Shown piece after piece: positions 1 to 64,000 of a stretch of 64,000 nucleotides of DNA. Source of the stretch: Patescibacteria group bacterium (GTDB taxonomy: Bacteria > Patescibacteriota > Patescibacteriia > Patescibacteriales > JAQTRU01). A model generated the notes under the pieces. It was given only the letters and a program-made list of their open reading frames with translations. It did no database searches and was not told the DNA's origin. Position numbers and translations under genes: made by a program. The stretch's first letter is position 1; every line of letters starts with the position of its first letter. The stretch is from NCBI GenBank assembly GCA_028716725.1, contig JAQUPG010000003.1, positions 11,512-75,511 on the forward strand, read 5' to 3'.

Positions 1-586
1 TCGTTGAGGCCGGCGTCGTTTCATCCCCCTGATAAAGGGAGTTGGGAGGATTTTCTGCCGGCATTTCCGGCTCTTCGGCTGGCGAGGTTTGGGTTTCTTC
101 GTTGCCTTCTGCCCCGCTTTCAGATCCCTGATCTATCTCGACATCGCCGTAGCTAATTTTATCAATTTCTTGATCTAAATTATCTATAACTCTAATATAT
201 CCTCCACTATCAGCTAAACCCCAATTGGCTGAATGACGATAATTAGGTAATCTTGATAAACTATAATCTTTCGCCGCTAGTAAATAATATCCGGAAGAAA
301 AAATAATACCAACAGGTAAGCCGGAACTGCCAGTTCGATTTATCCAATTATCGCCCGTAGTTGATTTTGTCTGCAGTTTCCAACCCTCCAAATTAATCTC
401 CTTGCTAGTTGGATTATATAACTCTACAAATTCATCTCTGGCGCCACCTGGGCCATGAGTAGCAAAATTGCTAATAACTATATGATCAGCCGCCCAGCAA
501 CTCTCTCCCAAATAAAAAAATCCTGCTATAAATAACAAGATTAAAAAAACTTTTCCTGCCCGAAGCAGGCCCTCCTGTTTTTTCAT
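1..586 (-). CDS. Secreted lamin-tail-domain (LTD) protein, C-terminal part beyond window edge
   Basis: Not in ORF track because there is no stop in the window. Hand translation from the ATG (cat at 584-586): MKKQEGLLRAGKVFLILLFIAGFFYLGESCWAADHIVISNFATHGPGGARDEFVELYNPTSKEINLEGWKLQTKS... It has an N-terminal hydrophobic segment plus the DEFVELYNPT..L.GW.L signature of LTD domains. Confidence 0.6.
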   Translation of the reverse strand, partial: MKKQEGLLRAGKVFLILLFIAGFFYLGESCWAADHIVISNFATHGPGGARDEFVELYNPTSKEINLEGWKLQTKSTTGDNWINRTGSSGLPVGIIFSSGYYLLAAKDYSLSRLPNYRHSANWGLADSGGYIRVIDNLDQEIDKISYGDVEIDQGSESGAEGNEETQTSPAEEPEMPAENPPNSLYQGDETTPAST

Positions 587-592
587 ATAAAA

Positions 593-1558
593 TTATTTTA
601 CTTTATTTAAAACCTCCTTCAACTCCCCCGGCAAGTCTATCGTAAAAGTTTGTTTATCCCCGGCTAAATCATAAAACGACAATTTGTCCGCCACTAAGAA
701 AACCCGGCCTAAATTTAATTTTTTGTTCTGCTCTCTCGTTTTTTTCGTGCTGTATAAATCATCCCCCACAAGAGGATGCCCGTAAGAAAGCATATGGACC
801 CTGATTTGGTGAGTCCGGCCGGTTTTAATTTTAACTTTTAATAAAGTATAATTGATAAATTTTTTTATTATCTTAAACCCGGTAATGGCCCGCCTGACTC
901 CCGGCTTGTCAACGTTTTTTTCTTCCCTGTCGGTTATGGGCAGGGCCGCCATTTTCGAACCGTCGCTTGAACGCTTTAAGGGAAATAAAATATTGTCTTC
1001 GTCTTTGCCTATCTGGCCGTAAACCAAAGCCGTGTATTCTTTTTCCATTGTCCTTTTCTGGAACTGATTTTTTAAATTATTAAAAGAATCTTGAGTTTTG
1101 GCTATAACCACTAAGCCGCTCACTTCCTTGTCCAGGCGGTGGACAATTCCCGGGCGCTCCGGATCTTCACCGACTTTTTTCAGCTCCGGATATTTCTTTA
1201 CTAAAATCTCCGCCAGACTTTCTTCTTTAAAAGGATCGGTCCCGTGCATAACTAAACCCGCCGGCTTGTTTATTACCAAATATTCATCGGTTTCGGCAAT
1301 AATTTCCGGAAAAGAAAAATTTGATTTTTTAAAAATTAAAAAACTATCTTTGGCTGCCGGCCGGACGGGAGAAGAAACCATAATCTCATCGCCTTCTTTT
1401 AAATTATAGTGGGAAGAAACGATTTTTCCGCTTGCGGTAACCCCGCCCTGCTTTATTATTTTCTGAATCTGGCTGCGGGAAAAATCCGGCAACTGGCCAG
1501 CTAAAAATTTATCCAGGCGCTCGCCGGCTTGTTTAGTTGTTATTCTTAATTTCTCCAT
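593..1558 (-). CDS. rluD: RluA/RluD-family pseudouridine synthase
   Basis: 321-aa ORF with an S4-like N-terminus (RLDKFLAGQL..SRSQIQKII) and the catalytic HRLDKEVSGLVV motif. Confidence 0.85.
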   Translation of the reverse strand: MEKLRITTKQAGERLDKFLAGQLPDFSRSQIQKIIKQGGVTASGKIVSSHYNLKEGDEIMVSSPVRPAAKDSFLIFKKSNFSFPEIIAETDEYLVINKPAGLVMHGTDPFKEESLAEILVKKYPELKKVGEDPERPGIVHRLDKEVSGLVVIAKTQDSFNNLKNQFQKRTMEKEYTALVYGQIGKDEDNILFPLKRSSDGSKMAALPITDREEKNVDKPGVRRAITGFKIIKKFINYTLLKVKIKTGRTHQIRVHMLSYGHPLVGDDLYSTKKTREQNKKLNLGRVFLVADKLSFYDLAGDKQTFTIDLPGELKEVLNKVK

Positions 1559-1641
1559 ATAAATATTATATCATAAAAAAAGCGCCCCTACACAAAAAGG
1601 ACGCTCACTCTTAAAAAGGGACCCCCAATATTAAACTCAAA

Positions 1642-1917
1642 TTATACGGTTCTCTCTGACGATTCGAGAATCTCCATAATAATTAACGTACATCCGAATT
1701 CATGAGCTGATATTGGTGTAGAACCGCTAACACTAACTGGGATAAAATGACCCGATTCCGATTCTGTTACCATAACCTTATAATGACCACCCGGATCAAA
1801 GGGGAAATCGCTGGAACCAAAAGGCCATTTCTCACCGGCTAAGGCTTTAGCAATCTCTCCGGGGACTATTAATGAGCCATCATTCGACACTTCAACCATA
1901 AATTTCTTGCCAGCCAT
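1642..1917 (-). CDS. Hypothetical small protein (GC-richer, strong SD)
   Basis: 91-aa ORF. The minus strand reads cAAGGAGatgggcgATG, an SD 7 nt before the start. No recognisable family. Confidence 0.5.
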   Translation of the reverse strand: MAGKKFMVEVSNDGSLIVPGEIAKALAGEKWPFGSSDFPFDPGGHYKVMVTESESGHFIPVSVSGSTPISAHEFGCTLIIMEILESSERTV

Positions 1918-1933
1918 CGCCCATCTCCTTGTC

Positions 1934-3091
1934 TTAAATATTCATCATTTTTATAAACTCTTCCACCATTTTATCAAGATTGAAGGATTTGTCAACCAAT
2001 TCTTCGGCGTTTTTACTCAAATTAGAGCAAAGGCGCTTATTTTTATACAACTCTATAATTTTTTGGGCTAAAACTTCACTGTTATTGGCTTCGATTAAAA
2101 TTCCCGCCCTGTCTTCCGGGATTAAATCTTCAAAACCGCGGTTATAGAAACCGATTATCGGAAGGCCGGACGACATAATTTTTAAAACCGAAGCCAGGCA
2201 GGATAATTTCGGAGTTTCGCCGGTAATAACAAAAATATCAAAGCTGTCCGACCATTTTTTTAGGTTCCCCTGCTCGCTTACAAACCAAACTAAATTATCA
2301 ATCCCCAATTTTTTAGCCAGCCAAGATAATTTTTTTTCACCCTCGTCCTTTGCCCCCTTCCGGCCCTGCCCGACAACCATAACCTGCAGATTGGGAATAA
2401 CGGTTAGACTGGTTTTAACCGCTCTAAATAAATTTTCAATCTGGTGCGGCAAAGAAAAATCCGTAACCACGCCCAAGGTAAAAAATTTACGGGAAAAATT
2501 CGACTTCTCCGCTTTGGCTAAGTTGGAAAAAATATTTTGCTGATGCCCGGGCTCGCTTAACTTAAGGCCGGGAGGAATAATTTTTATCCGGCTCGCCGAA
2601 ACCCCGATATTTTTAAGCTGAGTTTCCGTTAAACTGACAAAGGGAGCAAGAACCGCCCAGTGGGAATAAAGGCGGTAAAAAAACAAAACTCCGAACGGCA
2701 TTTTTTTATAATCATTTTCCGGCAATTCCAACCAAATAACTTTCATCTTGAGCAAGGCCGCCAAAGGTGTAAAAATAATTTTCTCATTCCCGGCCATACA
2801 GATAACCGCCTTTATGCCCTTGCTATATTTAAGATAGGCCAGGGAGAAAAAATAATAAAAAAGTAAAAATGGGTAAATTAAAAGAAAAAGGAAAAAATAA
2901 AAACTGCTGGCAACCGCCGGGCCGAGATACGCTTTTTTTATTTTCCCGCAATTTTTTAAAAAGTCGTCCCCTGAGTCTGGCCGCGCCAAAAGAAAACAGA
3001 AAAAATACTCTTTCCGGCCCAGCTCGTTAAAAAGGTCAGATAACAGGAAGGACATTTCTTTTAGGGAGTTGGCTACTAAAATATTCATCAT
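1934..3091 (-). CDS. Glycosyltransferase, GT-B fold (family 1/4-like)
   Basis: 385-aa ORF. The C-terminal half (VVGQG...FVITGETPKLSCLASVLKIMSSGLPIIGFYNRGFEDLI) resembles the GT1 donor-binding domain. The N-terminal part is hydrophobic. Confidence 0.65.
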   Translation of the reverse strand: MMNILVANSLKEMSFLLSDLFNELGRKEYFFCFLLARPDSGDDFLKNCGKIKKAYLGPAVASSFYFFLFLLIYPFLLFYYFFSLAYLKYSKGIKAVICMAGNEKIIFTPLAALLKMKVIWLELPENDYKKMPFGVLFFYRLYSHWAVLAPFVSLTETQLKNIGVSASRIKIIPPGLKLSEPGHQQNIFSNLAKAEKSNFSRKFFTLGVVTDFSLPHQIENLFRAVKTSLTVIPNLQVMVVGQGRKGAKDEGEKKLSWLAKKLGIDNLVWFVSEQGNLKKWSDSFDIFVITGETPKLSCLASVLKIMSSGLPIIGFYNRGFEDLIPEDRAGILIEANNSEVLAQKIIELYKNKRLCSNLSKNAEELVDKSFNLDKMVEEFIKMMNI

Positions 3092-3108
3092 AAACGTGTT
3101 ACAAAGTA

Positions 3109-4560
3109 TTAGATTCTATTTTTTGTTTCTCTATTTAACAACACTAAAATTTCTTCTCTTGTTACACCTTTTAAAAAATACAAAGCCAAAAAATAAACCG
3201 CTGCGGAAAAACTTAAAGTCGAAAATAAGCCGCCGATACCGCCAGAGAATTGGTTCGGCAAAATCCAGAGAAAAACGGCCATAACTCCCGAAGCCAGAAT
3301 TGATTTAAATAAAACCTTAAAATTAAAAAAGAAACCGGCATATTTATAAACAAGGTAAAAAGCGGCCAAAGCGATAAAAAGCTCGCTGTAAACCGTCACC
3401 CAGGCCGCGCCCAGGTAAGAAAAGCGGGGAATAAAAATAAGGTAGCCGGCTAAAGCCGTTACGCTCGTAAAAAAATAAGCGCCGATTATCTTTTTCTGCT
3501 TGTCTAAAGCGATGATGGCATGGGAAAAAATGCAGCCGAAGAATATGGCCCAAGAGGCCAGCACCAAGATTTTAAGAACCGCTCCGGAAGCGGCAAAATC
3601 TCTTCCGGCGACAACAACCATTACCTCTTCGGCTAAAAATTGCGTCCCGACCACCAAAGGTACGGCCAAAATCATCATAAAATCAAAAGATTTCTGCAGG
3701 ACTTTTTTAAAAGAATCCATGCTTCCTCCGGCCCAATCAGCGGTTAAAACCGGCAAAATAATCCCGGCAAACATAAAAGGAATAGTGATTAAAACATCAA
3801 TCACTTTGTAGGCGGCGCCGTAAACCCCGACCTCGCCCGGCGTTTTTATTAAAGAAAGGATTAAAGTATCGGCTTTAAGATAGATAAGATTAAAGGCAAT
3901 AGTAATGGCCAAAGGCCAGGTCTTTCTGATAATTTCTTTCCAGATTAACCAGTCGAACTGAATTCTTAGGCGGACAAACCGCCAGGAAAATATGAATAGG
4001 AATAAAAAATTAATAGCCGAAGCGAAAACGGTGGCAAAAATTATTCCCAAAAGGCCGAGGTTCAGTTCAACCGCAAAAATAACGCCGGCGACCAGAACCA
4101 GCCGCCCGATAATTTCCGCAATGGAAACTTTATCCATCCTTAAATTTTTCTGGAACAGGCCGACAAAAATCTGGTTTAAAGCGATAAAGAAAAAAGAGAA
4201 AACCGCCACGGCCACCCCTAATTTAACTTCCGGGCCGTAAGGGAGAAAAATAATGGTAAGCGGCGCCAAAGCCAGAAAAAAGATGGCTGACACCAGGCGC
4301 AAAGTAAAAAGATTATTTAAAATTTTGCCCTCGTCAACTCCGGGCCGGCTGATCATCGCCGCCGTGACCAAAGTCAGGCCTAAATCAGCCAAAATCCCAA
4401 AAACGGACAAAAAAGTTATAATCGTGGTATATTGGCCGAAACCAATCAGGCCGAGATAACGGGTGATAACCGCCACCGCAACCAGGCCCAGAACCGTGGC
4501 CATAACCTTGCTTATTATCTGAATAACCGTATTGTAAAAAATCTTAGCCGATAGTCGCAT
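3109..4560 (-). CDS. Polysaccharide/lipid-linked oligosaccharide flippase (Wzx/MOP superfamily)
   Basis: Polytopic membrane ORF of 12 or more hydrophobic helices, with the typical MRLSAKIFYNTVIQIISK N-terminus. The ATG at 4560 is preferred over the GTG at 4620 listed in the track. Confidence 0.75.
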   Translation of the reverse strand: MRLSAKIFYNTVIQIISKVMATVLGLVAVAVITRYLGLIGFGQYTTIITFLSVFGILADLGLTLVTAAMISRPGVDEGKILNNLFTLRLVSAIFFLALAPLTIIFLPYGPEVKLGVAVAVFSFFFIALNQIFVGLFQKNLRMDKVSIAEIIGRLVLVAGVIFAVELNLGLLGIIFATVFASAINFLFLFIFSWRFVRLRIQFDWLIWKEIIRKTWPLAITIAFNLIYLKADTLILSLIKTPGEVGVYGAAYKVIDVLITIPFMFAGIILPVLTADWAGGSMDSFKKVLQKSFDFMMILAVPLVVGTQFLAEEVMVVVAGRDFAASGAVLKILVLASWAIFFGCIFSHAIIALDKQKKIIGAYFFTSVTALAGYLIFIPRFSYLGAAWVTVYSELFIALAAFYLVYKYAGFFFNFKVLFKSILASGVMAVFLWILPNQFSGGIGGLFSTLSFSAAVYFLALYFLKGVTREEILVLLNRETKNRI

Positions 4561-4656
4561 AAAAATGTGTTTTTTGTTATAATAATAATACAATCCGGAT
4601 ATTACCCTTAATACCCGCACCCCTCACGTTATATTTAAAATTATAACATAAACCTT

Positions 4657-5124
4657 ATGAAAATTACTAAAATCAAAAAACATCTTCTAGCCGCTTCCCT
4701 ATTATCCCTCCTTATCTTGCCTCAGCTGGCCTTAGTCCAGTTCTCATCTCCCTCCCCGGCCCAGGCGGCGGAAAGCAATTTATGGAAAAACCAAACCGGA
4801 GCGCAAATTATAGGCGGCCAGGCTTTCGGGGACGAAACGCCGAGGGACGTAAGGGAAATAACCGTCTTGGTAATAAAAGTTTTCTTGGGATTTTTAGGAT
4901 TGATTTTTCTGGTCTTAATTATTTCCGCGGGCTTTAAGTATATGACGGCCGCAGGCAATGAAGAGAAGATAACGGAAGCTATGAGCCAAATAAAAACCGG
5001 CGTAATCGGACTAATAATAATTATGGCTTCCTACGCCATCACTTCTTACCTTACTACCTGCGTCTTTAACATAACTAAACCAGGAAGTACGGTCTGGATG
5101 TGCCATAAAGATTTCAATAACTAA
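4657..5124 (+). CDS. TrbC/VirB2-like (T4SS-pilin family) small secreted membrane protein
   Basis: 155 aa. Signal peptide ending AQAAE, then two hydrophobic helices separated by the KYMTAAGNEEK loop. Confidence 0.45.
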   Translation: MKITKIKKHLLAASLLSLLILPQLALVQFSSPSPAQAAESNLWKNQTGAQIIGGQAFGDETPRDVREITVLVIKVFLGFLGLIFLVLIISAGFKYMTAAGNEEKITEAMSQIKTGVIGLIIIMASYAITSYLTTCVFNITKPGSTVWMCHKDFNN

Positions 5125-5195
5125 CCTCCGGAAAATAAGCCTCTGGCGGGAAAAACGGGATAAAATCCGGACTTAGTTTCTACGGCTACTTTTTT

Positions 5196-6194
5196 ATGCT
5201 TGAAATTATAAAAAAAACAAAAAAAATTCTTTTTATTTTAATAATTTCCCTGTTCTTGCTGCTGCTTTTGAGCCAGGGGAGAAATTACGACAAAAGCGAA
5301 CTGGAATATGGCCTGACCTTTTCTAAAAAGCAGGCCGCCAGCCTTGGCTTTGACTGGCGCCGGGTTTATACTTCAATTTTGGATGACCTCGGCGTGAAAA
5401 AATTAAGGCTGCCGGCTTATTGGAATGAGGTTGAGGGCAATGACAACGGATTCTGGTGGGAGGAAATGGACTGGATGGTGAATGAAGCGGTGAAAAGAAA
5501 CGCCGAAATGATTATTGCTGTCGGCGGCCGCCTGCCCCGCTGGCCCGAATGCCATTTCCCGGCCTGGGCGGAGAATCTATCCCCGGACGAAAGAGATAAA
5601 AAAATATTAGACTATATAGAGCAGGTTGTAAATAGATATAAAGACAATCCTAATATTATTGCCTGGCAGGTGGAAAACGAGCCCTTTCTTTCCCATTTCG
5701 GCGATTGCCCGAAGTTAGATAAAAAATTTCTGGATGCCGAAATTGCTTTGGTTAAGAAACTTGACGGCCGGCCCGTTGTCATAACCGATTCCGGCGAATT
5801 GTCCCTTTGGCTGGGAGCGGCCCGCCGGGCTGATATTTTCGGCACCACCATGTACCGCGACACTTACTCTAAGCTTCTGGGAAGGTATATCCATTATCCG
5901 ATTAACCCCGGGTTTTTCCATTTTAAAAAAAATATTGTCCGCCTGTTTGCCCACCCCCAAAAATGGATAGTAATTGAATTGCAGGCCGAACCCTGGGGCC
6001 CGATTCCCTACGAGAAGATGACGGAAGAGGAAAGGGCTAAAACTATGGACCTGAAAAAATTCAGGGAAATCCTGGAATTCTCCCGGCTCGCCGGCTTTAA
6101 GGAATTTTATCTCTGGGGAGCGGAGTGGTGGTATTGGGAAAAAGAAACTAACAATAACCCGGCGCTCTGGAATGAGGCGAAGAAATTATTTTAA
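5196..6194 (+). CDS. Membrane-anchored glycoside hydrolase, clan GH-A TIM barrel (GH5/GH42-like)
   Basis: 332 aa with an N-terminal TM helix. The WQVENEP catalytic-acid motif and W-rich barrel strands are present. Confidence 0.55.
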   Translation: MLEIIKKTKKILFILIISLFLLLLLSQGRNYDKSELEYGLTFSKKQAASLGFDWRRVYTSILDDLGVKKLRLPAYWNEVEGNDNGFWWEEMDWMVNEAVKRNAEMIIAVGGRLPRWPECHFPAWAENLSPDERDKKILDYIEQVVNRYKDNPNIIAWQVENEPFLSHFGDCPKLDKKFLDAEIALVKKLDGRPVVITDSGELSLWLGAARRADIFGTTMYRDTYSKLLGRYIHYPINPGFFHFKKNIVRLFAHPQKWIVIELQAEPWGPIPYEKMTEEERAKTMDLKKFREILEFSRLAGFKEFYLWGAEWWYWEKETNNNPALWNEAKKLF

Positions 6195-6305
6195 TAAATG
6201 GGATCTTTGGAATTCTGGGGACTCTTAGGATCTTTAGGGTATTTATAGCTCCTAAGAATCCCAGGAATCTTAACAATCCTAAGAGCCCCAATAACGCAGA
6301 TAGCT

Positions 6306-7175
6306 ATGGAAAATAATAAACACAACAGCCACGACTACGCCATCGGCGTTGACATCGGCGGCACCAACATGAAAGCCGTGCTTTTTGACGGGGAAAAAAT
6401 TATTGCCGATTATCTTCTGGCCACTCCCAAAGACAATATAAAACATTTTTCCATAATGCTTTCCGCTTTAATCGAACCTCTATTTAAAAAGGCCCGGGCG
6501 GACAAGGCGAAAGTAAAAGGCCTTGGCTTGGGCATTGCCGGCCTGATGGACCGATCCGAGAAAAAAATAATAAAATCGCCCAACATCCCGATTCTGGACG
6601 GGGTAAAAATTGCCAATCTGCTGAAAAATAAAACCGACCTGGCCGTAGAGCTTGATAATGACACCAATTGCTTCCTGCGCGCCGAAATTAAATTGGGCAT
6701 GGGGAAAAAATATAAAAATGCTTACGGCATAATTATCGGCACCGGCATCGGCGGCGCCTGGTGGCAGGGCGGGGAGATTTACCGGGGCAGCCACGGCGCC
6801 AGCGACGAACCGGGCCGGATGATTATTGATTTGGAAAATAATATTGAACTGGAAAAGGCTTACCAGAAACTGACGCAGAGCAACCCGGCTAATTTGGCCG
6901 AAGAAGCTTTTCGCGGGGACACTTTGGCCCAGAAGTCTTACGAGGAAATCGGGCACTGCCTGGGAATTGCTTTCGCCAATATCGTTAATCTGCTTGACCC
7001 GGAGGTAATTATTGTCGGCGGCAGCGTAGCCGAGTCAAGCGAATTATTCTTTTCCAAAATTAAAAAAATTATGCGCGGCTATATCATGCATCCGGAAGCC
7101 AAAAAAATAAAAATCCTTAAAGGCAAACTCGGCCAGAACGCCGGCGCCATCGGCGCGGCCTTGCTGATATTGTAG
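6306..7175 (+). CDS. ROK-family sugar kinase (glucokinase-like)
   Basis: Carries DIGGTNMK and IIIGTGIGGA ATP-binding motifs and a C-terminal GAIGAALL. Confidence 0.8.
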   Translation: MENNKHNSHDYAIGVDIGGTNMKAVLFDGEKIIADYLLATPKDNIKHFSIMLSALIEPLFKKARADKAKVKGLGLGIAGLMDRSEKKIIKSPNIPILDGVKIANLLKNKTDLAVELDNDTNCFLRAEIKLGMGKKYKNAYGIIIGTGIGGAWWQGGEIYRGSHGASDEPGRMIIDLENNIELEKAYQKLTQSNPANLAEEAFRGDTLAQKSYEEIGHCLGIAFANIVNLLDPEVIIVGGSVAESSELFFSKIKKIMRGYIMHPEAKKIKILKGKLGQNAGAIGAALLIL

Positions 7176-7190
7176 GCCCGTCAATTTTGT

Positions 7191-7219
7191 TTGACATCTT
7201 ATTACCCTTATGCTATTAT
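7191..7219 (+). promoter_or_regulatory. Sigma70-type promoter upstream of nusA
   Basis: TTGACA (7191-7196), a 17-nt spacer, then TATTAT (7214-7219). Confidence 0.6.
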
Positions 7220-7228
7220 CATTTATAT

Positions 7229-7267
7229 AAAGGCTAGTTGTTTAAATGACAATTAGCCTTTTTTCTT
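7229..7267 (+). terminator. Promoter-proximal intrinsic-terminator-like hairpin in the nusA leader
   Basis: AAGGCTAGTTGT/ACAATTAGCCTT forms a 12-bp stem (one G-U) with loop ttaaatg, followed by TTTTTCTT. It lies between the promoter and the nusA ATG at 7300. Confidence 0.5.
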
Positions 7268-7299
7268 ACTTTATTATTTAATAATAAATACTAAAAAAT

Positions 7300-8685
7300 A
7301 TGTCCGATCTATCAAGCGCCATAAAACAAATCTGCGAGGAAAAAGGCTTGGACGAAAAATCCGTTATTACCACGATTGAGTCGGCTTTAGCCGCGGCCTA
7401 TCGCAAAGATTTTGGCGAAAAAAACCAGAACATAAAAGTGGAATTTGACCCGGAAACCGGCAAGTCAAAAGTTTTTGACGTTAAAACCATAGTGGAAGAT
7501 ATGCCGCCCGAGGAAGAAACAGAAACAGTAGGGACGGCTGGACAGCTGTCCGATGATGCGTCTGAAGATGCAGGGGGAAAAAATCTTTTGCCCGACGCAG
7601 GCGTAGGGACAGCTGATGTAGGGGCAACTGGCCAGTTGCCCGAAACCGAAACCCCTGAAGAAGAGAAGCGGAAATTCAATCCCAAAACAGAAATCCAGAT
7701 AAGCGATGCCAAAATGATTAAAAAAACCGCCAAGGTTGGGGATGAAATAAAAACCAAGCTGGAAGTGCCGGCCGCTTACGGACGGATGGCCGCCCAGACT
7801 GCCAAGCAGGTTATTGTCCAGCGCTTGCGGGAAGCGGAACGCGAAATGGTTTTCGGGGAATTCAAAGATAAGGAAAAAGAAGTGGTGAGCGGCGTAGTCC
7901 AGAGGCACGAAGGCCGGTTTGTTTTGGTTGATTTGGGCAGGGCCGTCGGCTACCTGCCGGCCGAGGAGCAAATCTTCGGAGAAAAATATACTCCCGGGGA
8001 AAGGATAAAGGTCTATATAAAGGAAGTGCGGCTCGGCTCTAAGGGTCCGGAAATTATTTTATCAAGGACCTCGGACGAAATCCTCAAGAAAGTTTTTTAT
8101 CTGGAAATTCCGGAAATCTCCAATGGGTTAGTGGAATTAAAAGCCGTGGCCCGGGAAGCCGGCGCGCGCTCTAAGGTAGCCGTCGCCACCGATTCGGAAA
8201 ACGTTGACCCGATTGGGTCCTGCGTGGGCCAGCGGGGCTCCCGCATCCAGACGATTATTTCCGAACTGGGCGGGGAAAAAATTGATATTATCCAGTATGA
8301 TGAAAATCCTTCTAAATTTATCGGTAACGCCTTGTCTCCGGCTAAAATTATTTCCATAAAACTGGATGAGAAAGAAAAAAAGGCCTATGTAAAAGTTATG
8401 GCCGACCAGCTGTCTTTGGCTATCGGCAAAAACGGCCAGAACGCGCGGCTCGCCGCCCGCCTCACGGGGTGGAAAATTGATATTGGCGAAGCCAAAATTG
8501 AAAAGGAAGAAAAGGGCGAAGAAGGGAAAGAGGGGAAGAAGGAAAAAAAAGATGAAGAAAAAGAGGCCGTAGGGGCAGCTGGCCAGCTGCCCAAAAAGGA
8601 AAAGAAAGAAAAGAAAGAAAAAAAACCAAAAGAGAAAAAGGCAGAGACGCCCGATGATGCATCTAAAAAGGCAGAAACAAAATAG
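7300..8685 (+). CDS. nusA: Transcription termination/antitermination factor NusA with acidic and lysine-rich inserts
   Basis: The NTD, S1 (VVSGVVQRHEGRFVLVDLG) and two KH domains (GSCVGQRGSRIQ, AIGKNGQNARLAARLTGW) are recognisable. Confidence 0.9.
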   Translation: MSDLSSAIKQICEEKGLDEKSVITTIESALAAAYRKDFGEKNQNIKVEFDPETGKSKVFDVKTIVEDMPPEEETETVGTAGQLSDDASEDAGGKNLLPDAGVGTADVGATGQLPETETPEEEKRKFNPKTEIQISDAKMIKKTAKVGDEIKTKLEVPAAYGRMAAQTAKQVIVQRLREAEREMVFGEFKDKEKEVVSGVVQRHEGRFVLVDLGRAVGYLPAEEQIFGEKYTPGERIKVYIKEVRLGSKGPEIILSRTSDEILKKVFYLEIPEISNGLVELKAVAREAGARSKVAVATDSENVDPIGSCVGQRGSRIQTIISELGGEKIDIIQYDENPSKFIGNALSPAKIISIKLDEKEKKAYVKVMADQLSLAIGKNGQNARLAARLTGWKIDIGEAKIEKEEKGEEGKEGKKEKKDEEKEAVGAAGQLPKKEKKEKKEKKPKEKKAETPDDASKKAETK

Positions 8686-8750
8686 GCAATTTAACAATTT
8701 ATTCATTTAGCAATCTAGTCATTTAATAATTAATTTTAAAAACAACTCTT

Positions 8751-10724
8751 ATGCAACTCGAACTTTGGACTGCGGTCATCGCCTTAGCCGGATTAGCTTT
8801 TGCCGGCTGGCTGGCCTACCAGCTTAAAAAGCAAAAAGTAACTGATGAAAAAGCCAAAGAAATCTCCGGCTATATCCACGAGGGCGCTATGGCCTTCCTT
8901 AATAAAGAATATAAAATTTTAGGCACCTTTGTGGTAATCGTCGCTTTAATCCTCTGGTTTACTCCGGGCTTAAAAGGAGAAACCGCTATCTGCTTTATCG
9001 CCGGAGCTGTTTTTTCAATCCTGGCCGGCAATATCGGCATGCGCATTGCCACCACCGCTAATGTCAAAACTGCGGAAGGGGCGAAAGAAAGCTTAAGCAA
9101 AGGATTGGGAATTGCTTTTTCTTCCGGCAGCGTCATGGGCTTAACCGTAGTCGGCTTGGGGCTCTTAGGCGTTAGTTTGGCTTATTATATTTTTCGCGAC
9201 CCGAACGTTATTTACGGTTTCGGTTTCGGCGCTTCCTCGGTCGCGCTTTTCGCCCGCGTCGGCGGCGGGATTTATACGAAAGCCGCGGATGTCGGCGCGG
9301 ATTTGGTCGGCAAGGTTGAAGCCGGCATTCCGGAAGACGACCCGCGCAACCCGGCCACGATTGCCGATAACGTCGGGGATAATGTCGGGGACGTCGCCGG
9401 CATGGGCGCCGACCTTTTTGAAAGCTATGTTGATTCCCTGATCGCGGCCATGGCCTTTGGCGTTTTAACCGTCGCCACTTTCGGGCCCAAAGCCGTGGTT
9501 CTGCCCCTGATGCTCGCCGCAGCCGGAATTATTGCGGCCATCTTGGGAAACTTCATTGTTAAATTATCTAAAAACAGCCAGCCGCAAACGGTTTTAAACC
9601 GGGGGATTTTCTCGGCCGCGATTTTAATGGCGATTGGCGCTTATCCGGTGATTTTCTACACTATCGGCAAAACCGAAGTCTATTGGTCTTTGCTTACTGG
9701 TTTGATTTCGGGCATCGCTATCGGCTTAATCACCGAATACTACACTTCGGATAAAAACAAGCCGGCGCAAGGAGTGGCCAAAGCCGCGGAAAGCGGGCCC
9801 GGCACCAATATTATCGCCGGATTAGCTTTAGGCATGATAAGCACGGTTGTCCCGGTTTTGGTTGTGTGCCTCGCTATCTTTTTATCATTTAAATTCGCCG
9901 GCCTTTACGGGATCGCCATTGCCGCGGTCGGCATGCTTTCCACTTTAGGCATCACTTTAGCGACCGACACTTATGGCCCGGTCGCGGATAACGCCGCCGG
10001 CATTGCGGAAATGGCGGGCATGGGAGGTGAAGCCAGAAAGCGGGCCGAAGAGCTGGACGCCGTCGGCAACACGACGGCCGCGATCGGCAAGGGATTCGCC
10101 ATCGGCTCGGCCGCTTTAACCGCTTTGGCCCTGCTTGTCAGTTTCGGCCAGGCCGTTAAATTAGACATGGTTAATTTAATGAATTCAAACGTTTTAATCG
10201 GCTTGTTTATCGGCGGATTATTGCCCTGCATTTTCTCGGCCCTGTCCATGAAAGCCGTGGGCGAAGCCGCCGGGGATATGGTTAAGGAAGTCAGGCGGCA
10301 ATTTAAAGAAATTCCGGGAATTATGGAAGGAACCGGCAAGCCGGATTATAAGCGCTGCATTGAGATTTCCACGGGCGCGGCCTTAAAGAAAATGATCGCT
10401 CCGGGCTTAATCACCGTCGCGGCTCCGGTTGTGGTCGGTTTGATTTTAGGCGCCGAAGCCCTGGCCGGGTTATTGGCCGGCGCTCTGGTTACGGGATTTT
10501 TGCTGGCCGTCATAATGGCGAATGCCGGCGGGGCCTGGGACAATGCCAAAAAATATATTGAAGCCGGCAATTTAGGCGGCAAGGGCTCGGCCACACATAA
10601 AGCCGCGGTGGTCGGCGACACGGTCGGCGATCCGTTCAAAGACACTTCCGGCCCAAGCTTAAATATCTTAATCAAGTTATTGTCTATAGTCTCCCTTATC
10701 ATCGCGCCGCTGCTTATCTTATAA
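8751..10724 (+). CDS. hppA: Membrane-bound proton/sodium-translocating pyrophosphatase
   Basis: 657-aa polytopic ORF with [27 protein letters not shown] and [11 protein letters not shown] motifs. Confidence 0.95.
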
Positions 10725-10747
10725 TTCTATACTGGCAAGTAAAACTT

Positions 10748-10844
10748 GTTACAAATTACAAATCTTACACAAATATTACAAATAATTAGAAAAAACGACT
10801 ATCTTAACATTTGTAAAATTTGTAATGTATTTGTAATTTGTAAC
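10748..10844. repeat. Inverted heptamer-word array (TACAAAT / ATTTGTA)
   Basis: The left arm 10748-10783 (gttacaaattacaaat...) is an imperfect reverse complement of the right arm 10809-10844 (...atttgtaatttgtaac). Confidence 0.8.
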
Positions 10845-10862
10845 TAACTGAAGTTGATAAAT

Positions 10863-11402
10863 ATGAAAGACTTCTTATCTTTAGTAAAATCAAGGCGAAG
10901 CGTAAGGCAGTACAGGCAAGAGAAGATTCCGCGAGACCAGATTGAAAAAATAATTGAAGCCGGCACTTGGGCGCCCAGCGCCTTTAACCAGCAGCCGATT
11001 AAGTTTTTTGTTTTAGAAGATTCGGCGAAAATTAAACTGGCCGGAGAAAAAATAAGGGAAATGAGAAAGAAGGCCGGAGAAAATATCTGGCGCCAGGAAC
11101 TGCCTGACCCGACTTTTTATCAGGCACCAGCCGTAATTTTTCTCTGCGTCAGCGAACCGAAAAATAAATACGCTTTAGCCGATGCCGCCCTTGCCTGCCA
11201 AAATTGCTTATTGCAGGCAAGAGAAATGGATTTAGCCACGGTTGTTGTCGGCCAAGCGACAATGCTCGAAGAAATCCCAGAGGTAAAAGAAAAGTTGGGC
11301 CTGCCAAACAATTGGGAAATCTTACTTTCTTTCTGCTTAGGTAAAACCGATAGTTTCCCGGAAGCGCCGGAAAGAAAAAAGCCGGAAGTTATATTTAAGT
11401 GA
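10863..11402 (+). CDS. Nitroreductase-family protein
   Basis: RRSVRQY...APSAFNQQP motif. The ATG at 10863 is preferred over the TTG at 10854. Confidence 0.8.
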   Translation: MKDFLSLVKSRRSVRQYRQEKIPRDQIEKIIEAGTWAPSAFNQQPIKFFVLEDSAKIKLAGEKIREMRKKAGENIWRQELPDPTFYQAPAVIFLCVSEPKNKYALADAALACQNCLLQAREMDLATVVVGQATMLEEIPEVKEKLGLPNNWEILLSFCLGKTDSFPEAPERKKPEVIFK

Positions 11403-11415
11403 ATAGTATTTATAC

Positions 11416-11587
11416 TGTCATTGCGAGGCTCCGCCCTTCTTTTCCTATCATTGCGAGAAGCGTAGCGACGAAGCAATCTAACGCACAATGATTTTCATCT
11501 AAAGATTACATTTTGTGCCTGCGCATCATTCGTTAGATTGCCGCGTCAGTCGTCCCGAAGGCTCGGGACTCCTTCCTCGCAATGACA
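11416..11587. mobile_element. MITE-like nested-hairpin element with TGTCATTGCGAGG termini
   Basis: Terminal inverted repeats are tgtcattgcgagg (11416-11428) and cctcgcaatgaca (11575-11587). Internal IRs include gcaatctaacg/cgttagattgc and the hairpin GTCCCGAAGGCTCGGGAC (11552-11569). Confidence 0.6.
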
Positions 11588-11596
11588 AAATAAGAA

Positions 11597-11659
11597 GGCA
11601 AAACCGATAGTTTTCCAGAAGCGCCGGAAAGAAAAAAACCAAAAGTGGTGTTTGAGTAG
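11597..11659 (+). pseudogene. Displaced duplicate of the nitroreductase 3' end
   Basis: Encodes GKTDSFPEAPERKKPKVVFE*, against GKTDSFPEAPERKKPEVIFK* at 11340-11402. A hand alignment gives 51/63 nt identical. Confidence 0.7.
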
Positions 11660-11715
11660 AGATTATCAGGGAGACAGCAAATTAAATGGACTTTACTGGG
11701 GGGGTATCTTTGATG

Positions 11716-11764
11716 TTGACATAATTCTTAGTTTGATATATAATTACTCTTAGTTAGAGTAATT
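11716..11764 (+). promoter_or_regulatory. Consensus promoter plus operator-like palindrome for the 11783-13098 cassette
   Basis: TTGACA (11716-11721), 17 nt, TATAAT (11739-11744). The 9-bp perfect arms AATTACTCT (11742-11750) and AGAGTAATT (11756-11764) overlap the -10 and the transcription start. Confidence 0.6.
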
Positions 11765-11782
11765 TATTTTTAATAAAAAAAT

Positions 11783-12376
11783 ATGAAAAAAATCAAAGCT
11801 AAGTTAAGGGTCATTGTAAAGGCTAATGATCAAATTATAGCCGAATCAGAAGACCCTATTTTATGGCGAAAAGTACTTTCAACTATGACGGGCGCTAATC
11901 CTTTGAGCGAGTCATCAGGCCAAAATTTAGACTCAGATGAACCCCTGGAAGATGACGGAGATGGCGCGATTGATAGATTTGCCAAAACGATTGGAGTTAC
12001 AAAAGAAGAATTAATTGGCGCATGTGACCCTTCGATGAAAACACCATATATTGGATTAGATAGTCGATACTGGGAATCCATAAAGAAAAACACCCCTGAA
12101 CGGGGCCCAAAATCTGTGTCGGTTACAGTATTAGCCTTAACCTTGCTAAACCTTTGGTCAGAAGTTGCCAAACTTCCCAGACCAACAATAAAATTATCAA
12201 AAACCGTGACAAACACGATTAATCTTGTGGATGCGAACATATCTAGAACGATTAAAAATTGCGAATGGCTCCAAATGAAATCTGATAAAATAATTACGCT
12301 GAACCCCGCACAACATTCAAAAGCAGTCGCTATAGCAAAGGCTTATTGTACTAAAAAAGCACCCGAATATAAATAA
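11783..12376 (+). CDS. Hypothetical protein, AT-rich cassette gene A (acidic linker plus wHTH-like C-terminal domain)
   Basis: 197-aa ORF with no family recognised. The C-terminal segment (VLALTLLNLW...ANISRTIKNCEWLQ) resembles the N-terminus of gene B. Confidence 0.55.
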   Translation: MKKIKAKLRVIVKANDQIIAESEDPILWRKVLSTMTGANPLSESSGQNLDSDEPLEDDGDGAIDRFAKTIGVTKEELIGACDPSMKTPYIGLDSRYWESIKKNTPERGPKSVSVTVLALTLLNLWSEVAKLPRPTIKLSKTVTNTINLVDANISRTIKNCEWLQMKSDKIITLNPAQHSKAVAIAKAYCTKKAPEYK

Positions 12377-12381
12377 ATTTT

Positions 12382-13098
12382 ATGGATGAAGTTAATTTTC
12401 TGAAAAAAATTGCATCTGAAAAACTAAAAAATATTGACAAAGCCGTAGCATTAATTTGGTTAACTCGTGCTAACTGTACACATGACGGCTTAACTGCAAG
12501 GGATATATGTAATTTTTTTGAAAACGCAGGATACGGCAAACAGAATGTTACAATTATAGAAAAAAACTTAAAAAAAGATCCTCGAGTAGTAAAAAATTCT
12601 AGGGGGCGGTTTATTATACGAGAAAAAAGAATGGATGATGTTGGTGCGTCATTTGTGGCATATTTAAAAAATAAACCTATACCGCAATCTGAAAGTATTC
12701 TTCCTGATGATATCTTTAATAATTCAAAATATTATATCAAAAGGGTAATTGAACAAATAAACGCCAGCTATGATTACAGCTTATTTGATTGCTGCGCGGT
12801 GATGTGTAGACGGTTATTAGAAACTTTAATTATTGAAGTATATGAATCATACTCGAGATCAGATGAGATAAGAAATATTGATGGAAATTTTTTAATGTTT
12901 TCGGGTTTGTTGAATTATCTTAAAAAAGATAAAACAATAAATGTCAGTAGAAATGGCATTCTTGGCTTGGAAAACTTTAAAAAATTAGGAGATTTGTCAG
13001 CGCACAACAGAAGGTTTAATGCAAAGCAGAACGATATTGATAGAATAAGAGACAGTTTAAGAATTGCTAGTGAAGAATTAATTAATTTAAAAAAGTAA
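12382..13098 (+). CDS. Hypothetical protein, cassette gene B: wHTH-like N-terminus plus DUF4145/HEPN-like C-terminus
   Basis: 238 aa. The C-terminal pattern CCAVMCRRLLETLIIEVYE ... FKKLGDLSAHN..F...QNDIDRIRDSLR matches the A.m.R..lE / lR..GN.aaH layout I associate with DUF4145. Confidence 0.5.
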   Translation: MDEVNFLKKIASEKLKNIDKAVALIWLTRANCTHDGLTARDICNFFENAGYGKQNVTIIEKNLKKDPRVVKNSRGRFIIREKRMDDVGASFVAYLKNKPIPQSESILPDDIFNNSKYYIKRVIEQINASYDYSLFDCCAVMCRRLLETLIIEVYESYSRSDEIRNIDGNFLMFSGLLNYLKKDKTINVSRNGILGLENFKKLGDLSAHNRRFNAKQNDIDRIRDSLRIASEELINLKK

Positions 13099-13107
13099 AA
13101 TAGTTTT

Positions 13108-14394
13108 ATGGAAATAACAAAAAAAGAACTAGAAAAATCACAAATTGAACTGACGGTGGAATTATCTTTGGCCGAATTCAAGCCCTATATAGAAAAAGGC
13201 GTGAAAAAGGTGAGCGAGGAAATAAAAATAGAGGGCTTTCGGCCGGGCAAAGTCCCGTTTAATGTTTTAAAGCAAAAAATCGGGGAGATGACGATTCTGG
13301 AAGAAGCGGCGCAGATTGCCGTTAACAAGACGATTGAAAAAATTTTGGCGGATAATATAGATAAGCAGATAGTGGGACAGCCGCGGGTTGATATTATAAA
13401 ACTGGCTCCTGACAACCCTTTGGTTTTTAAAATTACCTTGTCGGCCCTGCCGGACGTAAAGCTTAGTGACTATAAAAACGCTAAAGTAAAAAGAGAGGAG
13501 AAAGAAATAAAGGACGAGGAAGTAAAAAAAATAATGGATAACCTAAAGGAAATGCGGGCAACAGAGGCAATCGTTGATAGGGAAGCAAAAGAAGGCGATA
13601 AGGTTATTATTGATATAGAAATGTTTCGGGATAACGTGCCTTTGGAAGCCGGGCAAGGAAAAGGCACGGCCGTTATTTTAGGCAAGGATTATTTAATCCC
13701 GGGCTTTGACGCGAAACTGGCCGGCATAAAAAAAGGCGATACAAGGGAATTTGACCTGCCTTATCCAGCCGACCACTACGATAAAAACCTGGCCGGGAAA
13801 TTAGTCCAGTTTAAAGTAAAGGCGAAAGAAATTTTTGAGCGGCAGGTGCCGGAAATAAACGACGAGATCGCTAAAGCCTTTGGCGCCAAGTCCGCCGAGG
13901 ATTTAGAAAAAAATATCCGAAAGAACCTGGAAGAGGAAAAGAAGCGGGAATCCGAGCAGGAACTGGAAATTAAAATTATTGATAAAATTTTAGCTAAAAC
14001 CAAGTTCGGGGATATTCCGGAAGTCTTAATCGACCACGAAGCCGAATCTATGCTGGCCGAGCTTGAGCATACGGTTACGCATCAGGGCGGGAAATTTTCC
14101 GATTATCTCGCGAGCTTAAATAAAACCCGGGACCAGCTTACGCTTGAACTCCTGCCCAACGCCATTAAGCGGGTAAAAAGCGCCCTGGCCATCAGGCAGA
14201 TTGCCATAGAGGAAAAACTCTCGGTTGATGAAAAAGAAATTGATGAAAAAATCGAAGAACTTTTAAAGCAATACAAAGGATACGAAAAAGTCGAGGAACG
14301 GGTTAAAGACCCGTCTTACCGGCTTTACCTTCACAATTCATTGATTAACAATAAAGTGGTTGAGAAATTGAAAGAGTGGAACACGGAGAAGTAA
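13108..14394 (+). CDS. tig: Trigger factor
   Basis: 428 aa with an N-terminal ribosome-binding GFRPGKVP motif and a central FKBP-type PPIase region. Confidence 0.9.
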   Translation: MEITKKELEKSQIELTVELSLAEFKPYIEKGVKKVSEEIKIEGFRPGKVPFNVLKQKIGEMTILEEAAQIAVNKTIEKILADNIDKQIVGQPRVDIIKLAPDNPLVFKITLSALPDVKLSDYKNAKVKREEKEIKDEEVKKIMDNLKEMRATEAIVDREAKEGDKVIIDIEMFRDNVPLEAGQGKGTAVILGKDYLIPGFDAKLAGIKKGDTREFDLPYPADHYDKNLAGKLVQFKVKAKEIFERQVPEINDEIAKAFGAKSAEDLEKNIRKNLEEEKKRESEQELEIKIIDKILAKTKFGDIPEVLIDHEAESMLAELEHTVTHQGGKFSDYLASLNKTRDQLTLELLPNAIKRVKSALAIRQIAIEEKLSVDEKEIDEKIEELLKQYKGYEKVEERVKDPSYRLYLHNSLINNKVVEKLKEWNTEK

Positions 14395-14409
14395 TACCCC
14401 CTTCTTTTT

Positions 14410-14523
14410 TGTCATTCCGAACCCGCAGGGTGAGGAATCCCTTAGACGTGTCAATATTAATGTCCGTGCCATTACAATCTTTAAGGGATCTCTCGCCCCG
14501 AAGCGTCGGGGCTCGAGATGACA
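14410..14523. mobile_element. MITE-like hairpin element, second member of the TGTCATT(C/G)CGA family
   Basis: Termini are tgtcattccga (14410-14420) and tcgagatgaca (14513-14523). Inner IRs are atcccttaga/tctttaagggat and the hairpin CCCCGAAGCGTCGGGG. Confidence 0.55.
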
Positions 14524-14556
14524 AAAAGAAAAAGGAGAGTAATTGCGCCTGCGCCT

Positions 14557-15030
14557 ATGCCTATTTTAGCGATAAACAAACGAGCCAGCTTTGACTATAA
14601 TATCGGCGACAAGTACGAAGCCGGAATGGTTCTTTTCGGGCACGAGGTGAAATCCGTTAAAACCGGGCACATGAGCCTGAAAGGCAGCTATGTAACTTTA
14701 AAACAGAAGCAAAAAAACAAACAGCCGGAGTTTTTTCTTATAAACGCCCATATTCCTTTATATAAGCAGGCCGGCCAGATGCCGAGCTATGACCCGACCC
14801 GGCCGAGGCAGCTGCTTCTTAATAAAAAAGAGATAAAGCGGTTAATCGGGAAGAAGCAGGAGCAAGGATTGACATTAGTGCCTTTAAAAATATATACTAA
14901 ACATAGTTTTGTAAAACTGGAGTTCGGCTTAGGCAAAGGCAAGAAGAAGTACGATAAACGCGAGACAATCAAGAAAAGAGAGGTGGACCGCAAAATCCGC
15001 ACTTTAACAAAACAAGTCAGAAAATCTTGA
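14557..15030 (+). CDS. smpB: SsrA-binding protein SmpB
   Basis: ILAINKRASFDYNI..EAGMVLFGHEVKSVK core. The listed start at 14518 lies inside the repeat element, so the ATG at 14557 is preferred. Confidence 0.85.
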   Translation: MPILAINKRASFDYNIGDKYEAGMVLFGHEVKSVKTGHMSLKGSYVTLKQKQKNKQPEFFLINAHIPLYKQAGQMPSYDPTRPRQLLLNKKEIKRLIGKKQEQGLTLVPLKIYTKHSFVKLEFGLGKGKKKYDKRETIKKREVDRKIRTLTKQVRKS

Positions 15031-15085
15031 ATCTAAAATCCGCAGTCGGCAAATCTGAAATCTAAAATCTACAATCTAAAATCAA
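15031..15085. repeat. Heptamer-word array ATCTAAA/ATCTGAA/ATCTACA upstream of tmRNA
   Basis: aatctaaaatccgcagtcggcaaatctgaaatctaaaatctacaatctaaaatc, with 7-nt periodicity. Confidence 0.8.
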
Positions 15086-15089
15086 AGAC

Positions 15090-15476
15090 GGGGATGCCAG
15101 GCATCGATAATGAGATTTCTTTCTAAACATTCCGGACGTGGCCGCGGGCTATTCACGTAAAACTGGCCCGCAAAATTCAAATGTCAACACATTTGTAAGC
15201 AAGGTCAAAACGGCTTTTGCCAGTTTGGCCTTTGCTCCCGCTATCGCTTAATAAAGCCATAGCCATCCGGCCGGTCGAGTCTTCATAGCCGGTACCGGGT
15301 GTCATTAATGAAGATAGATTTATAAATCGTTCTCGCTTATAAATTAAAACCAAGAGAACTGGTTATTATTGATTTTGCTTTGTTTCTACGGTAATAACGA
15401 GAAAATAAATAAAGCTATTCCTGTAAATATGTTTAGAAGAACTTATTAGACGTGGGTTCGATTCCCACCATCTCCA
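15090..15476 (+). ncRNA. ssrA: tmRNA (one-piece)
   Basis: The 5' GGGGATG pairs with the 3' CATCTCC. T-arm is GTGGGTTCGATTCCCAC. The internal tag frame reads ...AAA ACG GCT TTT GCC AGT TTG GCC TTT GCT CCC GCT ATC GCT TAA TAA (..KTAFASLAFAPAIA**, stops at 15249-15254). It is adjacent to smpB. Confidence 0.85.
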
Positions 15477-15477
15477 C

Positions 15478-15556
15478 AGAGATAATTGCAGATTTAAGAT
15501 TTTAGATTTTAGATTTAATATTTATTCTGCAATCTGCAATCTGAAATCTAAAATTA
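15478..15556. repeat. Inverted heptamer array (AGATTTN arm then ATCTNAA arm)
   Basis: gcagatttaagattttagattttagattta ... tctgcaatctgcaatctgaaatctaaaatt. Confidence 0.8.
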
Positions 15557-15557
15557 T

Positions 15558-15914
15558 ATGACTAAGGAGGAGTTGAAGCAAAGAACAAAAAACTTTGCTT
15601 TAAGAGCTATAAAACTGGTTAATGCTTTGCCAAACACTATTGCCGGCAGAAATATAGGAAGCCAGCTGTTTCGTTCCGGAACTTCGGTGGCCGCAAACTA
15701 TAGGGCCGCCTGCCGCAGCCGATCCACCGCAGAATTTTTAGCTAAATTAAACACGGTTATAGAAGAAGCGGATGAAAGCCTGTTCTGGATTGAAATAATA
15801 AAAGAAAGTAAAATAATAGATGAAAACCGATTACATTCGTTATTAAAAGAAGCTGACGAAATAGTCGCCATAATGGTTGCTTCCAGAAAATCAGTTCAAA
15901 AAAACAATCAGTAA
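15558..15914 (+). CDS. Four-helix-bundle protein (23S rRNA intervening-sequence protein family)
   Basis: RSGTSVAANYRAA.R.RS..EF..KL..V.EEADES.FW signature. Confidence 0.85.
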   Translation: MTKEELKQRTKNFALRAIKLVNALPNTIAGRNIGSQLFRSGTSVAANYRAACRSRSTAEFLAKLNTVIEEADESLFWIEIIKESKIIDENRLHSLLKEADEIVAIMVASRKSVQKNNQ

Positions 15915-15947
15915 ATCTGCAATCTACAATCTTAAATCTAAAATCAT
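15915..15947. repeat. Heptamer-word array ATCTNNA
   Basis: aatctgcaatctacaatcttaaatctaaaatc, directly before tRNA-Leu. Confidence 0.75.
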
Positions 15948-15949
15948 GG

Positions 15950-16034
15950 GCCCGGGTGGTGAAATTGGTATACACGAGGGACTTAAAATCCCTTGGATTC
16001 ATACTCCGTGCGGGTTCGAGTCCCGCCCCGGGCA
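15950..16034 (+). tRNA. tRNA-Leu(TAA), type II
   Basis: Acceptor GCCCGGG/CCCGGGC, anticodon arm AGGGA-CTTAAAA-TCCCT, long variable arm, T-arm GCGGGTTCGAGTCCCGC. Confidence 0.9.
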
Positions 16035-16193
16035 CATAAAAAATAAAATAGAAGTCTTTTCTCGCCTACGCGAGCTAACGCGGGCTTTGCCCGCCGTAGC
16101 GGGAAGAAAAAAAATATTTAATAACAGCCACTTTCGTGCCTATTGAGAGACAGCGGGCTTTGCCCGCCGTAGTCCCGAAGGCTCGGGACGTAG

Positions 16194-16265
16194 GCGGGTA
16201 TCGTATAATGGTTATTATATTACCTTGCCAAGGTAGAGATACGGGTTCGATTCCCGTTACCCGCT
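16194..16265 (+). tRNA. tRNA-Gly(GCC)
   Basis: Acceptor GCGGGTA/TACCCGC, anticodon loop TTGCCAA, T-arm ACGGGTTCGATTCCCGT. Confidence 0.9.
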
Positions 16266-16304
16266 CAGGTATTAACCTTTAACGGTTAACTACTAACATT
16301 TAAC

Positions 16305-16416
16305 CGGAGTATAATGTTATCAGGGTTTGATTCCCGCTTGTCCCGCCGACTTGTCCGCCGAAGCCTTGGCGTCGGTGGAAGTCCCGAAGCTTCGGGACGA
16401 AGGGGGATTACCCGCT
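16305..16416 (+). pseudogene. Decayed tandem copy of tRNA-Gly carrying a 71-nt hairpin-module insertion
   Basis: ggagtataatgttatcagggtttgattcccgct[insert]tacccgctcag aligns to the D-loop, T-arm and acceptor of the intact gene but lacks the anticodon arm. The downstream flank is duplicated too. Confidence 0.65.
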
Positions 16417-16460
16417 CAGATTATAACCTTTAACAGCTAACTATTAACAATTAACTTAAA

Positions 16461-17021
16461 ATGAGAAGGAAATGGCAGAAAGCCAAACCAAAAGAAGATA
16501 AAAAAAGATTCTGGGCTAATCGGCAGATTAGAGCCTTGGAAGTTTTTCTAATTGATGAAAACGGGCAGTCCGTCGGCAATGTCCCGACGGAAAAAGCTCT
16601 GGCCATGGCCGAGGAAGCCGGTTTGGATTTGGTTGAAGTTAATCCGAAAGTAAGCCCGCCCGTGGCTAAAATCGTAAATTTGGGCCAGCTTAAGTACGAA
16701 GCGGAAAAAAAGGAGCATAAGCAGAAAATCATGCAGAAAAAAATAGATACTAAGGGCATCCGGCTTTCCGCCAGAATCAGCGAGCATGATTTTGACTTCC
16801 GCCTGGACCAGGGGAAAAAATTCTTAAGCGACGGCGATAAGTTAAAAGTTGAACTGAGCCTAAAGGGCCGGGAAAAACAACATCCGGAAAAAGCCCGGGA
16901 AGTTATAATGGATTTTGTGCAAAAACTTGAAAAAACGGAAGGCTTAAACGTCTTTGCCGAGCAGCCCTTGACAAAACAGGGCGGAAGGTTTACTATAATA
17001 CTAGCCAATAAGAATAATTAA
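16461..17021 (+). CDS. infC: Translation initiation factor IF-3
   Basis: NRQIRALEVFLIDENGQ..G...T..AL..A...GLDLVEV motif, followed by rpmI-rplT. Confidence 0.9.
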   Translation: MRRKWQKAKPKEDKKRFWANRQIRALEVFLIDENGQSVGNVPTEKALAMAEEAGLDLVEVNPKVSPPVAKIVNLGQLKYEAEKKEHKQKIMQKKIDTKGIRLSARISEHDFDFRLDQGKKFLSDGDKLKVELSLKGREKQHPEKAREVIMDFVQKLEKTEGLNVFAEQPLTKQGGRFTIILANKNN

Positions 17022-17064
17022 AAGCTTAAATCAGGCCAATTAAACCTGTTTTTTATTTTTACAT

Positions 17065-17262
17065 ATGCCAAAGATTAAAACCCATAAAGCCACGGCCAAG
17101 CGCTTCATGATAACAAGAAATAAGATAAAACGGAGAAAAGCCGGCCAGGGCCATTTTAATTCCCGGGAACGGGGCAATACTACCCGCAACAAGCGCCGGG
17201 ATATAGAAGCGAGTGAAACCAATATTAAAACTATAAAAAGATTATTGCCCTACCGGAAATAG
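17065..17262 (+). CDS. rpmI: 50S ribosomal protein L35
   Basis: MPKIKTHKATAKRF... in the conserved infC-rpmI-rplT order. Confidence 0.9.
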   Translation: MPKIKTHKATAKRFMITRNKIKRRKAGQGHFNSRERGNTTRNKRRDIEASETNIKTIKRLLPYRK

Positions 17263-17280
17263 TCTTATCTTAAATATTCT

Positions 17281-17625
17281 ATGCCTAGAGTAAAAAGAGG
17301 TGTCGGCCACGTAAAAAAACGCCATACCTTAAGAAAAAAAGTAAAAGGATATAAGTGGGGAAGAAAAAACTGGCTCCGCTTAGCTAAAACCGCCGCCGTT
17401 AAAGCCGGCGCGCATTCTTATGTCGGCCGGAAAAAGGAAAAAAGAGTCCGCCGGAACTTATGGCAGATAAAAATAAACGCCGCCGTCCGCGCCCATGGCC
17501 TTTCCTACTCAAAATTCATCAATTTGCTAAAAACCAATAAAATCGGGCTGGACCGGAAAATTATGGCTGATCTAGCGGAAAATAATCCGGCCATTTTGGA
17601 AAAAATCATAAAAGAGTTAAAATAG
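17281..17625 (+). CDS. rplT: 50S ribosomal protein L20
   Basis: MPRVKRGVGHVKKRH... Confidence 0.9.
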   Translation: MPRVKRGVGHVKKRHTLRKKVKGYKWGRKNWLRLAKTAAVKAGAHSYVGRKKEKRVRRNLWQIKINAAVRAHGLSYSKFINLLKTNKIGLDRKIMADLAENNPAILEKIIKELK

Positions 17626-17629
17626 ATAT

Positions 17630-17842
17630 ATGAAGGCAATGCAAATTATCCAAATCATTATTGCGGTGGCCTTAATGGTCGCCGTCTTACTGCAAAACCG
17701 GGGCGCGGGGCTTTCCGGAGTTTTTGGCGGGAGCAATAACGTCTATCTGGCTAAGCGCGGCTTTGAAAAAAAACTATTTGTGGCAACAATAATACTTTCC
17801 ATAATATTTTTCGCGATCTCTCTCGCGGCTATAATTCTTTAG
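17630..17842 (+). CDS. secG: Preprotein translocase subunit SecG
   Basis: 70 aa with two TM helices and the LLQ..G.GLSGVFGG motif. Confidence 0.75.
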   Translation: MKAMQIIQIIIAVALMVAVLLQNRGAGLSGVFGGSNNVYLAKRGFEKKLFVATIILSIIFFAISLAAIIL

Positions 17843-17871
17843 CCGTTACCATTCTCTAAAATTTTAAACAA

Positions 17872-19812
17872 GTGGACTTGAGAAATAGTAAAATTAGCCG
17901 CTATCTCGAGAAAGCTAAAATCTTTTTGGCTTCTTTTCGTTTTTTATCTAAAGCCGGAAACGGCAATGGTTTTTCCTCCCGCCAAACTGAGCTTGATAAA
18001 AAATTAATTTACTCTCTGGCAAAATCAAAAATTCCTAATTTAAGGCAGCTGAAATATTTAAAAAAATTTTTAAGCCAAAAAGAAAGGGCTTTAATAAACC
18101 TCTGCCTGCTCATTATTTTTATAAACCTTTTTATCCTCGGTTATAATTTTTATAAAGACCATGTCCGGCTTGTGCCGATTGCCGGCGGTGAATATATAGA
18201 AGGCCTTATCGGCGCCCCGAAATATATTAATCCTCTTTACGCCAGTGCCAGCGACGTGGACAGCGACTTTAGCCAGTTTATTTTTTCTTCCCTCTTTAGG
18301 CACGGCCAAAACGGCGAACTGGTTAAGGATTTAGTAACCGACTATGCCGTAAGCGAAGACGGCAAAACCTATACCCTGACTATCCGCGAAGACGGCAAAT
18401 GGCATAACGGTGAAAAAGTCACGACGGAAGATATCGTCTTTACCTTTAACGCCTTAAGTAATTTAAATTATAAATCTCCGTTGCGGCTAAGTTTTTCTGG
18501 AGTCAAAATAGAAAAAGTGGATGAAAAAACCATTAAGTTCAGCCTGACCGAACCTTATGCCGCTTTTCTGGAGCTTCTGACTTTCGGCATTATTCCGGAA
18601 AATCTTTGGCTGCCGATTTCTCCGGAGGCGGCCTCCCTGGCCGAGCTTAACCTTAAGCCGATCGGTTCCGGCCCTTATAAATTCAAATCCTTGACTAAGG
18701 ACAAAAATGGCAATATCAGAAATTACAACTTAATAGTCAATAACGATTATTACGGACTGAAACCGAAACTGGAAACCCTGACTTTTAAATTCTTCTCAAG
18801 TTTTGAAGAGGGAGTATCCGCCCTGAACGAAAACAGCGTCAATGGCTTAAGTTATCTCCCCCCGGCCTTAAAAGACAATCTGGTTTCTAAGGATTCCTTA
18901 AATTTCCATAAACTGAACCAGCCGCAGATTACCGCCGTCTTTCTTAACCAGAAAAATAACCCGGCTCTGGCGGATAAAAAAGTCCGGCAGGCTCTGGCTC
19001 TGGCTTTAAGCAAAAGCGAAATCGTTTCCTCGGTTTTCGGGGAAGATGCCTATCTGATTGACGGCCCGATCCTCCCGAGTAGTTTCGCCTATGACCAGGA
19101 AATGAAAAAGTATAAATTCAGCCCGGAAGAAGCGGATAAGCTCTTAACGGAAGCCGGCTGGATAAAAACGGACCTAACCGCCGAAGAAATTGAAAAAGCC
19201 AAAGCCGACGGAGAATCGACGGATGAAAAGATAAAAACCGAAGCGGAGGCTAAACTGGCTCAGGGTGCCGGCAACTGGCGGAAAAAGGACAACAAATACT
19301 TAGCTATAACTTTAACTACGGTAGGAACGGAAAATAATATTAAAATTACCGAGAAAATAAAAAGCTTCTGGGAAAAAGCCGGAGTTAAAACCAATTTAAA
19401 CATAACTCCGGTAAGCCAGATCCAGGCCGAAGTGATAAAGCCGAAAAATTATGAAGCCCTGCTTTACGGCCAGGTCGTCGGCAACGACCCCGATGTTTAT
19501 ACTTTCTGGCATTCTTCTCAAGCCGGAGAAAACGGCTCCAACCTGGCTAACTATACTAATAAAGAAATAGACCAACTCCTTGAAGACGCCCGCCTGGCCC
19601 AAAATAAGGAGCAAAGAATTGAAAAATACAAAAAATTCCAGGAGATTATGGCCGAAGAGGCGCCGGCAATATTTTTATACTCGCCTTATTATATTTACGC
19701 CCAAAGCAAAAAGATTAAGGGATTTGACGTAAAAAATATTTTAACCCCGAGCAATCGCTTCGCCAATATTTCCGACTGGTACATAAAAACCGGCAAACGC
19801 CTAATCTGGTAA
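17872..19812 (+). CDS. ABC transporter substrate-binding protein, family 5 (peptide/nickel type), membrane-anchored
   Basis: 646 aa with a GTG start, an N-terminal TM helix, and an SBP_bac_5-like core (GPYKFKS..., DPDVYTFWHSSQ). Confidence 0.75.
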   Translation: MDLRNSKISRYLEKAKIFLASFRFLSKAGNGNGFSSRQTELDKKLIYSLAKSKIPNLRQLKYLKKFLSQKERALINLCLLIIFINLFILGYNFYKDHVRLVPIAGGEYIEGLIGAPKYINPLYASASDVDSDFSQFIFSSLFRHGQNGELVKDLVTDYAVSEDGKTYTLTIREDGKWHNGEKVTTEDIVFTFNALSNLNYKSPLRLSFSGVKIEKVDEKTIKFSLTEPYAAFLELLTFGIIPENLWLPISPEAASLAELNLKPIGSGPYKFKSLTKDKNGNIRNYNLIVNNDYYGLKPKLETLTFKFFSSFEEGVSALNENSVNGLSYLPPALKDNLVSKDSLNFHKLNQPQITAVFLNQKNNPALADKKVRQALALALSKSEIVSSVFGEDAYLIDGPILPSSFAYDQEMKKYKFSPEEADKLLTEAGWIKTDLTAEEIEKAKADGESTDEKIKTEAEAKLAQGAGNWRKKDNKYLAITLTTVGTENNIKITEKIKSFWEKAGVKTNLNITPVSQIQAEVIKPKNYEALLYGQVVGNDPDVYTFWHSSQAGENGSNLANYTNKEIDQLLEDARLAQNKEQRIEKYKKFQEIMAEEAPAIFLYSPYYIYAQSKKIKGFDVKNILTPSNRFANISDWYIKTGKRLIW

Positions 19813-19948
19813 CCCCTAAAAAATTAAAATTAAAAAATCAAAATGTAAAATTAAGGTGTCGCTATCGCGACAGATTTATTAAATAAATCTATGAGCGAAG
19901 CGAATACAATAATTTTGATTTTTGATTTTTACATTTTTCATTCTTAAG

Positions 19949-20035
19949 GCCGAAGTGGTGGAATTGGTAGACACGCAGCGTTCAGAGCGCTGTGGGGGCA
20001 ACTCCGTGGAGGTTCAAATCCTCTCTTCGGCACCA
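19949..20035 (+). tRNA. tRNA-Leu(CAG), type II, CCA encoded
   Basis: Acceptor GCCGAAG/CTTCGGC, anticodon arm CAGCG-TTCAGAG-CGCTG, long variable arm. Confidence 0.9.
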
Positions 20036-20179
20036 TGAGATTTTACCTGCCTACCGGCAAGCAGGGATTTAAAATTTTAGATTTAAAAAATATAATCTCT
20101 CTCTATAATTAATAATTTAAAAAATTAATTGATAACTGTTCCACCAACTGGTGGATAGTTAACCGTTAATTACTGAAAC

Positions 20180-21991
20180 ATGATTACAAGATACAAATCG
20201 TCTTTCCCCCCGGCTACTCGGCCGCAAGGAAAGACAAAAAAAAGAAACCGGCCCGCTGCCCGCAGCCAGGCTAAATTTAGTCCTGGTTTCACTAAAGTCC
20301 AGCCGACAGATTTAAGAGGAAAATTAAGAATTATGGTTTTGGGCGGCCTGGAAGAGGTCGGCCGGAATATGACGGTCCTGGAAAACGGCGATGACATCAT
20401 AATTGTTGATATGGGCCTGCAGTTTCCAGAAGAAGATATGCTGGGCATTGATTATATCATTCCCAACATCTCCTATCTGGAAGGGAAATCCGATAAAATC
20501 CGAGGTGTTATTATCACCCATGGCCATTATGACCATATCGGCGCCATTCCCCATTTAATGGCGAAACTCGGCAATCCCCCGATTTACACCGGGGCTTTAA
20601 CCGCCGGCCTGATTGGTAAGCGCCAAGTTGAATTCCGCCAGGCCCCGAAATTAAATATGGTCTTAGTTAATGAAAATTCGGAAATAAAGTTGGGCAAAGA
20701 ATTCCGGGTTAAATTCCTGCGCATAAACCATTCTATCCCGGACTGCTTCGCGGTTATTGTTGAAACTTCCCTGGGCACTATCATCCACACCGGCGACTTT
20801 AAGATTGATTATTCGCCCGTAAATGACAAACCGGCGGACTTAAACCGGATCGCCCAAATAGGAGGCCGGGGCGTCCTGCTTCTTTTGTCCGACTCGACCG
20901 ACTCAACTCATCCCGGCTACCAGATATCCGAGTCTTCCATCGGCGATGAAATGGATAAAATTTTTGAAAAAATTGAAGGCCGGATTATTATCGGCACCTT
21001 TGCTTCCCAGTTAAGCCGGGTCCAGAAGATATTTGACTTGGCGGAAAAATATGATAGAAAAATTTATCTGCAGGGCCGGTCTATGAATAATAACGTAGAA
21101 ATCGCCCACCAGATCGGCTACCTCAAATTTAATCCTAAAATTCTGATTAACGACGCAGATTTAAAGCACCTACCTGATAATAAAATCCTTATCATCGGCA
21201 CCGGCGCCCAGGGAGAGAGTAACGCTTTTCTTTCCCGGGTAGTAAACGGCGAACACCGGGTTATAAGCTTAAAGCCCGGGGACACGGTAATTTTTTCTTC
21301 TTCCGTCATTCCGGGGAATGAAAGAACTATCCAGACCCTACGGGATATGATGGTTAGGCAGGGAGCGAACGTCATTAATTACGAAATGATGGATATCCAT
21401 GCCGGCGGCCATGCCAAGCAGGAAGATTTAAAGCTGATGATGCGTCTTCTTAAACCGAAATATATTATGCCGATTGAAGGCAACCATTATATGCTCCGGG
21501 CGCATGCCCAGCTGGCCGAACAGGTCGGCTTGTCTAAAGATCATATCCTAGTGGCTGACAACGGCCAGGTCGTGGAATTCAGGAAAGAAGGCGGAGAAGT
21601 CCGGGGAATTTTAACTAAAGAAAAAGTCCCGACTGACTACGTTATGGTTGACGGCCTGGGCGTAGGTGACGTTTCCAATATCGTCCTGCGTGATCGGCGC
21701 ATGATGGCGGAGGATGGCATGATTGTAGTTATCGCCACCATTGATTCCAAAACCGGAGACACAATCGGCAACCCGGATATAATTTCCCGCGGTTTTGTTT
21801 ATATGAAAGAAAACCGCGAACTGATAGAAAAAACCCGGATGAAAGTAAAAAAACTGGTAAAAGACCATAACCAAAAAACGCCGGCTGACGATGAATACAT
21901 TAAAAATAAAATCAGAAATGATATCAGCCAGTTCCTGTTCAGCCAGACCAAGCGCCGGCCCATGGTCCTGCCGGTAATAATCAAAGTCTAA
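20180..21991 (+). CDS. rnj: Ribonuclease J
   Basis: Metallo-beta-lactamase HGHYDHIG motif plus beta-CASP and a C-terminal domain. There is a basic ~45-aa N-terminal extension. Confidence 0.9.
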   Translation: MITRYKSSFPPATRPQGKTKKRNRPAARSQAKFSPGFTKVQPTDLRGKLRIMVLGGLEEVGRNMTVLENGDDIIIVDMGLQFPEEDMLGIDYIIPNISYLEGKSDKIRGVIITHGHYDHIGAIPHLMAKLGNPPIYTGALTAGLIGKRQVEFRQAPKLNMVLVNENSEIKLGKEFRVKFLRINHSIPDCFAVIVETSLGTIIHTGDFKIDYSPVNDKPADLNRIAQIGGRGVLLLLSDSTDSTHPGYQISESSIGDEMDKIFEKIEGRIIIGTFASQLSRVQKIFDLAEKYDRKIYLQGRSMNNNVEIAHQIGYLKFNPKILINDADLKHLPDNKILIIGTGAQGESNAFLSRVVNGEHRVISLKPGDTVIFSSSVIPGNERTIQTLRDMMVRQGANVINYEMMDIHAGGHAKQEDLKLMMRLLKPKYIMPIEGNHYMLRAHAQLAEQVGLSKDHILVADNGQVVEFRKEGGEVRGILTKEKVPTDYVMVDGLGVGDVSNIVLRDRRMMAEDGMIVVIATIDSKTGDTIGNPDIISRGFVYMKENRELIEKTRMKVKKLVKDHNQKTPADDEYIKNKIRNDISQFLFSQTKRRPMVLPVIIKV

Positions 21992-22056
21992 TACCTCACC
22001 CCCGACCCCTCTCCTAATTAGGAGAGGGGAGGAGCGATAGCGACGGGGTGAGGTAC
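21992..22056. repeat. Composite GC-rich hairpin module abutting the rnj stop
   Basis: Outer stem tacctcacccc/ggggtgaggta and inner stem cccctctcc-taatta-ggagagggg. Confidence 0.75.
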
Positions 22057-22088
22057 AAAAAAGGCAGGCGAGTCGCCTGCCTTTTTTT
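22056..22088. terminator. Bidirectional intrinsic terminator
   Basis: AAAAAA-GGCAGGCG-agt-CGCCTGCC-TTTTTTT between convergent genes. Confidence 0.85.
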
Positions 22089-22103
22089 ATTTAAAATAAT
22101 TTT

Positions 22104-22316
22104 TTAGGAAGCAAATCCTTCTTCCACCTCTTCCCACATGTCTAATAACTGGTCTTCCATAAATTCAAGATTGTCATCATCGGTCAGTTTGCCTTTTTCC
22201 TCAAAATAATCAATCGTCTCTTCCACGAATTGCTTATAAGCCTCGCGGTCAAAAGCGCCCTGCTCTTTCATTTTCTTTTTCACCAGACTTAAAATTTCAT
22301 ATATTGTCTCGTCCAT
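22104..22316 (-). CDS. Hypothetical small acidic protein
   Basis: 70-aa ORF ending just before the terminator. No family recognised. Confidence 0.5.
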   Translation of the reverse strand: MDETIYEILSLVKKKMKEQGAFDREAYKQFVEETIDYFEEKGKLTDDDNLEFMEDQLLDMWEEVEEGFAS

Positions 22317-22387
22317 ATTTTTAACGCTAAAAATAAACTCTCCCTGATTTTATTATAATATATCGATAAAAACAGTCAACCATTAAA

Positions 22388-22502
22388 AATAACCAATAAC
22401 CAAGAAACAATAATCAAACAAATCATAATAACAAATAATCAAATTGTTTGGTTATTAAAGTTTAGTTATTGGTTATTGTTTGGAATTTGGTTATTGGTTA
22501 TT
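22388..22502. repeat. Inverted heptamer-word array (ATAACCA / TGGTTAT)
   Basis: The 16-bp perfect termini are aataaccaataaccaa (22388-22403) and ttggttattggttatt (22487-22502). Confidence 0.8.
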
Positions 22503-22514
22503 AAAAATATTTGG

Positions 22515-22543
22515 TTGACCGAAACCCTTAAAAATGTTAATAT
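22515..22543 (+). promoter_or_regulatory. Sigma70-type promoter
   Basis: TTGACC, 17 nt, TAATAT(AAT). Confidence 0.45.
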
Positions 22544-22626
22544 AATTTTAGTTTCTTAAAATCATAAACAACTAAAGGTTAAATCATATCTACAGGAAAA
22601 ATGGGATAAAAATAAAAAAAATATCA

Positions 22627-23967
22627 GTGGATTTACTGATCTTCCTCATTAAATTCCTGATCTTTCTAAAGAGGTTGATAGCCGCTTTTTTTATTATTGT
22701 CTTTAAACCGACCCGGGCCATCCTGCGTTTTGGTTTTTATCAAGTTATTGTCAGGGCCTACAGTTTCTATCTTTCCTTAAGCAAAAGGCTGGGCTGGGCG
22801 AGGCAGGGTAAAAATTCTTTTGTCGCTTTCTCGGCTAAAAGGCTCACCCAGATTTCTGTCGCCGGCCTGGTCTTAATTACCGCTTTTATTAATCTGACCG
22901 GGCAAACAAAAGCCGGAGTGATGTCGGAAAGAGCCCGCGAAACCATTATGGCCTCCCTGGTGCAAAGCGAATTCGGCGATATGAGCGCGAACGAGCTGAT
23001 TGAAGAGTTCGCCGACGAAACCGGCGCGCCCGAGCCGGTCCAGCAATCCTATCTTGATAATTCCGCAACTTTAAAAAGCGGACCGCAGGCTATGATAACA
23101 GCCCCGGATGAAATTGAACGGGAGGAAAATATTGCCGCGGTTACCCAGGAAGGTTCAGCTCTGGTTAAGCGGGAGATAGCCTCAACAGCCAGGAGCAAAA
23201 AGCCCCGTTCGGAAATTATCTCTTACGCCGTTAAGCCGGGCGATTCGGTCTCAACGATTGCCGAGGAATTCGATGTCAGCGTCAACACCATTCTTTGGGA
23301 AAATAATCTAAGCGCCTATAGCCTTATCCGGCCGGGACAAAACCTGTCCATCCTGCCGACAACGGGCGTAACTTACAAGGTCACCAAAGGAGAAAACTTG
23401 GGCGCGATCGCTAAAAAATACGGGGTAGAAGAAATAAAAATTCTTGAAGCCAATAATCTGGCTATCACGGATAAATTAGCCGTCGGCCAAAAATTAATTA
23501 TCCCCGGCGGCCGCCAGATTACTTATGTTATGTCTACGACTTCCACTTATTCCGGCCTCTCTGCCTTAAGAGACTTAATTGCCCCGCCCGGAGCCACGCC
23601 GGCAGTCAATAAGATGAACTGGCCCACGGTTGGTTCGCGCATAACCCAGTATTTCTCCTGGCGCCATTACGCTATTGATATCGCCAATAAAATCGGCACT
23701 CCGATTTACGCGGCTGATGCCGGTACGATCGAATTCGCCGGCTGGTCAACCGGTTATGGCAATAATATCGTCATTAATCACGGCGGCGGCAAAAAAACCA
23801 GATACGCCCATCTGTCCAAATTCTACGTTGGGAAGGGCGATAAGGTCGGCAAAGGCGATACGATCGGGGCGATGGGTTCAACCGGCTGGTCTACCGGGCC
23901 GCATCTTCATTTTGAAGTTATCATCAACGGCCGCCAATATAATCCATTAAATTACGTCAGCCCTTAA
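22627..23967 (+). CDS. LysM-domain M23 peptidoglycan endopeptidase
   Basis: N-terminal TM helix, two LysM repeats (YAVKPGDSVSTIAEEF; YKVTKGENLGAIAKKY) and an M23 HxxxD...HLHFEV motif. Confidence 0.85.
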   Translation: MDLLIFLIKFLIFLKRLIAAFFIIVFKPTRAILRFGFYQVIVRAYSFYLSLSKRLGWARQGKNSFVAFSAKRLTQISVAGLVLITAFINLTGQTKAGVMSERARETIMASLVQSEFGDMSANELIEEFADETGAPEPVQQSYLDNSATLKSGPQAMITAPDEIEREENIAAVTQEGSALVKREIASTARSKKPRSEIISYAVKPGDSVSTIAEEFDVSVNTILWENNLSAYSLIRPGQNLSILPTTGVTYKVTKGENLGAIAKKYGVEEIKILEANNLAITDKLAVGQKLIIPGGRQITYVMSTTSTYSGLSALRDLIAPPGATPAVNKMNWPTVGSRITQYFSWRHYAIDIANKIGTPIYAADAGTIEFAGWSTGYGNNIVINHGGGKKTRYAHLSKFYVGKGDKVGKGDTIGAMGSTGWSTGPHLHFEVIINGRQYNPLNYVSP

Positions 23968-24047
23968 CCTTTTCTTGTTTATAAAGATCTAGAAAGTTGT
24001 TATTATAAAATAATATTTAAATTTAAATATTTGTAAATTAGAAATAT

Positions 24048-24308
24048 ATGGGACATTTTATTTTAGGCATCGTCATCATCATGGTCGGCGCGTTAATCGT
24101 CATAAAATCAGAAGGTATGCTTTCTACTTTCGGCCGGATCGGGTTTTTTGAAAATCATTTTGGCGTGGAAGGAGGCTCGCGCCTCGGCTACAAAATTATT
24201 GGCGCCTTGACAATCTTTCTCGGCCTGCTTATTATGACTAACATGATCGGCGGCTTTATGATGTGGGTTCTATCGCCCCTGCTGAAATACAACCAACCGG
24301 GGAAATGA
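24048..24308 (+). CDS. Small integral membrane protein, hypothetical
   Basis: 86 aa with three hydrophobic helices. Confidence 0.5.
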   Translation: MGHFILGIVIIMVGALIVIKSEGMLSTFGRIGFFENHFGVEGGSRLGYKIIGALTIFLGLLIMTNMIGGFMMWVLSPLLKYNQPGK

Positions 24309-24394
24309 CAGTTAACAGTTGACCATTAACAATTAATAAATATCTAAAAGCTAAAGGTTAACTGTCAATTGTTAAGAGTTAATTGTTAATATCC

Positions 24395-24470
24395 GGGCCA
24401 GTAGCTCATCTGGTAGAGCACCTGCTTTGCAAGCAGGGGGTGGCAGGTTCGAGTCCTGTCTGGTCCACCA
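24395..24470 (+). tRNA. tRNA-Ala(TGC), CCA encoded
   Basis: Acceptor GGGCCAG/CTGGTCC with G3:U70, anticodon loop TTTGCAA. Confidence 0.9.
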
Positions 24471-24553
24471 CTTCGGATTTCAGATATCAGATTTCGGGTT
24501 GTAGATTTAGAACTTAAATCATCCCCTAATTTAATAATTAACAAAATAATCTT

Positions 24554-24769
24554 ATGAAAAAAAACAAAACCAAACAAACCGCGGAAATGGTAAAAGATGA
24601 ATTAAAACAAGCTTATGGAAAATTAACGGAGACAGTTGACTGGGCGCAAAAAAAGTACAATAAATTGGATAATAAAACTAAAAAACAGATAACGGCCGGC
24701 CTTATTGGGGCGGCGGCTTTAATTGCCGGAGCAATCGGAGCTAAAAAAATGATGAAGAGGAAGAAATAA
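24554..24769 (+). CDS. Small lysine-rich protein with a C-terminal TM helix, hypothetical
   Basis: 71-aa ORF with ITAGLIGAAALIAGAIGA near the C-terminus. Confidence 0.45.
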   Translation: MKKNKTKQTAEMVKDELKQAYGKLTETVDWAQKKYNKLDNKTKKQITAGLIGAAALIAGAIGAKKMMKRKK

Positions 24770-24803
24770 CAGCCGTTGATATAAAAAATCTAAAAATAAA
24801 ACT

Positions 24804-25199
24804 ATGCAAAATTACGAATGGTACCAGCAATTAACCAAACCGTCCTGGTCCCCGCCCGCCTATGTTTTCGGGCCGGTCTGGACTTTTCTTTATATTTTAA
24901 TGGCCGTCTCCTTCGGAAAAGTTTTTTTAATGGCTTGGCAAAAGCAAATCGCATTTATTGTCGCCCTGCCTTTCGCCTTGAATCTGATTTTTAACCTGGC
25001 TTTTACCCCCATCCAGTTCGGGCTTAAAAATAATCTTCTGGCCTCCCTTGATATTCTTCTGATTTTATCTACCCTTGTCTGGGCCATGATTGCTATTTAC
25101 CCGCACGCCCGCTGGATTACCTATATTCAGATTCCCTATCTGATTTGGGTCGCTTTTGCCACCGTTCTGCAGCTGACCGTTACTTTTTTAAACAGATAG
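24804..25199 (+). CDS. tspO: TspO/MBR family tryptophan-rich sensory protein
   Basis: WYQQLTKPSWSPPAYVFGPVWTFLY signature and 4-5 TM helices. Confidence 0.8.
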   Translation: MQNYEWYQQLTKPSWSPPAYVFGPVWTFLYILMAVSFGKVFLMAWQKQIAFIVALPFALNLIFNLAFTPIQFGLKNNLLASLDILLILSTLVWAMIAIYPHARWITYIQIPYLIWVAFATVLQLTVTFLNR

Positions 25200-25226
25200 C
25201 CTAAAAACAAAGAATAAATAAATTTT

Positions 25227-25418
25227 ATGGACGGAACTAACCGAGACAATATTAAACCGGGCCTGCGTGTCGCTATCGTTCAAAAACAAAATCAGGGAAC
25301 CGGAGAATTAACTGAAGGCGTCGTGGCTGATATTTTGACTAATTCGCCTTTCCACCCTCGGGGCATAAAAGTGCGTTTGGAAACCGGGGAAGTCGGCCGA
25401 GTGCAAATTATTAAATAA
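25227..25418 (+). CDS. YwbE-family small protein (DUF2196)
   Basis: I.PG..V.IV.K.NQ.TG.LTEG.V..ILT.S..HP.GIKVRL..G.VGRV pattern. Confidence 0.7.
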   Translation: MDGTNRDNIKPGLRVAIVQKQNQGTGELTEGVVADILTNSPFHPRGIKVRLETGEVGRVQIIK

Positions 25419-25424
25419 TCCCAT

Positions 25425-25456
25425 AAAAAACACTTCCGGAAAGAAGTGTTTTTTTG
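25425..25456. terminator. Bidirectional intrinsic terminator
   Basis: AAAAAACACTTC-cggaaa-GAAGTGTTTTTTT between convergent genes. Confidence 0.8.
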
Positions 25457-25472
25457 TTTTATTTTAATACTT

Positions 25473-27755
25473 TTATCTCGTTGCTCCGGAATAAGCAATG
25501 GCCCTGACAATGTCCCAGGCCAGGGATGAAACCGGATCGTGGCCGTAAATAGCTTTAAAAGTTTTAATCGCGGCTTTTTCCGAATTGGTGTTTCTAGCGG
25601 CTGGCCTTAAGCCGTAAGCGATTACAGAAACAGCGGCGTTATCGTTCGGGTTGCTCATATTAGCCTCCCTTTTATATACTTTCTTAAATTCAATTTTAGC
25701 CGAAGCCAAAGCGGTTTGGCTTTCTTCTCCCGGCCAACGGCCATTAGCGATTTTTATTGCGTCCGACCATTCGCTTTCCGTCTTTGGCAATTTGCCGAAA
25801 GCCTTTTTGTAGGAGCCGATTACGCCCGCGCGCTCGCCCGCACCTAAAATCGTAGTTGTCTGCGTGCCGTAAGTGATGAAAAAATTAAGGCGGTTAGCAT
25901 CAGCCGAAGCAAGGCTTTCATTGCTGGTTAAACTGTTGAGATATTTACTGGCCGTTTCCGTTTCTTTGCTTTCATCACGAACGCCGCTTATGTTGCTTAG
26001 AATACTGTTAATATTTTCCGAGTAAACTATAGCCGCCTCACTCGTAATTTTTTCAAGCTGGGTAGCGGCGGCTTCAGCCGCAGTTGTGGTGGTGGTTGTC
26101 GTCGTAGTCGTGGTGGTTTCGGTTGTTGTGGAAGAAGCTGGCCCGGTCAATTGCACGGTCAAATCGGAGCAATTGCTGCCGGTCGTATCTTCGCAAATTT
26201 TGACAACGGTAGAACCGGAAGTATCCCCGCCCGTCAAGACCACGGCTTTGCCATTATTACTTATATTAGCGGAAACGATATTAGCATTACCGACCGAATA
26301 AACAATATTATTATCTGTCCCGCCTGTAATAATTATTGTTGAAGTCTGCCCCGGAGTAAGGGAAACATTATTCTGGCTGAAAGTTATCGGCACCAGGGCC
26401 GCGGTGACATTAACGTAGATGCTGGCGCAAACCGTATCAGCGGAGCAGATTTCAACGATCGACGACCCCTCTTTATTGCCGGCCAGGGAAATGATATTGC
26501 TGCCGCCGCTGATGCTCGCGGTGACGACCTCGGGCTTTGAATTTGAAGAAACTGAATATCCGGATCCCTCTCCGCCCGAAACTGTAACGTTAGCCATGCT
26601 GTCTTTATGGACGGAAACAACATTCTGGCTAAAAGCCAGGACGGTGGAAGACGGAGTCGTCGTGTCCGCATTACAACTAACCTGAAGGTCGCTGCAAGTA
26701 TTATTAATTGAAGCGGAACAAACGGTGATGACGGTTGAACCGGTGGTATTGCCACCGACAACGGTGATAGTGCTTCCGGAAACGGTAGCTGTTGCCACTC
26801 CGGCTTTTGTATTCGAGGAGATATAATAACTATTGTTTGTGTCGCCAGAGACGGTCACGGTTTGCGAAAGGCCGGGGATAAGGTTTAGATTATTCTGGCT
26901 GAAGGCTAAGGTGTTGGCGGTGGCGCTGGAAACGGTCACATATAAATTGGTACAATTTGTTTCCGAACCGGCAGCGCAAATTTTTATAGTGGCCGTTCCC
27001 GCTTTGCTCCCGAAAAGAGAGACCACATCCGTGTTGCCGCTGATATTGGCATAAACCGAGGCGGAATTGGAGTTGGAACTTACAACATAACCGTTGGTGG
27101 AATTGCCAAAAATCGTTATGTTTTCCGAAGCCATGAAGTTTAAGGTAGTGGTATATTTACTAAGAGTTATCTGCGTTTGTCCGGAAGAGGTTCCGACTAC
27201 CACGGCGATGGACCTGCAGCCGGCATTGGCTCCGCAAAGAATAAGAGTGCCGGTTCCGGCCGCTAAACCGGTTATGGTTATTTGGCTTCCGCTAAGGACC
27301 GTGCCGATACTTGAAGTCAGGCTGTTTGAAGATAAAATAAGAGTCTTGGAAGAATTAACGGTAATGCTTTGCCCCACGGCAATTTGAACACTGGTCTTGT
27401 CCAGGGTTATTGTGCTGGCATAAGAAGGCCAGAGCGTCATTTGTGACTGGACGCCATTAATTGTGGCATAGGCCGGTGAACCGGCCGGAATGCCGTAACC
27501 GCCGCTGCTGATTGAAGTCACGAATTGCCCGCTAGAATCGGTTGTCCCCAAAATAATGGTTGTCACCGTTGACGCGCCGGCAGGCAGAAAGGAAAGCCTG
27601 ATAGTGCTGCTTGAGTCGCCGGTAACTTTTATTTGGACTGTCTCGCCGGTGGTATTTATCAATTCAAGGACAGTCGGCTCCGAGGCCAGGGCGGGGAAAG
27701 ATAACAGCGAAAAGCAAAGAACTGTTATCAAAAAATGTGATATTTTTCGTTTCAT
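25473..27755 (-). CDS. Large secreted surface protein: tandem Ig-like repeats, poly-Thr linker, conserved C-terminal domain
   Basis: 760 aa. Signal peptide, then about 6-7 repeats of ~85-90 aa, five of which carry a Cys pair (e.g. VCSASINNTCSDLQVS). These are followed by TTTETTTTTTTTTTTTAAEAAA and a ~220-aa C-terminal domain. Confidence 0.8.
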   Translation of the reverse strand: MKRKISHFLITVLCFSLLSFPALASEPTVLELINTTGETVQIKVTGDSSSTIRLSFLPAGASTVTTIILGTTDSSGQFVTSISSGGYGIPAGSPAYATINGVQSQMTLWPSYASTITLDKTSVQIAVGQSITVNSSKTLILSSNSLTSSIGTVLSGSQITITGLAAGTGTLILCGANAGCRSIAVVVGTSSGQTQITLSKYTTTLNFMASENITIFGNSTNGYVVSSNSNSASVYANISGNTDVVSLFGSKAGTATIKICAAGSETNCTNLYVTVSSATANTLAFSQNNLNLIPGLSQTVTVSGDTNNSYYISSNTKAGVATATVSGSTITVVGGNTTGSTVITVCSASINNTCSDLQVSCNADTTTPSSTVLAFSQNVVSVHKDSMANVTVSGGEGSGYSVSSNSKPEVVTASISGGSNIISLAGNKEGSSIVEICSADTVCASIYVNVTAALVPITFSQNNVSLTPGQTSTIIITGGTDNNIVYSVGNANIVSANISNNGKAVVLTGGDTSGSTVVKICEDTTGSNCSDLTVQLTGPASSTTTETTTTTTTTTTTTAAEAAATQLEKITSEAAIVYSENINSILSNISGVRDESKETETASKYLNSLTSNESLASADANRLNFFITYGTQTTTILGAGERAGVIGSYKKAFGKLPKTESEWSDAIKIANGRWPGEESQTALASAKIEFKKVYKREANMSNPNDNAAVSVIAYGLRPAARNTNSEKAAIKTFKAIYGHDPVSSLAWDIVRAIAYSGATR

Positions 27756-27861
27756 AGTATTTTTAAAATTAATAATAATTGATAACTGAATTATATCATT
27801 TTCAAAATGGATTTACAATAAATCGCTATAAAGATATTTATCTTTCCTGCCAATAGGCAGG

Positions 27862-27900
27862 AATTAATTGAAAATTGATAATTGAAAATTGATAATTGTT
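27862..27900. repeat. Heptamer-word array AATTGAA/AATTGAT upstream of polA
   Basis: aattgaaaattgataattgaaaattgataattg. Confidence 0.8.
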
Positions 27901-27939
27901 TTGGTTGCTTTCCACCCCTTAATATGATGTAATATTAGT

Positions 27940-30753
27940 ATGGCAAAAGCTAATCCAAAGCTAATAATAATAGACGGCAATGCCCTAATCCACCGCAGTT
28001 TTCACGCCCTGCCGGCGACTATGGCGACCAAAGCCGGGGAAATGGTTAACGCGGTTTACGGTTTTACCGCGGTTTTGCTTAAAGCGATTCGGGAATTTAA
28101 ACCCGAATACGTGGTTTTGACTTTGGACCGGAAAGCCCAGACTTTCCGGCACAAACAATTTAAGGAATATAAAGCTACGCGCATTAAAGCCCCGGATGAG
28201 CTTTACGCGCAGATTCCGCGGGTGAAGGAAATTGCCGAAAGCTTTTCTATCCCGATTTTTGAAAAAGACGGGTTTGAAGCGGATGATCTGATTGGGACCA
28301 TCGCCCGCAAAACCGACGGTAAAATTGAAAAAATAATCGTAACCGGGGATATGGACACTTTGCAGTTGATTAATGGCCATACTAAAGTCTATACTATGAG
28401 CCGGGGCCTGTCTGACAGTATTATTTATGATGAAAAAACGGTTAAGGCGCGGTTTGATTTAACTCCGGACCAGATGATTGACTTTAAGGCCCTGCGCGGA
28501 GACCCCAGCGACAATATCCCCGGGGTAAGGGGGATTGGCGAAAAGGGTGCGATCGAACTATTGAAAGATTTTAAAACTTTGGACGGAATTTATAAAAATA
28601 TTGAATCAACAAGAATCAGGGACCGGATAAGAGCCTTATTAAAAGAGCAAAAAAAAGAAGCTTACATGTCCCGCGATTTAGCCACAATTAAATGCGACGT
28701 TGGCATAGACTTTAATTTGGAAAAAACCCGTTTCGCCGGCTTTAACCAGGAAAAAGTCGTTAAACTTTTTAGCGAACTTGAATTTAAATCCTTGCTCCCC
28801 CGCCTGCACGCCTTAGCCGGCCAAACCGAAACCACAAAAGAAGTCCGGGAAGAAAAAATCCTGGATAAGTTTGAGAGAAACCGGAAAATGTTTAAATATA
28901 TTCTGATAAACAAAGACAAAGACTTTAATTCCCTTTTAACTAAATTAAAAAGAGAGGTTAGTTTTACCTTTGATGTGGAAACTTCTTCTTTTGACCCTTT
29001 AACCGTCCGATTGCTGGGCATCAGTTTTTCCTGGGAAAAGGGTGTTGCTTATTTTGTCAGCACAAGAAGCCCGCAAAATCAGGATGGCAAAAAGGCAAAT
29101 TTGTTTAGTTATAATCCGACATCCGAAATCCGACATCCGAAATCCGACATTCACCCCTGGCTTGAAGGTTTAAAATCCATCTTCGCTGATCCTAAAATAA
29201 AAAAATACGGCCATAACATAAAATTTGATACCCGGGTTGTGGAAGCCCAAGGCATAAAAGTTGAAGGCATTGCTTTTGACACTATGATCGCCTCCTATCT
29301 ACTTAACCCGGGCACGCGCCAACACAATCTGGACGCTTTAACTTTTTCCGAACTGGGCTTTGAAAAAATCAGCAAAGATGATTTATTGGGCAAGGGCCGG
29401 GACAAAATAACTTTTTCCGAAGTAGCCGAAGAAAAACTGGCTCTTTATTCCTGCGAAGACGCGGATTTTACCAACCAACTCGTAAATAAACTAAAAGCCG
29501 AGCTTAAAAAACAAAAATTGGACACTCTCTTTGAAAAAATTGAAATGCCCCTAGTAGACGTTCTGGCCGAGATGGAAAATAACGGAATTTTAATTAACAA
29601 AAACCTACTTTCTAAAATGAGCAAGAAAGTTTCAGATAAATTAGAAGAACTTGAGAAAAAAATCTACAGAGAGGCCAAAACTAAATTTAATATTAATTCC
29701 ACCCAGCAATTGCGCGAAATCCTTTTTACTAAACTGGAGATCCCGATTGATAATATTAAAAAAAATAAAACCGGCCTATCTACGGCCGCAGACGAACTGG
29801 ATAAATTGAAAGATTTGCACCCCATAATTCCTTTAATGCAGGAATACCGCGAGCTGAAAAAATTGGCCACGACCTATATTGACGCTCTACCCGAGCTGAT
29901 TAACAAAAAAACCGGGCGCCTGCATACGAGTTTTAACCAGACCATCACGGCCACGGGTCGGCTTTCTTCAACTGAACCAAATTTGCAGAATATTCCCGTG
30001 CGCACGCAATTGGGACGAGAAATCAGGCAGGCGTTTGTCGCGGACAAAGGGAAAAAATTAGTAAGCCTTGATTATTCCCAAATCGAGTTACGCCTGGCCG
30101 CCCATATGTCCGGTGACAAAAAAATGATAAAGGCTTTTAAAGATGGGGCAGACATCCACACGGCGACAGCCGCGGAAATTAATCAGGTTAGCACCGAGGT
30201 CGTTACGAAAAACATGCGCCGCGAAGCCAAAGCCATCAACTTCGGAATCCTTTACGGCCAAGGACCGCACGGCCTGGCGCAAACAGCCGGCATTTCTTAT
30301 ACCCGGGCTAAAGATTTTATTGACCAGTATTTTTCAGTCCATAAAGATATAAAAAAATTTATAGACAAAACTTTGGCTGACGCCAAGAAAAGGGGATATG
30401 TAGAAACAATGTTTGGCCGGCGGCGGTATTTGCCGGAAATAAATTCCTCCGTGATCCAGGTCAAAAGAGCGGCTGAACGCATGGCTGTTAACGCGCCCCT
30501 GCAAGGCACGGCCGCAGATCTGATAAAGGCGGCCATGATAGAAATCCATAACTTGCTCGGAAAAGATCCTGATGTTAAAATGCTTCTTCAGGTCCATGAC
30601 GAGCTGGTTTTCGAAATAGCCGAAAGAGAGGTTAAAAAAAATGTCCCCAAAATTAAAAATATCATGGAAAACGTTTTAAAATTAAAAGTTCCGATTGTGG
30701 TAGAAGCGAGCATCGGCGATAATTGGGGAGAGATGGAACCAATTAACAATTAA
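27940..30753 (+). CDS. polA: DNA polymerase I
   Basis: 937 aa with 5'-nuclease, 3'-5' exo-like and polymerase domains (RRxAKAINFGIxYG, QVHDELVFE). Confidence 0.95.
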   Translation: MAKANPKLIIIDGNALIHRSFHALPATMATKAGEMVNAVYGFTAVLLKAIREFKPEYVVLTLDRKAQTFRHKQFKEYKATRIKAPDELYAQIPRVKEIAESFSIPIFEKDGFEADDLIGTIARKTDGKIEKIIVTGDMDTLQLINGHTKVYTMSRGLSDSIIYDEKTVKARFDLTPDQMIDFKALRGDPSDNIPGVRGIGEKGAIELLKDFKTLDGIYKNIESTRIRDRIRALLKEQKKEAYMSRDLATIKCDVGIDFNLEKTRFAGFNQEKVVKLFSELEFKSLLPRLHALAGQTETTKEVREEKILDKFERNRKMFKYILINKDKDFNSLLTKLKREVSFTFDVETSSFDPLTVRLLGISFSWEKGVAYFVSTRSPQNQDGKKANLFSYNPTSEIRHPKSDIHPWLEGLKSIFADPKIKKYGHNIKFDTRVVEAQGIKVEGIAFDTMIASYLLNPGTRQHNLDALTFSELGFEKISKDDLLGKGRDKITFSEVAEEKLALYSCEDADFTNQLVNKLKAELKKQKLDTLFEKIEMPLVDVLAEMENNGILINKNLLSKMSKKVSDKLEELEKKIYREAKTKFNINSTQQLREILFTKLEIPIDNIKKNKTGLSTAADELDKLKDLHPIIPLMQEYRELKKLATTYIDALPELINKKTGRLHTSFNQTITATGRLSSTEPNLQNIPVRTQLGREIRQAFVADKGKKLVSLDYSQIELRLAAHMSGDKKMIKAFKDGADIHTATAAEINQVSTEVVTKNMRREAKAINFGILYGQGPHGLAQTAGISYTRAKDFIDQYFSVHKDIKKFIDKTLADAKKRGYVETMFGRRRYLPEINSSVIQVKRAAERMAVNAPLQGTAADLIKAAMIEIHNLLGKDPDVKMLLQVHDELVFEIAEREVKKNVPKIKNIMENVLKLKVPIVVEASIGDNWGEMEPINN
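29114..29148 (+). repeat. In-frame heptanucleotide tandem repeat inside polA
   Basis: ATCCGAC ATCCGAA ATCCGAC ATCCGAA ATCCGAC (then a degenerate ATTCACC), translated as ..NPTSEIRHPKSDIHPW.. Confidence 0.85.
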
Positions 30754-30767
30754 CAATTATCAATTTA
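30740..30767. repeat. Heptamer-word array CAATTAA/CAATTAT overlapping the polA stop
   Basis: caattaacaattaacaattatcaattta, the reverse complement of the word family upstream of polA. Confidence 0.8.
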
Positions 30768-30931
30768 TTGAAAAACGAACCTTAAATATTTTAAAATCAC
30801 CAGGGGTTCGGGGGCCGAACTGAGTGCCAAGGCGAGCCCATATAAAGATTAATCTTTAGACTAGCGAATTGAGGCCCCCGAAACTTTTGCTTACTTTTGG
30901 TTACAAAAGTAAGTCTTAGCGAAGCGTTATT

Positions 30932-31624
30932 ATGAACTTAAAAATATCTAAAAAAATAAAGAAATTCTTTTCAGAATACTTTGAAATTTCAAAAAAAATT
31001 GGCATCTACCCGCCAGAATTTCCAATTAAACTTAAATTTTATAAATTTTATGAAAAAAATAAACTAATTACTGGAATAATTATAATGATAATAATACTCA
31101 TATTATCTGGTTCAATAGAAATTTTTAGAAAAACAAACCTAAAACCTAATTTAGAATTTAATGACGTTATATTTGAATACCAAGACTTTAATGGCAAATT
31201 AGTGGGAAATTCAAGAAATACTGAATATATAAATTTAGAAAAAATATCAAAAATTAATCTTTATGCAGAAATTATCAATAATGGTGAAATTAATTTATTG
31301 TATTCTTTAAAATATGCCGAAAGAACATCCCCAGACGGAACGACCGCAACCTCTACTCCTGATTTTCCAAAAAATAATGTTTTTTTGGGGAAGGGTAAAT
31401 CTAAAAAATTCACGATATACACAATAGATGCCGAAAAATTTTATGAACTTCTAAAAAGCGATAGAAATTTTTATCTTAAATTTAAACTTAAATTAGAATA
31501 CTTCACAGAAGATAAACGTGAAAAAATATATAATGTGGATAACACATTTGTAGAATGTTTGAATTTTTACCAAAATACTAAACTACCAAACTTCACGCCA
31601 TCATGCACTATAAAAAAAATATAA
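30932..31624 (+). CDS. Hypothetical AT-rich single-pass membrane protein
   Basis: 230-aa ORF with one TM helix (ITGIIIMIIILILSG). It is visibly more AT-rich than its neighbours and ends 1 nt before murD. Confidence 0.5.
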   Translation: MNLKISKKIKKFFSEYFEISKKIGIYPPEFPIKLKFYKFYEKNKLITGIIIMIIILILSGSIEIFRKTNLKPNLEFNDVIFEYQDFNGKLVGNSRNTEYINLEKISKINLYAEIINNGEINLLYSLKYAERTSPDGTTATSTPDFPKNNVFLGKGKSKKFTIYTIDAEKFYELLKSDRNFYLKFKLKLEYFTEDKREKIYNVDNTFVECLNFYQNTKLPNFTPSCTIKKI

Positions 31625-31625
31625 A

Positions 31626-32945
31626 ATGACTCTTAATTCGCTTACCAATAAAAAAATTTGTATCCTGGGCTATGGCATGGAAAACCGGGCCCTGGTTGAT
31701 TTTTTAATTAAGAAAAAAATCCCTTGCCAGATTACGGTTTGCGACGCCAGAAATAACGTAAAGACGAACGGCCGTTCGTCTCTTGGCCGTTCGTCTCAAC
31801 ACATTATTTGGCGGTTGGGTAAAAATTATAACAAGGACCTGTCCAAATTTGATATAATTTTTCGAATTGCCGGCTACCCTCTGTCCACTCCCGCAATTAA
31901 AAAAGCGAAAAAATCCGGAGTTAAAATTTCCAGCCCGGTAAAATTATTTTTTGACCTTTGCCCGAGTAAAAATATTATCGGTGTAACCGGCACTAAAGGC
32001 AAGGGCACGACCGCCAGTTTAATCGCCGCCATTTTAAAGCAGGGGGGAAAAGGGGTTTGGCTGGCCGGTAATATCGGCGTGCCCATGTTTTCCTTTCTGC
32101 CCGAAATTAAAAAGAATGACTGGGTGATTTTGGAACTTTCCAGTTTCCAGCTGGAAGATATGGAAACGAGCCCGAAAATCGCGGTCATCACTAATTTTTA
32201 CAGGGAGCATCTTAAACCGGTTGACCCGGTTAATCCTAATTACCACCGGAATCTATCTTCTTATTGGGCGGCTAAAGCTAATATTTTTAAATATCAAAAA
32301 ATGGACGATAAACTCATAGCCAACAACAAATTGAATAAAATCATAAAAAATTACCACTTAAAAAGCAAAGTCATTTATTTTTCTAAATCCAACCTGGCCA
32401 GCCAATTGCTGGGTGAGCATAATAAAGAAAATATTGCCGCCGCCCTTGCGGTAGTCAAAAGTATCGGCATAAAAGAGGGGGCCATAGCCAAGGCCGTGGC
32501 TGGTTTTAAGGGCTTAGAGCATCGCTTAGAACTCGTTACTAAAAAAAATGGCGTCAGTTTTTATAATGACAGTTTTGCCACAACTCCGGAAAATACAATC
32601 GCGGCCATTAATTCTTTTTCTTCCCCCCTTATTCTTTTGGCCGGCGGGGCGGACAAGGGCTCTGAATTTAAACTGCTGGCCAAAATTATGAAAAAGAGGG
32701 TAAAATTTGCGGTTTTATTTCCGGGAAAAGCTACCCGCCGGTTGAAAGGGGAATTAATTCTGACAGGATTTTCAAAAAACAAAATGAAACTAGCCGGCAA
32801 CATGGGAGAAGCGATAAAAATCGCCCGAGAAGAAGCAAAAAGCGGAGATATAATCCTTCTTTCCCCGGCCTGTGCCAGCTTCGGCCTGTTTAAAAACTAT
32901 AAAGAACGCGGAGAATTATTTAAAAAAGAAGTAAAAAAATTATGA
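31626..32945 (+). CDS. murD: UDP-N-acetylmuramoylalanine--D-glutamate ligase
   Basis: GVTGTKGKGTT P-loop, Mur ligase middle and C-terminal domains, N-terminal GYGMENRALVDFL. Confidence 0.9.
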   Translation: MTLNSLTNKKICILGYGMENRALVDFLIKKKIPCQITVCDARNNVKTNGRSSLGRSSQHIIWRLGKNYNKDLSKFDIIFRIAGYPLSTPAIKKAKKSGVKISSPVKLFFDLCPSKNIIGVTGTKGKGTTASLIAAILKQGGKGVWLAGNIGVPMFSFLPEIKKNDWVILELSSFQLEDMETSPKIAVITNFYREHLKPVDPVNPNYHRNLSSYWAAKANIFKYQKMDDKLIANNKLNKIIKNYHLKSKVIYFSKSNLASQLLGEHNKENIAAALAVVKSIGIKEGAIAKAVAGFKGLEHRLELVTKKNGVSFYNDSFATTPENTIAAINSFSSPLILLAGGADKGSEFKLLAKIMKKRVKFAVLFPGKATRRLKGELILTGFSKNKMKLAGNMGEAIKIAREEAKSGDIILLSPACASFGLFKNYKERGELFKKEVKKL

Positions 32946-34003
32946 TCATATTTATTTACGGCGAAGACAGTTTCCGGGGCCGGAAAAAATTAAAAGAACT
33001 AAAAGATAAATTTATCCGCGAAATTGACCCGGGAGAAAGCAGCTTAACGGTTGTTGACGGCAAAACCGCTAGGGCTAAAGAAATTATTGATGCTTTTGGC
33101 GCCCGCTCGCTTCTGGCGAAAAAAAGGATGGCGATTGTAGAAAATATATTTTTGAATAAAGGCGGGTCCGTGCCGGAAGAAATTTTTAATTATCTAAAAA
33201 AACTCCACCCGGGAAAAGACGATAATATTATTATCTTTTGGGACCCGGCGATAAAAACCAAAAATTTCGGCGCGAAAAAAAATGCTTTACTGATTGACTC
33301 TTCGGGAAAAGAAAACCCCCTGGCCAAAGCTTTCCAACCGCTCTTTAATTTACTGGTCCGGGAGCCTTATGCCCAGGAATTTAAAATCCTTTCCAACTCG
33401 GAAATGGCGGCCTGGGTAAAAAAAGAAGTGGAAGCCCGCGGCGGCCTGATCACGGATAGGGCGGCCCAGACTTTAATCAGCCTGGTCGGCAATGATTTAT
33501 GGCAGATAGACAATGAAATTAATAAACTCCTTAGCTATAAATCTGGGGCAAAAGCAAAACTAATAGCGGACGGAGGGGAAGAAAAAAAAGAAACCATTAG
33601 CGAACAAGCAATAAGAGAACTTGTTAAAGGGGGATTTGATGAAAATATTTTTGCTTTAACCGACGCTTTAAGCAACCGTAACCGGAAAATGGCGAACCAG
33701 TTTCTAAACGAGCAATATGAAGCCGGGTTGTCTGACGGCTATCTCTTAAACATGATTACGAGGCAGTTTAGGATTCTTCTCCAGGTCCGGCAGGCTCTAG
33801 ATTCGCGATTTTCCAGCCGTAAAATTATTACGGCCCTTAAGCTTCACCCCTTCGTCGCCCAAAAAAGTATCAACCAGGTGCGCAATTTTAATCTAACCAA
33901 TTTGAAAAATGCCCTTAATAGACTGGTGGAAATAGATTATCTGGTAAAAACCGGCCAAGGCGAGGCCGAGACCCTGCTTAATTTATTTATTCAAAAAATT
34001 TAA
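32942..34003 (+). CDS. holA: DNA polymerase III subunit delta
   Basis: 353 aa with the HolA-like N-terminus IYGEDSF and a C-terminal helical domain. Overlaps murD by 4 nt. Confidence 0.75.
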   Translation: MIIFIYGEDSFRGRKKLKELKDKFIREIDPGESSLTVVDGKTARAKEIIDAFGARSLLAKKRMAIVENIFLNKGGSVPEEIFNYLKKLHPGKDDNIIIFWDPAIKTKNFGAKKNALLIDSSGKENPLAKAFQPLFNLLVREPYAQEFKILSNSEMAAWVKKEVEARGGLITDRAAQTLISLVGNDLWQIDNEINKLLSYKSGAKAKLIADGGEEKKETISEQAIRELVKGGFDENIFALTDALSNRNRKMANQFLNEQYEAGLSDGYLLNMITRQFRILLQVRQALDSRFSSRKIITALKLHPFVAQKSINQVRNFNLTNLKNALNRLVEIDYLVKTGQGEAETLLNLFIQKI

Positions 34004-34181
34004 CCAAAAAGAAATCCCCCTTGCCGGGGGATTTCTTAAACTATTTATAGTTTTTAGGAAGGAGCAAAAAAAATTTAACCAAAAAAACAAAAAATTAGGG
34101 ATAAAATTTATTCCTAATTTTTTGTTACAAACAAATTTATCCCGGCACCTTTTAAGAATATTCCGGGAAAAGGTGCGGGAT

Positions 34182-34445
34182 TTATTTTATTTTTTGATTG
34201 AACAATTTATTAAGCCGTGATTTTTTCCGATTGCACGCATTTTTCTTTATTATACCTTTTTGCGCGGCCTTGTCAAGAGCTTTCATGGTCTCCCGAACAA
34301 GATCTTTCGCTTTGCCGTCTTTAGCTGCTATAGCTTTCCGGCTTTTTTTAATCAGATTTTTCAAATTTTCTTTAATCTTCCTGTTAAAAGCCGACCTTTT
34401 AACGCTTTTACGCAATTCCTTTTTAGCTGATTTAATGTTTGGCAT
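34182..34445 (-). CDS. rpsT: 30S ribosomal protein S20
   Basis: MPNIKSAKKELRKSVKR... Confidence 0.9.
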   Translation of the reverse strand: MPNIKSAKKELRKSVKRSAFNRKIKENLKNLIKKSRKAIAAKDGKAKDLVRETMKALDKAAQKGIIKKNACNRKKSRLNKLFNQKIK

Positions 34446-34480
34446 AATATTATAAAATTAAAAAATAAATATTTCTTAAG

Positions 34481-34555
34481 TCGGGGTGCTGGGATTCGAA
34501 CCCAGGATCTTCTGGTCCCAAACCAGACGCCCTAAGCCAGCTAGGCCACACCCCG
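34481..34555 (-). tRNA. tRNA-Pro(TGG)
   Basis: The reverse complement reads CGGGGTG..TCTGG-TTTGGGA-CCAGA..CTGGGTTCGAATCCCAG-CACCCCG-A. Confidence 0.9.
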
Positions 34556-34705
34556 ATAAATGGCAGGGACTCTAAAAAATCTGCAATCTAATAAAATCTG
34601 AAGTTATTATGGTGCCCCGGGTCAGAATTGAACTGACGACACAAGGCCCCGCAATACATTTGCTACGCAAATGAATGCGGGGTAAAATTTTCAGTCCGGC
34701 GCCTG

Positions 34706-34863
34706 TCCCGCCTCAATGCCGAGAAATAATTATCCCTCGGAAAATTTTAGATTTACAATTTTATGGTGCCTGGGGTGAGAATTGGACTCACGACACAAGG
34801 ATTTTCAGTCCTTTGCTCTACCACTGAGCTACCCAGGCCTTTTTACTCGGCATTGGAGCGGGA
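34706..34863 (-). mobile_element. 158-bp unit bounded by 18-bp inverted repeats and carrying the intact tRNA-Phe
   Basis: tcccgcctcaatgccgag (34706-34723) against ctcggcattggagcggga (34846-34863), 16/18 complementary. Confidence 0.4.
34764..34838 (-). tRNA. tRNA-Phe(GAA), CCA encoded, atypical T-loop TCCAATT
   Basis: The reverse complement reads GCCTGGG-TA-GCTC-AGTGGTA-GAGC-A-AAGGA-CTGAAAA-TCCTT-GTGTC-GTGAG-TCCAATT-CTCAC-CCCAGGC-A-CCA. Confidence 0.85.
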
Positions 34864-34955
34864 CTCTACCACTGAGCTACCGAGGCCCTAAAAATGCAAA
34901 ATTATTGTGAAAATTAATTCGTCGCTAACCGAGTTGTTAATTTTTAATTTCTATG

Positions 34956-35028
34956 TTGCGGGGGTCGGATTCGAACCGACGACCTCCAGGTTATGGGCCT
35001 GGCGAGCTGCCAGCTGCTCTACCCCGCG
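34956..35028 (-). tRNA. Initiator tRNA-fMet(CAT)
   Basis: The reverse complement reads CGCGGGG...CCAGG-CCCATAA-CCTGG...CCCCGCA-A. It has the C1xA72 mismatch and A11:U24. Position 33 is C. Confidence 0.8.
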
Positions 35029-35107
35029 ACGTATTCAATTAATAATTACGAATTATCAATTACGAACTTGAAGCTCTATTCATAACTCGTAATTGTTAAT
35101 TGATTTG

Positions 35108-35181
35108 TGGGCGTACATGGACTCGAACCATGGACCTCGTCCTTATCAGGGACGCGCTCTAGCCAACTGAGCTATACGCCC
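35108..35181 (-). tRNA. tRNA-Ile(GAT)
   Basis: The reverse complement reads GGGCGTA..CGTCC-CTGATAA-GGACG..CATGGTTCGAGTCCATG-TACGCCC-A. Confidence 0.9.
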
Positions 35182-35373
35182 ATACCCCCAATATCAATAT
35201 ACCATTTTTGCCAAAAAACAAGAAAAAGCTCTCTTTAAAAGCTCGATAATAATATAACAGAGAAAAAACAAAAAGGCAAGGGTTAGAAAAAATATTTTCT
35301 ATTTGCCCCCAACCTTTAAATTATCCTCTCTCTCTGATATAATAAATAGTATAAAAATCATTTTAAAAAATAT

Positions 35374-36306
35374 ATGGGAAAAATAAAACCGGAAATCCGC
35401 AAGTCCTACCTTCTGGATAAATACGTAATTATAACCCCGAATCGGGCTGACCGGCCGCGGGACATAAAAGAAGAAACAATCGTAAAGAGGGTAAAATCCT
35501 GCTTTTTTTGTCCAAAAAATATTAACCAGGCTAATGTTGTCGACCGGCTCCCGGCCTCAGGCAACTCCAAAAATTGGCAGGTTTTAGCTATAAAAAACAT
35601 CTTCCCGGCCGTAGAGATATCTAATAAAAAAGCTTACGGTCAGCAGGAAGTAATAATAGAAACTCCAATCCATACAAGACAACTGGCTGACTTAACTGAA
35701 AACCAAATCGCCGAAGTCCTTAGAATGTATATCCGCCGGACCGAGACCATAGCGAAAAATAAAAAAATAAAATACATTCTGTGCTTTAAAAACCAGGGTT
35801 CAAAAGCCGGAGCTTCAATTATCCATGCCCACTCGCAAATATTTGCCACCGCGATAATTCCGCCGGAGCTGGCGGAAGAGGAAAGGGCGGTAAAAAATTA
35901 CCGGGCTAAAACCGGCCACTGTCCTTATTGCGATATCATTAAAAAAGAAATAAGGGGAAAAAGAAAAATCTTTGCCGATAAATTCATTGCCGCTTTCGCC
36001 CCTTACGCCAGCGAATATCATTATGAAGCCTGGATTTTCCCCAAAAGGCACCTTGATAATATCACCCTGCTTAATGCGGATGAAATTAAATCCTTGGCTA
36101 AAGCCCTAAAAATGATTTTGACAAAAATGAAATCTTTAAATTTATCTTTTAATTACTTTCTCCATAATTCCGTTTTTGATAAAAGCCAGCACCTTTATTT
36201 AAAAATCCAGCCGCGGGACAGCGTTTGGGCCGGAGTGGAATTGGGTTCTGGCATTGTTATAAATTCCGTTTCTCCGGAAGAAGCCGCTAAATATTTAAAA
36301 AGTTAA
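35374..36306 (+). CDS. galT: Galactose-1-phosphate uridylyltransferase-like HIT-superfamily enzyme
   Basis: Zn-site C..C (KSCFFCP) and the active-site HAHSQ motif. Confidence 0.75.
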   Translation: MGKIKPEIRKSYLLDKYVIITPNRADRPRDIKEETIVKRVKSCFFCPKNINQANVVDRLPASGNSKNWQVLAIKNIFPAVEISNKKAYGQQEVIIETPIHTRQLADLTENQIAEVLRMYIRRTETIAKNKKIKYILCFKNQGSKAGASIIHAHSQIFATAIIPPELAEEERAVKNYRAKTGHCPYCDIIKKEIRGKRKIFADKFIAAFAPYASEYHYEAWIFPKRHLDNITLLNADEIKSLAKALKMILTKMKSLNLSFNYFLHNSVFDKSQHLYLKIQPRDSVWAGVELGSGIVINSVSPEEAAKYLKS

Positions 36307-36351
36307 ATACCATAAATTTTAGATTTACCCTTTTAATTTTTACTTTTAATT

Positions 36352-39285
36352 ATGCCTATCCCCCAGCTTTCTTATTCAAATAAAAACCGGCCTTCCTGGC
36401 GCGGACAAAAAAAGAAATATTACCTCTCTAAAAAGAAAGGCAGTTTTAGAATCGGCTCAAGCTCTCAAAAACCGAAATCTAATTTTAAGAATAAAAATTT
36501 CGGCGGCCTTGTCTGGGCCGTGCTCTCTAACCGGAAAGTCCTTAAATTTTTAACTCTCTTTATTTTAGCCGCCATAATTTTTGGAATGATTTTCGTCGCC
36601 TGGGTTTCGCGGGGCCTGCCCGACCCGAACAAGCTTATGGAAAGGCAGGTCGCTCAAAGCACAAAAATTTATGACCGTACCGGCGAAACTATTCTTTACG
36701 AAATTCACGGCGAAGAAAAAAGAACTCTGGTAAATCTAAACGAGATTCCCGACTACGTAAAATGGGCAACTATTGCCGTGGAGGATAAAAATTTTTACAA
36801 ACACGGGGGAATAAGCCTCTGGAGCATCTTCCGGGGCGTGGTCTGGCAGACCCTGCAGGGCAAGCGCGCCCAAGGCGGCTCAACCTTAACCCAGCAATTC
36901 GTTAAAAACGCCATTCTCACGCCGGAACGGACAATAACACGCAAAATAAGGGAATGGATCCTTTCTTACCAGATTGAAAAAAAATTCAGAAAAGACGAAA
37001 TTCTCCAGATGTATTTTAACGAAATCCCTTACGGCTCTACCGCCTATGGGGTAGAGGCGGCCAGCCAAAAATATTTCGGCAAAAGCGTTAAAGATATTAA
37101 TCTGGCCGAAGCCGCTATCTTAGCCGCCCTGCCCCAGGCTCCCAGCCGCTATTCTCCCTATGGTTCCAATTTAGACATCCTGATCCAGCGCCAGCATTAC
37201 ATCTTGGACTTAATGAAAGAGCAGGGCTATGTTCCGGAAGCCAAAGCCGAGGCCGCCAAACAATTTAAACTTGAATTTAAAAAACAGACGGAAAACATAA
37301 CGGCTCCGCATTTCGTCATGTATATAAAAGAAATGCTGTCGGAAAAATATGGAGAAAAGATGATAGAGCAGGAAGGTTTAAAAATTTATACTACTCTTGA
37401 CCTATACAAACAAAAAATAGCCGAGGAGGTTATAACGGCCCAGGCGGAAAAAAATGAAAAAAATTATAATGCCAGCAATGCTGCTTTAGTTTCAATTGAC
37501 CCGAAAACCGGGCAGATTTTAGCCATGGTCGGCTCGCGTGATTATTTCAACGACGAGATTGACGGCCAGGTGAATGTTACAACCAGCTTGCGCCAGCCCG
37601 GTTCTTCCTTAAAGCCACTGGTTTACTCCGCCGCCTTCATAAAAGGCTATACTCCGGACACAGTTCTTTATGATGTGGTCACTAATTTTTCCAGCGATCC
37701 GGACAACCCTTACGAACCGCACAATTATGACAGCCGGGAACACGGGCCGGTGACGATGAAAAAGGCTTTGGCCGGGTCCCTCAACATTCCGGCGGTTAAA
37801 ACAATTTATTTGGCCGGCATAGATAATGTTTTAAATCTTGCTTCTGATTTCGGCTATACCTCCCTCTCGGACCGGGACCGCTTTGGCTTGTCTTTAGTTT
37901 TGGGGGGCGGCGAAGTAAAACTGCTTGAGCATACTAACGCTTACGGCGTTTTTGCCAGGGAAGGTCTTATTAATCCGGTTGCGGCAATTTTAAAAATAGA
38001 AGACAAAAACGGCAAGGTGATTGAAGAATTCAAGCAACCGGAAGAAAAAAGGGTCCTGGATCCGAAAATTGCCAGAATGATAAATGGCGTCCTGTCCGAC
38101 AACAGCGCCCGTGCTTATATTTTTGGCGAAAGCAACTGGCTGACCCTTGGTTCACGCCCAGTCGGAGCCAAAACCGGCACCACCAATGATTATCATGACG
38201 CCTGGACAATCGGATACACTCCTTCAATCGTAACCGGCGTCTGGGTGGGCAACAGCGACAACACGGCGATGAAGAGAGGGGCGGACGGCAGCGTCGTGGC
38301 CGCGCCCATCTGGCATGATTTTATGCAGAAAGTTTTGGGCGATACGCCGGTGGAAGAATTCAAGCCGGCCGAGATAGAAAAAACCGGCAAACCGGTCCTG
38401 GACGGAGAAATCGGGGACGGGGAAAAAGTAAAAATCGATCTTGCCTCCGGGCTTCTGGCCACTCCCTACACGCCGGAAAGCTTTATTAAGGAAATAACCT
38501 ACAGGCAGGACCATTGCCTTCTTTATTATGTTAATAAAGACGACCCACGGGGCCCGGCGCCGAAAAACCCGGGCAGCGACCCGCAATTTGAGCTTTGGGA
38601 AAGCCAGGTGCTGGCCTGGGCCAAAGCTTCTTCCACAGTAGCCGCTGCCCCGCCGACCGAATATGACAGTCTCCATAAGCCGGAAAACCGCCCGGAATTT
38701 CAGATTCTTTCTCCGGGAAATAATGAAACTATCATGGATCCCCTGCTTACGGCCAGGATAAAAGCTTCGGCTCCGCGCGGAGTCAATAGGGCCGAATACT
38801 ATATTGATAATAATTTAATAATAAATAATAATATCTTCCCCTTTAGTTTGGAAAAAAATATCAGTTTCTTAAACAACGGCTTCCATAACTTAAAAGTAAG
38901 AATCTGCGATGACATTGATAATTGTTCTGAACAGTCTCTGGAATTTAACCTGATTTTAGATGAAAAAACCGGAGCCAAGGGAGACATTACTATTTCCTGG
39001 CTTGAACCAGCGGATAATTCCGCTCTTACTAACGCCGGCTTCCCGGTTAATCTTAAAATGCATACAAGCAATCCCGACCAGACCGCCAGAATTGATATAT
39101 TTTTAGTGGGAGAAGACGGCAGTCCCGCTCTTATAACCAGCCTTCAGCCGATTGTTGGCGAAACCGCTTCGGGCAGCTGGAAGAATCTTCCTGTTTCCGG
39201 CACTTACAAATTATATGGCCAGGCCCGTTCCTGGAGCGGCCAAACTAAAAAAAGCGGAGAAATTACGGTCACGGTCAGCAACTAA
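36352..39285 (+). CDS. Class A penicillin-binding protein (transglycosylase/transpeptidase) with a C-terminal beta-rich extension
   Basis: GT51 motifs (AVEDKNFYKHGGI, RKIREW), transpeptidase SSLKP, SLN and KTGTT motifs, and a ~230-aa extra C-terminus. Confidence 0.9.
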   Translation: MPIPQLSYSNKNRPSWRGQKKKYYLSKKKGSFRIGSSSQKPKSNFKNKNFGGLVWAVLSNRKVLKFLTLFILAAIIFGMIFVAWVSRGLPDPNKLMERQVAQSTKIYDRTGETILYEIHGEEKRTLVNLNEIPDYVKWATIAVEDKNFYKHGGISLWSIFRGVVWQTLQGKRAQGGSTLTQQFVKNAILTPERTITRKIREWILSYQIEKKFRKDEILQMYFNEIPYGSTAYGVEAASQKYFGKSVKDINLAEAAILAALPQAPSRYSPYGSNLDILIQRQHYILDLMKEQGYVPEAKAEAAKQFKLEFKKQTENITAPHFVMYIKEMLSEKYGEKMIEQEGLKIYTTLDLYKQKIAEEVITAQAEKNEKNYNASNAALVSIDPKTGQILAMVGSRDYFNDEIDGQVNVTTSLRQPGSSLKPLVYSAAFIKGYTPDTVLYDVVTNFSSDPDNPYEPHNYDSREHGPVTMKKALAGSLNIPAVKTIYLAGIDNVLNLASDFGYTSLSDRDRFGLSLVLGGGEVKLLEHTNAYGVFAREGLINPVAAILKIEDKNGKVIEEFKQPEEKRVLDPKIARMINGVLSDNSARAYIFGESNWLTLGSRPVGAKTGTTNDYHDAWTIGYTPSIVTGVWVGNSDNTAMKRGADGSVVAAPIWHDFMQKVLGDTPVEEFKPAEIEKTGKPVLDGEIGDGEKVKIDLASGLLATPYTPESFIKEITYRQDHCLLYYVNKDDPRGPAPKNPGSDPQFELWESQVLAWAKASSTVAAAPPTEYDSLHKPENRPEFQILSPGNNETIMDPLLTARIKASAPRGVNRAEYYIDNNLIINNNIFPFSLEKNISFLNNGFHNLKVRICDDIDNCSEQSLEFNLILDEKTGAKGDITISWLEPADNSALTNAGFPVNLKMHTSNPDQTARIDIFLVGEDGSPALITSLQPIVGETASGSWKNLPVSGTYKLYGQARSWSGQTKKSGEITVTVSN

Positions 39286-39381
39286 TTTTACCCCCTTGAT
39301 AAAGGCCCGTCTCGCCTATCGGCTTGCCGAGGCGGAGGGCTGGGGGATTTTCCCCGCTGCAAACTAACAAGACAAGGATAT

Positions 39382-39417
39382 AAAAAGAAGATGGGGTAAA
39401 ATCCCATCTTTTTTTTA
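39382..39417. terminator. Bidirectional intrinsic terminator
   Basis: AAAAAGAAGATGGGG-taaaat-CCCATCTTTTTTTTT between convergent PBP and dnaN. Confidence 0.8.
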
Positions 39418-39454
39418 TTCATTCTATTTGTTTAAATTCGTGTCATCCGCGTTT

Positions 39455-40588
39455 TTACTGTTTAATCGGCATAATAATATATAAATAATCCTTTTCCTTT
39501 TCCGGCTTTAGGAGGCAGGGGGTATTGTTGTCAATAATTTCTATTTTTATATTTTCACCATCAAGGTTATTAAGCCCGTCCAGCAAGTAGCGGTAATTTA
39601 TAACTACGCCATTATCCTCTCCGCGGCTGTCCGCGCTTAAACTGATAACGCTTTCTCCTGTCTGGTCTGAAGCGGAAGAAATTACCACCTGATTTTTGCC
39701 TTTGGGAAAATCCAAATTAACGTCGTTGATGCTGGTTTTTGAAAATAGAGATGAAGCCTTCACCGCCCTGATTAATTCTGCCCGATTAACTGAAGCTGTG
39801 GTTTTAGCTGCCGTCGGAATAATCTGCTTATAGTCCGGATATTGGCCCTCAATCAGGCGGGAAATAAGCTCGGTTGATTTAACGGTAAATAAAATCTGGT
39901 TATCGGAAATATAAAATTTTATTTCTTCATCATCTCCGCCCGTATCTCCGTTTTCTTTTAATCCGGAAAGTATTCTTATCAGTTCCAAGAGGGTGCGGGC
40001 CGGAATAATTATGTTCTGCTCCCCGTTATTATTTCCATTCTTTAGGCTAATTTCTTTTTCTGACAAGCGATAGCTGTCAGTCGCAGCTAAAGTTAATTTG
40101 TGGCCATGAAAACCGAAAAATACTCCGGAAAGTTCCATCCTCGTTTCCGAATTAGAAACGGCAAAAACCACTTGGGCCAGAGCTTTTTTAAATTCATCCA
40201 CCCGGGCGCTGTAATAATTATTCTTATCAACTGATGGAATTAAAGGATATTCATCGGCCGCCTGACCCTTGATTTTGGTCTTATAATTTTCGCATTCCAC
40301 CGCTAAACTGTTGTCCTTTTTCTCCACATCAACCTTTTTATTGGGAAGTAGGGCCACATAATCGGTTATTACTTTGGAGTCAACCGTAAAAGAACCCTCT
40401 TTTTCTATTTTCCCGCGCAAGTTGTGAACTATTCCTATTTCCAAATTCGTGCTTATCATTTTTATATTTCCGTCCCTGGCCTCTATCATAACGTTATTAA
40501 GAATGGGTAGGTTTATATTCTTGCCGGTTATATGGCTTACCATAAAAAGAGCCGAGTTTAAATTTTCCTTTAGGATAGAAAATTTCAT
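39455..40588 (-). CDS. dnaN: DNA polymerase III subunit beta (sliding clamp)
   Basis: 377 aa with a three-domain clamp pattern, immediately downstream of dnaA. Confidence 0.9.
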   Translation of the reverse strand: MKFSILKENLNSALFMVSHITGKNINLPILNNVMIEARDGNIKMISTNLEIGIVHNLRGKIEKEGSFTVDSKVITDYVALLPNKKVDVEKKDNSLAVECENYKTKIKGQAADEYPLIPSVDKNNYYSARVDEFKKALAQVVFAVSNSETRMELSGVFFGFHGHKLTLAATDSYRLSEKEISLKNGNNNGEQNIIIPARTLLELIRILSGLKENGDTGGDDEEIKFYISDNQILFTVKSTELISRLIEGQYPDYKQIIPTAAKTTASVNRAELIRAVKASSLFSKTSINDVNLDFPKGKNQVVISSASDQTGESVISLSADSRGEDNGVVINYRYLLDGLNNLDGENIKIEIIDNNTPCLLKPEKEKDYLYIIMPIKQ

Positions 40589-40839
40589 ATTTTTAGGAGA
40601 AGTTAATTATATATAAACTATATTTATATAAAAGGTAATAGTAATAGGGCGGTTGATAACTTAAGAGTTGGTGGTTGTTTTTGTGCTTTTGTTTTATTTT
40701 TATATAATTTTTTCCCTAATAAGCTGTTGATATTTTAGATAAAAATTGTGTTTAATTTCTGACCAGGCTGTGGGTAAAATATTTTTTTCTTTTCTTATTA
40801 ACAAGTCCTTAAGATAAGTTAAGGTTTTATCAACAGGAG
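40589..40839. other. Candidate oriC (dnaA-dnaN intergenic region)
   Basis: DnaA-box-like 9-mers: ggttgataa (40651-40659), tgttgatat (40726-40734), tgtgggtaa (40769-40777), ttatcaaca (40827-40835). An AT-rich tract lies at 40600-40645. Confidence 0.45.
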
Positions 40840-42204
40840 TTATAAACAGGTGTTGTAGAGAATTTGTTTTATTGATTCTATTTCCTGTTTTATTTTTTCA
40901 TTTTCTTTTTCTTTTACTTCCCTTAGGATTTTATTATAAGCATGCATGGCCGTAGTGTGATCCCGGCCGCCCAATTCATGGCCGATCGTCGGGTAAGAAG
41001 TGTTTGTTTCTTCGCGCATCAAAAAAATCGTAATCTGCCTCGGCCAAACCAGCTCTTTTCTTCTCCCCTTGCCGGTCAAATCCTTGGTGGTTAAATTATA
41101 AAATTTAGCCACCGCTTCTAAAATATCCTTGGGCGAAAGTGACCTTAATTGGAGATTGGTCATTAAATCGTTTAGAATTGCCTTAGTGGTGTCCAGGGTC
41201 GGAGTGGTATTGTTAAATTCATGATAAGCGATAATTCGGTTTAGGGCCCCCTCCAGCTCTCTGATGTTGTTGGAAATATTGTTGGCGATATAAGACAGGA
41301 TTTCTTCGTTTAAGGAATAATTTTTTTCCCGGCATTTTTTATCTAAAATCGCCAGCCTGGTTTCTACATTCGGCTGGATAATATCGGCAATCATGCCCCA
41401 CTCAAAGCGGGAGAGAAGCCTTTTTTCCATGGCCGGAATGGATTTTGGCGGCCGGTCCGAGGTAATGACTATCTGCTTGTTGGTTTGGTGGAGTTCGTTA
41501 AAAGTATGGAAAAATTCTTCCTGGGTCCCGTCCTTGCCGCCCATAAACTGGATATCATCAATTAAAAGCAGATCCACATTGCGGTAGCGGTCCTTGAATT
41601 CTTTAGCCCCGCCGCTTCTTACGGCCTGGATATAATCATTAGCGAATTTTTCGCTGGTGACGTAGAGAATTTTATCGGTTTTTTTAGAAACTTCATGGCC
41701 GATGGCCTGCAAAAGGTGGGTTTTGCCCAGACCGACCCCGCCGTAGATAAATAGGGGGTTATACGCCTTGCCCGGATTGGCGGCCACGGCCTGGCAGGCG
41801 GCATGGGCGAGCTCGTTCCCTTTGCCGACAATAAAATTTTCAAAGACATAGCGGGAGTTTAAGCTGAAGCGGTTATTAACGGCCGGTTCTTCGGTGGGGT
41901 TCTCATCTTTTTTTAATTTTATTTTTTTAAGGATGCTGTCAACCGAACTGGTTTTTTTCATTTCCACCTTATAAAATATTTTTTTAACTTTTTTATTGGT
42001 AATATTTTCCAGAGCTGTTGAAATTTCTTTATGGTATTTTTTTTCCAGCCAGGCTTTGGTAAAGGTGTTGGGCACGCAAATTATAACCTGCTCATCGTCA
42101 AACAGGGAAATAAAAGTGTTTTTGAACCAGGTAGTGAAGTTGGCTTTAGACAGGCTTAATTCTATTTCCCCCAAGACCGCCTGCCAGATTTGCTCGTTAT
42201 TCAT
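40840..42204 (-). CDS. dnaA: Chromosomal replication initiator DnaA
   Basis: The MNNEQIWQAVLGEIE N-terminus (ATG at 42204 preferred over 42327), Walker A GGVGLGKTHLLQAIGH, and a C-terminal DNA-binding domain. Confidence 0.95.
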   Translation of the reverse strand: MNNEQIWQAVLGEIELSLSKANFTTWFKNTFISLFDDEQVIICVPNTFTKAWLEKKYHKEISTALENITNKKVKKIFYKVEMKKTSSVDSILKKIKLKKDENPTEEPAVNNRFSLNSRYVFENFIVGKGNELAHAACQAVAANPGKAYNPLFIYGGVGLGKTHLLQAIGHEVSKKTDKILYVTSEKFANDYIQAVRSGGAKEFKDRYRNVDLLLIDDIQFMGGKDGTQEEFFHTFNELHQTNKQIVITSDRPPKSIPAMEKRLLSRFEWGMIADIIQPNVETRLAILDKKCREKNYSLNEEILSYIANNISNNIRELEGALNRIIAYHEFNNTTPTLDTTKAILNDLMTNLQLRSLSPKDILEAVAKFYNLTTKDLTGKGRRKELVWPRQITIFLMREETNTSYPTIGHELGGRDHTTAMHAYNKILREVKEKENEKIKQEIESIKQILYNTCL

Positions 42205-42602
42205 AAAATAGAGAGATGTTATTTGCCCCTCCTTTTTAACGGGGCATTTGATCGCCGCCAAAAATAGCGGAGGTTTGTTATGGAGATAATTATAACAGGT
42301 AAAATTTAATAAAGAAACCTTCGTCAATGTTTATAAAGTGTTGATAAGGAGTGGAAAAGCTAGGCAGAGCTTTTTCTCCCCTTTTGGGGGTGATTTCGGA
42401 GTTGACCAATGCCGGGAAACATGATATGTTAAGATAGTAATAAAAATATTTTAAAAAGGCAAGAGTCTAAATTTACCCCGCACCTTAGAGTGCCATCCGT
42501 TATTAGTCGCGGGGTGGCCGTAGAATTTAATAACCTTGCCGCAGGTGTTTACATCATAGTCAAGGTTGCGGGGCTTATTTAATAATTTATTTATTCGATA
42601 AT

Positions 42603-42740
42603 ATGCCGAAAAGAACTTATCAGCCAAATCGAAGAAGGGCCAAAAAGAAACATGGTTTTAGGAAGAGAATGGCCAGCAAGAGCGGGCGCAAGGTTTTGGC
42701 CAGGCGCCGGACAAAGAAAAGAAAGAAGCTTTCAAAATAA
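42603..42740 (+). CDS. rpmH: 50S ribosomal protein L34
   Basis: Below the ORF-track size cut-off. Hand translation: [45 protein letters not shown]. Confidence 0.9.
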
Positions 42741-42795
42741 TTTTTTTGAAAGCCCAAAAACCGCGCCAATTTTAAGATGGGAGCGGTTTCTGCTT

Positions 42796-43137
42796 ATGAT
42801 GAAGAAAGAGAACCAATTGAAAAAAGACAAGGAGTTTGACTGGGTTTTTAAAAACGGGCGTTCCGGCTTTGGTAAGTTTTTGGGGATAAAAGCCGCGGCC
42901 AACGGCTTAGGAGCAAGCCGTTTTGGCATTTTAGTAAGCAATAAGATAAGTAAAAATGCCGTTGAGCGGAATAAAATCAAGAGGCAGATAAGGGAAATGG
43001 TAAGATTGCAAATCCCCATAATTAAGCCGGGTTTTGATGTCGTAATTATTACTTTGCCGCTAATTTTAGGTAAAAGTTATCTGGAGGTGGAGAAAGAAAT
43101 CGGACGTAATTTTAAAAAGCTTGGCTTATACAGATAA
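42796..43137 (+). CDS. rnpA: Ribonuclease P protein component
   Basis: ..KEFDWVFKNGRS....LGIKAA......SRFGILVSNKISKNAVERNKIKRQIRE. The ATG at 42796 is used because the listed 42652 start overlaps rpmH. Confidence 0.85.
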   Translation: MMKKENQLKKDKEFDWVFKNGRSGFGKFLGIKAAANGLGASRFGILVSNKISKNAVERNKIKRQIREMVRLQIPIIKPGFDVVIITLPLILGKSYLEVEKEIGRNFKKLGLYR

Positions 43138-43138
43138 T

Positions 43139-43393
43139 ATGTGGAATTTTATATATTACCCCCGGTATGTGGCCGTAAAAATAATAAAAATATACCAGAA
43201 AACTTTGTCTTTTGACCACGGCCTGTTAAAAATTTTTAAGCCCTATGGCTATTGCCGTTTCCGGCCGACCTGCTCTGATTATGCGATTGCAGCTCTGGAG
43301 AAATATGGCTTTATTCGAGGCGGTTTTAAGGCCTTGTGGCGGGTAATGCGCTGCAACCCCTGGAACAAGGGCGGCTGGGACCCGCTTAAGTAG
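43139..43393 (+). CDS. yidD: Membrane protein insertion efficiency factor YidD
   Basis: YQK.LS.......CRF.PTCSDYA..A....G...G..L...R..RCNPW..GG.DP motif. Confidence 0.85.
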   Translation: MWNFIYYPRYVAVKIIKIYQKTLSFDHGLLKIFKPYGYCRFRPTCSDYAIAALEKYGFIRGGFKALWRVMRCNPWNKGGWDPLK

Positions 43394-43470
43394 AAAGTCA
43401 GAAAGTTATAAAGTCCATAAAGCCAGAGAAAACCTTTAACTTTATAAACTTTATAACTTTTAACTATTTT

Positions 43471-44226
43471 ATGTCTCATATATTTCAAATTGTTTTTTAT
43501 CAGCCGATTTTAAACCTGTTAGTCTGGCTGTATAATATTGTCCCCGGCCACGATTTGGGCCTGGCTATTATTTTATTGACGGTTATTATTAAGGCGGTTT
43601 TATTGCCTCTTTCCAGGCAGTCCATTAAATCCCAGAAAGCTTTGCAGGATTTGCAGCCAAAAATTGACGAGATAAAAAAGAAATATGCCAATAAGAAAGA
43701 AGAACAAGGTCGGGCCATGCTGGAGCTCTATAAGGAAAACAAGGTCAATCCGTTTTCTTCCTGTTTGCCGCTTTTAATCCAGCTGCCTTTCCTTTGGGCC
43801 GTTTTCCGGGTATTCCGGGACGGATTGGCGGGCAATTCACTTGATTTGGTTTATCCGTTTATCAGCCGGCCGGAAGCGGTAAATAGCATATCCCTTGGTT
43901 TTTTGGAGCTATCTAAACCTAATATATATTTGGCGGTTTTAGCCGGCTTAGCCCAGTTTTGGCAGGCAAAAATGATGATGACGAAAAAGCCGGCAATAAA
44001 AAGCAACGGAGCCAAGGACGAAAACATGATGGCGGTTATGAATAAGCAAATGCTTTATTTTATGCCTATTTTAACGGTTTTTTTCGGTCTGACTTTGCCC
44101 GGCGGCTTGACCCTTTATTGGTTTGTCACAACGGTTTTAACCGCCCTGCAGCAATTATATATTTTTAAGCAGCCAGACGAACCGAATCGGGGCGGTGGAG
44201 TTGTCGAGGGTCAGATTATTAAATAA
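43471..44226 (+). CDS. yidC: Membrane protein insertase YidC (short form)
   Basis: 251 aa with ...LLPLS.QS.KSQKALQDLQPKIDEIKKKY...NP...CLPLLIQLP. Confidence 0.85.
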   Translation: MSHIFQIVFYQPILNLLVWLYNIVPGHDLGLAIILLTVIIKAVLLPLSRQSIKSQKALQDLQPKIDEIKKKYANKKEEQGRAMLELYKENKVNPFSSCLPLLIQLPFLWAVFRVFRDGLAGNSLDLVYPFISRPEAVNSISLGFLELSKPNIYLAVLAGLAQFWQAKMMMTKKPAIKSNGAKDENMMAVMNKQMLYFMPILTVFFGLTLPGGLTLYWFVTTVLTALQQLYIFKQPDEPNRGGGVVEGQIIK

Positions 44227-44273
44227 TTTCCATTTTTTCTTTATTCATTATTAATTTTACATTATTAATTCTC

Positions 44274-45095
44274 ATGATTGGCGTTTTCGACTCCGGTTTC
44301 GGGGGCTTAACAATTTTAAAAGCGTTCCTGGACAAGCTGCCTGAATATAATTATATTTATTTGGGTGATAGCGCCCGGGCGCCTTATGGCAATAAGTCGC
44401 CGGAGCTGATTTATAAATACACCGAAGAAGCGGTGGATTTTTTATTTAAAAAGGGCTGCGAGCTGATAATTGTGGCCTGCAATACGGTTTCGGCCGAGGC
44501 TTTAAGAAAAATTCAGCAGAAATGGCTGCCGGAAAATTATTCTACCCGGCGGGTCTTGGGCGTTATTATCCCGATTACTGAGGCTCTCGTTGAAGAAGTT
44601 AAGAAATCTCCCGGAAAAAATCAGGTAGGAATTATTGGCACGCGTTCCACAATTGAATCAAAGGCTTATAGTCGGGAACTGGAGAAATTATCTTCTGATT
44701 TAGAAATTTCGAGCCAGGCCTGTCCCCTGCTCGTGCCTTTGGTGGAAGAAGGCTGGGTAAAAAGGAAGGAAACAAAAATGATTTTAAAATATTATCTGCG
44801 CCCGCTTAAATTAAAAAAAATTGATTATCTGATTTTGGGCTGCACCCATTACTCCATTCTCTTTAAGGAAATTGAAAAGGTAATGGGCAAACGCTGTCAG
44901 GTGTTTGACTCGCCTAAGTTTGTGGCCGAGAAGCTAGCTCTCTATTTAAGAAGGCATCCGGAAATTGAAGGAAAAATTTTAAAAGAGAGAAAAATGGTTT
45001 TTTATACGACGGACGACCCGCAAAGATTTAGGGATTTGGGAGAAAAATTTTTAGGGCAGAAAATGGAGAAAATAGAAAAAGTAAGTTTGCAGTAA
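44274..45095 (+). CDS. murI: Glutamate racemase
   Basis: VFDSGFGGLT, ACNT and GCTHY motifs. Confidence 0.9.
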   Translation: MIGVFDSGFGGLTILKAFLDKLPEYNYIYLGDSARAPYGNKSPELIYKYTEEAVDFLFKKGCELIIVACNTVSAEALRKIQQKWLPENYSTRRVLGVIIPITEALVEEVKKSPGKNQVGIIGTRSTIESKAYSRELEKLSSDLEISSQACPLLVPLVEEGWVKRKETKMILKYYLRPLKLKKIDYLILGCTHYSILFKEIEKVMGKRCQVFDSPKFVAEKLALYLRRHPEIEGKILKERKMVFYTTDDPQRFRDLGEKFLGQKMEKIEKVSLQ

Positions 45096-45157
45096 ACTTT
45101 ATATAAAAAACAGCCCCGAGAACTCGGAACTGTTTTTTTATTTATTTTTAGATATTT

Positions 45158-45532
45158 TTACGCCTGCCAAAGTCCGTGGAGGTTGCAGTATGCCCGGGCG
45201 ATAATTTCTTTCGCGTCAACGCAAAATTCGGCTTCCGGTTTGTCTCCTGGCCTTAGGAATTTTTTATAAGACTGGCCGTCCGCGATAATTTCTATCCATT
45301 CAATATAATGCGCTTCTTCCATAGGATGAGGCACAGAACCGATTTTTACTTTAACGTCCTTGCCCGTTTTTTCAATAACCGGTACGTGTTTTTCCTGGGC
45401 AGCATCAACCGTATTGGGATTCTGGAGCTGCATTGGTTGCCCGCAGCAAACTAATTGTCCGACTCCGGTATGAATCATTTCCACGATATTGCCGCAGACA
45501 TTACATTTATAGATTTCATTTATTTTTGTCAT
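45158..45532 (-). CDS. dfx: Desulfoferrodoxin (2Fe superoxide reductase)
   Basis: The N-terminal desulforedoxin CNVCGN..CCGQPM plus SOR-domain ligands (HVPV..H..E.HYIEW..CNLHGLW). The ATG at 45532 is used. Confidence 0.85.
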
Positions 45533-45536
45533 ATTT

Positions 45537-45935
45537 TTATTCCGTTGTTTTGCCATCAAAGTCAGGTGAATTAGCTTCCGCTTCGGCTTTAGTCGCGCGC
45601 ACAACTCCGTCTTGATGGTGCGCCGGAGAATAAATGGTGTAGAGTTTCAGCTCTTCCATTTCGGAAACGTTAATAATATTATGCTGGGAACCGGCTGGCA
45701 CGACTATGGCCGACCCGTCCTTTAAATTATACTCGTTGCCGTCAATAATGCATTTTCCCTCTCCTTTCTCAAAGCGGAAAAATTGGTCATTGTCCGGATG
45801 CACTTCCATCCCGATTTCCTCTCTCGGAGCCAGCGACATTAAAACTAATTGGCTGTGCTTGCCGGTGTAGAGCACTTTGCGGAAATTTTTATTTTCCAAA
45901 GTGTCTTTTTCGATGTTGGCATTAAAACCTTTCAT
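45537..45935 (-). CDS. Cupin-domain protein
   Basis: [19 protein letters not shown]....G....[13 protein letters not shown] cupin motifs. The ATG at 45935 is used. Confidence 0.7.
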
Positions 45936-45963
45936 AATTTTTTGTTTAATTATTAAATATTTT

Positions 45964-46131
45964 CTAATCAACGGACTGGAAAAAATCGCAATGGGCATCT
46001 GGCGGCACTTCGCATTTGCCTTCCGTGCAAAAGCTTTTTCCATTCTCAAACTTAAAACTTGTGCAATTTTGGCATTGCGTTTTTTTATCATACCAATTTT
46101 CTTTATAATCAGCTTCTATTTCGTGAGACAT
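45964..46131 (-). CDS. Small Cys-rich protein (candidate metal/FeS-binding mini-protein)
   Basis: Not in the track (55 aa). Hand translation: MSHEIEADYKENWYDKKTQCQNCTSFKFENGKSFCTEGKCEVPPDAHCDFFQSVD*. Its ATG overlaps the upstream gene's end by 16 nt, which suggests operon coupling. Confidence 0.4.
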   Translation of the reverse strand: MSHEIEADYKENWYDKKTQCQNCTSFKFENGKSFCTEGKCEVPPDAHCDFFQSVD

Positions 46132-47261
46132 ATTTTTTTAAAGTCCCCTATCGCCTCTTTATGCTTATAGGCGATTAAGCGGGGCAATTTATTTATAGTA
46201 AAAAATTTAAATTCCTGCGATTCTTTATTTAATTTTATTTTTTCTCCCGTCGCCTGTCCGTAATAAATTATATCTAGATTTATTCCCAGAGGGTCATTGT
46301 CTATCTGGTAAACGCCTATCAATTTTTTAATTTTAATATTTAAGCCGGTTTCTTCTTTTATTTCCCGGATGGCCGTTTCCTCCGGTTTTTCGTCGTAATC
46401 AATATAACCCCCAGGCAGGCACCAATAGCCCAAAAGCGGCTTTTGCGCCCGTTTGATCAGAAGTATTTTTCTCCTCTTTGCAATAATTACGCTGGCTACC
46501 GGTTTTGGGTTATTCCAGAAAATAAAACCGCATTTCGGACAGGATAATAGTTTTCTTCTGTCTATAGACTTTCTTTTTAGTCCGGTGGCGCAAGTAGGGC
46601 AGAATTTATATTCTTTTTCTCTCGGATTGTTTTTTGTATAGTATTCTTTGATTATTTCATTCTTTAGGCGGTCAAAAGGGCCATTTTTAAGTCGGTATTC
46701 CCAAAGAAACAACCGGGCCGAATCGGTTAGCTTATCAACCATAAATCTTATCTTGTCTTTCACCCTTTCTGCTCCGTCGGCTTTAAGAAGTTTTTGGGCG
46801 ATGGAAGTGAAAAAGGCGAAATTATCCGAGGCCACGAGATAATTTAAATCAGAATCATTTATCTCTCCAATTTTTTTTCCGAGATCATCGTGGTGGGTTA
46901 TCAGGAATTTAACCTTTTTTAAAATATTACTATTGGCTCCATTTTTCTTTAAAATGGGGACAATAAATTCCGCACTTCTTTCGGCGTGCCTTTTTTTATG
47001 AAGGAAATACGCTTTGCTTTTTCGGTCTCCTTTAAAGCCGCCACCCATTTTGGGGGTTACTATCCGGTCAATGTCGTGGAATAAAGCCGCTAGTTTCAGG
47101 GGGATGGAAGCATCCGGATTTAATTTTTCCGCCCACCTTAAAACATCTAAGGCATGAAGCCTTTCCCCCTCTACTCCCTGCATTATATCCTTATTATGGT
47201 ATTTATATTTTTTGCAGGTTTCCTCTAAGATTTTTTTGGCATTCTCGATTATTTTATCCAT
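46116..47261 (-). CDS. HD-domain / zinc-ribbon / NUDIX hydrolase fusion protein
   Basis: N-terminal H...HD (LHALDV.., ALFHDIDR, ITHHDD), a CPTC...CPKC ribbon, and the Nudix box GGYIDYDEKPEETAIREIKEETGL. The ATG at 47261 is preferred over the TTG at 47300. Confidence 0.75.
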   Translation of the reverse strand: MDKIIENAKKILEETCKKYKYHNKDIMQGVEGERLHALDVLRWAEKLNPDASIPLKLAALFHDIDRIVTPKMGGGFKGDRKSKAYFLHKKRHAERSAEFIVPILKKNGANSNILKKVKFLITHHDDLGKKIGEINDSDLNYLVASDNFAFFTSIAQKLLKADGAERVKDKIRFMVDKLTDSARLFLWEYRLKNGPFDRLKNEIIKEYYTKNNPREKEYKFCPTCATGLKRKSIDRRKLLSCPKCGFIFWNNPKPVASVIIAKRRKILLIKRAQKPLLGYWCLPGGYIDYDEKPEETAIREIKEETGLNIKIKKLIGVYQIDNDPLGINLDIIYYGQATGEKIKLNKESQEFKFFTINKLPRLIAYKHKEAIGDFKKICLTK

Positions 47262-47275
47262 AATGAATAGTTCAG

Positions 47276-47755
47276 CTATATTTTTAAACTTAACGCCCAA
47301 TCTTTGGCTTTCTCTCCATTTTTTTCTTTATTGTTTTTAACGTTTAAAAAATTCATTTGCCCGATAATCGCATTCCCCGCCAGTTCTTTAGCTAAATTTT
47401 CTAAAGTTTTTCCGGGGTTGCCCTCATGGCAGCAGAACAATCCGATTTTTTTGTCTCTTAGCTTCACCCGCGTAAAAAACGACCGCAGGGGCGGGCTAAA
47501 GGTGAAAGCCCAGACCGGGGTGCCGATTATGATTATATCATAATCCAAAGGATTTTTGGTAAAAATTTCCAGTTTCGGTTTTTCTTTAAAAACTACCTGC
47601 CGGCCGCCCCAGAAATATTTTAAAAATCCGTTCGGGTTTATTTCCTTTAAGGGTTTAAGCTCTAAAATATCCGCGCTTAAGGTTCGGGCCATGGTTTCGG
47701 CCATTAATCTCGTGCTTCCTTCCAAGGAATAATAGACGATAATTTTATTTGGCAT
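47276..47755 (-). CDS. Flavodoxin-family protein
   Basis: KIIVYYSLEGSTR...IIIGTPVW pattern. Confidence 0.7.
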   Translation of the reverse strand: MPNKIIVYYSLEGSTRLMAETMARTLSADILELKPLKEINPNGFLKYFWGGRQVVFKEKPKLEIFTKNPLDYDIIIIGTPVWAFTFSPPLRSFFTRVKLRDKKIGLFCCHEGNPGKTLENLAKELAGNAIIGQMNFLNVKNNKEKNGEKAKDWALSLKI

Positions 47756-47764
47756 ATAGTTAGA

Positions 47765-47793
47765 TTGACAAAATAGTTGATATGTGCTATCAT
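47765..47793 (+). promoter_or_regulatory. Sigma70-type promoter
   Basis: TTGACA, 17 nt, TATCAT. A second candidate, TTGGCA-17-TAAAAT, lies closer to the gene. Confidence 0.5.
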
Positions 47794-47883
47794 TAATAAT
47801 TGCTTATCTCATGGCTATTCTTTGGCAAATGCTGAATATTATCCTAAAATCACTATAAATAATCTAAGAAAGGAGTAGCCGTT

Positions 47884-48294
47884 ATGAGCAAAAAGAGTTG
47901 TTCTTTCCAGGGCGTAGTTGCTTATGCCAAGCCTGGTGAAATCCCGAAGGAACAGTATCGGCGTTTCGCCACCGAACTCGTAGCCGGCTCAATGTCGGAC
48001 AGCTTATGGAAGCCGGACGGCAGCCAAGCCAGTTCAATCGTTATCCGCAAGGAGATCTGGATTAATATCGGCGGAAAGGGTGATGGCCTGGGAGACGGGA
48101 CAATGTATCCAGTCTTTCATGTCTACAATTACCTTGACCCGTCGGTCACGATACCGGGTTGGGGTTGTCTGGTCAACCCCCACAAGAAGCCCTTCCGTAC
48201 GTTCCGCGGGGCGTTGAGAGTGGCCAAGAAGCACTTCAATGCCGCCCTCGCCAGCGGCAAATGGGTCACGTTCGATCAAATGAAGGCGAAGTAG
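47884..48294 (+). CDS. Hypothetical protein (GC-rich orphan with strong SD)
   Basis: 136-aa ORF. gAAAGGAGtagccgttATG precedes it, and its own terminator follows. No family recognised. Confidence 0.6.
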   Translation: MSKKSCSFQGVVAYAKPGEIPKEQYRRFATELVAGSMSDSLWKPDGSQASSIVIRKEIWINIGGKGDGLGDGTMYPVFHVYNYLDPSVTIPGWGCLVNPHKKPFRTFRGALRVAKKHFNAALASGKWVTFDQMKAK

Positions 48295-48321
48295 CCTATC
48301 GGCCGTACAGCCATTTTTTCA

Positions 48322-48357
48322 AAGGTCATGTGTGAACAATTCCACATGGCCTTTTTT
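48322..48357 (+). terminator. Intrinsic terminator
   Basis: AGGTCATGTG-tgaacaattc-CACATGGCCT followed by TTTTT. Confidence 0.75.
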
Positions 48358-48442
48358 ATTTTATTTCCCCCTCCTGACTAGGAGAGGGCTAGGGTGAGGT
48401 GTCGTCTAGCTCTACGCTAAAGCCCGGAGCCGACAGTAGGAA

Positions 48443-48835
48443 TTACAGCTTCTTTGGTTTTAAATAAAACAGCAGAGCCGTATAAATAAAAAGCAGGATC
48501 ATTTCAACTATAGTTTGGGTTTTCTTCGCGGGCGCGCCAAGCTGGGTAAAATCTATTTTCAAAATGATGCCAAGACTAAAAATAATCGCGATAATACCGC
48601 CGATTATGATAACGTTAAGGGCGTCAATATTTTTTATGGGGTTTCTGGCGATGGCAAGTAGTAGCAAGGAAAGAATTATCGCGACTAACGCTATGACAGT
48701 GTCGTGATATGGCTGATATAAGGCCTTATCGTAAAAAGGGAAAAGGGTAAAGCCAAAAAAATGAACTACGGCGCTCACCAGATAATATAATGCCCCCAGT
48801 ACTAATAATATTTTTAGTGATTGTATTTTATTCAT
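48443..48835 (-). CDS. Integral membrane protein (4 TM), hypothetical
   Basis: 130-aa hydrophobic ORF. Confidence 0.5.
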   Translation of the reverse strand: MNKIQSLKILLVLGALYYLVSAVVHFFGFTLFPFYDKALYQPYHDTVIALVAIILSLLLLAIARNPIKNIDALNVIIIGGIIAIIFSLGIILKIDFTQLGAPAKKTQTIVEMILLFIYTALLFYLKPKKL

Positions 48836-48858
48836 AATTTTTTCCGTCTCGTCTCCAT

Positions 48859-49839
48859 TTATAACAGATTTTTTATATTCTCAATGATTTTTTCTTCTAA
48901 ATCAAGGTAGTCTTTTTTTAGATTCTCTCGTTTTATTTTCTCGCTTTTTTCTCCAGGATAAAATATTTCAATTACACCTTCGGCTTTCCGGGAATTTTTT
49001 ATTTCTTTAACCAATTTTGAAACATTATTTTTGAATTCCTCAATTGGCTGGAATATTGAGGGATCAAAAAAAATAAAAAAGAAACCCCGGTTAGCTTTGG
49101 TTTTATTATGTATATCGACATTAAACATAGTTTTTGTCAGTATTTCAATAACTAAAGCCAAAGCTGAGCCCCTGTGATCACCAAAGGGCAGGATAGCTCC
49201 GGCCATGGCCTCAATCGGATCTGTAGTTGGTCGTCCGTTTTTATCAATAGTCACATTTTCCGGAAGGCTTCTGCCTAATTTTTCTGTCAGTCTGACTTTC
49301 CCCATAGCGATTTTGGCTGTGGCCATGTCAACTACAATTGGCAGACCATCATTAGGAATTCCAATAGCAATCGGATTGGTGCCAAGGATTGGGTCAATGG
49401 AGCCGGTAGGCGCGATTCTGGGCCGGCCGCCATAATTAAACACAAAACCGACTAAATTATTTTCTGCGGCCATTCGGGCATAGGTGCCGGGCATTAAATA
49501 AGAATGCATATTATAAATTCCCATCATGGCAATACCTTTGTTTTTCGCTTTTTTTATCAACCCCGGAACGTATTTATTGCAGACAATCTGGCCCAAATTT
49601 TTTTGTCCGTCAATAAAAAGCAGATTATCTTCTTCGCGAATAATTTTAGGTTTCCTGGCAGTAGAATCAACCAGTTTGGCTCCGAAGTTCGGAAAAAACT
49701 GAAAACCATGGCATTCCCGGCCGCGCAGTTCAGCATCCAGATATTCATTAAAAATTTCTAAGGCCTCTTTTTCTAGCAAGCCTCTTTTTGCAAGTATGGA
49801 TAAACACAATTTTTTTAATTCTTCAATTTTTATTTTCAT
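48859..49839 (-). CDS. Ldh_2-family (malate/L-lactate/sulfolactate-type) dehydrogenase
   Basis: ..DAELRGRECHGF.., ..FGDHRGSALALVIEIL.. The ATG at 49839 avoids overlap with the upstream cupin gene. Confidence 0.75.
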   Translation of the reverse strand: MKIKIEELKKLCLSILAKRGLLEKEALEIFNEYLDAELRGRECHGFQFFPNFGAKLVDSTARKPKIIREEDNLLFIDGQKNLGQIVCNKYVPGLIKKAKNKGIAMMGIYNMHSYLMPGTYARMAAENNLVGFVFNYGGRPRIAPTGSIDPILGTNPIAIGIPNDGLPIVVDMATAKIAMGKVRLTEKLGRSLPENVTIDKNGRPTTDPIEAMAGAILPFGDHRGSALALVIEILTKTMFNVDIHNKTKANRGFFFIFFDPSIFQPIEEFKNNVSKLVKEIKNSRKAEGVIEIFYPGEKSEKIKRENLKKDYLDLEEKIIENIKNLL

Positions 49840-49858
49840 AGCCGTATGTTTTTTATAT

Positions 49859-50218
49859 CTAAACAACTTCTTCATCTTCTGGCCGCCAGGCCGGATCCAC
49901 AAGGCATAAGAATTTTAAATCAGAATTTCCGGTGTTTTTAATATATTGTTTCGCGTTTGGCGGAATATAGACAGCTTGATTAGAATGAACTTTTTCCGAT
50001 TCATTCTCAATATACATTATACCCTCCCCTTCTAAAATATAATAAACTTCGGAAGTTTTAAGTTTATGAGGCAAAGAAGTTTCGCCAGGTTTTATAATTG
50101 CGTGAGCTAAACTATAGCGAATCTGTAATTTTTCATTTTTCGGATGCAAAACCTCGCGGAGAATTGAATTATCTCCGGCAATTATTTCTTCGCAGTTTTG
50201 TAAGTCTTTTATTAACAT
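49859..50218 (-). CDS. Cupin-domain protein
   Basis: Cupin_2 pattern (PGETSLPHKLKTSEVYYILEGEG...VYIPPNA). Its SD (AGGAGG) is supplied by an upstream repeat module. Confidence 0.7.
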   Translation of the reverse strand: MLIKDLQNCEEIIAGDNSILREVLHPKNEKLQIRYSLAHAIIKPGETSLPHKLKTSEVYYILEGEGIMYIENESEKVHSNQAVYIPPNAKQYIKNTGNSDLKFLCLVDPAWRPEDEEVV

Positions 50219-50316
50219 ATTCTGCCTCCTTGATAAAGGGCCTGCCTGCCGGTAGGCAGGGGTTAGGGGGATTTATGGCTCTACGCTCAAGCCCGGAGTC
50301 GGCGACAGTTGGTAAA

Positions 50317-50769
50317 TTAATTACTTTTTTCCAATAATTCTCTTAGCCGATCTATAAAGGCCTTTTCCCATGCTTTCATGGCGAACCAGCCGATAAGGGG
50401 CTTGGCAATAATCCGCAGCCATTTTTTATGGATATCCACCTCGTAGACATAGTTGATTTTTGTGCCGCCCTCCACATTTTCCAATAAAAGCTCCTCATGC
50501 CCTGATGTGCCGAATTTCGGGCTCTCATTGTCGGAAATAAAACCTCTTTGCGGGAGAATTTTAGTTTTCATTTTGACCGGGAAAGCGGTGCCGAAAGATT
50601 TTACTTCCGCATCCATTTCTAAATAGTTGCCGTCTCTCTTGGTAATAGTGATTGATTTGGCAACTGTTGGAAAATTTTTCGGCATATTTTCAAAATCAGT
50701 GATAATCTTAAAAACATCCTCAAGAGGAGCTTTTATTATCCAAGAACCTTGCAGATGAATATGTTTCAT
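50317..50769 (-). CDS. SRPBCC (START/polyketide-cyclase-like) family protein
   Basis: 150 aa of typical size with the IKAPLEDVFKIITDFENMPKNFP start. Confidence 0.6.
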   Translation of the reverse strand: MKHIHLQGSWIIKAPLEDVFKIITDFENMPKNFPTVAKSITITKRDGNYLEMDAEVKSFGTAFPVKMKTKILPQRGFISDNESPKFGTSGHEELLLENVEGGTKINYVYEVDIHKKWLRIIAKPLIGWFAMKAWEKAFIDRLRELLEKSN

Positions 50770-50851
50770 AGTGATTGGTTTATTTTAAAAAGCGTTTTTA
50801 TCTCGTCTAGCTCTACGCAGAGCCCGGAGCTGACGGCGGAATTATATTTCA

Positions 50852-50998
50852 GCTAACGTTTCCTCGATATCTGAAGTTCTGAAAATCCCTTGTTAAGTTT
50901 AATCATTATTTTCAGAATTTGGGTGGAATATTTTTTTACTCCATTATATTAATTTGAAAAAAATATGTAACCAGATATCGCGTGTTAGGCGTTGTTGG
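50852..50998. repeat. Structured element E1 (three-way junction; covaries with E2)
   Basis: P1 is CGATATCTG (50865-73) with CAGATATCG (50972-80). P2 is TTCTGAAAAT (50877-86) with ATTTTCAGAA (50908-17). P3 is ATATTTTTTT (50928-37) with AAAAAAATAT (50957-66). Junctions are GAAGTT, TTTGGGTGGA and GTAAC. Confidence 0.65.
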
Positions 50999-51016
50999 TC
51001 TTTATTCTTTACCTTA

Positions 51017-51466
51017 TTATTCAATTTTTAATAAATCACCGCTAAGGCATATCGGTTGCATTGCTTTCAATTCGTCAGTATACGATAGATCAGGAATGTC
51101 ATTATATAGATAAATCGTTTTGTTTAATACGTGGGCAAATCCCATTTCAAGGAAAGTATTACCACCTATGTAGTTGGCAATTCCTTTTTTCTCTAGATTC
51201 AGAACAAGGATAGCATCGGAGTCGTTGATTTTATTATAATATCTTTTAATCACGTCATCAGCTATTTTTCTTTTGGCACTTTCTCGAAAACCCGCATCAC
51301 CGTTTACGCTCTTCTCCTTTAAAAAGTCTTCGAGTGTTAATTCTCCATTTAAAATACGCTGACTAGTTAACGGGATATCTACAGTATGTCCTTGTTTAGT
51401 AAGTTCGTCTGAAACTTCCTTGATTTGGGGAGTGAAGTCGATGCTTCCGCAGATTACGATTTTCAT
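51017..51466 (-). CDS. Nucleoside 2-deoxyribosyltransferase-like protein
   Basis: 149 aa. MKIVICGSI.F N-terminus and ...AILVLN....G..NYIGGNTFLEMGFA, typical of the NDT/Rcl-like fold. AT-rich. Confidence 0.45.
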   Translation of the reverse strand: MKIVICGSIDFTPQIKEVSDELTKQGHTVDIPLTSQRILNGELTLEDFLKEKSVNGDAGFRESAKRKIADDVIKRYYNKINDSDAILVLNLEKKGIANYIGGNTFLEMGFAHVLNKTIYLYNDIPDLSYTDELKAMQPICLSGDLLKIE

Positions 51467-51525
51467 AGAATAGGTGATTTATTAAAAATTATTTAGATAA
51501 AGAAAAAAGAATAAAGGGCAATTTC

Positions 51526-51622
51526 GCCTAACGTTTACCGATATACGAAGTTGCAAAACCCGAAGGGGATTGCAATTTGGGTGAGGGGCGAGCCGAGCCC
51601 CGAACCGTATATCGCGTTGTTG
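51526..51622. repeat. Structured element E2 (three-way junction; covaries with E1)
   Basis: P1 is CGATATACG (51539-47) with CGTATATCG (51606-14). P2 is TTGCAAAACCC with GGGGATTGCAA. P3 is GGGGC-gagccga-GCCCC (51585-51601). Junctions are GAAGTT, TTTGGGTGA and GAAC. Confidence 0.65.
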
Positions 51623-51709
51623 TACGACCCGAGGTCTGCCTTCTTTATTATCATAATTAAGAAAAGGCAGGCCGAGAGCGCAGCGCGGTTTAGTTGTGCT
51701 GATTTTTGT

Positions 51710-52315
51710 TTATTTTTTCTTTCTTTTTTTGCGTTTAACCAAGTATATTATTATTCCAATGATTATAATAGGAACTACGAACGGTAAAGACATGAATAAT
51801 AACATAAACATTGCAAATTTATTTTGTTCAGCATTCCATTTTTTAGATTCTTCCGTTTCATTATCAAAGTACTTAGAAAAATTTTTTGTATTTGCGATTG
51901 TCGGTTCAGGATTGCCTAGATTCTTCCATTCGGCTAATACTTTTTCATAGTTTGAATCCTGTAATATTTTTTCATCTTGTTCGATGTCGTAAATTAACCA
52001 ACTGGAGTCATAGTAGCTTTTACCAATAATAAATTTTGGCTTATCGGATGTAGGTACGCCTATTGATGTTAAATTACCGAGTTTTTTAAATCCTTTAAAA
52101 TGGTATCTATCGTAGTTTTTGTATAAACTAAAACACGTTTGATCACCATAGTCTGGTGAACACACATCAGAAGGATTGCCAAAATTTATTAATATCTCTG
52201 AAGTGTAATAACATTCAGTATTAAATTCTCCCCAGCCAGCTAACCCAAAAGCAATCCTCGGCAAAAGAAAGAAAAAGCAAATACAAAAAATTTTAATCCA
52301 TCTAAATGTTTTCAT
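51710..52315 (-). CDS. Hypothetical AT-rich protein with N-terminal signal/TM and C-terminal TM anchor
   Basis: 201-aa ORF with a C-terminal MFMLLFMSLPFVVPIIIIGIIIYLVKRKKRKKK. Confidence 0.5.
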   Translation of the reverse strand: MKTFRWIKIFCICFFFLLPRIAFGLAGWGEFNTECYYTSEILINFGNPSDVCSPDYGDQTCFSLYKNYDRYHFKGFKKLGNLTSIGVPTSDKPKFIIGKSYYDSSWLIYDIEQDEKILQDSNYEKVLAEWKNLGNPEPTIANTKNFSKYFDNETEESKKWNAEQNKFAMFMLLFMSLPFVVPIIIIGIIIYLVKRKKRKKK

Positions 52316-52413
52316 TTGTTAAAAAAATCAGCACAATTTTGTACAACTCGTTTTTATACGAATTAATTGTTGATAATTGGCTTTTATTTGTATATTATGC
52401 GAAATTCTTTATT

Positions 52414-52460
52414 TTCTAAATTCTAAAACCTAAAATCTAATATCTAACACCCAACACCTA
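52414..52460. repeat. Heptamer array in perfect 7-nt phase abutting a stop codon
   Basis: TTCTAAA TTCTAAA ACCTAAA ATCTAAT ATCTAAC ACCCAAC ACCTAG. Confidence 0.8.
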
Positions 52461-53231
52461 GAATCGTCGTTCCTTCCCCACAATAACATTCAAACTCCTA
52501 TTGACGCTTATTTCGGCCGGGGTGGGAATTTCAACGGCGTTATCTAAGATAATCGGGTGCTTTTGGTTTATAATCGTTAATTTTTTTAAAGAAAAAAAGC
52601 TTTGGTTGGAGGAAGGGTTTAAGTTTGAAAATTTTCTTCCTCCCTTGGTTTTTATATAGAGCTCTAAAGTTTTGTCTCGTGGGTTTGGTTTGGCTTCTTC
52701 GGGCAAATCGGAAAAGACCGAAAGATTTATGACGTTTATTTCTCCGGGCTCAAGTATTTCTATGGAATAATCTTTTTCAATTTCTAAAGTCGTGCCTTGG
52801 CTCGCGATTCTGGCTTGGGAGATAAAAAAATTTCTGCCGGCCTGGGCGATATCCAGTTTTTCCAGGCGGCGGGCGGAGAGAACGTCTCCGGCTTCTTCTT
52901 CGCGGCCGATGCCTAAAGTTTCGGCAATGGTATTGCCCTCGTTTCCGACCGGAATAATGCCCAAAGGGGTTTCCACCTTCATCTGATTATTTATTTCCGC
53001 GTTAATAATGGCGTTAATTATCTTATTAACGGTCTGGTCGCTGCCGACCGCGACAATAGTTTTGGCTCCCCTCTTTATTTCGTTCTCCACGGCTTCGTTG
53101 ATATTTTCCAAAAGCCCTAAGCGGATAATTTTTCCGTTCAGGCCCAAGTCCGTAATTCGGGTTTCAATGCGCGCCAAAGCATTATCGTATTTTTTTGTAT
53201 TTACGTAATCGTCGTAAATGTAAATATGCAT
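52458..53231 (-). CDS. Diacylglycerol-kinase/YegS-like lipid kinase family protein
   Basis: ..TIVAVGSDQTVNKIINA...PLGIIPVG..N..A..LGI pattern (GGDGT-like motif degenerated to GSDQT). Confidence 0.55.
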   Translation of the reverse strand: MHIYIYDDYVNTKKYDNALARIETRITDLGLNGKIIRLGLLENINEAVENEIKRGAKTIVAVGSDQTVNKIINAIINAEINNQMKVETPLGIIPVGNEGNTIAETLGIGREEEAGDVLSARRLEKLDIAQAGRNFFISQARIASQGTTLEIEKDYSIEILEPGEINVINLSVFSDLPEEAKPNPRDKTLELYIKTKGGRKFSNLNPSSNQSFFSLKKLTIINQKHPIILDNAVEIPTPAEISVNRSLNVIVGKERRF

Positions 53232-53286
53232 AGTCCAAGCTAAAAACTAAAAACGAAAAGTGAAAAACTTTTTTAAAGCGTTTTGT

Positions 53287-53661
53287 TTAACTCTTGATCT
53301 CTTCTTTTTTATCAGGGATCATGGTGCATTTGCCGTTTAGGATTGCTCCCCTTTCAATAGACAGGGAGGAGCATTCAATATCCCCGAAGATTTTGGCTGT
53401 GCCGACAACTTCCATATACTTTTTAATTTTTACGTTGCCCATAACTTCCCCGCCGATTCTGGCTTCGCGCGCCTCAATAGTGGCGGCAATCTTGGCTTTG
53501 TCCCCGATAAAGACGTCGCCGTTGGTTTTTAGGCTGCCTTCCAAAATTCCTTCCACGACAATATTGCCCTGGCCGTTGAAATTGCCCTTAACCTTGATTG
53601 ACGGCCCGATAATGGTTTCCACCTCCTTGATTTTTTCTTTGTCGCCCTGTGATTTAAACAT
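53287..53661 (-). CDS. Bactofilin (polymer-forming cytoskeletal protein)
   Basis: Repetitive beta-helix pattern (I.G.V.G....G.V.I...A.I.G.I). Confidence 0.8.
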   Translation of the reverse strand: MFKSQGDKEKIKEVETIIGPSIKVKGNFNGQGNIVVEGILEGSLKTNGDVFIGDKAKIAATIEAREARIGGEVMGNVKIKKYMEVVGTAKIFGDIECSSLSIERGAILNGKCTMIPDKKEEIKS

Positions 53662-53881
53662 AGTTTTTTAGGCAGGCAAATCCCCCTTTTGCCCGATTTT
53701 ATTTGCCTTTTAGAGTTATCATTTTAAAATCCTCCTACCAGTTCATTGTAATTTACTGCCCGGGGTTTGTCAAAAGTAAAAATATAGGTTAAGATAGTAT
53801 TTAGAGTGTGGATTTCTAATGAATTCACTTTTTATTTTTAGGCAATCTTGTTTTTTATAGCTCTTGCGGCCCGGCGCGCCT

Positions 53882-53953
53882 GCTCTTGTAGTTCAATGGA
53901 TAGAACAAGGGACTCCTAAGCCCTAGACGCAGGTCCGATTCCTGCCAAGAGCA
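53882..53953 (+). tRNA. tRNA-Arg(CCT) with atypical T-loop TCCGATT
   Basis: GCTCTTG-TA-GTTC-AATGGATA-GAAC-A-AGGGA-CTCCTAA-GCCCT-AGAC-GCAGG-TCCGATT-CCTGC-CAAGAGC-A, with an A31/G39 mismatch. Confidence 0.75.
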
Positions 53954-54197
53954 CAAAGATAAACAGGAAGGTTGTTTTTGTCTGAGACTGGTTTATAATT
54001 AGAAAAGTCCACGTTCTTGTAGACTTAAGTCATAGTTTGATAATGTTTTATTGATTTTTTATTTAATATTAGCCAAAAAGTTAATTTTATCTTATCAAAT
54101 AGTTTACCCCGTTAGAAAAGCAGGGTTTTCTTATGGGGTTTTACGTAGAACATAAATTAGTTAATTGTTAATTGTTAAAAGTTAATGGTTAATACCC

Positions 54198-54271
54198 GGG
54201 CCTTTAGCTCAGCTGGCTAGAGCACTTCCATGGCATGGAAGGGGTCAAGGGTTCAAATCCCTTAAGGTCCA
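54198..54271 (+). tRNA. tRNA-Ala(GGC)
   Basis: Acceptor GGGCCTT/AAGGTCC with G3:U70, anticodon arm CTTCC-ATGGCAT-GGAAG. Confidence 0.85.
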
Positions 54272-54418
54272 CACGTTTAATTTCAGATTTAAGATTTTAG
54301 ATTGTAGATTTAGGAATTTTAGCTGATATTAACAAAAAGTTCTTTGTAGAACATTCAAGGAGCAGTAAAATTAGTGGTATTTTAACAACCATTAAACCAT
54401 AGTATAAGGAGGCGTGAC

Positions 54419-54673
54419 ATGGCGCATGTAGTGAGTTCCTATCTTGTCGGGTGTTCTGGATGCGATGCCAAGGTTCTTGTTATTACTTGGTCCTGCGGCT
54501 GCGTGCAGGTTGTTAACCCCAACAGCGGTGCGCAAGACGAGAAGACATTTGGGCATTTTGAAAATTGCAAAAGCCTAATGAATCGGGTGCTTTTTACCGG
54601 TTTTGAAAGGTTATGCACCACAAAAATGGTGGAAAGCGATAAAAATGATCCCAAAAAACATCCTGACACCTGA
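54419..54673 (+). CDS. Hypothetical Cys-rich small protein (GC-rich orphan with strong SD)
   Basis: 84-aa ORF with 7 Cys (CSGC, SCGC...). ataAGGAGGcgtgacATG precedes it, and its own terminator follows. Confidence 0.55.
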   Translation: MAHVVSSYLVGCSGCDAKVLVITWSCGCVQVVNPNSGAQDEKTFGHFENCKSLMNRVLFTGFERLCTTKMVESDKNDPKKHPDT

Positions 54674-54697
54674 AATCCAGTGATCCCTTTTTGTTTT

Positions 54698-54726
54698 AAA
54701 CCCCGAGATAACTTCGGGGTTTTTTA
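54698..54726 (+). terminator. Intrinsic terminator
   Basis: AAACCCCGA-gataac-TTCGGGGTTTTTTAT. Confidence 0.85.
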
Positions 54727-55031
54727 TTTGGGTAATTGTTTTTCGTAGAACATTATCCTCTGTAAGAAGTCCCCCTTCGAAAGGGGGATAAAGGGGGTTT
54801 AAAAACCTCCCCATCCCTCCTTTACAAGGAGGGCAACGCTCCATCAAAAGGGGGTTGAGTCCCTTTGATACTAGAGACTTTAGTCCACGTTTTTGTAGAC
54901 TTAAAGTCATTTTTTATAATTTGGGGATAAGTCCACGTTTTAGTGGACTTTTCTTTTTATTTTAGCTAATGTTAGCTAAAATTATAGTCGTGGATAACCT
55001 GGGGAAAGAGAAGTTTATTTTTACAAATAGC

Positions 55032-55060
55032 TTGACAAATAAAAGAAACCCTGATATTAT
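55032..55060 (+). promoter_or_regulatory. Sigma70-type promoter
   Basis: TTGACA, 17 nt, TATTAT. Confidence 0.6.
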
Positions 55061-55101
55061 GTAATGTTTATGCAGGCAAATTCACAAAGAGGAGGCAGGC
55101 C

Positions 55102-55560
55102 ATGTTTACTAAGTATAAGGGATACTTCAAGGTAGTTGATTTGTTGAGCGTTTTGACTTTTATTTTTCTCTGGCTCAAGTCCAACGGCTATTTCGACGGC
55201 CAGGCATCTACTATTACACTGGTCGTGTTTTGGACTTGTCTGCGGGAATATGTGAGTGTCAACGGCGCAGAGAGGCAGTTAAAAATTCCGAGAAAAGGAA
55301 GGAACGGCGGTTGGTGGGTGATTATCTGGTATTTATTCGCAGTCTTGATTGTAGTTTTTAACTTTTTAAACCCCGATAAATATAATATTCCTGCTTCAGA
55401 ATTGATCGCGGGTTTAACCTTCGTAACCGAGGAATATATACGTTCCATAAAGTTAAGGAAAATGCAAATTTCGGGGAATGCCGTTTCCTCTCCCTCCGCT
55501 GATGCTATCGTTATTTCGATTTCTCCCTCTATATTTATCCAACTTTTTCACAAAGAATAA
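55102..55560 (+). CDS. Hypothetical membrane protein (orphan with strong SD)
   Basis: 152 aa with 3-4 TM helices. aaaGAGGAGGcaggccATG precedes it, and its own terminator follows. Confidence 0.55.
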   Translation: MFTKYKGYFKVVDLLSVLTFIFLWLKSNGYFDGQASTITLVVFWTCLREYVSVNGAERQLKIPRKGRNGGWWVIIWYLFAVLIVVFNFLNPDKYNIPASELIAGLTFVTEEYIRSIKLRKMQISGNAVSSPSADAIVISISPSIFIQLFHKE

Positions 55561-55570
55561 CCGCCTGCAT

Positions 55571-55604
55571 AAAAACCCCGAGAAATTCTCTCTCGGGGTT
55601 TTTT
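55571..55604 (+). terminator. Intrinsic terminator
   Basis: AAAAACCCCGAGA-aattctc-TCTCGGGGTTTTTTC. Confidence 0.85.
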
Positions 55605-55732
55605 CTTGCCTAAAAATATAAAAGACTATACAATAGGGCTATAATAAGATAATAAAAAGATAACGTGCCCCGTTAGAAATAATTTTGGACTGGGCCAATG
55701 CGGGGGATATTAAAATATAAAGATATTATTTT

Positions 55733-56689
55733 ATGGAGAAAAAAAATGACAAAATTTCTAACGGGGTTTACGACACCATAATAATCGGCGCCGGGCCGGC
55801 CGGCATGACCGCGGCCATTTATGCGGCCCGCCGGGAAATGAAAACCCTGGTAATCGGCAAAGAACTGGGCGGGCAGATGGCCTGGGCTTCGGCAATTGAA
55901 AATTATCCCGGATTTTTATCAATTGAAAGTTTTGACCTGATAACAAAAATGCAGGCGCAGGTTAAAGGCGTGGGCGTGGAAATAGTAACAGGAGAAGTAA
56001 GCTCAATAGCGGAACGGAAAGATAAAACCTTTCTGCTGAAAGCCGGCAATAAGGAATATGAAGCAAAAACTATAATCGCGTGCCTGGGCATGGCTCCGCG
56101 CAAACTGGGCGTACCCGGAGAAAAAGAACTGAACGGAAAAGGAGTTTCTTATTGCGCCAATTGTGACGGGCCGTTTTTTAAAGGGAAAATAGTGGCGGTA
56201 GTCGGCGGAGGAAATGCGGCCTTGGATGCGGCGGAAATTTTATCGAAAATAGCGAGCAAGGTTTATTTAGTTCATCGCCATCAAGAGTTTAAGGGCTTTG
56301 AATATTTGATTGATGAGGTTAAAAAGAGGGAAAATATTGAGCTGGTTTTAGATTCTAAAATTAAAGAAATAATCGGGGAGAATAAAGTTGAAAAAATTAT
56401 CGTGGAAAATATAAAAGCCGGCGGCGAGCGGGAAATAACCTTGGACGGGGTGTTGGTGGAAATCGGGCGCGCCGCCAATACCGAGATATTGGAAGATTTT
56501 ATTGATCTTGACCCGGAAAGTTTCATAATCGTGGATAAAAACCAGATGACTAGAACTGAAGGCCTTTTCGCGGCCGGAGATTTTACGAACGGGAGCGATT
56601 TTAAGCAGATTATAATCGCCGCGGCCCAGGGAGCGGTTGCGGCTTTGGGCGCTTACCAGTATTTGCAAATGAAAGAAGAAAAAGAATAA
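55733..56689 (+). CDS. trxB: Thioredoxin-disulfide reductase
   Basis: IIIGAGPAG, redox-active CANCDG, GGGNAALDAA and AAGD motifs. Confidence 0.9.
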   Translation: MEKKNDKISNGVYDTIIIGAGPAGMTAAIYAARREMKTLVIGKELGGQMAWASAIENYPGFLSIESFDLITKMQAQVKGVGVEIVTGEVSSIAERKDKTFLLKAGNKEYEAKTIIACLGMAPRKLGVPGEKELNGKGVSYCANCDGPFFKGKIVAVVGGGNAALDAAEILSKIASKVYLVHRHQEFKGFEYLIDEVKKRENIELVLDSKIKEIIGENKVEKIIVENIKAGGEREITLDGVLVEIGRAANTEILEDFIDLDPESFIIVDKNQMTRTEGLFAAGDFTNGSDFKQIIIAAAQGAVAALGAYQYLQMKEEKE

Positions 56690-56711
56690 AAAGCAATAAA
56701 AAATATAAAAT

Positions 56712-56748
56712 AAAGGCGGGATCCGCGGGGATTTCGCCTTTATTTTTT
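56712..56748 (+). terminator. Intrinsic terminator
   Basis: AAAGGCG-ggatccgcggggattt-CGCCTTTATTTTTT. Confidence 0.7.
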
Positions 56749-56853
56749 CATTATGAAGAAGAGGAAATTATTTAATGGAATTTTTTGAATATTGCGACTT
56801 AGATTTTTTTGTGTTACAATAAAGATATTAACAATTTTAGCGATTAAAACTAT

Positions 56854-58302
56854 ATGAGTTTTATATCTCAATCTGCTGGTTATTGGTTCTTAGCAATCTT
56901 CGGCATTGCTATGGTACTGGTAACTTGCATCTTCGCCAGATGGAAACAATGGCATTCTAAAGAAGGTTTTTTGGTGGCTAGCCGACAAGTTGGCTGGGGA
57001 ATTGGTTCGTCAAGCATTGCCGCCTCCTGGATATGGGCGCCCGCTCTTTTTGTTTCCGTCCAGCTTGCTTATCAAAAGGGATTGGCTGGTATTTTTTGGT
57101 TTACATTCCCAAATATTATTGCGCTGGCAATTTTTGCCATCCTGGCTCCGCGCATTAGGAAATTATTGCCCGAAGGTTATACTCTTCCACAATATATACG
57201 CTACCGTTTGGGGAGCGAAAAAGTGCATAAAATTTATCTTTTTCCGTACTTTTTTTATCAACTTATGGCGGTGACTGTTCAGCTTTTTGCCGGCGGAAGT
57301 TTAGTATCGCTTCTTACCGGCATTCCACTTACAATAGTTATGCCAATTTTGGCAGTCATCGCCTTAGTTTATACGCTTATTTCTGGGCTTGAAGCTTCAG
57401 TGGTTACGGATTTTGTACAACTGGCTATGATTTTTGTAATCGGCGCAATTATTTTACCAATGACCTGGGTAGCAGCTGGTGGTGCTTCAGCAATTAGTGC
57501 AGGTTTGTCTGGGATTGAAGGAATAAAAAATATTTTCGATCCGGGCGTAGCCTTCTCGCTCGGCATTGTTACCGCAATCGGTTTAATTGCGGGCGCCATA
57601 TCTGATCAGCAATACTGGCAAAGGACTTTTGCTATTAAAAAAAATCAACTAGTCAGAGCCTTTATCGTCGGGGCATTACTTTTTGGCATTGTCCCGGTTG
57701 CCTTATCAACTCTTGGTTTTTTAGCCGCTAACCCTGCCTTAAATGTTGTTTTGCCGGCGGGCGTTGATGTTTCAATGATTGGTGTGCAAACAGTTGCTAA
57801 TTTATTGCCAACATGGGCAGTATTTCTGTTTGTTGTAATGCTCCTTTCTGGTCTTAGTTCTACGCTTGATTCTGGTTTATCCGCCGCAAGTTCTTTATGG
57901 GTTACTGATGTTAAAAAATCAAGAAACGATAATGAGGCTATAAAATCGGCAAGGGCGGCAATGTTTGGGATTTCAATTGTCGGTTTAGCTATTGCTTACG
58001 CGGTTTACTTTATCCCGCAGTTTGGTTTATTTCATCTCTGGTGGGTATTTAACACGATCGCTGCTTGTGTGGTTGTGCCAACCGTGCTAAGTCTTTATTG
58101 GAGCAGGCTTGATGCTAGAGGCGTATTTTGGGGTGTATTAGTCGCTTTTGTAGTTGGCTTACCCCTTTTTATTTACGGCAATATCATAGATAAACCAGTT
58201 TGGACTGTCGGAGCTTCATTATTTATTATTGTTGTCAGCACAGTTTTTTGTCTGTCAATGCCAAGAAAAACCGCGTGGCAATCTACGGAAAAATCTGAGT
58301 AA
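56854..58302 (+). CDS. Sodium:solute symporter family transporter
   Basis: 482-aa polytopic ORF of about 13 TM helices with SSF-like N-terminal motifs (LVASRQVGWGIGSSSIAASWIWA). Confidence 0.65.
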   Translation: MSFISQSAGYWFLAIFGIAMVLVTCIFARWKQWHSKEGFLVASRQVGWGIGSSSIAASWIWAPALFVSVQLAYQKGLAGIFWFTFPNIIALAIFAILAPRIRKLLPEGYTLPQYIRYRLGSEKVHKIYLFPYFFYQLMAVTVQLFAGGSLVSLLTGIPLTIVMPILAVIALVYTLISGLEASVVTDFVQLAMIFVIGAIILPMTWVAAGGASAISAGLSGIEGIKNIFDPGVAFSLGIVTAIGLIAGAISDQQYWQRTFAIKKNQLVRAFIVGALLFGIVPVALSTLGFLAANPALNVVLPAGVDVSMIGVQTVANLLPTWAVFLFVVMLLSGLSSTLDSGLSAASSLWVTDVKKSRNDNEAIKSARAAMFGISIVGLAIAYAVYFIPQFGLFHLWWVFNTIAACVVVPTVLSLYWSRLDARGVFWGVLVAFVVGLPLFIYGNIIDKPVWTVGASLFIIVVSTVFCLSMPRKTAWQSTEKSE

Positions 58303-58393
58303 AGATGTTTATTATTTAAATAGAGAGTTTTCACAGCTGTCTTTTCTTTCCAGGAGCAGCGGTTTTTTTATTTTGGTATGTTATAATAGAAAT

Positions 58394-59026
58394 ATGTTAG
58401 ACCTTAACCAGGAAAACAGGATATTTAGCCAGGGCTATAAATTAATTGCCAGTTTGGACGAAGCAGGCCGCGGGCCTTTAGCCGGTCCGGTCGTGGCCGC
58501 CTGCATAGTTTTGCCGGCCGGGTTTGAGGTGAATGAAGAAAAATTAAAATTGATTGCGGACTCTAAAATTTTAAACGCTTCCCGGCGGGAAGAATTATTT
58601 TCCGTTATTAGCGAACAATTCGGAGTCGGGATCGGCATCTGTGATAATAAAACCATTGATAAAATAAATATTTTTCAGGCCTCTTTTCTGGCCATGAAAA
58701 AAGCTTTGGGGGCTTTAAAACAAAAACCGGATTTTGTTTTATTGGACGGCGGGTTTAAAATCCCAAATTATACGGGCGAGCAGAAAAATATTATAAAAGG
58801 GGACAGCTTGGTTTTCTCCATCGCGGCCGCTTCTATAATCGCTAAAGTGACCCGGGATAATTTAATGAAACAGTTCCATGAAAAATATCCGCAATACGGC
58901 TTTGACCAGCATAAAGGCTATGGGACAAAATTGCATTTAGTTAATTTAAAAAAATACGGACCTTGTCCGATTCATCGTTTTAGTTTCGGCCCGGTGGCCG
59001 ATTTAAATAATATAAAAATAAAATAA
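58394..59026 (+). CDS. rnhB: Ribonuclease HII
   Basis: DEAGRGPLAGPVVAA and DSK motifs. The ATG at 58394 is used because the listed 58229 start overlaps the transporter. Confidence 0.9.
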   Translation: MLDLNQENRIFSQGYKLIASLDEAGRGPLAGPVVAACIVLPAGFEVNEEKLKLIADSKILNASRREELFSVISEQFGVGIGICDNKTIDKINIFQASFLAMKKALGALKQKPDFVLLDGGFKIPNYTGEQKNIIKGDSLVFSIAAASIIAKVTRDNLMKQFHEKYPQYGFDQHKGYGTKLHLVNLKKYGPCPIHRFSFGPVADLNNIKIK

Positions 59027-59091
59027 TAAAATAACAAAATAAAGAGCTGGTCATTTTTTATATTATTTTATTATTTTATTATTTTAACATT

Positions 59092-59367
59092 ATGGCGAAT
59101 AAAAAAAGTTTTACAAGCGAGGAAGCAAAAAATATCGGCGAGTCTTTAGGCATTGACTGGAGCAAATTTGACGTGGAACAATTCCGGGCCGGAATGGACG
59201 TGGAATTGGAGCACGGTTTGGTTGACCAACACACTAACGTTACTGATGACGATCCGCTGGTAACCGGAAAAATCGCCTTGGCGCACCTGAATGAATTTCC
59301 CGATTATTATACAAGATTGGAAGAAATGGAAAAAGAGGGCGAAAAATATTGGGGAGGCAAGAAATAG
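59092..59367 (+). CDS. Conserved small hypothetical protein
   Basis: 91-aa ORF with a G.DVELEHG....T.VT.DD....GKIALAHL.E.PDYYT.L motif. Its own terminator is at 59381-59413. Confidence 0.55.
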   Translation: MANKKSFTSEEAKNIGESLGIDWSKFDVEQFRAGMDVELEHGLVDQHTNVTDDDPLVTGKIALAHLNEFPDYYTRLEEMEKEGEKYWGGKK

Positions 59368-59542
59368 TTTTTTACCGGGAAAAATAACCCTGGTGATCCT
59401 GGGTTATTTTTTTATTGACGTTTTAGGAAAATTGTTGTAAAGTTAAATAAAATAAAGAATTCGTTTTATCAAATTTTAGGGCAAAAGCCCTTTTTTAAGA
59501 CTTGCCCTGTGCCCTTGGGTGGCGCATGGTTTTCCCTTCCCT

Positions 59543-61522
59543 ATGAACGTAACCGAATTAGCCAGAATCCTAAAAGTGAATCCGCAGGAACTGCGCGACC
59601 TTTTGCCGCAGCTCGGTTTTCATATTGGCCAAAAAGCCATTAAGATCGATAATCGGGAGGCGCAAAAAATTATTAAGCAGTGGCCGGACTTAATAAGGAA
59701 GTTGGAAAGGGAAAAAGCGGCTGAAAACAAAGAGGAAGTAGCAGAAGAGGAAAAAGTTGAGGAGAAAAAAGTTGTTTTAGTTCCTAATTTTATCATTGTC
59801 AGGGATTTTTCCGCTTTGGCTAACCTGCCGGTTAATAAAGTTTTGGCGGAGTTGATGAAGAACGGAATTTTTACTTCCATGAATGAAAAAATTGATTTTG
59901 ACACGGCCGCGATTATCGGGGAAAATTTAGGTTTGGAAATTAAGTTTGAAGAAAAACAGGAAGGGGAAGATGGCGGCGAAAAAAATAAACTGGAAGATAT
60001 CCTGGCCCAGGAAGAAAAGGGAAAACTGCAGAGCCGGGCGCCGGTAATTGTGGTTATGGGCCATGTTGACCACGGCAAAACCAAACTCCTTGATGCTATC
60101 AGAAAAACTGACGTGGTCGCGGGCGAGGCCGGAGGCATAACCCAGCACATCGGCGCTTATCAGGTATTGAGAAAAAACCGGGCCATTACTTTTATCGATA
60201 CGCCCGGGCACGAGGCTTTCACCGCCATGCGCAGCCGCGGCGCCCGTGTGGCTGACATTGCTATTTTAGTGGTGGCGGCTGATGACGGAGTAAAGCCGCA
60301 GACGGTTGAAGCTTTCCGGATTATTGAAGCGGCTCGTATTCCTTTTGTCGTAGCCATAAATAAAGTGGACAAGCCGGAAGCGGATATAAATAAAACCAAG
60401 CAGGAGCTGGCCACCCAGCTTAATATCCAGCCCGAAGACTGGGGCGGAAAGATTATCTGCGCTCCGGTTTCCGCTAAGACCGGACAGGGCGTGGAAGATT
60501 TATTGGACATGATTTTACTCGTGGCGGATATGGAGGCCGGCCATATGAAAGCCAATCCGGATTCGGCCGCGGCCGGAACCGTCGTGGAATCCCACGTTGA
60601 CAAGGGCGCCGGCCCGGTGGCCACGATTTTAATCCAGAACGGGACTTTAAGGGTGGGAGACAGCCTTTGCTTTAATAATAATGCTTACGGCAAGGTGCGG
60701 GCTTTGAAAAATTATAAGGGCGAGAATATTACCGAAGCCGGGCCTTCCAATCCGGTTAGGGTTTTAGGCCTAAAAATTTCGCCGGCGGTCGGAGATATTT
60801 TAGAAGTCGGGGAGGGGGAAAGAATAAAAAATATCCATTCTTTAGAGTCAAAAGTCAGGCGGGGGAAGACCAATGTTATCCAGCAGGCAGAAAACGGGGA
60901 TGACAGGGTTAAAAAGGTCAATCTGGTTATAAAGAGCGATGTTTTAGGCTCGGCTGAAGCCATTGAAGAGTCTCTGGCTAAGATAAGCCGGGAGAATATA
61001 AAGGTTAAGATTATAAGCAAGGGGTTGGGCAATATTACGGAGGGAGACGTAAAAAAAGCGGAAGATTCGGGGGCCCAGGTAATCGGGTTTAACGTCAAAG
61101 TTCCGCCGGCAATTGAAAATTTAATCAGGGAAAAAGATATAAAAGTTAACGTTTTTAAAATAATTTACGATTTGATTGATTATGTTAAGGAGGAGATGGA
61201 AAAATTAGTTGAACCGGAAATAAAACGCGTTGATTTGGGCCGGTTAAAAGTGCTGGCAGTTTTCCGGACAGACCCGGGGAACCAGATTGTCGGCGGCAAA
61301 GTTTTATCCGGCCGGATAGAAACTGACAGTTCGGCGGAAGTGGTGCGGGCCGGCGAGGTTGTTGAGAAAGGCAAAGTGGTCCGTTTGCAATTAAATAAAA
61401 AAAATATTGATTCGGCCGAAGAGAACCAGGAGTGCGGATTGCAATACGAAGGCAAGCCGATTATAAAAGAAGGCGATATCCTGCAGTTTTATAAAATGGA
61501 AGAAATAAAAGAAAAGATATAA
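59543..61522 (+). CDS. infB: Translation initiation factor IF-2
   Basis: IF2-N (MNVTELARIL), GTPase G1-G4 (GHVDHGKT, DTPGH, NKVD), and domains II-IV. The alternative GTG start is at 59519. Confidence 0.95.
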   Translation: MNVTELARILKVNPQELRDLLPQLGFHIGQKAIKIDNREAQKIIKQWPDLIRKLEREKAAENKEEVAEEEKVEEKKVVLVPNFIIVRDFSALANLPVNKVLAELMKNGIFTSMNEKIDFDTAAIIGENLGLEIKFEEKQEGEDGGEKNKLEDILAQEEKGKLQSRAPVIVVMGHVDHGKTKLLDAIRKTDVVAGEAGGITQHIGAYQVLRKNRAITFIDTPGHEAFTAMRSRGARVADIAILVVAADDGVKPQTVEAFRIIEAARIPFVVAINKVDKPEADINKTKQELATQLNIQPEDWGGKIICAPVSAKTGQGVEDLLDMILLVADMEAGHMKANPDSAAAGTVVESHVDKGAGPVATILIQNGTLRVGDSLCFNNNAYGKVRALKNYKGENITEAGPSNPVRVLGLKISPAVGDILEVGEGERIKNIHSLESKVRRGKTNVIQQAENGDDRVKKVNLVIKSDVLGSAEAIEESLAKISRENIKVKIISKGLGNITEGDVKKAEDSGAQVIGFNVKVPPAIENLIREKDIKVNVFKIIYDLIDYVKEEMEKLVEPEIKRVDLGRLKVLAVFRTDPGNQIVGGKVLSGRIETDSSAEVVRAGEVVEKGKVVRLQLNKKNIDSAEENQECGLQYEGKPIIKEGDILQFYKMEEIKEKI

Positions 61523-61526
61523 TTTA

Positions 61527-61619
61527 CTACGAATTATGAATCAGTACGAATATACGAATTTTATGTCAGAAATGTTAATATTAGTATTCGTACATTCGTA
61601 AAAAATTCGTAATTCGTAG
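61527..61619. repeat. Inverted heptamer-word array (TACGAAT / ATTCGTA)
   Basis: The left arm is 61527-61559 (ctacgaattatgaatcagtacgaatatacgaat). The right arm is 61586-61619 (attcgtacattcgtaaaaaattcgtaattcgtag). Confidence 0.8.
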
Positions 61620-61629
61620 GGTTATTTAT

Positions 61630-61962
61630 ATGCCCCAGCCGGAACGAGTTAATGAGCTGATAAAAAGAAATATAGCCGACCTTATCAACCGGGAGATTTT
61701 TTTTAAGGATGGGTTGATTACCGTGAGTTTTGTCGACTGCTCGCCGGATTTAACCAGGGCCAAAATCGCGATTTCCGTTTTGCCGGCCAATCTAGCGGGC
61801 ACGGCTTTAAAAATTTTAAGGGGGCATTCAAGCTTATTTACTAAAATTTTAAAAAAGAAAACCCTTTTAAGGCATATTCCTAAGTTTGACTGGGTGATTG
61901 ATTCGACCGAAGAAGAAGCCGCTAAGATTGAAAAATTGTTGGAAGAAATAAAAGAATCGTAG
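61630..61962 (+). CDS. rbfA: Ribosome-binding factor A
   Basis: 110 aa in the infB-rbfA order, with an R...L......I......D......VSFV pattern. Confidence 0.8.
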   Translation: MPQPERVNELIKRNIADLINREIFFKDGLITVSFVDCSPDLTRAKIAISVLPANLAGTALKILRGHSSLFTKILKKKTLLRHIPKFDWVIDSTEEEAAKIEKLLEEIKES

Positions 61963-61990
61963 AGACGTGTAATTATGCATCTCTAAATAA

Positions 61991-62036
61991 AAAAAGAACC
62001 AAGAAGGCAGTCTCTTGCCTTTTTGGTTCTTTTTTG
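61991..62036 (+). terminator. Intrinsic terminator
   Basis: AGAACCAAGAAGGCA-gtctc-TTGCCTTTTTGGTTCTTTTTTG. Confidence 0.8.
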
Positions 62037-62263
62037 TTATGATAAAAAATCTTCTTTCTATAAATGCTTCAAATTAGGTATTCGAATTTTATTATAAATA
62101 CTGCAAATTATAACATTCAAATTATTTTGCAAATTTTTGAATAATTATATGCTTTTGTTTTAATAATATTTGAAGCATTTGAATATTATTGATTTGTCGG
62201 CGGTGAAAAACAAAAATTAATTTAGATTAGTGTATTTTACTATAAAAAAGCATTTGAATTTAT

Positions 62264-63286
62264 ATGGATTTAGACGCAGCCACAACCGCTAAATTTCTGG
62301 AAGCTTTCCAAAAAATAAAAAAAGCGGAAAATATTCTTTTGGTGACTCACGAGCGCGCTGATGGTGATGCCGTGGCTTCGCTATGCGCCATAATTGACCT
62401 GCTCGAGGGTTTAGGCAAAAAACATACGGCTTTCTGCCCGGGCGAGCCCATAAACCAGTTTTCTTTCCTGCCCCACACGGAAAAAATTATTTTTAAGGAC
62501 AATTATCATTCTCTTAAATCTTCCGGGCAGAGGAAATTACCGTTTGATTTCAGGGAGTTTGATTTAATAATTGCTTTAGATTGCGGCAGCCTGGATCGAA
62601 CCGGCTTGGCCGAAGAGATAAGGGAGAAGAGCTTTAACCAATTTTTTGTTGAATTTGACCATCATTTGAAAAACGGCAATCATTCCGATTTGGAGATAAG
62701 AAAACCCGAAGCGGTCGCCACATCGGAAATTCTTTATTATTTTTTAAAGGCCAATAAAATAAAAATAACGAAAAATATCGCTAATTGCGTTTTAACCGGA
62801 ATCTTAACCGACACCGGCAATTTCCTTTATTCCGCCACTTCACAGAAAGCGATTAATATCGCCTCGGAAATGCTTCTTTACGGGGCCAGGTTTCCCCGGA
62901 TTGTGAGAAACACCTTGTACAACAAGAGCCTGCCGGCGATGAAGGTTTGGGGGCTGGCTTTAAATAATTTAAAAATAAACAAAAAATATAATTTTGCTTT
63001 CTCGGTTTTAACTTTAGCTGAGATAGAAAAATTTTCCCCGGACGAAAATGAAGATGTTTTTGATTCCATTTCCGGTTTTTTAAGCAATCTATACGGGGTC
63101 AAGGGAGTTTTATTTTTGCGGGAAGAAAAAGGAGGGAAATTAAAAGGCAGCCTGCGCAGCGCTCACCCCCAAGTAGACGTTTCCCGTTTGGCTAATAAGC
63201 TAGGGGGCGGCGGCCATGCCAAAGCTTCCGGGTTTGTCTTAGGAGGAAAGATAGAAAAAGAAGGCAATAATTGGAAGATAATATAA
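62264..63286 (+). CDS. DHH/DHHA1 phosphoesterase (NrnA-like)
   Basis: HERADGDAVAS, DHH (FDHHLKN) and GGGGHAKASG motifs. Confidence 0.8.
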   Translation: MDLDAATTAKFLEAFQKIKKAENILLVTHERADGDAVASLCAIIDLLEGLGKKHTAFCPGEPINQFSFLPHTEKIIFKDNYHSLKSSGQRKLPFDFREFDLIIALDCGSLDRTGLAEEIREKSFNQFFVEFDHHLKNGNHSDLEIRKPEAVATSEILYYFLKANKIKITKNIANCVLTGILTDTGNFLYSATSQKAINIASEMLLYGARFPRIVRNTLYNKSLPAMKVWGLALNNLKINKKYNFAFSVLTLAEIEKFSPDENEDVFDSISGFLSNLYGVKGVLFLREEKGGKLKGSLRSAHPQVDVSRLANKLGGGGHAKASGFVLGGKIEKEGNNWKII

Positions 63287-63308
63287 TAACAAAATAATAT
63301 AAAAATAT

Positions 63309-63340
63309 AAAAAGGCATATTTATAAAATATGCCTTTTTT
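63309..63340 (+). terminator. Intrinsic terminator
   Basis: AAAAAGGCATAT-ttataaa-ATATGCCTTTTTT. Confidence 0.8.
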
Positions 63341-63433
63341 GTGCTTTTCAGTTATTTGGGTAAGTATCCCCTTTTGACAAGTATTTTATCTATTGGTACA
63401 ATATTTATGAGTAAGTATTAATTTGTCAAAGAT

Positions 63434-63805
63434 ATGGAATATTTAGATTATGCAATTAAAGATTTTAATAAGGAATATACTGACGAGGATGCTTGTTTGG
63501 ATGAAATTTTCCAACAACGATTCGGCAATTTAAAGGTTTGCCCCAGGTGTGGTAAAAAAACTAAATTCCATAAAGTATCTAATCGTAAATGCTATGCATG
63601 CCAATACTGTTCTTACCAGTTACACCCGTTAGCAGGTACTATCTTTAATAAATCATCCACGCCTCTTAAACTTTGGTTTCTCGCTATATTTTTAATGAGT
63701 CACAAAAAAAACGGGGTATCGGCTAAAGAATTACAACGACATTTAGGTGTCACTTATAAAACAGCATGGAGAATGGCCAAAGAGATTAAGCATTTAATGG
63801 TTTAA
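63434..63805 (+). CDS. IS1595-type transposase N-terminal zinc-ribbon/HTH domain only (no DDE domain)
   Basis: CPRCG...CYACQYC ribbon, then ..TPLKLWFLAIFLMSH.KNGVSAKELQRHLGVTYKTAWRM. The ORF stops after 123 aa. A TTGACA-17-TACAAT promoter lies upstream. Confidence 0.6.
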   Translation: MEYLDYAIKDFNKEYTDEDACLDEIFQQRFGNLKVCPRCGKKTKFHKVSNRKCYACQYCSYQLHPLAGTIFNKSSTPLKLWFLAIFLMSHKKNGVSAKELQRHLGVTYKTAWRMAKEIKHLMV

Positions 63806-63807
63806 TT

Positions 63808-64000
63808 CTATTCCGGTTTTGTTGGCTTTGGAGAGGAGGTTTTTTTAATGATTTCCTTAAAGATGTGTTTGTTCACCCCCGTAAAATCTAGTGGCAATTG
63901 GTAAGGATCATGTTGGGAAGGGAAACGAGTATCAATTTCATGAAGCGCTTTTTCCCACTCACCATCCTCGTATCTTTCCATAATGTTTACGATAGCACCC
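63808..64000 (-). CDS. 3' end of an unidentified CDS entering from the window edge
   Basis: Open frame on the minus strand: ..GAIVNIMERYEDGEWEKALHEIDTRFPSQHDPYQLPLDFTGVNKHIFKEIIKKTSSPKPTKPE* (stop at 63808-63810). Confidence 0.35.
   Translation of the reverse strand, partial: GAIVNIMERYEDGEWEKALHEIDTRFPSQHDPYQLPLDFTGVNKHIFKEIIKKTSSPKPTKPE

Follow-up and report, generated by a model that had tools for sequence, protein, structure and literature searches.

Gene order and candidate recombination sites in the window

The window, that is, the whole 64-kb stretch of DNA that we analysed, contains two copies of a structured element, termed E1 and E2, together with two AT-rich open reading frames (ORFs) on the opposite strand and a sequence resembling an integron attI site (Table 1). 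Read along the gene strand, the locus would comprise the attI-like site, cassette 1 (the ORF of a predicted membrane protein followed by E2) and cassette 2 (the NDT-like ORF followed by E1). The cassette 1 ORF matches no significant Pfam family, cassette 1 has a GC content of 0.30–0.33, and 31 nt separate its start codon and the crossover box of the attI-like site. The cassette 2 ORF has a GC content of ~0.34, compared with 0.40–0.48 in the surrounding genes, and is thus AT-rich, as originally predicted, but the deoxyribosyltransferase likeness ascribed to it proved weak (nucleoside 2-deoxyribosyltransferase family PF05014, E = 0.0026, below the cutoff). Homologs of this ORF at loci L172, L180 and L189 are flanked by sites arranged as in the window. 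Because sites were found at only 3 of 80 metagenome loci with NDT-like homologs, the gene family is not generally cassette-borne; a single one of these 80 loci (L129) also has a second gene of the window, in a different order.

The place after the attI-like site at which a recombinase gene would stand is taken by a DAGK-like gene, and tblastn revealed no tyrosine recombinase in the 64-kb window. Since the recombinase gene that usually follows attI is missing here, any cassette movement must rely on a copy elsewhere, and present-day activity of the locus, which has no recombinase and only two sites, is hypothetical.

Table 1 Features of the locus (window coordinates)
Feature	Position	Strand	Description
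E1	50844–50997	+ (folding or 'bottom' strand = window +)	probable attC-type site of the NDT-like cassette; R1 match
E1, ATTTC	50846–50850
E1, 5′ box	50851–50857		AGCTAAC
E1, predicted crossover	between A50856 and C50857
E1, G + TTT bulge	50858–50861
E1, P1 5′ arm	~50862–50872
E1, GAAGTT	50873–50878		followed by P2
E1, TTTGGGTGG	50918–50926		followed by a long P3
E1, AACC	50969–50972
E1, P1 3′ arm	50973–50982
E1, 3′ box	50984–50990		GTTAGGC
Cassette 2 ORF	51017–51466	−	149 aa, NDT-like; predicted cassette unit 50857–51531
E2	51519–51632	+	probable attC-type site of the upstream 201-aa cassette; R1 match
E2, ATTTC	51521–51525
E2, 5′ box	51526–51532		GCCTAAC
E2, predicted crossover	between 51531 and 51532
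E2, G + TTT	51533–51536
E2, P1 5′ arm	51537–51546
E2, GAAGTT	51547–51552		followed by P2
E2, TTTGGGTGA	51576–51584		followed by P3
E2, 3′ box	51619–51625		GTTGTAC
Putative accessory stretch 3′ of E2	51636–51689	+ (folding strand)	35-nt hairpin (51636–51670) and block GAGAGCGCAGCGCGG (51675–51689)
Cassette 1 ORF	51710–52315	−	201 aa, predicted membrane protein; predicted cassette unit 51532–52346
attI-like site	52336–52403	+	ATTTT-GTA-CAAC↓TCGTT-TTTATACGAA ... TGTATATTATGCGAA; aligns with the site upstream of 11 recombinase genes
attI-like site, predicted crossover	between 52346 and 52347
DAGK-like gene	52458–53231	−	after the attI-like site

Structure and folding strand of the element

Both elements lie where the original prediction had placed them, except that the 3′ box of E2 reaches slightly beyond the end assumed for it, and the attC-like core ends recognized there (GCCTAAC in E2 and GTTAGGC in E1) are part of the boxes defined here. 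E1 and E2 share CTAACGTTT exactly (50853–50861 and 51528–51536) as well as TTTGGGTGR (at 50918 and 51576). P1 is changed on both arms, from CGATATCTG/CAGATATCG in E1 to CGATATACG/CGTATATCG in E2, and P2 and P3 form hairpins at equal positions from unlike sequences, both as had been described from the two copies. Folding of the + strand as RNA gave z-scores of −4.2 and −4.1 for the two elements. The block GAGAGCGCAGCGCGG that follows E2 recurs 3′ of many family members. An 8-nt insertion in E1 relative to E2 was judged from the model alignment to be an artefact of pairwise alignment, and the likeness of TATACGAAGTT to a loxP arm was taken as coincidence or, at most, as a common recombinase-arm flavour.

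To describe the family we used a covariance model, R1, seeded with sites from 48 other genomes and E2. E1, which was left out of the seed, scored 62.7 bits against R1 (E = 9e-12), and E2, a seed member, 74.1 bits (E = 2e-14). No third copy was found in the 64-kb window by short-motif searches, by R1 with default filters or, over 44–56 kb, by the unfiltered model. Taken singly, the short blocks are not commoner than chance in the window; the element as a whole reaches high significance.

A TAACG/TGTTA box closes the element, which has the form of a three-way junction. Among 126 sites, 96.7% of cells were paired, compared with 31–44% in slid controls, and double changes were present in 725 cells and 19 of the 27 pairs, a level reached by 0 of 500 shuffles. 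The fold is under selection; this had been proposed for either RNA or single-stranded DNA on the basis of two copies, and strong covariation among hundreds of homologs bears it out. Next to the junction, the blocks GAAGTT, AATTTGGGTGA and GAACC hardly vary across the 126 sites, and freedom to change is confined to the distal portions of P2 and P3. Seed sites had been chosen by a pattern with three conserved blocks, a circularity that is partly removed by 108 array sites outside the scan pattern: GAAGTT occurs with 0–1 mismatch in 96 of these, and the 8-nt blocks TAACGTTT and TTTGGGTG occur with 0–2 mismatches in 80 and 88, respectively. At the 5′ box the 126 sites read R (110), Y (93), A/C (111), Y (124), A (126), A (126), C (122), and at the 3′ box G-T-T-R (126), T/G (118), R (91), Y (113). 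At the third box position A predominates, as does T at its partner, which departs slightly from the attC R box.

Two G·T (G·U in RNA) pairs are near-invariant, in 120 and 125 of the 126 sites. Because these pairs become A·C mismatches on the opposite strand, the folding strand is the + strand of the window, and it is more stable than its complement in 116 of 126 sites with DNA parameters and in 121 of 126 with RNA parameters. Most of the hairpin loops are C(GNA)G triloops, a type characteristic of stable DNA mini-hairpins. Such an architecture could also belong to a structured RNA (a cis-regulatory leader or riboswitch, a ribozyme or an antisense small RNA) repeated beside small genes: the element has a three-way junction, conserved junction-proximal nucleotides, near-invariant G·U and tandem G·A pairs, of which the G·U pairs and the junction are more typical of RNA; the stability of the folding strand under RNA parameters agrees with this, and an antisense transcript is compatible with the data. 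However, a search of the whole window against Rfam 15 at gathering scores returned only tRNAs and tmRNA, and a search of the region to E = 10 gave no match spanning E1 or E2 but only short chance matches (E 1–6.6) far below gathering, in keeping with the original remark that the fold follows no riboswitch or ribozyme consensus. The hammerhead, twister and purine-riboswitch cores, compared by eye, do not fit the element. Moreover, in 32 of 32 cases the longest ORF between neighbouring sites runs antisense to the fold, so the element is not part of the flanking-gene mRNAs; the genes flanking the sites are functionally unrelated; and the element ends are recombination boxes with breakpoints inside them, in arrays that end at a recombinase gene and an attI-like site, as described below. 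We therefore consider an RNA function very improbable. The choice between RNA and single-stranded DNA, which the original prediction had left open, falls in favour of single-stranded DNA, given the antisense strand, the lack of an Rfam match and the C(GNA)G triloops, and the riboswitch or ribozyme branch of that prediction is not favoured.

As single-stranded DNA, the window + strand, antisense to the genes, would fold into four parts: a closing box (RYMYAAC with GTTRKRY, plus a G·T pair), a TTT(N) bulge, the P1 helix of 10 bp and a three-way junction in which the helix bases are conserved in sequence.

Arrays, breakpoints and associated recombinases in other genomes

A scan of one genome per species with a pattern requiring three conserved blocks found at least 119 species genomes that carry the element; most are CPR/Patescibacteria, the rest come from other bacterial phyla and from archaea, and many of the host assignments derive from MAG bins. 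R1 identified a total of 249 sites in these at least 119 pattern-positive genomes. Among 2.9 million viral contigs there were 2 matches, and PLSDB (72,556 plasmids) held nothing for E2 or the copy at L029. In an array, as many as 7 sites lie within 8 kb, all on a single strand, with one ORF between sites and one locus per contig; same-strand pairs 250–2,500 bp apart have a median spacing of ~1 kb (5th–95th percentile 0.51–2.1 kb), and the geometry agrees with that of the class 1 integron In2 of plasmid R100. The single ORF bracketed by E1 and E2, antisense to the fold, has this same layout, as expected from the earlier likening of the pair to the borders of a gene cassette.

Natural breakpoints fall inside the boxes. 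L038 and L086 have a common flank up to AGCT↓AAC and differ beyond it, and the window diverges from a near-identical contig (L003) directly 5′ of the AAC of E1. In L003 the NDT gene is identical, E1 differs by one base and E2 is replaced by another family member, E2′ (35 bits); the window locus therefore differs between closely related strains. At E2, the junction between the window and L003 departs from a clean AA↓C crossover: six bases on the 5′ side differ (GCCTAA vs ACATAA) and the next ~600 nt are identical. A crossover between A and C in AAC fits the L038/L086 breakpoint and that of the window and L003 at E1 but not the one at E2, and this step would be the predicted position of cleavage.

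The breakpoints and arrays also bear on whether the element might be a non-autonomous selfish repeat of the MITE, REP or BIME type, inserting between genes. This reading, which would suit an imperfect palindrome that is intergenic, present in many copies in some genomes and very widely distributed, we find scarcely credible: copies are clustered in one orientation, one ORF apart and at one locus per contig, no target-site duplications were seen, the internal stems show covariation and not decay, and flank identity stops within the terminal box, not outside it. A lack of homologs, a lack of covariation and scattered MITE-like copies, the outcomes named at the outset as counter-evidence, were all looked for, and none was observed.

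The commonest recurring large ORF near the arrays encodes a tyrosine recombinase of ~270 aa. In the main group, the gene lies 3′ of the array on the folding strand in 15 of 15 cases, as read off hit tables and not computed by script. The closest PDB entry is VchIntIA, matched in two parts (residues 13–186 and 245–317), and identity to IntI1 is 32% (E = 2e-47), with 49 gap positions opposite IntI1 residues ~193–250; the IntI-specific domain insertion is absent from all 20 aligned recombinases. On the integron integrase model TIGR02249 the protein scores 216–218 bits (cutoff 265), and its C-terminus carries an IntI-like ...YTHV..n..SPL motif. On the XerA model NF040815 (cutoff 220 bits), the main-group protein of L120 scores 213.5 bits and the 347-aa protein of L032, outside the main group, 227. 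A second, more divergent recombinase group (L032, L019, L075, L071 and L077) lacks this geometry relative to the arrays and was dropped from the argument. Upstream of 11 of the main-group recombinase genes, at a distance of 45–164 nt, there is a conserved site, ATTTC-nnnTAAC↓TCGTT..TATACGAA, with a second TATACGAA repeat; by its sequence, this site would serve as attI, and so would its counterpart in the window.

The resemblance to integron attC sites noted in the original prediction has thus been substantiated by cassette arrays, by an IntI-related recombinase with an attI-like site and by breakpoints at AAC; the IntI-like integrase that it suggested looking for elsewhere occurs, as this IntI-related recombinase, at arrays in other genomes, and none is present in the window. 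We conclude that E1 and E2 are most probably attC-type sites of an integron-like gene-cassette system in which the + strand folds as single-stranded DNA. The IntI-related tyrosine recombinase may bind the box and the P1/junction region. The two AT-rich genes of the window, for a membrane protein and an NDT-like protein, would then be horizontally acquired cassettes.

Relation to integrons, CALINs and Xer recombinases

Integrons are the textbook case of structure-specific single-stranded-DNA recombination, and both their definition and the software that finds them rest on the IntI-specific domain and on the extrahelical bases of attC. We suggest, tentatively, that the sites described here might belong to an unrecognised, distinct class of integron, centred on CPR/Patescibacteria and present also in many other anaerobic bacterial phyla and in archaea. 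Its integrase would be a minimal IntI/XerA-like tyrosine recombinase devoid of the IntI-specific domain, and a TTT bulge, fixed G·T wobbles and a conserved three-way junction, in place of the extrahelical bases, would provide for strand choice and recognition. We could not find this site family, or any integron whose integrase is of this kind, described in the full-text literature available outside subscription journals. If the class is distinct, its platforms would be missed or called only CALINs, because integron finders require the IntI-specific domain, and near-identical sites across phyla and domains would point to a common cassette pool. If the system is active, cassettes could be captured without an IntI-specific domain and without extrahelical bases, integron-type gene exchange would extend to CPR bacteria, which, having small genomes, presumably rely on acquired functions, and part of the integrase-less attC clusters in archaea and uncultured bacteria could be accounted for. 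A conserved three-way junction with a short recombinase would make a compact new structure-specific recombination system.

The attC site is defined by an R box, 5′-RYYYAAC-3′/GTTRRRY, with exchange between A and C (PMC7439510). Like attC sites, members of the window family are imperfectly palindromic, with the bottom strand as the folding strand, and their box agrees with this consensus. As in integrons, single co-oriented ORFs on the top strand are arranged in arrays with the integrase gene on the bottom strand at one end, the attI beside the integrase carries the same crossover box as the sites, and IntI is the nearest solved relative of the short recombinase. The differences lie in the stem and the protein. 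Canonical attC sites have an unpaired central spacer and two separate extrahelical G/T bases, whereas in the window family P1 is unbulged in at least 95% of sites, and between box and P1 nothing is unpaired except an uninterrupted TTT(N) right after the box on the 5′ arm, with no unpaired base opposite. The terminal structure, variable in canonical attC, here takes the form of a three-way junction whose helix bases are conserved (GAAGTT/AATTTGGGTGA/GAACC), and the box is extended by conserved ATTTC and GATGT flanks, unlike canonical attC. In contrast to IntI, the ~270-aa recombinase has no ~45–50-aa IntI-specific domain. The IntI mechanism is therefore not simply transferable, because the sites lack the two extrahelical bases and the recombinase lacks that domain.

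With two attC-type sites and no integrase in 64 kb, the window can be classed as a CALIN, but it keeps an attI-like site and its sites belong to a variant family. As the attI-like site is retained, the locus resembles a platform from which the integrase gene has been lost, not a free cluster. The sites could nevertheless be ordinary attC sites of an ordinary CALIN, on which a canonical IntI acts in trans, the short recombinases being Xer-type dimer resolvases that happen to lie nearby. The box consensus, the hairpin, the array layout, the ORF orientation and the AAC breakpoints are all integron features, archaeal integrons reported so far are mostly CALINs (PMC9668308), and a 'Cand' Xer-like subgroup of candidate phyla is presumed to resolve dimers (10.1101/542381). 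On the other hand, the 119 loci, of up to 8 kb each, yielded no canonical IntI, and all 15 main-group short recombinases stand in integron geometry beside an attI-like site with the same crossover box. The canonical attC_aadA1 of R100 scores only 8.3 bits on R1 (E = 6.4, not significant), the bulge and the conserved terminal structure set the family apart, and neither E2 nor the L029 copy is matched among the plasmids of PLSDB. This explanation appears unlikely to us.

The Vibrio cholerae repeats and other attC sites of sedentary chromosomal integrons (PMC9668308) are likewise long (~100–150 nt), have branched terminal structures and are highly similar in sequence within an array. Sequence similarity among known attC sites extends roughly to the order level (PMC9668308), whereas the core of the window family is common to many phyla and both domains. 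XerA, XerC/D and the 'Cand' Xer-like proteins resemble the recombinase of the window family in being 'simple' tyrosine recombinases of ~270 aa without an arm-binding domain. Xer proteins have a single double-stranded dif site as their substrate. Unlike theirs, the recombinase gene of the window family stands where cassette arrays end, beside an attI-like site, and the protein that it encodes has an IntI-like C-terminus.

Two junction elements and their family

E1 and E2 are present as the original prediction described them: the blocks CTAACGTTT and TTTGGGTGR each occur at both elements on the + strand (exact-match search), pairwise alignment revealed conserved junction strands with non-conserved helices between them, and a three-way junction is the predicted fold of both (z-scores near -4). 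Two adjacent P1 pairs differ between the elements, both compensated, and the predicted positions of GCCTAAC (51526-51532) and GTTAGGC (50984-50990) were correct. Every gene at 48.4-53.7 kb lies on the minus strand, in the order bactofilin, DAGK-like, 201-aa membrane ORF, E2, 149-aa ORF with weak similarity to nucleoside 2-deoxyribosyltransferase (NDT), E1, SRPBCC, cupin and Ldh_2; the two ORFs adjoining the elements have a GC content of 0.30-0.34, against 0.40-0.48 for their neighbours. The tmRNA and ten tRNA genes of the window are ordinary chromosomal context; two of these tRNA genes lie 0.2-0.6 kb beyond the bactofilin gene.

Scanning one genome per species with TAACGTTT-N9-13-GAAGTT-N12-42-TTTGGGTG returned at least 119 stretches, of which about ten are expected by chance (rough estimate). 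Hosts among the matches listed were mostly CPR/Patescibacteria, together with other bacteria (Omnitrophota, KSB1, Aminicenantes, Bacillota, Desulfobacteraceae, Leptospirae and others) and archaeal bins (Methanosarcinales/ANME, Methanomicrobiales, Pacearchaeota, Archaeoglobales, Thermoplasmatales). The family consensus on the window + strand is ATTTC-RYM-TAAC-G-TTT(N)-P1-GAAGTT-P2-AATTTGGGTGA-P3-GAACC-P1'-T-GTTA-KRY-GATGT. Covariation was overwhelming both in RNAalifold (49 sequences) and in pair counts over 126 model-aligned sites, where 96.7% of cells pair, 725 cells changed on both sides and 19 of 27 pairs show double changes; none of 500 shuffles reached the observed covariation, and only 31-44% of cells pair when partners are slid by 1-3 columns. 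The conserved junction helix also covaries (GAAGTT/AATTTGGG to GATGTT/AATATGGG). Block invariance within the seed is circular, because the seed was chosen by a pattern demanding three blocks; of 108 array sites outside that pattern, 96 retain GAAGTT with at most 1 mismatch, and 80 and 88 retain the respective 8-nt blocks with at most 2 mismatches.

An insert of 234-508 nt separates the paired arms of P3 at three sites, so P3 tolerates, or is the target of, large insertions; the one insert inspected (L095) holds a whole antisense ORF. Copies of one site variant, CCAGCATAAAAGAAGTTTTTGCGAAGCAAAAATTTGGGTGAGTGCCGTAAGGCACGAACCTTTTATGCTG, share about 95% identity in bins assigned to several bacterial phyla and to archaea (loci L029, L042, L048, L070, L088, L091, L093, L101, L102 and L119; Desulfobacteraceae, Spirochaetales, Leptospiraceae, Dehalococcoidia, WOR-3, Hydrogenedentota and ANME/Methanosarcinales archaea), the result either of mis-binning or of transfer between phyla and domains in the very recent past.

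A module CCCCGA..GAGCGCAGCGTGG..GGAGCGNAGCGGAG, related to the hairpin stretch directly 3' of E2, lies 3' of the 3' box at many sites in unrelated genomes (L008, L019, L023, L062, L064, L074, L122, L120, L068). A third, hairpin-prone repeat family of about 35 nt (GCTCTACGC-n2-3-AGCCCGGAG, GTCG/CGAC flanks), not recognised as a family member in a search with R1, the covariance model of the family, brackets SRPBCC as well as the cupin-Ldh_2-TM130 block, and the copy adjoining E1 falls inside the stretch that differs in L003, a related contig. A 136-aa ORF without Pfam match, on the strand opposite to its neighbours, coincides with a local GC peak (0.49-0.53 versus about 0.40) and may be foreign DNA.

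Features of the window and of sites with P3 inserts
Feature	Position	Strand	Remarks
E1	50844-50997	+	three-way-junction element
E2	51519-51632	+	three-way-junction element
attI-like site	52336-52403	+	ATTTT-GTA-CAAC|TCGTT-TTTATACGAA ... TGTATATTATGCGAA; in 11 other genomes the motif comes before recombinase genes
Cassette 1	52346 down to 51532	gene (minus)	membrane ORF; attC = E2
Cassette 2	51531 down to 50857	gene (minus)	NDT-like ORF; attC = E1
35-nt hairpin and block GAGAGCGCAGCGCGG	51636-51689	+	directly 3' of E2
GCTCTACGC/AGCCCGGAG repeat	50810-50829, 50278-50298, 48409-48429	motif read on minus	intergenic, 3 copies
136-aa ORF	47884-48294	+	
tmRNA	15090-15479		
tRNA genes (ten)	15950-16265, 19949, 24395, 34481-35181, 53882-54271		
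Site with P3 insert, L027	1696-1751	-	
Site with P3 insert, L095	6122-6760		
Site with P3 insert, L120	about 4400-4690	-	

The folded strand

The original prediction left open whether the selected fold was RNA or single-stranded DNA; covariation bears out selection on the fold, and the evidence favours single-stranded DNA. Two G.T(U) wobbles are nearly invariant (120/126 and 125/126 sites) and would read as A.C mismatches on the complementary strand; the remaining one-sided changes are wobbles as well. The + strand (window sense) is more stable than its complement at 116 of the 126 sites with DNA parameters and 121 with RNA parameters. In 32/32 cases, window included, the longest ORF separating neighbouring sites runs antisense to this strand, so the fold is not part of the flanking ORFs' mRNAs, which disfavours an RNA element, as does the lack of any Rfam family matching E1/E2. 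P2 and P3 mostly end in C(GNA)G triloops, which are unusually stable in DNA (d(GCGAAGC)-type mini-hairpins), and canonical attC_aadA1 carries the same loop. We infer that the folded element is single-stranded DNA.

Arrays, recombinase and cassette boundaries

R1 detected 201 + 48 sites in the loci of the scan, forming same-strand arrays of up to seven sites per 8 kb; pairs 250-2500 bp apart have a median spacing of about 1 kb (5th-95th percentile 0.51-2.1 kb). Among ORFs of 180 aa or more in the loci listed, the one that recurs most often is a tyrosine recombinase (20 loci) with domains PF00589 and PF13495. It scores 216-218 bits, in two pieces, on the 'integron integrase' model TIGR02249 (cutoff 265); on NF040815 (XerA/'integron integrase', cutoff 220 bits), the main-group protein of L120 falls below the cutoff (213.5 bits) and the non-main-group protein of L032 just above it (227 bits). 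VchIntIA is its best solved relative (residues 13-186 and 245-317 match), and it is 32% identical to IntI1 (E 2e-47; probe 100% identical to annotated intI1), with 49 gap positions opposite IntI1 ~193-250, the IntI-specific domain; none of 20 aligned recombinases has an insertion at that position. The main group comprises 15 proteins, 54-85% mutually identical; in all 15 cases (read from hit tables) the gene is found on the folding strand, 3' of the array, and is oriented divergently to the cassette ORFs, the geometry of intI1/attI1/aadA1-attC in R100. Five more divergent recombinases (L032, L019, L075, L071, L077), encoded near sites in non-CPR bins, form a second group without integron geometry: four of the five are on the opposite strand. 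The L032 protein is extended by 70 aa at its N-terminus, and an attI-like motif lies downstream of its gene.

At 45-164 nt upstream of 11 main-group genes lies a conserved site, ATTTC-nnnTAAC|T(C/A)GTT..TATACGAAGT, then a second TATACGAA repeat. Because TATACGAAGT resembles the attC distal P1 plus junction (..ATATAC-GAAGTT), the conserved junction of attC sites may form part of a recombinase-binding arm. The window holds such an attI-like site outside the region originally described, and the 201-aa ORF starts 31 nt from it. The locus thus reads, on the gene strand, attI-like site, cassette 1, cassette 2. No recombinase gene follows it or occurs in the whole 64 kb; a DAGK-like gene stands where the recombinase would elsewhere, which suggests that the integrase gene was lost here. 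The upstream DAGK and bactofilin genes, in the same direction, could supply cassette transcription, and ordinary-looking genes lie beyond cassette 2 on the gene strand.

NDT-like homologs are mostly not cassette-borne, sites being absent from 77 of 80 metagenome loci that carry them; in the other three (L172, L180, L189) the gene is flanked by sites exactly as in the window, within arrays. On another contig (L129, 2507-3420), the window SRPBCC and NDT-like proteins have homologs (80% and 73%, respectively) that are encoded side by side in reversed order, and no attC-type site lies between them.

Strain comparison bears on the boundaries. Two MAGs (GCA_028712785.1 and GCA_028713775.1) are almost identical; L003, a short contig obtained from a different sample (SRR22315507), agrees with the window across E1 and the NDT-like gene except for 1 base within E1 and a 5-nt indel in the E1-ORF spacer. 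Divergence begins exactly at the element ends: on the left of E1 the mismatch runs as far as the 5' box AAC, and in place of E2 L003 has a different long imperfect palindrome (E2'), a weak family member (35 bits). The NDT-like gene thus travels with E1, not E2. Published work puts attC exchange at the A|C step of the bottom-strand RYYYAAC, with a swap of the 5' extremity (PMC7439510). Two natural comparisons fit a crossover at A|C, namely window/L003 at E1 and contigs L038/L086, whose flanks are identical as far as ...ATTTCAGCT|AAC and whose sites beyond it are different. The E2/E2' junction (L003 55-162 versus window 51519-51532) does not fit simple AA|C exchange: the hexamer just 5' of the predicted cut is GCCTAA in the window and ACATAA in L003, AAT replaces AAC, and yet the next ~600 nt are identical.

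Relation to known integrons

Arrays, recombinase, attI-like site and breakpoints at AAC support the attC/cassette reading first proposed from the sequence. E1 and E2 are most likely attC-type single-stranded DNA recombination sites, belonging to an integron-like platform from which the integrase gene has been lost in this genome. That the system is a genuinely unrecognised integron class is a serious possibility, put at a little under even; the remaining probability falls jointly to sites already catalogued as CALINs (attC clusters without integrase) or to canonical IntIs acting in trans. No description of this site family turned up in full-text literature searches; E2 and the widespread L029 copy were both without a match among 72,556 plasmids, and only two viral contigs matched the family pattern. 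Archaeal integrons are reported to be mostly integrase-less clusters, and the IntIs reported with them do carry the extra domain (PMC9668308); a tyrosine recombinase survey placed a Xer-like 'Cand' subgroup, with a presumed dimer-resolution role, in candidate phyla (10.1101/542381).

By architecture and predicted function the system is an integron, yet it departs from the known family in two defining traits. R1 gives canonical attC_aadA1 only 8.3 bits. Integron attC sites have two separate extrahelical bases, a central spacer and a variable terminal structure, whereas family sites have a contiguous TTT(N) bulge and a sequence-conserved terminal structure; likewise, the array-associated integrase, unlike IntI, is built without the IntI-specific domain.
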